Shown: positions 1 to 31,092 of the stretch, one piece after another | Numbering within the stretch: the stretch's first letter is position 1 | How the letters are laid out: the number at the start of each line of letters is the position of its first letter | Source of the DNA: Candidatus Jordarchaeia archaeon | Lineage (GTDB): Archaea > Asgardarchaeota > Jordiarchaeia > Jordiarchaeales > Jordiarchaeaceae | Direction of reading: 5' to 3' | DNA: 31,092 bases | NCBI GenBank assembly: GCA_029856435.1 | Contig: JAHQXB010000026.1 | Location: forward strand, 1 to 31,092 | Translations under genes and position numbers: made by a program | The notes under the pieces: generated by a model | Database searches by the model: none | The model's input: the letters and a program-made list of their open reading frames with translations, nothing else | What the model was told of the DNA's origin: nothing

Positions 1-90
1 TCAACCTTATTGGGGAGGGTGTTTTTATGGGGTTTCCCCTTCAGGCTGGAGCTCGTGATTAAGGGGAAAATCGAATAAATCCACATCGCC
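1..90. mobile_element. MITE family A copy, truncated by window start
   Basis: Ends in ...AATCGAATAAATCCACATCGCC, matching the right arm of the copies at 1101, 1524 and 18237. The interior (GGTGTTTTTATGGGGTTTC) is also similar. Confidence 0.6.
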
Positions 91-383
91 GAAAGCCAGC
101 CACAAAAATCTTATTTAAGAGCGAACTAGTTTTTCTGAAAGTATGCGGGCATAGGGTAATTTTTTATGTAAATTGTTTTTAGGTCTGTCTAAGGCGCCTT
201 TAATAAATGCGTTTTTTAGTGGTCTTTTTATAAAATGAGGATTGGGATCGGGTTCAGGGAAACAATTTTTTATTTTTTGGTTGTGGATTTTTTGTGGATT
301 TGCTTATTTTTTTGAGTGATGTTTTGGTTTATAAATAAAAGGGTGGTTTGGGGGTAGGTTTTTCTTGGGTTTTGTTCTTGTTT

Positions 384-869
384 TTACTTGAATTCTTCTT
401 TTACGTTGCCTCTTAGGTATAGTATGAAGAATATTGCTATTATTGCTATGAATACGCTGCCTACGACGTAGATTATTGGGAAGCCTAGTAGGTATCCTAT
501 TGCAGGGGTTGTTATTAGGAATAGGGAGCTTATAAGGGTGAGGTAGTATCCCCATTTTTTCCTGTAGGCGAAGCCGAATGCTGAAACGATTAGTATGATT
601 GCTATTATTATGCTGGCGGTGAATAGTAGGAGATAGTTGCTTGCATTTAGTTGTATCGAGAGTAGGCTTGGGATATATAGTATCCATATGAGTGCGTTTA
701 GAAGTTCGGGTGTGGTTGGGGGAATTCGTGACAGAAGATTGCTCATTGAGGGTCCGGCGGATAGTGGTTTAAGGAAGAAAAGGTATCCCAGAATCAGTAT
801 GGCTATGGCTGACAGTATAAATACTATGGATATTAAATTTGCTAGTTTTGGCGGTTGGTTTTCAGTCAT
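384..869 (-). CDS. Small multi-pass membrane protein of unknown function
   Basis: 161-aa ORF with about four hydrophobic segments, an RKKWG loop and a YL...VKEEF C-terminus typical of small archaeal membrane proteins. GGAGGT SD-like motif before the ATG. Confidence 0.75.
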   Translation of the reverse strand: MTENQPPKLANLISIVFILSAIAILILGYLFFLKPLSAGPSMSNLLSRIPPTTPELLNALIWILYIPSLLSIQLNASNYLLLFTASIIIAIILIVSAFGFAYRKKWGYYLTLISSLFLITTPAIGYLLGFPIIYVVGSVFIAIIAIFFILYLRGNVKEEFK

Positions 870-1100
870 TTTGTTACCTCCATTAGATTCAATTAGGAAA
901 CCTAAAGTTACTTAAATTTTTCTTTCTTTATGGGTTGCTGCATGATTTACTATGAACAACTTTTTCGTATTTTTATCTGGAATATGTGAGTGTAGGATTG
1001 CTTTGGTTTAGTTTTTTAATTAAAATTCTCAAAAAAGGTTAAACTGTTGAGCATGTGCCATATTTGTAAAATGGTTTAAAAAAATATGATACCCTGCCTT

Positions 1101-1209
1101 CGCGGTGTAGATTCGTTAGATTTCGCCTTCGAAAAAAGCTTTCATAGGGCTTCTTTTCTGATTTAGAGCCTCGAAATGAGAGGTAGAATCGGACTAATCT
1201 AACATCACC
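1101..1209. mobile_element. MITE family A copy (109 bp)
   Basis: Imperfect ~29-bp inverted arms (CGCGGTGTAGATT... / ...AATCTAACATCACC). Flanks CCCTGCCTT (1092-1100) and CCCTGCTTT (1210-1218) form an 8/9 target duplication. Confidence 0.75.
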
Positions 1210-1523
1210 CCCTGCTTTACATTAAACGAACGTAATTTGTCGCGCTTAGAAATGCTGGTATAGTGAAGTGTGTTTGCAATAATTTTTATCTTAAAACTAT
1301 ATCTTTAATTAATATTTGTTTTGAGAAAATATTGCTGTGACAATTTGGATTCGGTGGCTGCCCCTTTGTGTGAGAGGGGGGGATATGGATGAGAGGCAGG
1401 CGGAAGTAGATTTTTTCCAAAAATAAGCCAACACTTTTGAGGGTCTTACCCAATCGTTGCGGATTAAAAAGCTTCTGAAAAATTATGGTTTCATATGTGA
1501 GGGGTGCGGGGTTTCTTATTTTA

Positions 1524-1631
1524 GGTGATGTAGAATAGTTTGGCTTCGCCTAAAAAAGGGGACGTTTATAAAGCTCATTTTGCGGTTTAGAGCCCAACCA
1601 AGGAAATGGAGGCAAATAAATTTGCATCGTC
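1524..1631. mobile_element. MITE family A copy (108 bp)
   Basis: Arms GGTGATGTAGAATAG... / ...TAAATTTGCATCGTC. Flanks CTTATTTTA (1515-1523) and CTTCTTTAA (1632-1640) match at 7/9. Confidence 0.75.
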
Positions 1632-1696
1632 CTTCTTTAATTTATTACAGAAAATTTTTATGTGTAAATCAGGAACAATTTTTAGGGGGTGTTTAT

Positions 1697-2728
1697 TTGG
1701 AGATTAAGAAGTTGAAAAAATTGTTTAAATTGGTTGGTATTTCTAATGTTTCTCCACCGATAGTTAGGAATTTGAAGATTGCCCCTTACGTTAAGCTTAG
1801 GGTTGGCAAGATAACTAAGACTGTTAGTCTTAACTTTAGCCTTGAGCTCTCCTTTAAAGGCGATATTTTTCAAAGCGTTAAACATGTTCAAAGCGTTTCA
1901 AGTGAAGGAACTTATATCATTCCTTTACCCTTGGATGTTAAAAAAATTCCCTCCGAAGCTAAGAAAGTTAATTTAGCAATAGAATTGCAAGTAGGTAAAA
2001 ACGTGATAAATAAGAAAACAATCTCCTTACCTGTTTCGGATACCAAGAATCAACTTGTAATATCCCTTCCTTATGTTAAGAGAAATCGAATTATTGCGGG
2101 GGAGAGGCAGGATTGCTTTTGTGACTTGAAAAACACTTCAGATTTACCCATTCCAATGTACTTTGAGATTCTATTACTACCCTTGGGAGGAGAGGAAATT
2201 AGGGTGTTTGGTGAACCCCGGAATATTCCCCCTAGAAGACCTGAACAGATTCAAGCTAGATGTGTTGCTCCTATTGATCTTCTGGGAGAGTGCTTCATAA
2301 TAGCCCGAGCTAAGTTCAAACAGGGAGAACAAGAGCTTGAGCAATGTACGGTTCGAAAAACAACGGTTCAATTATCTCCTGAGCCAATCATAGAAATTAA
2401 AATAAGTGAGTCTCCACAAGTTCCTACCGCAGTTGAGGGAGGAAAAAAGGTAAATTTTAACGTTAAAGTATTACAAAATATTGAGAAGACTAAACTAAGA
2501 TTTGACGTGCTGGTAACTAGTGAAAATTGGGAAAAAAAGTTAAAAACATTTGAAATCAAACAGCAAAAGGGAGAATATAGGAATTATGGACCTGTAACTT
2601 GGGATGCCTCCAAAGGATCTGAGAAAACAACATTTTATATTGATTTCAAAGTCTATAAAGATGGCCAGCCACTTCCAGAGGGGGTAATTAAGAAAGAAAA
2701 AAAGAAGATAACTTTAACTCCTGTCTAA
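1697..2728 (+). CDS. Hypothetical beta-strand-rich protein (probably tandem Ig-like beta-sandwich domains), no signal peptide
   Basis: Long ORF. The track start at 1580 lies inside a MITE. TTG at 1697 follows an SD-like AGGGGGTG and gives 343 aa with alternating hydrophobic strand patterns. Confidence 0.75.
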   Translation: MEIKKLKKLFKLVGISNVSPPIVRNLKIAPYVKLRVGKITKTVSLNFSLELSFKGDIFQSVKHVQSVSSEGTYIIPLPLDVKKIPSEAKKVNLAIELQVGKNVINKKTISLPVSDTKNQLVISLPYVKRNRIIAGERQDCFCDLKNTSDLPIPMYFEILLLPLGGEEIRVFGEPRNIPPRRPEQIQARCVAPIDLLGECFIIARAKFKQGEQELEQCTVRKTTVQLSPEPIIEIKISESPQVPTAVEGGKKVNFNVKVLQNIEKTKLRFDVLVTSENWEKKLKTFEIKQQKGEYRNYGPVTWDASKGSEKTTFYIDFKVYKDGQPLPEGVIKKEKKKITLTPV

Positions 2729-2857
2729 ATGTAAATCTTATTATCAGAGCTAGAATTGGGTCTCAGTTATCCATTTCAAAAATTAGTACTTTAAGTTTGG
2801 TTTATCTTAACTTGAAGGGGTTAAATTTCATAATTTTAGGCCTGATATTTCTAGCTT

Positions 2858-3787
2858 TTAGAAATTTATAGCTCCACATCTGTTACATCTTTTAGAGCCT
2901 TTGAGTATATCCTGCCCACAGAATCTACATTTTGTTACTTGTGCTTGGAGTGCCATCCATACATATTCCTGTGGTGTTGTTAAAAGCGCGTTTTCTAAAT
3001 GCTTATTTATTTCCTCTACACCCTCTTTTAGTATTTTCGTTCCGCCCAGTTTACCTTCTTTTGCGATGGGACTGGCATTAGCGTTTTTCTTTACAAGAAC
3101 TCTATCGATCGGGATTCTTTTAGTCTCCGATTCTTTTTGGTATTTTGAAATAATGGCTTCATGGCGGAGTGTCAAGAAGCGTTGCTTAACAACATCCTCA
3201 ATAGGTCGATCTAGAATCACTATTCCCGATTCTAGAGCTGGCTTTTTAAAAATTCTGGCGGTGTCCAAATCCCACTTAATTAGTTTTCTCTCCTCTCTTG
3301 AAAGGTTATAAAAAGTTATTTTGGTTTCACCTACATTTCCATGAGGCTCAAATGTTATGTAATTTCCAAAAATTCCGAAGGAGTACTTTTTAATTTTGTT
3401 AATGGCTAACTCAATATATACAGTATTGTATCTCATCCAACCTACAGGTATACGCCCTACGAATCTTGAAGCTCTGTCCTGTGAATAGAACTCTGAGGTT
3501 ATAATCAGGCGTGACTCAGAAATAAAGAGTTTAGCGGGAAACCCTTTAAAAAACTTTAGATTACTTCTCCCATCAATTTCCTTCTGCCAATCAATATTAA
3601 GTCTCACACTGTATCTACTAAGCAGTTTATCATCCTCGAAAGCTGTCAGAGGTAACTCAATCCTTCTTTCTATAGCTGGTTTTTCTACGGCTTCCTTCCT
3701 GTTATTGACAGATTGTTTTAGCGCAATCATGTGACACACCACCCATGTCAGGAGCACTAAGTAAAGGATGACTTCCTCCAGTGTCAA
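2858..3787 (-). CDS. Membrane-anchored protein with putative PH-like domain and C-terminal zinc ribbon
   Basis: N-terminal hydrophobic helix. AKLFISESRLIITS and IELAINKIKKYS segments resemble PH/GRAM-fold strands. C-terminal CRFC-x10-CNRC. AGGAG SD upstream. Confidence 0.75.
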   Translation of the reverse strand: MTLEEVILYLVLLTWVVCHMIALKQSVNNRKEAVEKPAIERRIELPLTAFEDDKLLSRYSVRLNIDWQKEIDGRSNLKFFKGFPAKLFISESRLIITSEFYSQDRASRFVGRIPVGWMRYNTVYIELAINKIKKYSFGIFGNYITFEPHGNVGETKITFYNLSREERKLIKWDLDTARIFKKPALESGIVILDRPIEDVVKQRFLTLRHEAIISKYQKESETKRIPIDRVLVKKNANASPIAKEGKLGGTKILKEGVEEINKHLENALLTTPQEYVWMALQAQVTKCRFCGQDILKGSKRCNRCGAINF

Positions 3788-3903
3788 CCCCTACTCCTAG
3801 AACTGGAAACTCCAATTCAAGTAGTAGTGCCCAATTTCAATTCCTCAGCAAGCTGGTTTATATAAAATATTTTTACTATTTAAACATTATCTCTGAAGAC
3901 AAA

Positions 3904-4074
3904 GGGGCCTTGTCGTAAGTATGTAGTTTGTTGACATGGTATGTGTGCAGGGTTAGCTGGTCTTACTCCTTTTTTTAGGCTTATTTGGAAGGAAGCCCTG
4001 TTAAGCCTCCTTTTTTTTGAGAGGAACAAACGATCATGCATAGAAGGGAAGCCACATACTTAAGACGAGAGCCC
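3904..4074. mobile_element. MITE family C (171 bp)
   Basis: 23-bp terminal inverted repeats match at 18/23 (GGGGCCTTGTCGTAAGTATGTAG vs reverse complement GGGCTCTCGTCTTAAGTATGTGG). Perfect 9-bp TSD GAAGACAAA at 3895-3903 and 4075-4083. No ORF. Confidence 0.85.
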
Positions 4075-4383
4075 GAAGACAAAATCACATTTTTTTCTCA
4101 GCATATACTATTATGGGTGTTGTTTTGTGACTTTCCTCGCCTTCTACGCCTTAAATTTGTATTTTCCCCCCTCTTTAAACGCTAATTCTGGGATATAAAC
4201 CCCAGAAATTTCCAAACAAAAATAAACTGATACACAATAAGTGACTCCAGTTAATAGTGTCGTGATAAAAAACCGCTTATTTTTAATACAACCTTTTTTG
4301 ACATTCCTGTTTACCTTTTTATAGGTTCTGCAAACTGATAGAAGTTCCAGCTTATGCCAGATTGCCCTTTACACAAATGAAAA

Positions 4384-4845
4384 TCATTCTTTTAAGCCTA
4401 GATAGTTCAGTAGTTTACTGAAGCCCATTAGTACTTCCTTTCTTGTTTTGTCCATTATTTCCTCGTCAAACTTCATAACTGTTTCAGATATTATTTCTAA
4501 TAGATCGTTCACTAGTTTTTGCCTCCATTTGGAGGGGCTGTCTAGATGTTCTTCTATTATTTGGAAGAATAACTTTGGTTTTTTAATGAAAATTTCTTCG
4601 ATCCCATCACGGATGTATGTGATTTCCAGTTTTTCTTGGTGTTTCTGGATTAGATGCTGTATTATGCGTTGCCCCCATTCAGGCTTTCTGTGGCAAATGA
4701 ATTTTAGCAGGCTACTTCTAACAACTTTGCTTTCTTGGGCTGTGCTGTCAAAGCATTCAATTATTTTGAACTCATTTTTTTCTAAAAAGTCTATTAATTC
4801 TGCTCCGTAGAACTCAGCCTTATTTGCTTTTTCAGATTCAACCAT
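4384..4845 (-). CDS. Hypothetical all-alpha protein (HEAT/ARM-like helical repeats possible)
   Basis: Amphipathic helical ORF. ATG at 4845 follows a GGTGAT SD and gives 153 aa, so the track start at 4926 is probably too long. Confidence 0.7.
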   Translation of the reverse strand: MVESEKANKAEFYGAELIDFLEKNEFKIIECFDSTAQESKVVRSSLLKFICHRKPEWGQRIIQHLIQKHQEKLEITYIRDGIEEIFIKKPKLFFQIIEEHLDSPSKWRQKLVNDLLEIISETVMKFDEEIMDKTRKEVLMGFSKLLNYLGLKE

Positions 4846-5273
4846 AATAATCACCGCCGATATTTTAGATATTTTATTCCATCCGCTCAAACATAAAATC
4901 CCAACACATTTAGCTAATCTAATCAACGCATGATTTTTATAAATTTAGGAGGTGTTAGAACTTTAAAAACTAGAGACATATGTATCTCTTTAAAGGTATT
5001 AGTTATGTTAATTTGAGAAATGTGCCTGTGAAAATGTCAATATACGCTTCAAAAAGTTCCTCAAATTAGTGGAGTTTTTAAAGATAGATTCAGATATAAA
5101 TAGTACCCCCTTCCAAGAGTTCTTGCTTAGGGTCTAGTAAGGAGCCAGGTAGTGTGAACCGCATCCACCCCCTGTTTTTTTCTTTTTTCCTGGCTCCTTC
5201 CCTCCTCCCTTTTTAAGTCAGCAAATTAAGATATTCCAATTCTTAACTAGTTTAATTTTTAAAAGCGATATTT

Positions 5274-5561
5274 TTATCGATACCTAATACTAAAATTTTT
5301 AAACTCGCCAGTATAGTCTTCGAAGGTAACTTTTATCTCGGTCACTTTAGCAGATGGGGGCCCCTGCTTGCAAAATTTAATCATTTCCTCAACTTTTTCT
5401 TTCTCCCCTTCGAATACGGCTTCTACTCTTCCATCGCTGAGATTTCTCACCCATCCCGTTACTCCCCTACTATCAGCTTCATCTTTTGTATACGATCTAA
5501 AAAAGACGCCTTGCACTCTTCCGCTGACAAATATATGGGCTCTAATTTTCATACTCATCAC
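5274..5561 (-). CDS. acyP: Acylphosphatase
   Basis: Signature VSGRVQGVFFR and GWVRNLSDGRVEAV, C-terminal F..F.IRY. The true start may be the ATG at 5552. Confidence 0.97.
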   Translation of the reverse strand: MMSMKIRAHIFVSGRVQGVFFRSYTKDEADSRGVTGWVRNLSDGRVEAVFEGEKEKVEEMIKFCKQGPPSAKVTEIKVTFEDYTGEFKNFSIRYR

Positions 5562-7046
5562 CGATGGGTAAACAAGAAGGTTTTTTAATGTGTTTGAATA
5601 ATCAATTATAAATTTTGGGCATATAAAAAGTTTTTAGCGCATTTTCGGATTTGGGCCTTTTTAAGGAACAATTTCTCTAGGAAAAGAGGTCCCGAATCCC
5701 TGCAGAAATAAGCCCTATTAACCATATGTTTAAACTACACTCCTATATAGCCCATATGTTTAACCGATATTCCCGTTGTGTAGTTTTTTGTTCTCTTCTA
5801 TGATTTCTTTTAAGGGCTTCCTTCGGGTTTTTGTTTACCCTCCTTCGTAACCGCTCGCCAAACTTCCTCTCCCTCCTCTCGCTCCCTCAGTATGCCACAG
5901 TAGGTCTCACACCCAACACTAGCTACAGCCTCACTTAGTTGCATCCAACCCCAACTTATCCGGGTACCCGCAGAGGAAGTTGAAGATGTGAATGGCGTCT
6001 GGGCGTGGAAAAGAATCCACCCATCCATAACGTTGCACCCGGTGATCCTAAGCCAGAGGCTCCGAAGCCCCCTAATGAGGTTCTCCAGATCGTTGTTTGT
6101 TCTCGGTACCCTCTCATCGTCATAGCAGTGGAAAAGCCCCTTCCACACAGATTCAACCTGCTCCACCACCTTCCTATACCTCACATCGCTCTCACCCTCC
6201 CTCCTAAAGAGTTCCATACACTCCCTAACTCGGGCTTCAACCTCAGCCCGAGAGCCTCCCCGTTCAAGAACACGCCGGAGTCTCTGGAAATCCCGGTAAT
6301 CATCCTTTAACTCCCTTTAACGAGGCTTCTAATCTTTTTTGTCCTTCACACTCTCAGCGAGGATTCCCTCTATCTCAAGTAGGGCATGGCGGTATTCGTC
6401 GTCCTGTATGTGGTCTGCCAGACATTTCCTCACGACTGTTCGCACCTGTTTCATCCGTTCGTATAGCCTCACGTAGTAGAGGTCATAGGGGAAGTCGTCG
6501 CAGGTCACTTCAAGTGCGTAGGCTACATGCTTGAGGATTTCCTTCTTCTTTTCCTGCTGAAAACAGTAGTCTACAAGAGTTTTCTGACCCCCCTGCCGAC
6601 CCATTTGAGTCCTGGAAAAAGGGGGATAGATAAATCTTTTTTCGGGAAAAGAAGGCTTTTTATTCCTTTTTTTGTCCCTCACCATCACCTGGTTGGCGGA
6701 GAAAATTTTTCGGAATTGCCACGAAGCCACCTCCTAGCTTTAGTTTTCACCCCCTCACCCTTCATGATTCCACCGAGCTGGCTGTAGCTTTGTCCCATAA
6801 GTTCCTTCCCCATATTCCTCAGGAGGTGGTACTGGCAGTACTGGTGCTTTACCCCGGGTAGAAGCTCCTCCACCACCTCCACTATGGAGGGCTGCATGTC
6901 GCTGACCACTGCCAAGGGTTTGCCGAACATCCCTAGGACCCTCTTGAGGATGGGCTTCAAATCATCTGAGGAGTTGCTCGTCGCAGCTTCTGTGTAGAGT
7001 ACGGTGCCTGAGAGTGCGTCTCGGAAGATGTAGAGGGGGTACCCGC

Positions 7047-7230
7047 GAACTTGTTAAAAAAATAAGTCTTTTTCGCGGTTTGGTTGCAATTTCTTCAAGG
7101 ATTGGTGGGGTGTGTGTTGCAAAACCTTCCTCTATAATATATTTCTGCCTTGGAATTCCCAGAATCACCAGTTTACACCTGGTGGAAAAGCCAACCAGAA
7201 CCCCTGAAACAACAATTTTTTAACAAGTTC
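7047..7230. mobile_element. MITE family B (184 bp) inserted in the transposase gene
   Basis: 15-bp perfect TIR GAACTTGTTAAAAAA / TTTTTTAACAAGTTC. Perfect 9-bp TSD GGTACCCGC (7038-7046, 7231-7239). A second copy lies inverted at 30825-31009. Confidence 0.93.
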
Positions 7231-7538
7231 GGTACCCGCGGTAGCTGTTGGTTCCGTCGATGCCGAGGATGTAGCCTCCACGCTCCTTAATGCTCCTCTT
7301 TATGGCTTCTATGTTTTCTTCGTGCCAGCCTCGCACCAAGGCTTCAACAAAGTTGAGCAGGTGGGTTATGTTCCCCTTGCTCATAATTATTCCCCGGGAA
7401 CGCAAGTCCTTGAGGACCTCCTCGTGAGTTCTCCTTACCTCAAACTTCAGGTGGGCTATGTGTACTATAACGTCGAGACCGAAGGTTTTGCGCCAGAAGG
7501 TTGCCGCTTGTAGTGCCTCTGACCGGAAGCTCCAGTCC

Positions 7539-7648
7539 CTTGCCACACACTCCGGGTTGCTGCACCTGAGCACCATTATAACAATTATGTTTGTTGCGTT
7601 AAAGTATTCCAGCTTGCCACACACTCCGGGTTGCTGCACCTGAGCACC
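7539..7648. repeat. Perfect 36-bp direct repeat flanking a 38-bp AT-rich insert
   Basis: CTTGCCACACACTCCGGGTTGCTGCACCTGAGCACC at 7539-7574 and 7613-7648. Insert ATTATAACAATTATGTTTGTTGCGTTAAAGTATTCCAG at 7575-7612. Confidence 0.95.
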
Positions 7649-8156
7649 CTCTCCAGGGCGTAGATTTCTTCCTCAAGCGTTACCAGCCTCCTGGGGTTGC
7701 AGTTGTACTTCTTCACAAGCCTCGACCCACAAAGGGGGTATGCATCAAAACACGTCTTACATTCAACAGCTTACTATTTCATAAAATGAACATCGATAAA
7801 CACCTACTATATAGGAGTTTTGTTTAAACATATGATGCTTAAAAAACAAAACCCAAAACCAACCAACAGGCGATTTGCAATAAAAACCTTTTACGCCCTA
7901 AATTTTAACATAGGTTTTATTTCTAACTGTTTTACTATAGACTTTCCATTTAATTTTTTCCTTTTCGCTTCCAGGGAACATGGTTTTTTTCCGCTTTTTT
8001 GGGAAAGAAGCCTTAAATAACCCCGGTCAAGGATAGGTTTAGGAAAAAATTAATGAGGTTCTGGTTTCTATTCTCGCTTTTTCTATTTTTTTCAAGTATT
8101 TTCTCAAAATTCTTAGATAAAATCTTTTTTATATATGTTAGTTCTTGATATTAATT

Positions 8157-8336
8157 ATGAAACCAATATCTGTTAAACTTCCTATAGAATATATAGAGGG
8201 CTTAGAAACATTAGTGAGAAATGGCTACTATGCGAACCTTCGCGAAGCAATAAGATTTGCTATTCGAGACCTTTTGGTAAAGGAGGGATACTCCGAGTTC
8301 AATCAAGGAGTAAAACGAGGAAGAGTTTACGCTTAA
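8157..8336 (+). CDS. Ribbon-helix-helix (CopG/Arc/MetJ family) transcription factor
   Basis: MKPISVKLP...IEGLETLVRNGYYANLREAIRFAIRDLL is a classic archaeal RHH pattern. A TATA-like TTTTATATAT (8127-8136) about 21 nt before ATG 8157 suggests a leaderless transcript. Confidence 0.9.
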   Translation: MKPISVKLPIEYIEGLETLVRNGYYANLREAIRFAIRDLLVKEGYSEFNQGVKRGRVYA

Positions 8337-8514
8337 GTATTTCTTATATAGCTGTGGAGATACCCCCTTCCAGAAAATACCTCGGCAACTAGCTTCAAAA
8401 TGGGATTAGCTCCAGAAAAATTTTTGCTCTTTTTCAAAGTGTTTAGCAGTTAGATTGAAAAATCTAAAAGGTTGTGTTATTCCAAAGCTCTTTTACCATA
8501 GTGGGTGTGCACTG

Positions 8515-9213
8515 ATGGTTTCAATATGTGTTCCTATAGCGGCTGAAAATCCCAAAATATTACTGGAAAAGATTACTTCGACTACGAAAAAGGCCCCTGA
8601 TTTTATTGAGGTTAGAGTAGATTATCTTAAAGACCTGAATATTGACTTTTTAGAACTAGTATCTAAAACATCCATTCCACTAATATTGACCGTGAGGAAA
8701 AAGAGTGAAGGAGGTTTGTTTAAATTCGGAGAGAGAAAGAGGATTGAGATTTTAGAAAAATGTATCGAAGCTAAACCGAGATTTGTAGATTTAGAGTTAA
8801 GTACAAATAGATCTTCCTTAGGACGGCTGTTAAAAACTGCGGAGCATAATTCAGTGGGCGTCATTCTATCATTTCATTCATTTAAAAACACGCCTAAAAG
8901 GGAAAAACTGGTAGAGAAAATCCATCAAGCGGCCCAAATAGGAGTAGACCTGGTGAAAATCGTGACTTTCGCTAGGGAGATAAAAGATAATCTCACTACA
9001 CTTTCCCTCCCTCAAGTGGCCCATGATTTGGGAATCAAGATAATATCATTTTGTATGGGAGAAAAAGGTATAATCTCCAGGGTTTTATGTCCCTTCTTCG
9101 GCTCTTATCTAACTTACGCTTCACTAGAAACAAGTACTGCTCCAGGCCAAATAGATTTAGCCGTTATGAGAAAAATACACAAGATTTTGTATTCCCTTAT
9201 GAAGTTTAACTAG
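8515..9213 (+). CDS. aroD: 3-dehydroquinate dehydratase type I
   Basis: ICVPI, IEVRVD, LILTVRKKSEGG, SFHSF, VKIV and FCMGEKG..SR motifs, and GQID near the C-terminus. Start moved to ATG 8515 after a GGGTG SD. Confidence 0.95.
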   Translation: MVSICVPIAAENPKILLEKITSTTKKAPDFIEVRVDYLKDLNIDFLELVSKTSIPLILTVRKKSEGGLFKFGERKRIEILEKCIEAKPRFVDLELSTNRSSLGRLLKTAEHNSVGVILSFHSFKNTPKREKLVEKIHQAAQIGVDLVKIVTFAREIKDNLTTLSLPQVAHDLGIKIISFCMGEKGIISRVLCPFFGSYLTYASLETSTAPGQIDLAVMRKIHKILYSLMKFN

Positions 9214-9264
9214 CCAATGTTCTAAATGTTGCTAGATAAAAGGATAAAATTGGAGGCTCACAAG

Positions 9265-10116
9265 ATGTGGAGTGGCACCAAAGTTATCTGCGTGATTGGT
9301 GATCCTATCGATCACTCATTATCCCCAAGGATGCACAATGCTGCCTTCAAATACTTGGGCCTCAACTACGTATATGTTCCCTTTAGGGTTCTGAAAGCAG
9401 ATTTGAAATATGCTGTGAAAGGGATTAGAGCCCTGAACATAAGGGGATTTAATGTCACAATTCCGCATAAGGTTTCGATAATGAAGTTTCTAGATGAGGT
9501 TGACTCCACAGCTCTGAAAATAGGTTCAGTTAATACAGTGGTAAATGAGGATGGGAAACTTTTGGGATATAACACTGATGGCTTGGGTTTTTCAGAAGCT
9601 TTAAGGGAAGAGGGGATAAATCTTGAAGGTAAAAAAGTAGTGCTTATTGGGGCTGGAGGGGCTTCAAGAGCTGTCTCTTTTTACCTTGCTGGTGTGTGTT
9701 CAAAATTAACTATCTTGAACCGTACGAGAAGTAAGGCTGTAAAGCTTGCCGGAGAATTAACGGGCCTTGGTTGTAAAGTTTGTGGAAAAGGTTTAACAAC
9801 AAAATCCTTGGAGAAGGAGCTTGCTGACTGTGACTTGCTAGTTAACACGACTTCTGTGGGTATGTATCCTAATGTGGGCGAGTCGCCTGTCCCAAGAAAT
9901 TTCTTGCGCAAGGATTTGGTGGTTTTTGATATTGTTTACAATCCTTTAGAAACCTTGCTTTTAAGTTATGCCCGGGAAATCGGCGCAAAAGTTGTGGATG
10001 GAGTTGGGATGCTAGTCAATCAAGGTGCAATTGGTTTTAAAATGTGGACAGGAGTTGAAGCCCCTAAAGAAATTATGAAAAGAGAGGTAATTGATAGTTT
10101 GCTTGGAAGGGGTTAA
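9265..10116 (+). CDS. aroE: Shikimate dehydrogenase
   Basis: IGDPIDHSLSPRMHN, NVTIPHK, GSVNTV, GYNTDG, GAGGASRA, DIVYNPLET and GVGMLVNQG motifs. Likely start ATG 9265 after GGAGG. Confidence 0.97.
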   Translation: MWSGTKVICVIGDPIDHSLSPRMHNAAFKYLGLNYVYVPFRVLKADLKYAVKGIRALNIRGFNVTIPHKVSIMKFLDEVDSTALKIGSVNTVVNEDGKLLGYNTDGLGFSEALREEGINLEGKKVVLIGAGGASRAVSFYLAGVCSKLTILNRTRSKAVKLAGELTGLGCKVCGKGLTTKSLEKELADCDLLVNTTSVGMYPNVGESPVPRNFLRKDLVVFDIVYNPLETLLLSYAREIGAKVVDGVGMLVNQGAIGFKMWTGVEAPKEIMKREVIDSLLGRG

Positions 10117-10119
10117 AAA

Positions 10120-10980
10120 TTGAAAGGTAGAGCTATAGCTTTCGGAGCCGGAACAGTTGTAAATGCCATTGCCACTGGTTTTGGCGCTGCTTTTGGAATA
10201 GCTCTTTGGACAAAGGCAGAAGTGGATCTTTTGGATGAACCTGGATTTTTCGAGGGAAAAATTCTAAATGAGCCTTCCGAGAATACTAGGCTAATCTGTA
10301 CCACTGTTAAACATGTTTTGAATCACTTTAAACTGAGCCAGGAATATGGTGCTCAAGTGATTACTAATTCCATAATTCCCATCTCTAAGGGGCTTAAGAG
10401 TAGTAGTGTAGCTGCGAACGCGGTTGCCTTAGCCACTGTTGCAGCTCTGAAAGAAAACTTAGAAGACCTAGAAATCATTCGTATAGGCGTTGAGGCATCT
10501 CTAGAGTCGGGAGTAACTATTACGGGAGCTTTTGACGACGCTTGTGCATCATATTTTGGTGGGTATGTGGTCACAAATAATTTAAAGAGAGTATTGATTA
10601 GTAGACAGCAACTTAATGAAGATTTGGCAGTAATGATTCAGGTGCCATCTAGAAAGAGCCACAGAGAGGGTAACATTAAAAGAATGAAGTCCATTAAAAA
10701 CTATGTAGAACACGTTTTTAACCTCGCTCTGAATGGAGAATACAAAACTGCAATAACTCTAAACGGCCTGCTCTATTCCGCGGCCTTGGGTTACGACGCC
10801 GAAGCTACAGTCAGAGCCCTTGAAGCTGGAGCGGTTTCGGCGGGATTAACGGGAACTGGGCCCGCAACAATTGCGCTATGCCCTAGAGACGTTTGTGGCG
10901 ATATAGAAGCTTCTTGGAGAGATTTAGAAGGGAGAATTATTCGCACCGAATTTAATAACGAAAAGGCCAAAGTACTCTAG
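10120..10980 (+). CDS. aroK: Archaeal shikimate kinase (GHMP family)
   Basis: GTVVNAIATGFG, IPISKGLKSSS, ITGAFDDACASYFGG and GLTGTGPA motifs. Located inside the aro operon. Confidence 0.95.
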   Translation: MKGRAIAFGAGTVVNAIATGFGAAFGIALWTKAEVDLLDEPGFFEGKILNEPSENTRLICTTVKHVLNHFKLSQEYGAQVITNSIIPISKGLKSSSVAANAVALATVAALKENLEDLEIIRIGVEASLESGVTITGAFDDACASYFGGYVVTNNLKRVLISRQQLNEDLAVMIQVPSRKSHREGNIKRMKSIKNYVEHVFNLALNGEYKTAITLNGLLYSAALGYDAEATVRALEAGAVSAGLTGTGPATIALCPRDVCGDIEASWRDLEGRIIRTEFNNEKAKVL

Positions 10981-10993
10981 AGAGGTAATTTTA

Positions 10994-12292
10994 ATGAATC
11001 TAGTAGTTAATGGTGGAGGTAGTCTGAAAGGATCTGTTTCTGCCCCTCCCTCAAAAAGTTATACTCACAGGGCTTTTATTATATCAACTCTTGCTGAAGG
11101 GAGATCTGAAATTTTCGGGCCCTTAATTAGTAGAGACACTCTCGCATCAATAAGGGCTTGTGAAGCCTTGGGCGCGGTTATTGAGAGGAGAAGCGAAAAG
11201 GTGTGGTGCGTTTCGGGCTCCCCGTCACCCAAAACACCAGAGGATGTTATAAATGTTGATAATTCAGGAACCACAATTCGTATTATAACTGCTGTCTCCT
11301 CTTTAGCTCCAGGATTTACTGTACTCACAGGCGACTCCTCAATACGACAGAGACCAATGGGTCCACTTATTAAATCTTTGGGAGATTTGGGAGTGAGATG
11401 TTTTTCTACAAGGGGTGATGACAAACCTCCCATTGTGGTGGAGGGCGGAGGTATTAGAGGAGGAAAAACAAATATTCCTGGACATATCAGCTCCCAATTT
11501 ATCTCAGCATTACTTATTGCCTGTCCTTTGGCTAAAAACGAAACAAGAATAAGTTTTACCTCCGAACTAAAATCAGAGCCCTATCTTGAAATGACCATGG
11601 AGGTTCTAAGCCTTTTCAAGGGAAATATAAAATACTTACCGAATATGGGTGTGGTTATACCCCCAAAACAGACATACTCACCAGCCAGCGTTAGGATTCC
11701 GGGGGACTTCTCTTCGGCTGCATTTATTCTTTCAGCTGCGGCTATAACAGATTCCGATGTAAAAATCCATAATTTGGATATGAGTTCCCAGCAAGGCGAT
11801 AAGAAAATTGTTGATATACTTGTCAAAATGGGTGCTGAGGTCGAATTGGGAAAAAATTATGTTAGGGTAATTGGAGGTCATAAACTAAAGGGCATTTCTT
11901 TTGATTGCGGTAATAATCCTGATTTGCTGCCCATTCTTGCTGTTTTAGGGTCAGTTGCAGAGGGTAAAACTGATATCTTTAATGCACAGCATGTTCGTTA
12001 CAAGGAGAGCGACCGCGTGTCTGCCATGGCCAAAGAACTATCCAAAATGGGTATTCACATAGATGAAAAGATAGACGGTCTTACCATTCATGGTGGGAAA
12101 CTAAAGGGAGCTCGTGTTGAAACTTATAATGATCATAGAATACTTATGGCTCTTGCAGTTGCTGCTTTAGCAGCAGAAGGGGAAACTATTATTTCGGGGG
12201 TCGAGTCTGTGGATGTTTCTTATCCCTCCTTTATTGAGGATATGAATTCTCTAGGTGCAAATTTTAGAGGGACGAATAAAAATGACGGGTAA
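10994..12292 (+). CDS. aroA: 3-phosphoshikimate 1-carboxyvinyltransferase (EPSP synthase)
   Basis: PPSKSYTHRA, NSGTTIR, SSQFISALL, PGDFSSAAF, RYKESDR and DHRILM motifs. Confidence 0.98.
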   Translation: MNLVVNGGGSLKGSVSAPPSKSYTHRAFIISTLAEGRSEIFGPLISRDTLASIRACEALGAVIERRSEKVWCVSGSPSPKTPEDVINVDNSGTTIRIITAVSSLAPGFTVLTGDSSIRQRPMGPLIKSLGDLGVRCFSTRGDDKPPIVVEGGGIRGGKTNIPGHISSQFISALLIACPLAKNETRISFTSELKSEPYLEMTMEVLSLFKGNIKYLPNMGVVIPPKQTYSPASVRIPGDFSSAAFILSAAAITDSDVKIHNLDMSSQQGDKKIVDILVKMGAEVELGKNYVRVIGGHKLKGISFDCGNNPDLLPILAVLGSVAEGKTDIFNAQHVRYKESDRVSAMAKELSKMGIHIDEKIDGLTIHGGKLKGARVETYNDHRILMALAVAALAAEGETIISGVESVDVSYPSFIEDMNSLGANFRGTNKNDG

Positions 12293-13385
12293 CATTTTTG
12301 GTGAAAGGTTTGTTTTAGTGTCTTTTGGTGAAAGTCATGGGAGATGTGTGGGCGCCGTTATAGATGGATGTCCTGCGGGACTAATGCTTTCCGAGAAAGA
12401 TATACAAAGAGAGTTGGACAGACGAAAACCTGGACAAAGCGGGATAACCACCACTCGAAGCGAAGCCGACGAAGTTGAAATACTCTCAGGATTATTTGAG
12501 GGATATACAACAGGCGCCCCAATATGTATGGTTGTTTGGAACAAAGATGTAGATTCTACAAAATACGAAACTGTTAAGTATGAACCACGACCTGGGCATG
12601 CCGACTACACTGCGTTTGTAAGATATGGAGGTTTCAATGATCCCCGGGGCGGAGGAAGATTATCAGGGAGAACTACAATCTCTTACCTTATGGGAGGCGC
12701 CGTAGCTAAAAAATTGCTCCGCGAAACTCTTAATGTTGAAATTCTGGCGCACACCACTGAAATCGGAGGAGTAAAGGCTGAAAAAAGATCCTTAGATGAA
12801 ATAAGACAAGCTGACAATAACCCCGTGAGGTGTGCTGATCCAGAAGCGGCAAAGCAAATGATAGCACGCATAAATGAGGCGCAGAAGCAAAAAGATAGTG
12901 TGGGTGGGGCCGTTCAGTGCATAGCATTAAACGTTCCAGCGGGATTGGGCGATCCTGTTTTCAACACTCTTGAAGGCGACATAAGTAAGGCGCTCTATTC
13001 CATACCTGCGGTGAAAAGCGTTGAGTTTGGAAGCGGAGTGGATTCTGCTAGAATGACTGGTTCCCAGCACAACGATCACTTCGCTCTACGCGAGGGCAAA
13101 ATAATTACACTTTCAAACTATGCGGGAGGAATTCTGGGTGGAATAAGCAATGGAATGCCCATAACCTGTAGAGTTACCATAAAGCCCACACCATCAATCC
13201 GCAAAAAGCAACAAACAGTGAATCTGCTAAGTATGAAGGAAACTATAATAGAAGTCGAGGGAAGGCATGATCCCTGCATAGTGCCCAGAGCCGTTCCCGT
13301 TGTGGAAGCAATGGTTGCAATGGTTATTCTTGATCATGCAATTTCTGCCCACCTGATTCCAAGAGTTTTAGAGAAAAAGATGTGA
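12282..13385 (+). CDS. aroC: Chorismate synthase
   Basis: FGESHG, PRPGHAD, GGGRLSGR, GGILGGISNG and RHDPCIVPRA motifs. Likely start ATG 12282 overlapping the aroA end. Confidence 0.98.
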   Translation: MTGNIFGERFVLVSFGESHGRCVGAVIDGCPAGLMLSEKDIQRELDRRKPGQSGITTTRSEADEVEILSGLFEGYTTGAPICMVVWNKDVDSTKYETVKYEPRPGHADYTAFVRYGGFNDPRGGGRLSGRTTISYLMGGAVAKKLLRETLNVEILAHTTEIGGVKAEKRSLDEIRQADNNPVRCADPEAAKQMIARINEAQKQKDSVGGAVQCIALNVPAGLGDPVFNTLEGDISKALYSIPAVKSVEFGSGVDSARMTGSQHNDHFALREGKIITLSNYAGGILGGISNGMPITCRVTIKPTPSIRKKQQTVNLLSMKETIIEVEGRHDPCIVPRAVPVVEAMVAMVILDHAISAHLIPRVLEKKM

Positions 13386-13581
13386 AAGAATAAGTCACCT
13401 AAGTTCTAAAACCAAAAAGTACATATTTTATTCGTATTAGATGCGGCTAAAATAGTAATAGATTACCCATATTTATAGCGGAGATAACTCATAAAAGCTA
13501 CCAGAAGGTTTTAAACACTAACCGCTTCACAGGATAGTTAAGCCAGCAAATTGTTGTGAAAAATTTTCGAGGTAAAACACT

Positions 13582-13869
13582 TTGGAGGAACTTGAAGCTC
13601 TAAGGCTGAAAATCGTTGATGTTACGATTGAAATTTTGAAACTAGTAAAGGAACGCCTGGATCTAGCAAGAGAAGTAAAAAGAGTAAAGGCGTTAAAAGG
13701 GCTCCCCATAAAAGACGAATATGCTGAGAGGAGACTATTATACAAAGTGCGAGAGACCTGTGACGAGCTAAATATTTTTCCCGAACTCGGCGAAGAGTTA
13801 ACCCAACTGTTAATAAAATACTCAATAAAAATTCAGGAAGAGGAAAAACAACCAAGCAGTGGGGTATAG
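13582..13869 (+). CDS. Chorismate mutase (AroQ type)
   Basis: LEALRLKIVDVTIEILKLVKER...VKRVKALKGLPIKDEYAE pattern. GAGGT SD before TTG. Sits between aroC and tyrA. Confidence 0.9.
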   Translation: MEELEALRLKIVDVTIEILKLVKERLDLAREVKRVKALKGLPIKDEYAERRLLYKVRETCDELNIFPELGEELTQLLIKYSIKIQEEEKQPSSGV

Positions 13870-13901
13870 ACTGCAATCATATGTAATCAGGAGGGATAAA
13901 G

Positions 13902-14816
13902 GTGAAACCTTCTAGAGTTGCAATTGTGGGTGGATCTGGGCGTATGGGCTCATGGTTCTCTAAATACTTCAAAGATAAAAAGTACTCCGTAGTTCTGAGT
14001 GGCAGGAACCGCGAGAAACTAATCGCCACAGCAGAGAAGCTTGGAGTGGACTATGCAGAAAATAATGTGGATGCTGTAAAAAACGCGGATCTAGTAATGG
14101 TTTCTGTGCCTATTTCCAGTACAGTAAGCATTATAAAAGAGATAGCCCCCTTCCTAAATCCTAAAACAATACTCTTTGACATAGCTTCTGTTAAAGGGGA
14201 TATACCCAAAATTTTAGAGGAACAGAGCTTGAAGTATGGATTCAAAGCGGTTAGTGTTCACCCAATGTTTGGGCCGGGCGCTACAGGCTTAAAGGGTCAC
14301 ACCGTAGCTATCATACCAATTCTTGGCTCAGAGGATGCGGCCGCAAAACTGGAGCAATTGTTTAGTGGCGATGGTGCTCGGGTAGTAGTAACCGAGGGTA
14401 AAACTCACGATAGAATGATTAGTGTGGTACTTGGTTTACCTCACTTTTTGAATATATTATTTGGTGCGGCTCTATTAGAAGTTCCAGAAGCCATTTCTCA
14501 GATTAGAGAGTTCTCAGGAACAACATTCGAATTGCAGCTTCTTTTAACCGAATGCGTTTTTGGGGAGGATCCCACGCTGTACTCTGAAATACAAATGGGC
14601 AATAAAGATTTTGTGAACTTCCTAGAAAAGTTGGAAAAAGTGTTCAGCGAGTTAAAAAAAACAATTAAACAAAATAATAAGGCGGAATTCTTCAAAAACT
14701 TTCAAAAGGTAAGAGAAAAACTAGCTAAGGACATCAAATATGCAAGTGCCTATAATAACTTATATAAGATAATCAAAGTTTTGAAAACCAGCCGAGATTA
14801 TGTAATAGAAAATTAA
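13902..14816 (+). CDS. tyrA: Prephenate dehydrogenase
   Basis: GGSGRMG NAD-binding motif, DIASVK, VHPMFGP and HDRMISVVLGLPH motifs. Confidence 0.95.
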   Translation: MKPSRVAIVGGSGRMGSWFSKYFKDKKYSVVLSGRNREKLIATAEKLGVDYAENNVDAVKNADLVMVSVPISSTVSIIKEIAPFLNPKTILFDIASVKGDIPKILEEQSLKYGFKAVSVHPMFGPGATGLKGHTVAIIPILGSEDAAAKLEQLFSGDGARVVVTEGKTHDRMISVVLGLPHFLNILFGAALLEVPEAISQIREFSGTTFELQLLLTECVFGEDPTLYSEIQMGNKDFVNFLEKLEKVFSELKKTIKQNNKAEFFKNFQKVREKLAKDIKYASAYNNLYKIIKVLKTSRDYVIEN

Positions 14817-15122
14817 ATTGTCATACAGCCCGCAATAGAAGCGAAGCCAAAAATACAAGCATTCTTTTACTGACGCCCAAATTATAATTTTTCAAAAAGT
14901 CTTTGATATCTTATATAAAACACACGGAGAGTGTAATTTTTGGTCCTAAACACCTTTCAATCTATGCTGTTCACTCGATTTTGTAAAAATCCCACATGAG
15001 TTTTACATTTCAGAAAGATAAATACACCCTCCAGCGTTCCCAAATATAAATAAAGAATAGAAATATGTTCTTATAGTAAAATATGAAAATGTTTCTCATA
15101 GCAATAACCGGGGAATCCACTT

Positions 15123-15419
15123 CTATATTTTTCCATCTTTAATCAAATCCAGTGCCTTTTCGACTTTTTTGTTATACTTTAAAACCTTATTCTTAACCTC
15201 TTCTTTGCTGGGTGCTGCTACAATTTTTCCGGTTTCAGCATTTACTATTATTTCTCCCACGTCCCCAATGTATTTTCCAAGGGAGAAATGCTGATAGCCA
15301 AATACGGCTTTCCAGTATCCCTCATCTAAGGAGAGTTTGCGCAGCTTGAAAACGAGACCATAATTATCAACTATGTATGTTCCAATGATTTTCTTAACGT
15401 CGGATGCTTCAATGGGCAT
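15123..15419 (-). CDS. Small hypothetical protein with PepSY-like motif
   Basis: ATG 15419 follows a GGTGAT SD and gives 98 aa. EIIVNAETGKIV resembles the PepSY x-VDA-x-TG-x-I motif. No signal peptide. Confidence 0.7.
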   Translation of the reverse strand: MPIEASDVKKIIGTYIVDNYGLVFKLRKLSLDEGYWKAVFGYQHFSLGKYIGDVGEIIVNAETGKIVAAPSKEEVKNKVLKYNKKVEKALDLIKDGKI

Positions 15420-15756
15420 AATGATCACCGTCTTTCTGCAAATAATTAGCTTTGTCAATATTAAATTTGTTTTGTTGCAACCATTTTTCCTAATTTTTCT
15501 TCTAGGCTTGTGGGGGAATATCCTTTTTCCCAATTTTTCGGTGAGTGCCGGAGAGGAGATTATTTAGAATACTACTAAACAGTTTCTGGTAAAAATTGGC
15601 CTTGAAATTGTTCCATATTTTTACTATTTCGCAACAACTATGGCGAGCCTTTTTTTGTGTTATACTTGAATCATTCTAGAAAATGTTTGTTCCTTTTGAT
15701 ACATTATTTTAAAATATTTTTCTGGAAATATGTCTTCCTAGAAAGGTGAAAAGGGA

Positions 15757-15918
15757 ATGGTAGCAGTTTGTGAAACAATCACCAAAAAATCTTTATGCTA
15801 TTTCTGTAAGAGTGAAACAGACTACTATTGTGAAGACTGTGGGCGTCCTATATGTGGAGCTCATAGCACAACCTGTGAGTTTTGCGGCAGACATTTGTGT
15901 TTAAACTGTGATTCTTAG
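15757..15918 (+). CDS. 53-aa Cys/His-rich zinc-finger protein (B-box-like), absent from the ORF track
   Basis: MVAVCETITKKSLCYFCKSETDYYCEDCGRPICGAHSTTCEFCGRHLCLNCDS has five Cx2C/Cx2H pairs. AGGTGA SD at 15744-15749. Confidence 0.85.
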   Translation: MVAVCETITKKSLCYFCKSETDYYCEDCGRPICGAHSTTCEFCGRHLCLNCDS

Positions 15919-15955
15919 AAACTGGTACAATGCCTCCTAATAGGCAGCCATCCAA

Positions 15956-17959
15956 TTAAGTTAGATGTTTACTAACGTATACCATATTGTCTTCTACTTT
16001 TACCATTCCTGCTCTTTCAAGCCAAGCAAGATTGGCGCGTATCTGTACTGGAGCTATTCCCGTCGCTTTAATCAGGCTATCTACGCTGATTTTTTTGAGG
16101 CTTTCAATTATAAAGTATATTTTGAACCGAGGATCAAGTATCATGGCCTCCCTGTATTTCTCTAGTTGTTCTTCGCGAATCTTCTTTTCTCTTTCAAGTT
16201 CTTCCTTCATTTTTTCCATTTCTTTAGCTTTAGTCTCAAGCTCCTTAACTTTGGCTTCTATCTCATCCTTCCTAACAAATATTTGCTTCTGGATTATTTG
16301 CATCTCGTCTTTTAGTGATTTTATTTCTTCTTCCTTCAAGCGTAATTGGCTTTCCTTTTCTCTGATTAAAGCTGCGTTGCCCTCGATGTTACTTTTCAAG
16401 TTTTCGATTTCAGAGCGCAGTTTTGCAGCATCACTCTCAAGTTGCTCTAAGAGCTTTTGGGCATCTCTAAGCCTATCCTCCCTAAGTTCCAAGTCTTTGC
16501 GGCTATCCTCAATTAGGCTTTTTAGTCTTTCTACCTCTCTTTCTTTCAGTTTGAGCATATTCGCCCCTTCTGCTATGAAGGCGTCCCTTTCTTTGACCAT
16601 GCTCTCCAAGTTTTTGATTTGCTGGTTAAATTTGGACAGCTCAAGCTGTGCATCCTCTAATTTCTCCTCTAGCTCCGCTGCCCTCCCTCTTTCAGTTTCG
16701 AGTGTCATTTGAAGTCTTAATAGTTCCTTGCTTGTGGACTCCAATTCAAATCTTACTTTTTCCAACTCTTCCTTCTTTGCGATTAACTCCTTTTCTTTTT
16801 CTTGGAGTTCTCTACTCTTTGCCGCAAGCTGGACGTTAGTTACCTCTAGGGCTTTCTCCCTCTCTAAAAGATACTTAGTTCTCTCCTCCAGCGTCTTCTC
16901 TCTTTCTTTAAGTTGAATATTAAGTTCTTGTATTCGGGCTCTAGCTTCCTCCTCCTCCTTTTCCAGTTTTTTAGCCTCTAACTGTGCCCTTTCATACTTT
17001 TCTAATAGTTCCCCAGAGCGACTTTTTTCTTCCTCTAATAATTTCTGTAGATTATTGTATTCCTGTCGTGCGTTCTCAAGCTCTTTTTCAATTTTCTCTA
17101 GGATGACTCGTTTTTGGTCTAGTTCGCGGGTTTTTTCTTCTAATATTTTTTCTCTCTCTTTAAGTTTTTCGCTGGTTTCTTTGAAAATTTTCTCTCTTTC
17201 AAGGAGCTGCTTATTTAGCTCCTCAACTTTCTGTCTAACTTCTTTCTCTTTGCTTTCAAGTTTTTTAATTTCTTGCTCTGCATTTTCGAGCTTTTCAAGT
17301 AGTGTTCGGGACTTCAGTTTTTCCTCCTCGTATTTTTCTAAAGCTGCCTTCATTTGGAATTCTACAGAATCCAACTCCGCTCTTTTCTGTTCTAAGCTAC
17401 TCTTTACCTCTTCTAACTCCTTTCTCCTAATTTCCAGTTCTCTTTCTTTTTCCTCTAGTTCCTTCACCTTTTCTACCAAGGCTAGAGTGTTCTTTTTTAG
17501 GAGAGCTTCTCGCTCTGCGAGTTGCTCATCAAACTGTCTGATTGTTTCATTAACTTTTTCTCGCTCCCCTTTAAGAACATTAGAAAATTCTTTGGCGAAT
17601 TTGTTTATGGCTTCTCTAAAAACTTGCATTTCCCCCTCAATAGCGTTGGACAGGTTTTGTATGGCTTGTTCTCTCACCTCATCAACGACTTCTGACACCG
17701 TGTCAACAAAGGTATATTTTATTAGTTCAGAAGCAAATCTAATGTGAACCTTAGCAACTAAACGCTCACTCACCAAATCCTTCATATTAAGGATGTTCTC
17801 CTTTAAATTCTCCAAACTTCCTGAAATCGCAGCATCCAACCCAAGCTTTACATCATCTACTGCAGATTCTAGGTCACTAAGATTTTTGCGTAGCAAATCA
17901 GCGGAATAAAACTCCTCAGCCTTTGAGTCGACTGCTTCGGAACGATTTTCTTCTTGCAT
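15956..17959 (-). CDS. Long coiled-coil protein with C-terminal winged-helix-like domain
   Basis: E/K/L-rich heptads from about aa 130 to 605 with no Pro. C-terminal KIYFIIESLKKISVDSLIKATGIAPVQIRANLAWLERAGMVKVE fits a wHTH pattern. No Walker A motif. Confidence 0.85.
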   Translation of the reverse strand: MQEENRSEAVDSKAEEFYSADLLRKNLSDLESAVDDVKLGLDAAISGSLENLKENILNMKDLVSERLVAKVHIRFASELIKYTFVDTVSEVVDEVREQAIQNLSNAIEGEMQVFREAINKFAKEFSNVLKGEREKVNETIRQFDEQLAEREALLKKNTLALVEKVKELEEKERELEIRRKELEEVKSSLEQKRAELDSVEFQMKAALEKYEEEKLKSRTLLEKLENAEQEIKKLESKEKEVRQKVEELNKQLLEREKIFKETSEKLKEREKILEEKTRELDQKRVILEKIEKELENARQEYNNLQKLLEEEKSRSGELLEKYERAQLEAKKLEKEEEEARARIQELNIQLKEREKTLEERTKYLLEREKALEVTNVQLAAKSRELQEKEKELIAKKEELEKVRFELESTSKELLRLQMTLETERGRAAELEEKLEDAQLELSKFNQQIKNLESMVKERDAFIAEGANMLKLKEREVERLKSLIEDSRKDLELREDRLRDAQKLLEQLESDAAKLRSEIENLKSNIEGNAALIREKESQLRLKEEEIKSLKDEMQIIQKQIFVRKDEIEAKVKELETKAKEMEKMKEELEREKKIREEQLEKYREAMILDPRFKIYFIIESLKKISVDSLIKATGIAPVQIRANLAWLERAGMVKVEDNMVYVSKHLT

Positions 17960-18236
17960 CCCATTATCTCCTAGAAGTAGTGTTTATTATATAATAATTG
18001 GGTTTCTAGAACATTTAAAGTTTTATAAAAATTACATAGGCATCACATTTTAGGAGAACCATGAAAAACCCACTTATTCTGCTACCCTTAAGGCAGCGTA
18101 TTCGCCTCTGGAAAGGCATTCTTATTTTGAGATTTTCGCCTACTTTTGACAAAGAGCCTTTGCCTCTTGATGGTTAGACTAGTGGGTATGGGACTAACCA
18201 TCACAAACCTTAACACTAAGCGCAACACTAAGCACT

Positions 18237-18343
18237 GGTGATGTAGAATTGTTCGGTTTCGCCTCAAAAAGGGGTGTTTATAGGGCTTCTTTCACGATTT
18301 GGAACCTTATTAGGGAGATGAAGCCGAATAAATCTGCATCACC
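18237..18343. mobile_element. MITE family A copy (107 bp), best preserved
   Basis: 29-bp arms match at 23/29 (GGTGATGTAGAATTGTTCGGTTTCGCCTC vs reverse complement GGTGATGCAGATTTATTCGGCTTCATCTC). Perfect 9-bp TSD CTAAGCACT (18228-18236, 18344-18352). Confidence 0.9.
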
Positions 18344-18613
18344 CTAAGCACTTTAGACAATATTTAACTATGAGAATTGTACTCTTTACTCAAAAATTAA
18401 ATTCAAATTGTAGATTGCTATCGGAAAAGGTTTAATCCCATCGCAAAACATTATAATATGAGAAAATTTCGTAAATCAAAAGGAAGATACCCGAAATCGA
18501 TGAAGCAAACCGGCAAGAATGACCTATGGGGATGATTAATTATAGTTACGCTGAGACGGGAAATGTTCCTAACAAACTCAAAACACCTATTTTCGCTCCA
18601 TTAATCATAGTTA

Positions 18614-19090
18614 GTGACAATAATGATTACAAGATCTGAGAAAAAAGGTGTTTACTCTCTACTAATAGAAATCACTAGGGGAACGAGGATTCAGATAGGC
18701 AGATTGGGAATAATCAAACTACCAGCTGGGTTCTATGTGTATACTGGATCTGCCATGGGAAAGGGGTCCAGTAGTTTGGAGGGCAGAATAAAGAGGCATC
18801 TCTCAGATAAAAAGAATAATTTTTGGCACATTGATTATCTTCTCGCAGGCAATAACTCAAAAATTATTGGTGTAATTTTTGCTGAAGCTTTAAGAAACAG
18901 AGAGCATGATGTGGTGAAAGAGCTTAAGACACGGGGAGAAGTGATTTGTAAAAAATTCGGTGCTAGTGACTGCAAAAGAGGCTGTGTAAGCCATTTACTT
19001 TATGTGCGCCAAAACCTAAGCGAGATTTTATATATTATAAGGGAAACATATAAAAAACTTAACCTAGAACCCATAACCATAATATTTTAA
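18614..19090 (+). CDS. GIY-YIG/Uri superfamily endonuclease (DUF123-like)
   Basis: GVYSLL...GFYVYTGSA...RIKRH...WHIDYLL and FGASDC...C.SHL motifs. The start may be ATG 18623. Confidence 0.9.
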   Translation: MTIMITRSEKKGVYSLLIEITRGTRIQIGRLGIIKLPAGFYVYTGSAMGKGSSSLEGRIKRHLSDKKNNFWHIDYLLAGNNSKIIGVIFAEALRNREHDVVKELKTRGEVICKKFGASDCKRGCVSHLLYVRQNLSEILYIIRETYKKLNLEPITIIF

Positions 19091-19317
19091 ATACTGGCTG
19101 AGTAGAGCTGCAAGAACAGCTTTTATGGCTTCTCCCGTTAGAACTGGTGTTTCTGGGGATCGTTCTTCTCATCATCGTCAAAAAATAGGTATGTCTTCCT
19201 CACTTAAGCACACCGGTTTTAAGCTCAAACCCTAGGACTTTTTTCGTACTTTTGAGTACACACACAAAAGGCAATACTTTCAAGCAACAGGTGCTATGCT
19301 TTGTTTTCGGTATAGTT

Positions 19318-20397
19318 TTATTTTTCTATAATTGTTTCCTCTATGGTTTTTCCAAAGTGTCGTCCGCCTGTGATGGTGTAAATCAGAATTTCGTCTCCCT
19401 TTTTTAGTTTTGCAACAGAAATAGGTTTTCCGTCTTTGTCCACTAAGTTTACTGTTTCAGCGTTTTGAACCAGCGTTTTGAAACACTTCCTATCTAATTC
19501 CACCTGCACAATTAGTAAGGGTCTTTTTTCTATCTTTACGCGTCCCACAACAACTTCCCGACAATTTCCCTGATAATCAACTGCAAGTACGTTGTCACCT
19601 GCTTCGAGTTCTGAAAGATACTTCGTTTTTCCGTCCGCCATCAATACATATGCGTGAACCGCTCCTGCATTCACTCTGAAGGGTCTGGGTGTTGCAAATT
19701 CTGTTTGAAGGGTTTCACTATGGATGAGGAATAAACCTTGGGATTGGCTACCTACCAGCATTCCTTCCCCTTCTTTGAGAAGTGAACAGGTATCTATGCA
19801 GACGCGGTCTCCCGATCCTACCTCCTTTACCTCCACAACTTTTGCTGCGGTTAATTCAAGTCTTTTGGGCATCTCAATTATTTTCTTTAGCTCCGTTATT
19901 TCTTTGGCCGTTTTGGGTGTGAACACCACCCCATCAACTCCGATTTCTAGAGTTTGGAAAAGGGTTTTCGCCTCATCCAAGTTTCTGGCTTCAGCATATA
20001 GCTCTGTGGAGGATTTGTGGAGTTCCGCAATCAAGTTTTCTATGGGAATTATTTTCCAGTCTTCAGTTTCCACAATAACATATGGAACTCCCATTTTAGA
20101 AAGTTCAGAGACTTTCTCTTCGTCTTTCTTAGTTTTTATGTTTACCCAACACGCTACCTTTTTTTCATGCTCCAAGATTCTTAGAATTTTTTCGGAACTG
20201 GTCTCTGTAACAATCAATACATCTGGTTTGGGATTCTCGGAAGGGGAAAAAACAGTCACTGAACCCAGTTGCTTAAGTTGAGGTATGACTGATTTGTCTG
20301 CTATGAAGGTGTTTATTCCGCTGGTCATTGAAGTTACAGCCAGTCCCTTAATGTCCTCCCAGCCACCATTAAGACGTATTACTATCTTCTTCATCAC
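19318..20397 (-). CDS. aroB': 3-dehydroquinate synthase II
   Basis: DWKIIPIENLIA, GDRVCIDTCS, RPFRVNAGAVHAY, QNAETV and GRHFG motifs of the MJ1249 family. Confidence 0.96.
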   Translation of the reverse strand: MMKKIVIRLNGGWEDIKGLAVTSMTSGINTFIADKSVIPQLKQLGSVTVFSPSENPKPDVLIVTETSSEKILRILEHEKKVACWVNIKTKKDEEKVSELSKMGVPYVIVETEDWKIIPIENLIAELHKSSTELYAEARNLDEAKTLFQTLEIGVDGVVFTPKTAKEITELKKIIEMPKRLELTAAKVVEVKEVGSGDRVCIDTCSLLKEGEGMLVGSQSQGLFLIHSETLQTEFATPRPFRVNAGAVHAYVLMADGKTKYLSELEAGDNVLAVDYQGNCREVVVGRVKIEKRPLLIVQVELDRKCFKTLVQNAETVNLVDKDGKPISVAKLKKGDEILIYTITGGRHFGKTIEETIIEK

Positions 20398-21176
20398 TTT
20401 GACCCCAAGATTTCTAGTGCTTCCTTCACCGAGATTCCCTTTTTAACTATTTCTGATACTGCTCTTACGAAGGCTGTGGGGTTCGGGTGTTGGAATGCGT
20501 TTCTCCCCATAGCTACGCCCATGGCTCCCGCTTCCATGGAATCCTTAACCATTTGAAGGGCTTCACTGTCAGTCTCTGTTTTAGGTCCTCCCGCAATAAT
20601 AATAGGCACCGGGCACCCCTCAACCACCTTTGAAAAGGTGTCTACTTTCCCTGTGAACGGCGTTTTTATAATGTCTGCTCCTAGCTCCGCCCCTATTCTT
20701 GAAGCGTGGGCGATAACCTTTGGATCAAATGCATCAATATTTTTACCGCGAGGATACATCATAGCAATTAGGGGCATTTGCCAATCTTCACATTCCGTTG
20801 ATATCTGACCCAGATCCTTTAGCATCTCTGGTTCCCTTTCACTTCCAATGTTAACGTGTATGGAAACTGCGTCTACTCCAAGTTTTACTGCTTCCTCTAC
20901 TGTACCTACAATCACCTTCCAGTTAGGATCCGGTCCAAGAGCGGTGCTTCCTGAAATATGCATTATTAGCCCACAATTAGGTGCTTTCTCTAGCTGTTTA
21001 ATTATACCTTTGTGAAGCAAAACTGCCGTTGCTCCTCCTTTTGAAACTAGTTCCACCATGCTCTTAATGTTTTCAAGTCCCTTAATTGGTCCATTGGTAA
21101 CTCCATGATCCATGGGAATTATTACAGATTTGTTGTTTTCCATTATTCGCCTCAATCTAAGTTCTTTTCCTCTCAT
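20394..21176 (-). CDS. aroA': 2-amino-3,7-dideoxy-D-threo-hept-6-ulosonate (ADH) synthase, class I aldolase
   Basis: PMDHG, MMYPRG, AELGADIIKT, IAGGPK and GRNAFQ motifs (DhnA/MJ0400-type aldolase). Adjacency to DHQ synthase II supports the ADH synthase role. Confidence 0.9.
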   Translation of the reverse strand: MRGKELRLRRIMENNKSVIIPMDHGVTNGPIKGLENIKSMVELVSKGGATAVLLHKGIIKQLEKAPNCGLIMHISGSTALGPDPNWKVIVGTVEEAVKLGVDAVSIHVNIGSEREPEMLKDLGQISTECEDWQMPLIAMMYPRGKNIDAFDPKVIAHASRIGAELGADIIKTPFTGKVDTFSKVVEGCPVPIIIAGGPKTETDSEALQMVKDSMEAGAMGVAMGRNAFQHPNPTAFVRAVSEIVKKGISVKEALEILGSK

Positions 21177-21187
21177 TTTTCATTCTC

Positions 21188-22249
21188 TCACAAAAGTTTT
21201 TTTGCATATAAAAGTTCAGCGTTTAGAACTACGGCTCCAGCTGCGCCTCTGATAGTGTTATGACTAATTAGAGTCAAAAGTAAATGATTCTCATCAAATC
21301 CCTGCCTTACTCTTCCCACTGTTACACTCATTCCTGGAACTGTACCTGCCATGCGATCCAATCTTGGCTGAGGCCTGTCTTCCTCGTTTCTGACTATTAC
21401 GGGTTTTTTGGGAGCTGAGGGTAAGTTCAGTCTTTGGGGTTCCCCTTCAAATTCGCTGAGAACTTTTTTGGCTTCTTCAACATCTACTGGCTCCTTGGTT
21501 TTGATGAAAACGGTTTCAGTGTGTCCATCAATTACTGGTACCCTGTTACATGAGACCGCTATTTTGAAATCTGCAAATTTAACCTCCCCATCTTTGATTT
21601 TACCCAAAATTTTTAGGTTCTCCGTCATCACTTTTTTCTCTTCGTCTTTGATATACGGAATTATATTGTCCGTGATTAGTAATCCGGGGACGCCGGGGAG
21701 GCCTGCTCCCGAAATGGCCTGCATGGTACTTACATACACTGTATCGAGTCCGAAACGGTCATAAATGGGCTTAAGAACCATAGCCAAACCAATGGTCGTG
21801 CAATTAGGGTCAGTCACTATATAACCATCCCACCCTCTATTTTCTCTCTGTACTTCGATTAGTTGAAGATGGTCCGGGTTTACCTCTGGAATAACTAAGG
21901 GCACATCTTTTTCCATTCTGTAGGCGCTGGCGTTGCTGGCAACCACGCAGCCCACCTCTGCAAAATTCTTCTCAACCTCTTTCGCTATATCTGAAGGCAG
22001 GGCTGAAAAAACTAGGCGCGCACCCGTTTCTCGGGGGTCAGTATTTACCACCGTCATATCCCTTATTTCCTCAGGAATGTCCATAGGGAGGTGCCAGTTT
22101 ACGGCGGCTTCCTTGTACTTTTTACTAGCAGATCTTTCCGAAGCTGCGATGGAGACAATATTAAACCAAGGATGGTTATAGACCATTTCTATTAGTCTTT
22201 GGCCCACGGTTCCTGTGCAACCCAAAATTGAGACGTCTATCTTTTTCAA
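21188..22249 (-). CDS. asd: Aspartate-semialdehyde dehydrogenase
   Basis: [26 protein letters not shown] catalytic Cys, [15 protein letters not shown] and HNTIRGAAG motifs. Confidence 0.98.
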
Positions 22250-23481
22250 TCTTTAACCTCCAGATTCTTTTTAATTAGATCCGTTGCCTTTCCTTTTTCT
22301 TTTTGATTAACGAAAATTCTCACACTTGAGCTTATGGTCAGAATTCCAAAAATGTTGATTTTCGCTTTTCCGAGGAGACTTGTAACCGTATCAACTATGC
22401 CCGGTGAGGTTTCTAAATTTCCACCCTTAACAGTAATCATTGAAAGATTCTCGAAAAGAGAAATCGCCTTACCTAACCCCTTTTCTCTAATTGTCCTATG
22501 GATTGAGTTTACTACCTTTTTAGTATTTTCACCAGATATGTATAATATTAGAGATAAGGGCTCTAAAGCTGCGGATAAAATTTTTCCTCCCGCCTCTCTT
22601 ACCGCTGAAAGGATGGAGAACAACGCTTCGGGTTTAACAGCCTCTTCCCCAACTATTGTGATCATAGAAACATTAGTGTCACTGGCTAAAACCTGCAGTT
22701 CTGGGAAACCTGAACCTGTTATCACTGTTCCGGTAGCTGTTAGGTCTCCATTTTGAAAACCGACAATCCTTATCAGCATATCTCGAGGTTTGAACCATAA
22801 GGCCTTGGGATGGATTATTTTGGCTCCTGCTGAGGTGAGTCTAACCACCTCCTCTGTGTCTAGCGACTTTATGAGGGCAGTGCTCTCAATAAAGTCGGGA
22901 TCTCCCGTAAGAACGCCTTCCACATCCTTAACCAAAATTACTTCTTTGGCCGCCAAACAGTTTCCAATCAGTACTGCAGACGTATCACTTCCACCACGTC
23001 CCAGTGTGGTGATTTGGCCATGAAGAGTCTTCCCCAGAAATCCGCATACAACTGGAACCACCTGACTCTCTATCAAAGGAGTTAATTTTTCTACTACCGC
23101 CTTTTTTGTTTCCTTAACAAGGGGGTCTGCGTTTCCAAAGCGGTCGTTTGTAAAGATAGGCCAATACTCGGAGTAAGGGTCTATAGAAATACTCTTGACT
23201 CCTGCGGATCTCAGCGCCGAGGCCATCAGGCGGGCCGCCACCCTTTCACCCATAGACAGTATCTCATCCAGTTCCGCTGAGCTTATATTTCCCCCAGTAG
23301 ATCCTTCAGCTAACCTTAATAACTGGTCGGTGGTTCCCTTTAGAGCAGATACAACTACCACTACGTTCCTACCCTTAATGGTTTCCGCAACTACCATCTT
23401 AGCTGCTTTTACCAGGTCCTCACTGGTGGACAAACAAGAACCACCAAATTTAACCACGATGGTGTTGTCTGTATTCAACAT
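22246..23481 (-). CDS. lysC: Aspartate kinase with C-terminal ACT domains
   Basis: [30 protein letters not shown] and [11 protein letters not shown] motifs, followed by two ACT-like repeats. Confidence 0.95.
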
Positions 23482-23547
23482 AAAATCCCTCTAAAAACAG
23501 TTTTTGTTTGAATTTTTCAGAAATCAAATCTAAACTAAAAACAGTAC

Positions 23548-23697
23548 GTTGGCAAGGACTTAAAGCTAAATAAATTGGCAGGGCATCACCGCGCCACCAC
23601 GTCCAAGTTCGCTCCATAGATATTGGCAGGGCATCACCAATTCAAACCACCTAAATAATAGTGGTTCATCCTTATATTATACAAGGTATTAAATGTT
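23548..23697 (-). promoter_or_regulatory. 5' leader of the lysC-asd-aroA'-aroB' operon with direct repeats and uORFs
   Basis: Two exact 17-bp repeats (23574-23590, 23622-23638) plus a partial third (23548-23559). uORFs at 23669-23634 and 23634-23566. BRE/TATA-like CGAAACATTTAATAC on the minus strand near 23700-23686. Confidence 0.55.
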
Positions 23698-24092
23698 TCG
23701 CAAACACATCGTAATCTATGAACCTAAAGCATAATATTGAATATTCACCTTTAATTTTTCACATCGCCTTTTAGTTAAACTATTCCAAATTGGATTTGCA
23801 GAAAATGTCTTTTACATAGATTCTTTTTGGGGTTGCTGTCCTTACTTTTAATCGCAACACACAGTTTTGGGGGACTTTTTAAGTTGGAGGCAGCCTTTTC
23901 TCCCCCATTTTTAAACACCCATGTGTAATAAAAATGGAGCATTTGAAGACGCAAAAAAGTTGAGCAATGGAATTCAACTCCGCAATAGGCCAACATCCTC
24001 GGAAGCGTTGTTTAAATATGATGAACACCACAACGCTTTTTAAAGAATAATGTCAATTTATTCACGAACCTTGCTAATAAGAGGTGTCTAAA

Positions 24093-24377
24093 ATGTCTGA
24101 GAGTGCTACGGCTGTAGGCAGAAAATGTGTTATCATAAACTATATTCGCAGAGCAGACGACCAAAAAAACAAATTTATGGAAGTTAAAATACAAGGGGTT
24201 GATTCAGATAAAGAAGCTTCTAGATTCATTGGCAGATGGGTGGTGTGGCAAACTGCCTCTGGGAAAAAATTGAGAGGGAAAATCGTCAAAGTCCACGGTA
24301 AAAACGGTTTAGTGAAAGTTAGATTCCAAAAAGGCTTACCGGGGCAAGCTATCGGAAAAGAAGCAGAGTTAGTTTAG
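24093..24377 (+). CDS. rpl35ae: 50S ribosomal protein L35Ae
   Basis: NYIRR...Q...KIQGVDS...ASRFIGRWVVW...GKIVKVHGKNGLVKVRFQKGLPGQAIG matches the L35Ae family. ATG 24093 follows a GAGGTG SD. Confidence 0.95.
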   Translation: MSESATAVGRKCVIINYIRRADDQKNKFMEVKIQGVDSDKEASRFIGRWVVWQTASGKKLRGKIVKVHGKNGLVKVRFQKGLPGQAIGKEAELV

Positions 24378-24565
24378 ATACCTCCTTCTTTTCAAATTTA
24401 TTCTTTAAACTCATTTTTATCAGTGCCCATTTTTCACTCTTAGAATTAATGCAACCAGAAAAAGGTTAAGAATTTCCAGTCTTCCCACCCTATTAGGAAA
24501 AATCAGCTCCTCTTTATCAAAAATGGAATAAGAATTTATGCTAAAATGGATAGGGGGTAATACAG

Positions 24566-25321
24566 GTGTTGGCAGTCCCTTTTTTGGGTCCCGCTGGTTC
24601 AGGTAAAACCTCTCTTGCAGGAAGTTTTGGTGAATTTCTAGCCGAAAAGAACTACAATGTAAAAATTTTCAATCTGGATGCAGGGGCAGAGTACTTGCCC
24701 TACACACCAGCTTTTGATATACGGGATTTTTTCAATGTTTACGAAATAATGAAAACTGAACACATTGGTCCAAATGCTTCTATAATAAGGGCAAGTCAGA
24801 AGATATATGAAATGTCAGAGCAGATTTTAGAACAAATGAAAAAAACCCTAGCCGACTTTATACTCATAGATTTTCCTGGGCAACTGGAAGTTTTTGCCTT
24901 TAAACCTACTGGAAGCCTGTTTATGGAAAAACTCCAACGCAATATGCGCGTTTGCGGGGTCTTCCTATTAGGCGCAGACACCTCTCCCACTGCTTCAGGA
25001 TTCGTTGTCGCTCTTCTCATGAGTATGGCGGTTCAAATACAACTTGGCATAAGCCTAATAACAGTACTCCATAAGTCAGATATGCTAAAATCCAAAGAAT
25101 TTGTGGGGATGCTTAACAATCCGGCGCTACTCAGAAAAAAAATTACGGATGCAGAGCAGGGTGGAGTAATAAATGATCTAGCTCTGGACTCTCTTAAAAT
25201 AATAAATAAAGTGAGACCCGCGGTGAGAGTAATTGCAACTTCGATAATAAATCGTGAAGGATACGAAGATCTCTTCGATCTTCTTCACGAAATTTTCTGC
25301 AGCTGTGGAGACAACCTATAA
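24566..25321 (+). CDS. GPN-loop GTPase
   Basis: GPAGSGKT P-loop, NLDAG, IGPNAS (GPN motif), DFPGQLE, LHKSD and C-terminal FCSCGD. Confidence 0.95.
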   Translation: MLAVPFLGPAGSGKTSLAGSFGEFLAEKNYNVKIFNLDAGAEYLPYTPAFDIRDFFNVYEIMKTEHIGPNASIIRASQKIYEMSEQILEQMKKTLADFILIDFPGQLEVFAFKPTGSLFMEKLQRNMRVCGVFLLGADTSPTASGFVVALLMSMAVQIQLGISLITVLHKSDMLKSKEFVGMLNNPALLRKKITDAEQGGVINDLALDSLKIINKVRPAVRVIATSIINREGYEDLFDLLHEIFCSCGDNL

Positions 25322-25669
25322 TTTGAAGAACTATTTTTAAAGCAATCCTCCCCGTTTGGATTACTTCGGGCATTCTGATCTTTTTGGATTTTTAGTAAGA
25401 TTTTTATTAACCTTTATAAATTTCTTTAGTTGTATGTATTTAGCTGTTGTGGTTGAATAACGGATACTGGGGCTCTAAAACCTCAAAGGAAGCCTTATTT
25501 GGACTTTGGTGAATGTTTTCCACCCCGGAAAAGAAAATAAAATGTCCCTCCTTTCAGGAAAAGGAAGCATATAACACCAGATCGGCTCCCAAGAGCTAAA
25601 TATATACCTTTAATTACTTACCCTATTGGAGGTTCTTGTAATCTAATTCGTTGACTTTGGGGGTTTAAA

Positions 25670-26068
25670 TTGTTTCTGGTTGCTGATTCATCTTTCCTTT
25701 ACAGCCTTATTGAAGGGGATCCAAAAGCTACTGAGTATTGGGGAAAGGCGAAGGCCGAAGGAAGCCGAATATTTGTGCCTACCACGTCAATAACTTTCTT
25801 TGTTTCAAAATGCTTTCGGGAAGGGAGGGGCGAATACGTCGACTTGATGCTTGCGGTTTTGAGGCAAACCCTAAATGTCAGCGTAATTGTATGCGATGTC
25901 GGTGTTTCCATTGATGCGGGACGAATTCTTAACAACCTAAATACTGGCGTAGAGGAGGCTTTTGTACTTGCCGTTGCAGGCCTAAAGAAGGCTGAAGGTG
26001 TGCTAACTCTACTAAAAGACAATTACGCCAAAGCCATTCAGGAAGGTCTCATAAGCAAGCTGCCCTAA
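25670..26068 (+). CDS. PIN-domain (VapC-like) protein with degenerate active site
   Basis: N-terminal LVADSSFL, IFVPTTSI and A.VLAVA...VLT follow PIN secondary-structure order. Several acidic catalytic positions appear substituted. Confidence 0.75.
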   Translation: MFLVADSSFLYSLIEGDPKATEYWGKAKAEGSRIFVPTTSITFFVSKCFREGRGEYVDLMLAVLRQTLNVSVIVCDVGVSIDAGRILNNLNTGVEEAFVLAVAGLKKAEGVLTLLKDNYAKAIQEGLISKLP

Positions 26069-26295
26069 AAATTACCCTTAAAACTCAATACTTCCCTATC
26101 AATAGACACAACCATTTGGCGCCCCCAATTTAAATTGCTTTTGTGGTTTTTACTTCTAAACCAAATTTGCGTCTATGTGCTCTTAAAAAGCATTTTCATA
26201 AATTTATAAGAAGAGCAACTTTTTGAAGAATATCAACCATCAAACTTATATGCTCCATTAACAATTTTGATTTAACCAAAATCGGGGGTTAAAGC

Positions 26296-26730
26296 TTGAA
26301 AACAGTGGATAACTTAGACCGAAAAATACTGGAGGCACTCGAAAAAGACTCCCGAACCTCCCTTAAAGAAATAGCTATGAAAACTGGGGTAAGCGTAGGA
26401 ACAGTAAATAACAGGCTCAAAAAATTGATAAATCTAAAGGTAATAAAGCAATTTATGATTTCAATAGACTGGAGAAAGCTCGACTTTGACATTCTAGCCA
26501 TACTGCTAATCGAAACTAAATATCAAAAGACCGCAGAAGTTGCAAAAAAAATCGCAAAATATCCTGAAGTCATCAAACTATACACTTGCACTGGCGGCAT
26601 CTTCGATATCATAGCTCTGGTAAAAAGCAAGAATATGGAAAGCTACTCCCTCTTCAAACAGAAGAAAGTAGACCAACTCCCCGAAATAGAAAAAGTGAGA
26701 GACCTAATGGTCACAGACGAATACGTCTAA
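26296..26730 (+). CDS. Lrp/AsnC family transcriptional regulator
   Basis: LDRKILEALEKDSRTSLKEIA...VSVGTVNNRLKKL HTH followed by a RAM domain (YTCTGGIFDII). Confidence 0.96.
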   Translation: MKTVDNLDRKILEALEKDSRTSLKEIAMKTGVSVGTVNNRLKKLINLKVIKQFMISIDWRKLDFDILAILLIETKYQKTAEVAKKIAKYPEVIKLYTCTGGIFDIIALVKSKNMESYSLFKQKKVDQLPEIEKVRDLMVTDEYV

Positions 26731-26781
26731 CAAAAAATTAAAGAAAAAAATACTACAAACCATCTCAAAAAATTGGAAAGC
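26731..26781. terminator. Oligo-T tracts between convergent rpoB and Lrp genes (probable rpoB terminator on the minus strand)
   Basis: The minus strand after the rpoB stop reads ...CAATTTTTTGAG...GTATTTTTTTCTTTAATTTTTTG. Archaeal intrinsic terminators are oligo-T tracts. Confidence 0.5.
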
Positions 26782-29700
26782 TTAGGTCCTCTCCGCGAGC
26801 TTAAGGCGTGGAGCAATACCTAAAGCCATAAGCTCCTGTAATAAAAGTTTGAAAGCGTAGCTCATATTGACCTTAGCCACACGAGTGTCCTCGCCACAAA
26901 GTGGACAATAAAAACGGCCCTTGTTCTTGTCGTAGACTGCGAGCATACCACATTCTTCGCAAACAAGAGTGGTGGTCTTATCCGACTCCTCAACCAGCTT
27001 CTCCTTCAGAAGAAGGGCTGCCCCGTGGCCAATTAGGCAGTCTCGTTCCATTTCTCCAAATCTGAGCCCTCCTTCTCGGGCTCGTCCTTCTGTGGGTTGT
27101 CTTGTAAGTATTTGTACCGGTCCCCTTGCTCTTGCATGTATTTTATCTGCCACCATGTGATGTAATTTTTGGTAATAGACTACCCCTATAAATATGTCTG
27201 CTTCGTATTTTCTTCCCGTTATCCCATTGTACATCACTTCTCTGCCGTTGTATTTGTAGCCCCTTTGAATTAGCTCTTGGTATAGTTTTTTGACGGGTTC
27301 ACCGCTGAATGCGGTTCCATCGACTTTTCTTCCACCGAGTGCCCCTACTTTTCCGGCTATCGATTCTATTATTTGTCCAAGGGTCATTCTGGAGGGTATA
27401 GCATGAGGGTTGACTATAAGGTCTGGTACTATGCCTTCCTCTGTAAAGGGCATGTCTTCTTGGGGTACTATTAGCCCAATTATTCCCTTTTGTCCATGTC
27501 TTGTGGCGAATTTATCTCCGAGTTCTGGGATGCGTTGATCTCTGATTTTTACTTTGACTAGAGTGTTCCCATCTATAGTTTCAGTTATTGATACAGTGTC
27601 TACTATTCCTGTTTCTCCGTGGCGCATGCTGGTTGATGTTTCTCTTCGGATTTGGGTGGGCATTTCAAATCCTGCCTCTTCCTCTAGGAACCGGGGTGGA
27701 CTTGTTCTCCCAATTATTATTTCGCCGCCTTGGACTTCAACTTCGGGCTCGATTATGCCATCATCAGATAGGTGACGATAGGCTTCTGCGGCGCGGTATC
27801 CTCTAACGCTTTTGTCGGGTATTTCAAATTTATCTTCTTGTCCTCCAGGATATTTTCTCTCCTCAGCTTCATAGCTTCTGAAGAATGTGCTCCTCCCGAG
27901 TCCTCTCTCTATGGAGGCCTTGTTAATTATTATGGCATCTTCTATGTTGTACCCTTCATAGGATAGCACTGCTACTATAAAGTTTTGTCCCGCGGGTCTT
28001 TTATCGAATCCAGTAGGCATAGTGGCTTTAGTGTTTACTATGGGTACTTGTGGATAATGCAGTAGGTGGGCTCTCGTGTCTGCTCGCGTTCTGTAGTTCG
28101 CAGCATAGAGTCCTAGAGCTTGTTTAACCATCCCCGCCTCATAGGTATTTCTGGGGCTTTGGTTATGTTCAGGATAAGGAATTATGCTGGCAGAGATTCC
28201 TAATATTGAGCTTGGCGCAATCTCTAGGTGGGTAGTTTTCTCAGTTATATCTTTAGGATACATTGCAATGTGTGAATTCTCCTCTTCTTCTGCGTCTAAG
28301 AACTCTACGATACCTCTACGGATGAGGTCACTGAACTTCCATTCTTTGCTTCTGAGTTTTGCAATATGTTCAGAGGTAAGTTTCGGCACTCCGTTTTCCA
28401 CTATTATCAGGGGCCGTCGGACGCGACCAGCATCACAGTTAGCCTGTATCTCATTAGTGTCGGGATAGTAAGCAATATTAACTTCGTTGGTTATTTGGCC
28501 GCTTCTCCTTCTCTTCTTAACTTCTGCAAGAAAGGCTAATGGTTGTTGATGCACTCCTATTAGTCGACCGTTAAGGTAGACTTGAGCTCCCTTAACTCCC
28601 TTCATTCCCTCCAGTTCCTCTACAGGCTGAACGCCAAGATCTACGAAAATGCTTTCCACTTCCGCCTCATCTGCACCCACTGATATGTAGGCCAGTAGCG
28701 CCAAGTTTTTGACCAATCCACAGTTAGGCCCTTCTGGAGTTTCGTTTGGACATATTTTGCCCCAGTGGGTAGGGTGTAGGTCACGCGCTTCAAAGTGGGG
28801 TTGGCTTCTGCTTAGAGGTGAAACCACTCTCCGAAGGTGGCTTAATGCAGACATGTAGTTGGTTCTATCTAGGAGTTGGCTTACCCCTGCTTTTCCGCCG
28901 ACCCAGTTGCCGGTTGCAAGTGCATGGTGTAATCGATCTGTAATCACATCTGCACGAACCGCGGTCTTAATGTTTCTACGTCTGCCTCTAACAGCGTTTC
29001 TCTCCAACTGATATTTTATATCCCTACAGAGGCTGAGAAAGGCCACCCGGAATAAACTCATTAAAAGGTCTCCTGCGAGCTTCAACCTCTTGTTAGAATA
29101 GTGGTCTTTGTCATCCTCGCTTCTTCTACCAAGAGCCAACTCTATAATACGTGAGGCCATCTGGCCTAGGTAGAATGCTTTTCTTAATCGATCCTTAGGT
29201 GTGGTGCCGATGTGTGGGAGAAGATAACGGTCTAATACTTGTTCCGCTCTCTTCAAACGGTAGTCCCTAGTCTGGCCCACAGCCACACGTTTACCAATAA
29301 AGTCTAATGCATCATCACGAGAAATAATGGGAGCCGCCATCTCAATCGAGGGAATAAGCTCTCGAATTATCTCTTCATCGTCAGAAATAATGTCTACAAT
29401 CTGCTTATCGGTTTCCAGTCCAAGGGCGCGAATCAAAACAAATAGTGGAATCTTCCCCGGAACAGAGGGGAACGAAACCCTTAGAGAACCGTCACGCCGC
29501 CGCTCCATAGTCACAGGTGCTCTGAAACCCTGAGCTGTACTGAACACTTTAGCCACATGGGTAGACGAGCTACTCTTATTGGCCACCTCAATGAGAATAC
29601 GGTTAGGCGCCAGATCCTCCTGAGTAACCAGAACCCTTTCACTGCCATTAATAATAAAGTAGCCTCCCGGATCATCTGGATCTTCGCCTAGAGTGATGAG

Positions 29701-30123
29701 CTCCTCTCTACTTAACTGGGAAAGGGGACACTTTTCGGACTTGAGCATAATAGGAAGGCGACCAATATAAACCTCGGTTGTCGCATCCTCAGTCCCACCT
29801 CCCCTATCGTCGTTATAAACTATGGTCATTTCCAAATGTAAATTAGACGCGTAAGTCAAATTGCGGATTCTAGCCTCGTTGGGAAAAACAGGCATTGTGG
29901 AGCCGTCAGCCTCTTTTATGGTAGGCTTACCCACATCAATCTTACCCAGTTTAACGTAGTAGTTCTCACCCTCAGGCTCAATTTTGCCAACTTCATCCAC
30001 AATCTGCTGTAAGCCATGTTTAATGAACTCATTGTAAGAATCTAAATGTTGACGAACCAGACCATTCTCCTCAATAAAAGCCTCAATAACGCGCCAACCA
30101 TCAATCTGCTCAACATCAGACAT
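26782..30123 (-). CDS. rpoB: DNA-directed RNA polymerase subunit B (undivided)
   Basis: GYFIINGSERV, CPNETPEG, GDKFATRHGQKG, NPHAIPSRMT, YYQKLHHMVADK, GLRFGEMERD and C-terminal CEEC...CPLC zinc ribbon. Likely start ATG 30123. Confidence 0.99.
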   Translation of the reverse strand: MSDVEQIDGWRVIEAFIEENGLVRQHLDSYNEFIKHGLQQIVDEVGKIEPEGENYYVKLGKIDVGKPTIKEADGSTMPVFPNEARIRNLTYASNLHLEMTIVYNDDRGGGTEDATTEVYIGRLPIMLKSEKCPLSQLSREELITLGEDPDDPGGYFIINGSERVLVTQEDLAPNRILIEVANKSSSSTHVAKVFSTAQGFRAPVTMERRRDGSLRVSFPSVPGKIPLFVLIRALGLETDKQIVDIISDDEEIIRELIPSIEMAAPIISRDDALDFIGKRVAVGQTRDYRLKRAEQVLDRYLLPHIGTTPKDRLRKAFYLGQMASRIIELALGRRSEDDKDHYSNKRLKLAGDLLMSLFRVAFLSLCRDIKYQLERNAVRGRRRNIKTAVRADVITDRLHHALATGNWVGGKAGVSQLLDRTNYMSALSHLRRVVSPLSRSQPHFEARDLHPTHWGKICPNETPEGPNCGLVKNLALLAYISVGADEAEVESIFVDLGVQPVEELEGMKGVKGAQVYLNGRLIGVHQQPLAFLAEVKKRRRSGQITNEVNIAYYPDTNEIQANCDAGRVRRPLIIVENGVPKLTSEHIAKLRSKEWKFSDLIRRGIVEFLDAEEEENSHIAMYPKDITEKTTHLEIAPSSILGISASIIPYPEHNQSPRNTYEAGMVKQALGLYAANYRTRADTRAHLLHYPQVPIVNTKATMPTGFDKRPAGQNFIVAVLSYEGYNIEDAIIINKASIERGLGRSTFFRSYEAEERKYPGGQEDKFEIPDKSVRGYRAAEAYRHLSDDGIIEPEVEVQGGEIIIGRTSPPRFLEEEAGFEMPTQIRRETSTSMRHGETGIVDTVSITETIDGNTLVKVKIRDQRIPELGDKFATRHGQKGIIGLIVPQEDMPFTEEGIVPDLIVNPHAIPSRMTLGQIIESIAGKVGALGGRKVDGTAFSGEPVKKLYQELIQRGYKYNGREVMYNGITGRKYEADIFIGVVYYQKLHHMVADKIHARARGPVQILTRQPTEGRAREGGLRFGEMERDCLIGHGAALLLKEKLVEESDKTTTLVCEECGMLAVYDKNKGRFYCPLCGEDTRVAKVNMSYAFKLLLQELMALGIAPRLKLAERT

Positions 30124-30302
30124 AATAACCACTTCTCTCAAAAATAAAAACTACAAACAATAGATGAACCACATTCAAACAACCACGGAGACCAACGGAT
30201 AATACTAACAAACTTTTGAACGAAATACTTTATATTTTTATCCTATCTCCTCTCACCCAACACTATTTTAAGCCCCAAACCATCAGAATTATAGTGAGGT
30301 AG

Positions 30303-30468
30303 TGGCGGGCTGCGCGAGATTTGAATTCGCAAGCCCTGACAAAGGTCAAGAGCTACTCGCGACCACCTGGTTAAAAGCATCACCCTTCGGAGGAAAACCT
30401 GCGAAGTCAGGCGCTCTACCTAGCTTCTCGGCTAAACGTTTTCCGTCGCGCCTCTGAGCTAGCAGCCC
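30303..30468 (-). tRNA. tRNA-Lys(UUU) with three introns (15/16, 30/31, 53/54), CCA encoded
   Basis: Removing 30424-30453, 30379-30407 and 30326-30355 gives a 77-nt cloverleaf: GGGCTGC/GCAGCCC acceptor, CCTGG-CTTTTAA-CCAGG anticodon arm, GCGAG-TTCAAAT-CTCGC T arm. Each intron forms a strict or relaxed BHB motif. Confidence 0.93.
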
Positions 30469-30500
30469 GCACATTCAGAGCACAGTAAAATAATCTTTAG

Positions 30501-30518
30501 TAACTTATATTCTTTATC
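30501..30518 (-). promoter_or_regulatory. BRE/TATA promoter of tRNA-Lys
   Basis: The minus strand reads GATAAAGAATATAAGTTA about 35-45 nt upstream of G1. Confidence 0.55.
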
Positions 30519-30635
30519 CTTTTAATGTTCTAACACGTTATTTCTGAATTTCTGTTTCATTCTAGAACCATTGAAATGGGCCCCATTCTAAAAAATAATT
30601 TTTGTCAGATTTTTTTCTTGAGAAGAATTGAGTAT

Positions 30636-30771
30636 TGGCGCCCAAGCCGAGATTTGAATTCCCGCCCCAATACACGTATTGTTGAGGTCTCGGGTTCCCG
30701 CCATAAAACGACCCGTTTTATGTCCACGACGTGACAGGCCGCGATGATAGGCCGGGCTACACCACTTGGGC
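30636..30771 (-). tRNA. tRNA-Asp(GUC) with two introns (45/46, 53/54), CCA encoded
   Basis: Removing 30696-30723 and 30659-30688 gives a 78-nt cloverleaf: GCCCAAG/CTTGGGC acceptor, GCGGC-CTGTCAC-GTCGT anticodon arm, CCGAG-TTCAAAT-CTCGG T arm. BHB central helices are TCGT/GCGG and CCCG/CGGG. Confidence 0.93.
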
Positions 30772-30800
30772 GCTTGCGTAATTGACTAGTTTTAGTGTAA

Positions 30801-30815
30801 AAATATAAATTTTTC
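30801..30815 (-). promoter_or_regulatory. BRE/TATA promoter of tRNA-Asp
   Basis: The minus strand reads GAAAAATTTATATTT about 30-44 nt upstream of G1. Confidence 0.65.
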
Positions 30816-30824
30816 TATCGTATT

Positions 30825-31009
30825 GAATTTGTTAAAAAAATGTTGTTTCAGGGGTTCTGATTGGCTTTTCCACCAGATGTAAACGGGTGATTCTGTAAAT
30901 TCCACAGCAGAAATATACCATAAAGGAAGGCTTTGCACCACACACCCCACCAACCCTTGAAGACATCGCAACCAAACCGCGAAAAAGACTTATTTTTTTA
31001 AACAAGTTC
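30825..31009. mobile_element. MITE family B (185 bp), inverted relative to the 7047 copy
   Basis: Ends GAATTTGTTAAAAAA / TTTTTAAACAAGTTC. Perfect 9-bp TSD TATCGTATT (30816-30824, 31010-31018). About 90% identical to the reverse complement of 7047-7230 by manual alignment. Confidence 0.93.
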
Positions 31010-31092
31010 TATCGTATTGTCCTTGGCGATATTTTCGGGCTTGGAGTGGTTAGAGGAGTTCTGCGTAGAGGCTTCTTAAGCGGACAAAATGC

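Follow-up and report, generated by a model that had tools for sequence, protein, structure and literature searches.

Non-canonical integration by Cas1-Cas2, giving rise to neo-CRISPR units, was described by Nivala, Shipman and Church (2018, Nat Microbiol 3:310; as cited in PMC6698737, bioRxiv 10.1101/148544 and PMC7054753). In the parts of that work relayed by the citing papers, the experiments used E. coli over-producing the type I-E Cas1-Cas2, with 28-bp repeats, and the cases reported from the wild were circumstantial and came from two species. Off-target integration by the Cas1-Cas2 of Pyrococcus furiosus was observed in a plasmid-based assay of a system with 30-bp repeats, and the off-target sites used in vitro resembled the repeat and the leader end (PMC6698737).

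We compared with these systems a repeat-insert-repeat unit located inside a decayed transposase gene of an archaeal genome. Like the units of Nivala et al. 2018, as they appear in the citing papers, this unit combines an insert of spacer length and a repeat-length duplication of non-CRISPR DNA with the presence of an integrase in the genome. Unlike them, again as far as the citing papers present them, the case is natural and comes from an uncultured Asgard archaeon carrying a type I-A-like locus; its ruler measures 36-37 bp, where that of E. coli works with 28-bp repeats, and it is one of about eleven units falling into two length classes. Like the in vitro sites of P. furiosus (PMC6698737), the target starts with the 7 nt of a leader-repeat junction, whereas it differs from the plasmid assay in being a chromosomal scar whose target determinant is deduced from one site. 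The mechanism is not new. Off-target integration has been demonstrated before, in vitro and in E. coli cells that over-express the proteins; the archaeal lineage and the two-class pattern are somewhat new aspects.

The window analysed here is the entire 31-kb contig C115 (31,092 nt) of a genome bin (G000) that comprises 181 contigs and 3.54 Mb, from a group of organisms named Jordarchaeia/Freyarchaeota (Asgard) in public records. A repeat search of the window returned a single direct-repeat family at this position (n = 1), with copies of 36 nt that are 100% identical and a start-to-start distance of 74 (Table 1). This agreed with the original prediction, made from the letters of the window, of a perfect 36-bp duplication (7539-7574 and 7613-7648) around a 38-bp AT-rich insert. 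The GC content was 64% for the 36-bp repeat versus 26% for the insert, and neither the 36-mer nor the 38-mer had another occurrence in the whole 3.54-Mb assembly. Outside the repeat copies the flanks were identical at only 3 of 14 positions per side, so that the 36-bp block is sharply bounded, and the chance of an exact 36-bp repeat at a spacing of 74 was estimated to be far below 1e-6 per genome. When one 36-bp copy and the insert were removed, an uninterrupted frame, ...ERVLRCSNPECVARDWSFRS..., was recovered; the gain of 74 bp is not divisible by 3, and both the frameshift and its reversal by this deletion were thus found on the sequence as had been predicted.

Table 1. Features of the window at and around the duplicated target, and the two length classes of comparable units in the genome (given as contig:position)
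Feature	Coordinates	Strand	Remarks
Degenerate insertion sequence	5723..7834	-	Terminal inverted repeats of about 28 nt; DNA about 80-86% identical to that of intact copies L016-L018
Remaining transposase pieces	5767..7047	-	Residues 157-306 with two in-frame stops, plus a second reading frame
MITE	7046..7231	.	About 185 bp; 16-nt terminal inverted repeats CGAACTTGTTAAAAAA; 7-bp target duplication GTACCCG
Transposase piece, residues 46-159	7232..7573	-	tblastn against an intact copy
Pseudo-repeat copy 1 (duplicated 36-bp target)	7539..7574	+	Exact repeat; begins CTTGC, with CC directly before
Spacer-like 38-bp insert	7575..7612	+	26% GC; genome-unique; without terminal inverted repeats
Copy 2 of the duplicated 36-bp target	7613..7648	+	Exact repeat of 7539-7574
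Transposase N-terminal piece (residues 5-56 of intact homologue)	7615..7770	-	tblastn against an intact copy; homologues P0001-P0007; zinc-ribbon-like; ends in the putative scar
36-37-bp duplications, 38-bp inserts, periods 74-75	Window locus, C63:172, C100:87		n = 3
About 30-bp duplications (25-33), inserts 35-42, periods 64-68	C49:9073, C90:1357, C91:9573, C123:7787, C68:595, C138:25359, C38:~11863, C19:~4903		n = 8

Two simple origins of the unit were considered and rejected. A simple tandem duplication would not account for the 38 bp between the copies, which match neither flank. Insertion of a DDE transposon or MITE shares with the unit a direct target duplication on both sides of the inserted DNA, and the same gene provides an example for comparison: its MITE has a 7-bp duplication and 16-nt inverted repeats, whereas the 38-bp insert has a 36-bp duplication, shows no terminal inverted repeats when these are sought within 7575-7612, and has no other copy in the genome.

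Comparison of the window with intact copies of the insertion sequence provided the empty site. In a multiple alignment, the intact copies L016 and L017, which come from two other samples and encode a protein 82% identical, contained the 36-mer once. When the DNA of L016 and L017 was aligned with the window, three blocks were obtained: a stretch of about 35 nt of the intact copy aligns with both copies of the 36-mer, and one of about 10 nt aligns twice at the MITE. All homologous proteins spanning the site (5/5) read without interruption through ...LERVL(M/R)CSNPEC.ARDWSF.... The unduplicated allele that the original prediction expected in other copies of the element was thus present in the DNA of L016 and L017 and in five proteins. 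Since the 36-mer is single in the intact alleles, the unit corresponds to a 38-bp insertion with a 36-bp target duplication and was not inherited as part of the element.

The possibility that the element carries a genuine mini-array was also considered. Virus- or element-borne mini-CRISPR arrays, reportedly described by Medvedeva et al. in 2019, are said to use the genuine repeat sequence of the host. The unit resembles them in that one or two spacers lie outside the main arrays, but what is repeated in it is local coding sequence, found only once in intact alleles, and this explanation was rejected because the intact copies of the element are without any such unit. A truncated copy of the insertion sequence was observed in the relative G003 (L008, G003:C218, 1493-1663); it ends inside the duplicated 36-mer and abuts CGAATCTATCGCC..., a sequence also found on contig C100 of the window's genome. 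This truncated copy was judged uninformative.

The element that carries the unit is degenerate. The insertion sequence has about 50% GC versus about 37% in its flanks (35-40% in the neighbourhood), is present in a single copy in the genome and is nested within another short repeat family. A member of that second family is split by the insertion at window positions 5612-5721 and 7843-7899, and uninterrupted copies of the family were observed on C152, C104, C174, C139 and other contigs. The unit sits antisense within the transposase gene, and the piece encoding residues 46-159 is in a different frame from the N-terminal piece because of the 74-bp gain. The MITE splits the transposase between ...SYRGY and PLYIFRD...; about 20 copies of it, with 82-93% identity, occur across the genome, and related copies are present in relatives of the genus. 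The second reading frame of the transposase contains a C-terminal frameshift near 5880. The claim that the insertion knocked out a mobile element was not borne out by this analysis: the gene also has the MITE, two in-frame stops and the C-terminal frameshift, any of which may have preceded the 74-bp gain, so that inactivation cannot be credited to the latter.

The transposase showed only sub-threshold resemblance to the IS256/MULE, ISH6 and IS66 models, and its clear relatives are unnamed proteins of Thermoproteota and Freyarchaeota bins. The intact copy L016:446-2201 and proteins P0002-P0007 present the transposase as two frames, of 306 and 247 residues, and several homologues have a lysine-rich end encoded by a run of A (GEKKKKKG); the two frames may reflect a programmed frameshift site or simply a split family.

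We then compared the geometry of the unit with the CRISPR systems of the genome and of its genus. The assembly contains one cas1 and one cas2, at C51:4202-5525 (Pfam E-values of 4.5e-81 and 2.6e-17), adjoined by cas4; together with cas7 (Csa2), cas5, cas3' and an HD cas3'', they make up a type I-A-like set. The integrase genes required by the original prediction are thus present, and exactly one cas1 was found in each of the six genus genomes. The Cas1 of the closed genus genome G005 (CP147778.1) shares 87% identity with the C51 protein. Two arrays of a 37-bp repeat flank its gene, the only cas1 of that genome, and together contain 141 spacers of 35-42 bp, with a mode of 38. In the bin L040, the Cas1 is 93% identical and adjoins an array of 37-bp repeats with periods of 72-77. 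The 37-bp repeat family, which begins CTTGCAAAAG..., was present in 4/5 other genus genomes.

The results of this comparison showed that the 36-bp duplication and 38-bp insert agree within 1 bp with the 37-bp repeat and the 38-bp spacer mode of the genus. The length of the insert falls within the spacer ranges of both G005 (35-42) and the array on C173 of the assembly (35-41), and its GC content of 26% is within the values spanned by real spacers (0.14-0.64), 12% of which are at or below 0.27. However, the sole array in the assembly, which fills C173 (5453 bp), is made up of 81 copies of a 30-bp repeat separated by spacers of 35-41 bp and, taken alone, would speak against a 36-bp ruler. Searches of this assembly for an array of 37-bp repeats and for the leader of the G005 arrays gave no match, so that the agreement between duplication and repeat length is drawn from the arrays beside the orthologous Cas1 proteins (87% and 93% identical) of relatives. 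Arrays are often lost from metagenome bins, and from those of the relatives we infer that this genome's own arrays would have 37-bp repeats. An array geometry within 1 bp of the predicted 36 and about 38 bp was thus seen in relatives of the genus, whereas the assembly itself provided only the 30-bp array.

The 30-bp array was considered as a candidate for the array of the host. Its repeat was found on 107 public metagenome contigs of varied sources, where it adjoins a type III locus that has a separate Cas1-Cas2 pair; the Cas1 of this pair is 30% identical to that of C51. A search of this assembly for an orthologue of this type III-associated Cas1 was negative. Given this wide occurrence of the repeat in unrelated metagenomes, next to a type III locus whose Cas1 differs, contig C173 may be mis-binned or may belong to a second system that was left unassembled.

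Comparison of the insertion site with the leader-repeat junctions of the genus showed a second point of agreement. The leaders of both G005 arrays and of the L040 array end in ...ATATAACC directly ahead of the repeat start CTTGC, while on the + strand of the window ...GTCC stands directly ahead of CTTGC; the 7 nt CC-CTTGC (the hyphen marks the boundary) are identical to the conserved junction. With both strands counted, the genome contains this 7-mer 267 times, and a boundary would coincide with it by chance, in either orientation, with a probability of about 7.5e-5 in a test that was chosen post hoc. The motif agrees with the target preference published for in vitro integration. Real spacers, when examined for a bias at their ends, gave nothing usable. 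Beyond this motif the likeness is lost: the pseudo-repeat and the 37-bp repeat of the genus are identical at 11/36 positions, and the resemblance is confined to the first 5 nt.

The poor resemblance bears on the question of whether the unit is a working mini-CRISPR, or neo-CRISPR, yielding a guide RNA, and not an inert scar. The architecture of one repeat-spacer-repeat unit and the birth of neo-CRISPRs by off-target integration that has been proposed in the literature are compatible with such a function, but the pseudo-repeat departs from the genus repeat after the first 5 nt, the single spacer is accompanied by no sign of later growth, and the unit lies antisense within a dead gene and is not preceded by an AT-rich region resembling a leader. 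We consider a working array very unlikely.

We scanned the genome for further units of the same kind; the original prediction had proposed such a scan for 36-bp duplications around inserts of 35-42 bp. A strict scan took in exact repeats of 24 bp or more that are present in two copies, have sharp boundaries and show periods of 40-200. It gave 11 such repeats, and in 8 of them the period was 65-75 and the insert 35-42 bp; a second scan, in which up to two mismatches were allowed, added three near-exact units. About ten such units, more than expected, were thus found in addition to that of the window, and the units fall into two classes (Table 1). The units at C63:172-283 and C100:87-198 have a 37-bp duplication, a 38-bp insert and a period of 75, and both are located in coding-like DNA. 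The C63 unit was observed within a dead coding region, and the C100 unit, whose copies differ at one base, within a transposase-like fragment beside a CRISPR-associated gene with a DxTHG motif. The class of about 30 bp is mostly intergenic; five or six of its eight units end in AC, as does the 30-bp repeat, and the last 7 nt of the C123 unit, TTGAGAC, are those of the 30-bp repeat in the proper orientation. The periods of the two classes equal the two array periods associated with the genome and the genus.

In the closed relative G005, of which 80% was covered by the strict scan, one clean 38/38 unit was found outside the arrays (C1:117642-117755), together with a two-repeat remnant of a genuine-looking 30-bp repeat. 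When empty sites of the other units of the window's genome were sought, a one-copy homologue was obtained for that of C68 only; for most of the others, the intergenic DNA has diverged too far from that of the closed relative. No cognate cas1 for the 30-bp class was found in the assembly, so that the genes present there do not account for the genome-wide pattern in full.

These results allowed us to weigh two further explanations of the window locus. An assembly artefact would consist of a chimeric path in the metagenome assembly, and the genome is indeed a 181-contig bin with an estimated contamination of 5.7%. However, for an assembler to output repeat-insert-repeat, reads carrying both junctions are required, and the contig is coherent around the element, with families of host repeats that flank and interrupt the insertion sequence. 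An artefact is extremely improbable because the same geometry recurs, in unrelated sequences, on ten other contigs and is also found in the closed genome of the genus.

The main rival to off-target integration is another process of insertion with duplication, unrelated to CRISPR: the repair of a staggered double-strand break with captured filler DNA, template switching during replication at a microhomology, or an undescribed integrase whose additions are of roughly constant length. The pentamer TCCAG at the 3' end of the insert recurs 3 bp ahead of copy 1, in the left flank, as had been noted in the original prediction, and provides such a microhomology. The lengths of the 30-bp class partly compensate each other (25+42, 28+37 and 33+35, with sums of 64-68), and this class is the one for which the assembly gave no cognate cas1. 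On the other hand, a donor for the insert was found neither nearby nor elsewhere in the genome, where the best match is 30/38 on another contig, and template switching at the window locus is unlikely. Neither break repair nor template switching predicts inserts confined to 35-42 bp at eleven loci, two period classes equal to two CRISPR array periods, a boundary that copies the leader-repeat junction, or the TTGAGAC end common to the C123 unit and the 30-bp repeat. We regard this whole group of explanations as unlikely.

The unit is probably the scar of a natural off-target (ectopic) full-site spacer integration by the host Cas1-Cas2(-Cas4), and it is from the target duplication, the cas1-cas2 genes, the genus geometry, the junction motif and the recurrence of the units that we infer Cas1-Cas2 as the agent. 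The predicted ectopic acquisition is thus partly supported; a protospacer and a 37-bp-repeat array in the assembly were not found. During such an event, a 38-bp prespacer would have been attached to both strands of the transposase DNA, with 36 bp between the points of attachment. Of the two attacks, one would probably have been directed to the site mimicking the leader-repeat junction CC-CTTGC, and the other would have been placed by the integrase ruler for a 37-bp repeat; gap repair would then have doubled the 36 bp and left one copy on each side of the insert. The outcome would be a one-spacer pseudo-array of coding DNA, with a gain of 74 bp and one more frameshift, in a recipient gene that may have been decaying already or only afterwards.

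When the off-target integration proposed for the window is extended to the other units, the genome can tentatively be read as a natural record of repeated off-target integration, in which a ruler class of about 30 bp, with 8 loci, and one of 36-37 bp, with 3 loci, track two different array types. Under the same tentative reading, about 7 nt of the junction might be enough to capture the integrase in vivo, and the units might serve as raw material for new arrays. The window locus is useful as it brings together an empty-site allele, an integrase that is the orthologue of one with a known array type, a junction-like motif and sister units. It offers a natural read-out of the ruler and the target preference of an integrase in an uncultured Asgard archaeon, and it is relevant to what CRISPR adaptation costs a genome and to the possible birth of new arrays.

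The source of the insert was searched for in several collections. The original prediction had proposed a search for the 38-mer and for a PAM; neither a protospacer nor a PAM was found, as the 38-mer gave no exact match among viral contigs and its 28-nt core gave none among metagenome and genome contigs. The absence of a protospacer from databases is weak evidence. The insert cores of four other units had no matches among viral contigs, and comparison of the inserts with all the arrays that were fetched gave nothing meaningful. The inserts are also without a good match elsewhere in the genome, with the exception of that of the window, which matches C110:448-485 at 30/38 positions, the next best match anywhere being 25/38. 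This C110 sequence precedes a ribonucleotide reductase gene by 15 nt; that gene adjoins one for a family B DNA polymerase. The protospacer may have come from a related replicon with a homologous promoter region.

Follow-up and report, generated by a model that had tools for sequence, protein, structure and literature searches.

A short module recurs in the leaders of archaeal genes: the 13-base core GAUG[C/U]CC[C/U]GCCAA followed by one sense codon, of which about 80 instances were curated in 31 leader clusters. It is distributed over Bathyarchaeia, four Asgard lineages and metagenomes, in leaders that are otherwise of unrelated sequence. The codon after the core tracks the function of the downstream gene, and a reading frame that overlaps the core is kept open up to the main start. 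Two copies lie ahead of an aromatic operon in the window, the 31,092-nucleotide stretch of DNA from a Candidatus Jordarchaeia archaeon that was analysed here (contig JAHQXB010000026.1). The initial annotation of this DNA had proposed an aromatic attenuator. A translation-linked amino-acid sensor in the leader of an aromatic operon, in which in-frame spacing matters, is upheld by our analysis, but the mechanistic details of that proposal are not.

Results

The leader of the aromatic operon

The elements that had been described for this leader are indeed present on the minus strand of the window. uORF1 (23669-23634) encodes MNHYYLGGLNW*, and its UGA overlaps the AUG of uORF2 (UGAUG), which runs from 23634 to 23566 and translates as MPCQYLWSELGRGGAVMPCQFI*. 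An exact 17-nt repeat, GGTGATGCCCTGCCAAT, occurs at 23638-23622 and 23590-23574, with a 48-nt in-frame period. The 12-mer TGCCCTGCCAAT has no further copy in the source genome (3.54 Mb, 42% G+C), and no complementary partner of the core was found elsewhere in that genome. A degenerate third copy of the repeat, CCTTGCCAAC, lies at 23557-23548. It is followed by T5 runs at 23541-23537 and 23497-23493, which are possible archaeal termination signals; their role as terminators is one that we only infer. Pfam confirmed the operon 3' of the leader as aspartate kinase, asd, a DeoC-family aldolase (ADH synthase) and DHQ synthase II. Aspartate kinase is the first gene, and the operon extends to 19318.

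A TATA-like TTTAATA at 23693-23687 is found inside an invariant block, TTTGCGAAACATTTAATACC. It had been cautioned that a TATA box at this place is too near the AUG of uORF1, and the caution is justified. From the usual archaeal TATA-to-start distance, the transcript is likely to start around 23664, at or past that AUG. In a relative with 95% identity, a metatranscriptome contig extends from 23647 into aspartate kinase, which is a weak indication at the level of a contig.

The features of the leader are collected in Table 1. Reading frames are named from the core. Frame +1 is that of the core AUG, and frame 0 is the frame that starts one base upstream of this AUG (GAU GYC CYG CCA A..), i.e., the -1 frame.

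Table 1. Features of the leader ahead of the aspartate kinase operon in the window.
Feature	Positions	Strand	Conservation or basis
BRE/TATA promoter block, CGAAAC ATTTAATA	23686..23700	-	within block invariant in 5/6 aligned genus members, sixth uncovered
uORF1, frame +2 relative to core, probably outside the device	23634..23669	-	AUG only 17 nt from TATA; no counterpart in other lineages
Module 1 core GAUGCCCUGCCAA, AUG 23634-23632	23623..23635	-	genus-invariant; same core in other phyla
Specifier codon 1, UAU (Tyr)	23620..23622	-	mini-ORF codon 5; UAU also in aromatic operons L182, L175
Module 2 core GAUGCCCUGCCAA, AUG 23586-23584, in phase with module 1	23575..23587	-	sequence
Specifier codon 2, UUU (Phe)	23572..23574	-	UUU in every pheS and pheA leader found
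Frame +1 leader ORF (= uORF2), both specifiers, stop one codon past UUU	23566..23634	-	sequence
Frame 0 (-1) open frame, ..GDALPIS...GDALPIY..	23450..23641	-	UGA just upstream (23644-23642), no start codon before module 1
Degenerate third copy CCUUGCCAAC, no AUG, in frame 0	23548..23557	-	close relatives only; lost in G002, G005
A/U-rich stretch, two U5 tracts (23541-23537, 23497-23493) read through in frame 0	23493..23541	-	CTGTTTTTAG copies well conserved
SD-like GAGGG (23491-23487) and aspartate kinase gene (AUG 23481)	22246..23491	-	Pfam

Conservation within the genus

The leader was found in five further members of the window's genus, for which we use Candidatus Freyarchaeia, an alternative name of Jordarchaeia (Asgard), and in several metagenome contigs. 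Here G000 denotes the source genome of the window, G002, G004, G005 and the like are other genomes, and L numbers are leaders elsewhere. Near-invariant blocks of the genus alignment are the BRE/TATA block TTTGCGAAACATTTAATACC, both repeats, and the CTGTTTTTAG copies with AGAGGG before the start codon; the CTGTTTTTAG copies have single substitutions in G005. Both repeats are invariant in all genus members. The spacer between them varies freely, and its peptide changes are non-conservative. It is this genus-wide invariance, together with the recurrence of the core in other phyla, that argues against a chance origin of the repeats. The third repeat noted in the initial annotation does exist in the window but is not conserved: it was lost in G002 and G005, and it is absent, as is the AACCAC/GTGGTT hairpin, from more distant genus members.

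The distance between tandem copies is 48 nt in the window, 45 in G004, 39 in L202 and 18 in L182, all of them multiples of three, and indels of 3 and 9 nt preserve the phase of the copies. In G005-type Freyarchaeia the second copy carries ACA; the aspartate kinase gene is decayed there, and asd follows.

The core in other archaea

When the phylum was searched with the pattern, four genomes of another Asgard genus proved to hold the exact 13-mer GATGCCCTGCCAA, each in a single copy that is set in a conserved leader 3' of a TATA box and 5' of pheS. The Asgard groups with the core ahead of pheS are g17 and g9. Besides that genus, two further Asgard lineages have the core: G016, upstream of pheS, and a sister Asgard family (G009) of the same order as the window's genome, where a single module precedes aspartate kinase. 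Many copies came from a scan of 301 Bathyarchaeia genomes and from public collections. Instances were curated by context, and the ambiguous matches L220, L237, L247 and L279 were excluded from the counts. The pattern used for the metagenome search biased it partly towards UAU and UUU; the scans of Bathyarchaeia and Asgard genomes were unbiased.

Some matches were rejected. One-mismatch copies of the core in genus g17 were all coding and were attributed to chance. In the metagenomes, about 28 matches came from an unrelated element present in many copies, and 6 from an enterobacterial locus; both groups were regarded as chance matches multiplied by copy number. A wider scan of genome contigs gave one Bathyarchaeia match and a Mycobacterium coding match among the matches listed. 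No Rfam 15 family reached the gathering threshold in the window or in 10 related loci, an E-value search with the leader returned noise only, and full-text searches of the literature produced no description of the element.

Variation within the core consists of C/U transitions only, at two positions, and the encoded peptide becomes M[P/S][C/R]Q. Since these are the only changes in the core and they alter the peptide, we read the constraint on the core as acting on the RNA and not on the peptide.

The specifier codon and the downstream gene

Gene identities were assigned with NCBIfam. UUU follows the core in more than 25 pheS leaders from many unrelated leader families, in four pheA leaders, ahead of an indolepyruvate oxidoreductase (IOR) gene, and in repeat 2 of the window. 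UAU is found in repeat 1 and in two tar-transketolase-DAHP synthase operons (L182 and L175), the first copy in L182 carrying UGG. The Thr codon ACA precedes catalytic-type thrS in 28 Bathyarchaeia genomes, in addition to the second copy of G005-type Freyarchaeia, and ACG precedes full-length thrS. UCA is paired with serS, AUU with ileS and GGA with glyA. The exception is one ileS leader with ACU, which is not an Ile codon. Exact core matches within coding regions are followed by arbitrary codons. Judged from these leaders, each repeat is a module showing one specifier codon for the amino acid served by the downstream gene. Sensing by aromatic-rich leader peptides, as first suggested, does not fit: there is one specifier codon per module, and the peptide M[P/S][C/R]Q varies.

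Two overlapping frames

The core AUG opens a mini-ORF of 5-6 codons, M-[P/S]-[C/R]-Q-specifier, whose stop falls 0-2 codons past the specifier in nearly all single modules. A second frame had been missed in the earlier reading of the window, namely an overlapping frame without a start codon that reaches the start of aspartate kinase. Across the whole set, 70 of 80 instances have a frame 0 that reaches the main start from the core uninterrupted by stops; frame +1 does so in none of the 80, and frame +2 in two. When leaders are grouped into clusters at roughly 65% identity, the counts become 29/31, 0/31 and 2/31, respectively. Frame 0 usually has no start codon, and about 14 frame-0 ORFs of 43-50 codons are entirely devoid of AUG, GUG and UUG. 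The same frame often contains a stop one or two codons 5' of the core. In most families the stop that ends frame 0 overlaps the main AUG (AUGA, 4 nt) or falls 8 nt past it, and in G002 and L202 the overlap with the main start is GUGA. In the window, frame 0 meets no stop in either module or in the rest of the leader; its UAA (23452-23450) comes only some 30 nt into the aspartate kinase gene.

In other leaders frame 0 continues directly into the protein. It is fused in frame to pheA through four different spacer lengths, and also to tar; the match of L175 to the TK0271 profile begins at frame-0 residue 19, with no canonical start upstream. Tandem modules are in phase in every case, so that a shift at either specifier would land in the same frame 0. 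The frame is broken in a minority of leaders (L232, L281, L292, L320 and L326), and the RNA contig comes from a strain with a 1-nt insertion that would terminate frame 0 about 50 nt ahead of the aspartate kinase AUG. Zero and -1 frames that overlap, with a -1 frame that lacks a start of its own and leads to the product gene, make up the arrangement of a -1 frameshift site. Likewise, a frame-0 stop that overlaps or abuts the main start, as in most families, is the arrangement of termination-reinitiation coupling. A frame that has no start codon, is kept open and ends at the next start would be expected to be entered by recoding.

RNA folds

No conserved alternative terminator/antiterminator hairpins were found in the leaders examined, and the Freyarchaeia leader folds with z = -1.3. 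The median fold z over 39 leaders was -0.1, and the consensus fold of 28 Thr leaders showed almost no covariation. The AACCAC/GTGGTT and ATTGG/CCAAT hairpins put forward earlier are not conserved, and the left arm is absent from repeat 2 and from the copies in Bathyarchaeia. The same absence led us to reject UUGG/CCAA as a conserved hairpin that closes the core. In the Thr family, a GGCC hairpin begins at core index 21, at frameshift-like spacing, and shows one compensatory change. Hairpins at such spacing are also found in Ser L218 (z = -3.4), L244 and L263, and are absent in most other families and in Freyarchaeia. A putative frameshift-stimulating hairpin is a property of some families and was dropped as a general feature. 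Readings of the element as a C/D-box or k-turn, as a fluoride riboswitch or as preQ1-like had no Rfam support, and the second halves that they require are missing.

Complementarity of the core to 16S rRNA

The best core-complementary site in Freyarchaeia rRNAs is 16S 5'-AAUUGGCGGGGGAGCACC (E. coli ~918-935). Against 16S 5'-AAUUGGCGGGG the core is complementary over 9-11 nt; these 9-11 pairs are contiguous, and GGUG can pair with CACC in addition. Duplex energies of the natural core variants with 16S range from -25 to -30 kcal/mol. An 11-nt Watson-Crick run was reached by 4 of 500 shuffles, and by 36 of 500 when G-U pairs were allowed. One Bathyarchaeia 16S copy has a mismatch at the site. Variation of the core by C/U changes only predicts a partner with G at two positions. 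The 16S site is the 5' strand of neck helix 28 and includes G926, which contacts the P-site codon; the ARCH915 probe is directed against the same site. Within folded subunits, helix 28 keeps this strand base-paired. Pairing with 16S would account for the cross-phylum identity of the core.

Discussion

A proposed frameshift switch

From the arrangement of the leaders, we think it rather probable that a ribosome starved at the specifier codon slips by -1 into frame 0 and thereby carries translation to the main gene. The frameshift itself, the direction of control and the coupling step are our proposals, and for the window they would work as follows. Transcription would begin about 30 nt 5' of repeat 1. 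A ribosome would initiate at the core AUG and read M-P-C-Q, which would place the specifier in the A site (UAU in module 1, UUU in module 2). If the matching charged tRNA is plentiful, the ribosome would read on and terminate at the UAG at 23568-23566, leaving the remainder of the leader untranslated and the operon low. If the matching tRNA is scarce, the A site would stay empty and the peptidyl-tRNA(Gln) could slip back by one base, from CAA to CCA, a slip that the invariant C before CAA would permit. The new A-site codon could never be a stop, because the invariant A at core position 13 would be its first base. Once in frame 0, the ribosome would cross the whole leader and finish on or just past the main start codon, and coupling from frame 0 would drive translation of aspartate kinase. 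Frame-0 translation may also shield the transcript from ending at the U-tracts. That shortage would turn the gene on is suggested by the gene classes and by the in-frame fusions.

Two in-phase modules would act as an OR gate that responds to shortage of Tyr or Phe. Such a gate fits an aspartate kinase/asd pair dedicated to the ADH route of aromatic synthesis.

The slip site has the form YGC CAA NNN and is not a canonical X XXY YYZ heptamer; re-pairing of the P-site tRNA from CAA to CCA involves two of three positions (codon positions 1 and 3). Slippage alone leaves the invariance of core positions 4-9 unaccounted for. One-tRNA -1 slippage at 'hungry' codons is documented (Gallant and Lindsley, as reviewed in PMC8211752), and the same 2021 review cites only one archaeal case of -1 frameshifting, S. 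solfataricus fucA (PMC8211752).

Two other ways into the downstream frame were discarded. A +1 shift from the uORF1 frame at its UGA does not apply to other lineages, which have neither that ORF nor the UGA; uORF1, which the initial annotation had made a part of the device, has no counterpart there. Initiation of frame 0 at an AUU or AUA overlapping the specifier is incompatible with the Thr and Gly types, which have AAC and AGG at that place.

Joining the frameshift to the 16S complementarity gives a broader proposal, which we put forward tentatively and with a little less than even confidence. At least two archaeal phyla may share a T-box-like mode of sensing that takes place on the ribosome, in which a 13-nt core and a specifier codon convert tRNA shortage into a programmed -1 shift into a start-less frame coupled to aminoacyl-tRNA synthetase and biosynthesis genes. 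The core may pair with the universally conserved 16S neck strand around G926, or mimic a partner of this strand.

Other explanations

The most serious competitor dispenses with the frameshift. A ribosome stalled on the mini-ORF would remodel the leader RNA or block a termination factor, as in attenuation or translational de-repression, and the openness of frame 0 would come about as a by-product. This model accommodates the specifier logic, the conserved AUG and the short mini-ORF just as well as the frameshift does. The U4-U6 tracts in leaders, a GGAG/CUCC pairing in the Thr family that could alternate with the main Shine-Dalgarno, and the few leaders in which frame 0 is broken are also in its favor. 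We nevertheless regard it as unlikely, because several observations stay unaccounted for. Frame 0 is stop-free in 29/31 clusters, compared with 0 and 2 in the two remaining frames; ORFs of 43-50 codons that lack a start terminate precisely at the main AUG; frame 0 stays fused in frame to pheA and tar despite indels; and tandem copies keep a constant phase. The conserved alternative hairpins that it calls for were not found.

Alternatively, the core could be an untranslated riboregulator, either T-box-like or based on rRNA pairing, that docks on 16S rRNA or tRNA and presents the specifier directly to the anticodon. A core of invariant nucleotides across phyla, two variable positions that are C/U as expected opposite G, and the 9-11 nt of complementarity to 16S would all agree with it. 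We consider it very unlikely, given that conservation covers only about 16 nt, with neither a conserved fold nor a UGGN to receive the tRNA 3' end, that Rfam gives no T-box or other family, and that the 16S strand is engaged in helix 28. Nor would it explain the invariance of the AUG, the proximity of a stop or the statistics of the frames. Slightly less probable still are tandem protein sites. Such sites might form a DNA operator 3' of the promoter, bound for instance by a Tar-like or Lrp-like regulator, or they might lie in the RNA and be recognized by an RNA-binding protein, a possibility also raised in the initial annotation. Direct repeats 25-90 nt downstream of the predicted transcript start would suit such sites, as would the tar genes that follow the motif in L182 and L175. 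Neither kind of site, however, predicts the match between the next codon and the amino acid of the enzyme (Phe, Tyr, Trp, Thr, Ser, Ile and Gly) or the frame features, and the core is asymmetric and identical across phyla, yet one regulator per amino acid would be needed. The -1 frameshift is our preferred reading of the leaders.

Comparison with known systems

The archaeal module resembles bacterial leader-peptide attenuation (trpL, pheL/pheA, pheM/pheST, thrL, hisL) in having a short leader ORF with codons for the regulating amino acid, at which the ribosome senses charged tRNA, and the gene classes match as well (pheS, pheA, thr and aromatic operons). It differs from the trpL/pheL type in that each module has a single specifier instead of a run of codons, so that uORF2 contains one Tyr and one Phe codon in module context. 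An invariant 13-nt core serves all amino acids, and an overlapping start-less frame reaches the main start. U5 tracts are present, but the conserved terminator/antiterminator hairpins of the trpL/pheL type are not.

The T-box riboswitches of Firmicutes share with the module a common scaffold with a variable specifier codon, a preference for aminoacyl-tRNA synthetase and biosynthesis genes, and a tandem arrangement on some operons. T-boxes are untranslated, about 200 nt long, and bind uncharged tRNA through Stem I and a UGGN bulge; in contrast, the archaeal module has about 16 conserved nt, holds an AUG and bears signatures of in-frame reading. For Stem I/UGGN, no conserved stem was seen, and the window and 10 related loci gave no Rfam match.

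Among recoding events, the closest are the +1 shifts of prfB/RF2 and antizyme and -1 slippage at hungry codons, in which a slow A-site event chooses between the end of the zero frame and an overlapping frame (PMC8211752, PMC5009743). The step proposed here, a one-tRNA P-site slip with an empty A site, is that of hungry-codon slippage, although the archaeal slip site lacks the slippery heptamer of programmed frameshift sites. The literature searched treats hungry-codon shifting solely as an error or as an effect produced in the laboratory, and contains no case of it as a dedicated natural sensor for amino acid genes. Cysteine-responsive attenuators of mycobacteria are also comparable, since very short, leaderless 5' ORFs sense one amino acid there through their own translation (bioRxiv 10.1101/834739). 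The attenuators described there use poly-Cys runs, with no shared nucleotide core, overlapping coupled frame or multi-amino-acid family.

In Thermococcus, Tar (TK0271) is a DNA-binding transcriptional activator of aromatic amino acid genes (PMC6737238). It represents the known archaeal control of aromatic biosynthesis, and in L182 and L175 the motif is followed first by a tar homologue. The difference from Thermococcus is that in these leaders the tar frame itself sits behind the module, fused in frame 0.

Implications

Amino-acid-specific control of aminoacyl-tRNA synthetase and biosynthesis genes is textbook knowledge in bacteria (attenuation and T-boxes) and in eukaryotes (uORFs). To our knowledge, it is almost blank in archaea. 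The element would fill this gap with one modular device common to Asgard archaea and Bathyarchaeia, in which the scaffold is constant and specificity comes from a single codon. Should the frameshift prove real, the module would be, as far as we know, the first natural sensor to be built on hungry-codon slippage.

For uncultured lineages, the specifier predicts which amino acid controls which operon. For the window, it predicts aspartate kinase and asd genes that work for aromatic synthesis under the control of Tyr or Phe. The complementarity to 16S raises the question of mRNA-rRNA contacts beyond Shine-Dalgarno pairing. There is also a consequence for gene calling, as start-less leader frames and the extended N-termini of pheA and tar would be mis-annotated.

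Leaders of aromatic and threonine genes

The locus L182 (metagenome contig Ga0208154_10017) carries two modules side by side on the minus strand, at about 6696-7034 in oriented coordinates, with the mini-ORFs MSRQW in the first and MPCQYP* in the second. They are followed downstream by a tar gene (TK0271 family), split transketolase genes and DAHP synthase, and the ORFs divergent from this operon are, judged by eye, presumably trpD- and trpC-like. L182 is an aromatic regulon in which the regulon's own activator gene is placed behind the sensor.

A leader of about 180 nt precedes thrS and is kept in 28 Bathyarchaeia genomes (alignment of L297-L331). Beyond the module it contains a long-range GGAG...CUCC pairing and a CGCUG/CAGCG hairpin, and the N-terminal codons AUGAGUGA at the ThrRS start give UGA stops in both other frames.

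Variation of the aspartate kinase leader

In G005-type Freyarchaeia (L006/L084 of the G005 genome, and L169), a short remnant is all that is left of the aspartate kinase gene downstream of the leader, and asd comes directly after it. In these genomes, the specifier of the second module is ACA (Thr), not UUU. The window leader also includes a degenerate third copy that has no AUG and is missing from two other genomes of the genus that carry the leader, G002 and G005. This copy could represent a module in decay or one that is newly arising.

Motif copies on the minus strand of the window
Feature	Position	Remarks
Motif core	23623-23635	complementary to 16S rRNA segment AAUUGGCGGGGGAGCACC
Motif core	23575-23587	complementary to 16S rRNA segment AAUUGGCGGGGGAGCACC
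Degenerate third copy CCUUGCCAAC	23548-23557	frame 0, UGC CAA CGU

Complementarity to 16S rRNA and unrelated matches

The 16S rRNA segment complementary to the motif core is conserved in archaea and lies in the helix 28 strand around G926 (about 975-992 in L360, the 16S rRNA of G005), with a G opposite both variable C/U positions of the core. The 5' end of 16S rRNA (UUGAUCCUGCCGGA) is likewise similar to the motif.

Two sets of motif-like matches were kept apart from the archaeal element. One is a multi-copy element with about 28 diverged copies in a few metagenomes (L162-L168, L173, L174, L179, L180, L183-L186, L189, L191, L192, L195, L199, L203-L205 and L207), each copy having a hairpin (GCTAGCGAGAG...CTCTCGCTAGG) and then the identical 19-mer GGTGATGCCCTGCCAATAT; we regarded their similarity to the motif as a single fortuitous hit that the copy number repeats. 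The L185 copy adjoins TTAGGG-like telomeric repeats. The other is the 19-mer TTGGCGATGCCCTGCCAAT, kept in many genomes of Mycobacterium and other Actinomycetota (L049 and at least about 60 other loci). It looks to be within coding sequence, as inspected at L049 alone, has no relation to the archaeal element and dominated the matches listed by the genome scan.

Environmental occurrence

DNA near-identical or related to window positions 22900-23950 was found in public sequencing runs (X1-X22) that were mostly hot-spring metagenomes from many studies, and also in one sediment sample, which is possibly the source. One sediment metatranscriptome contained a 550-nt contig comprising the leader and the 5' part of aspartate kinase.
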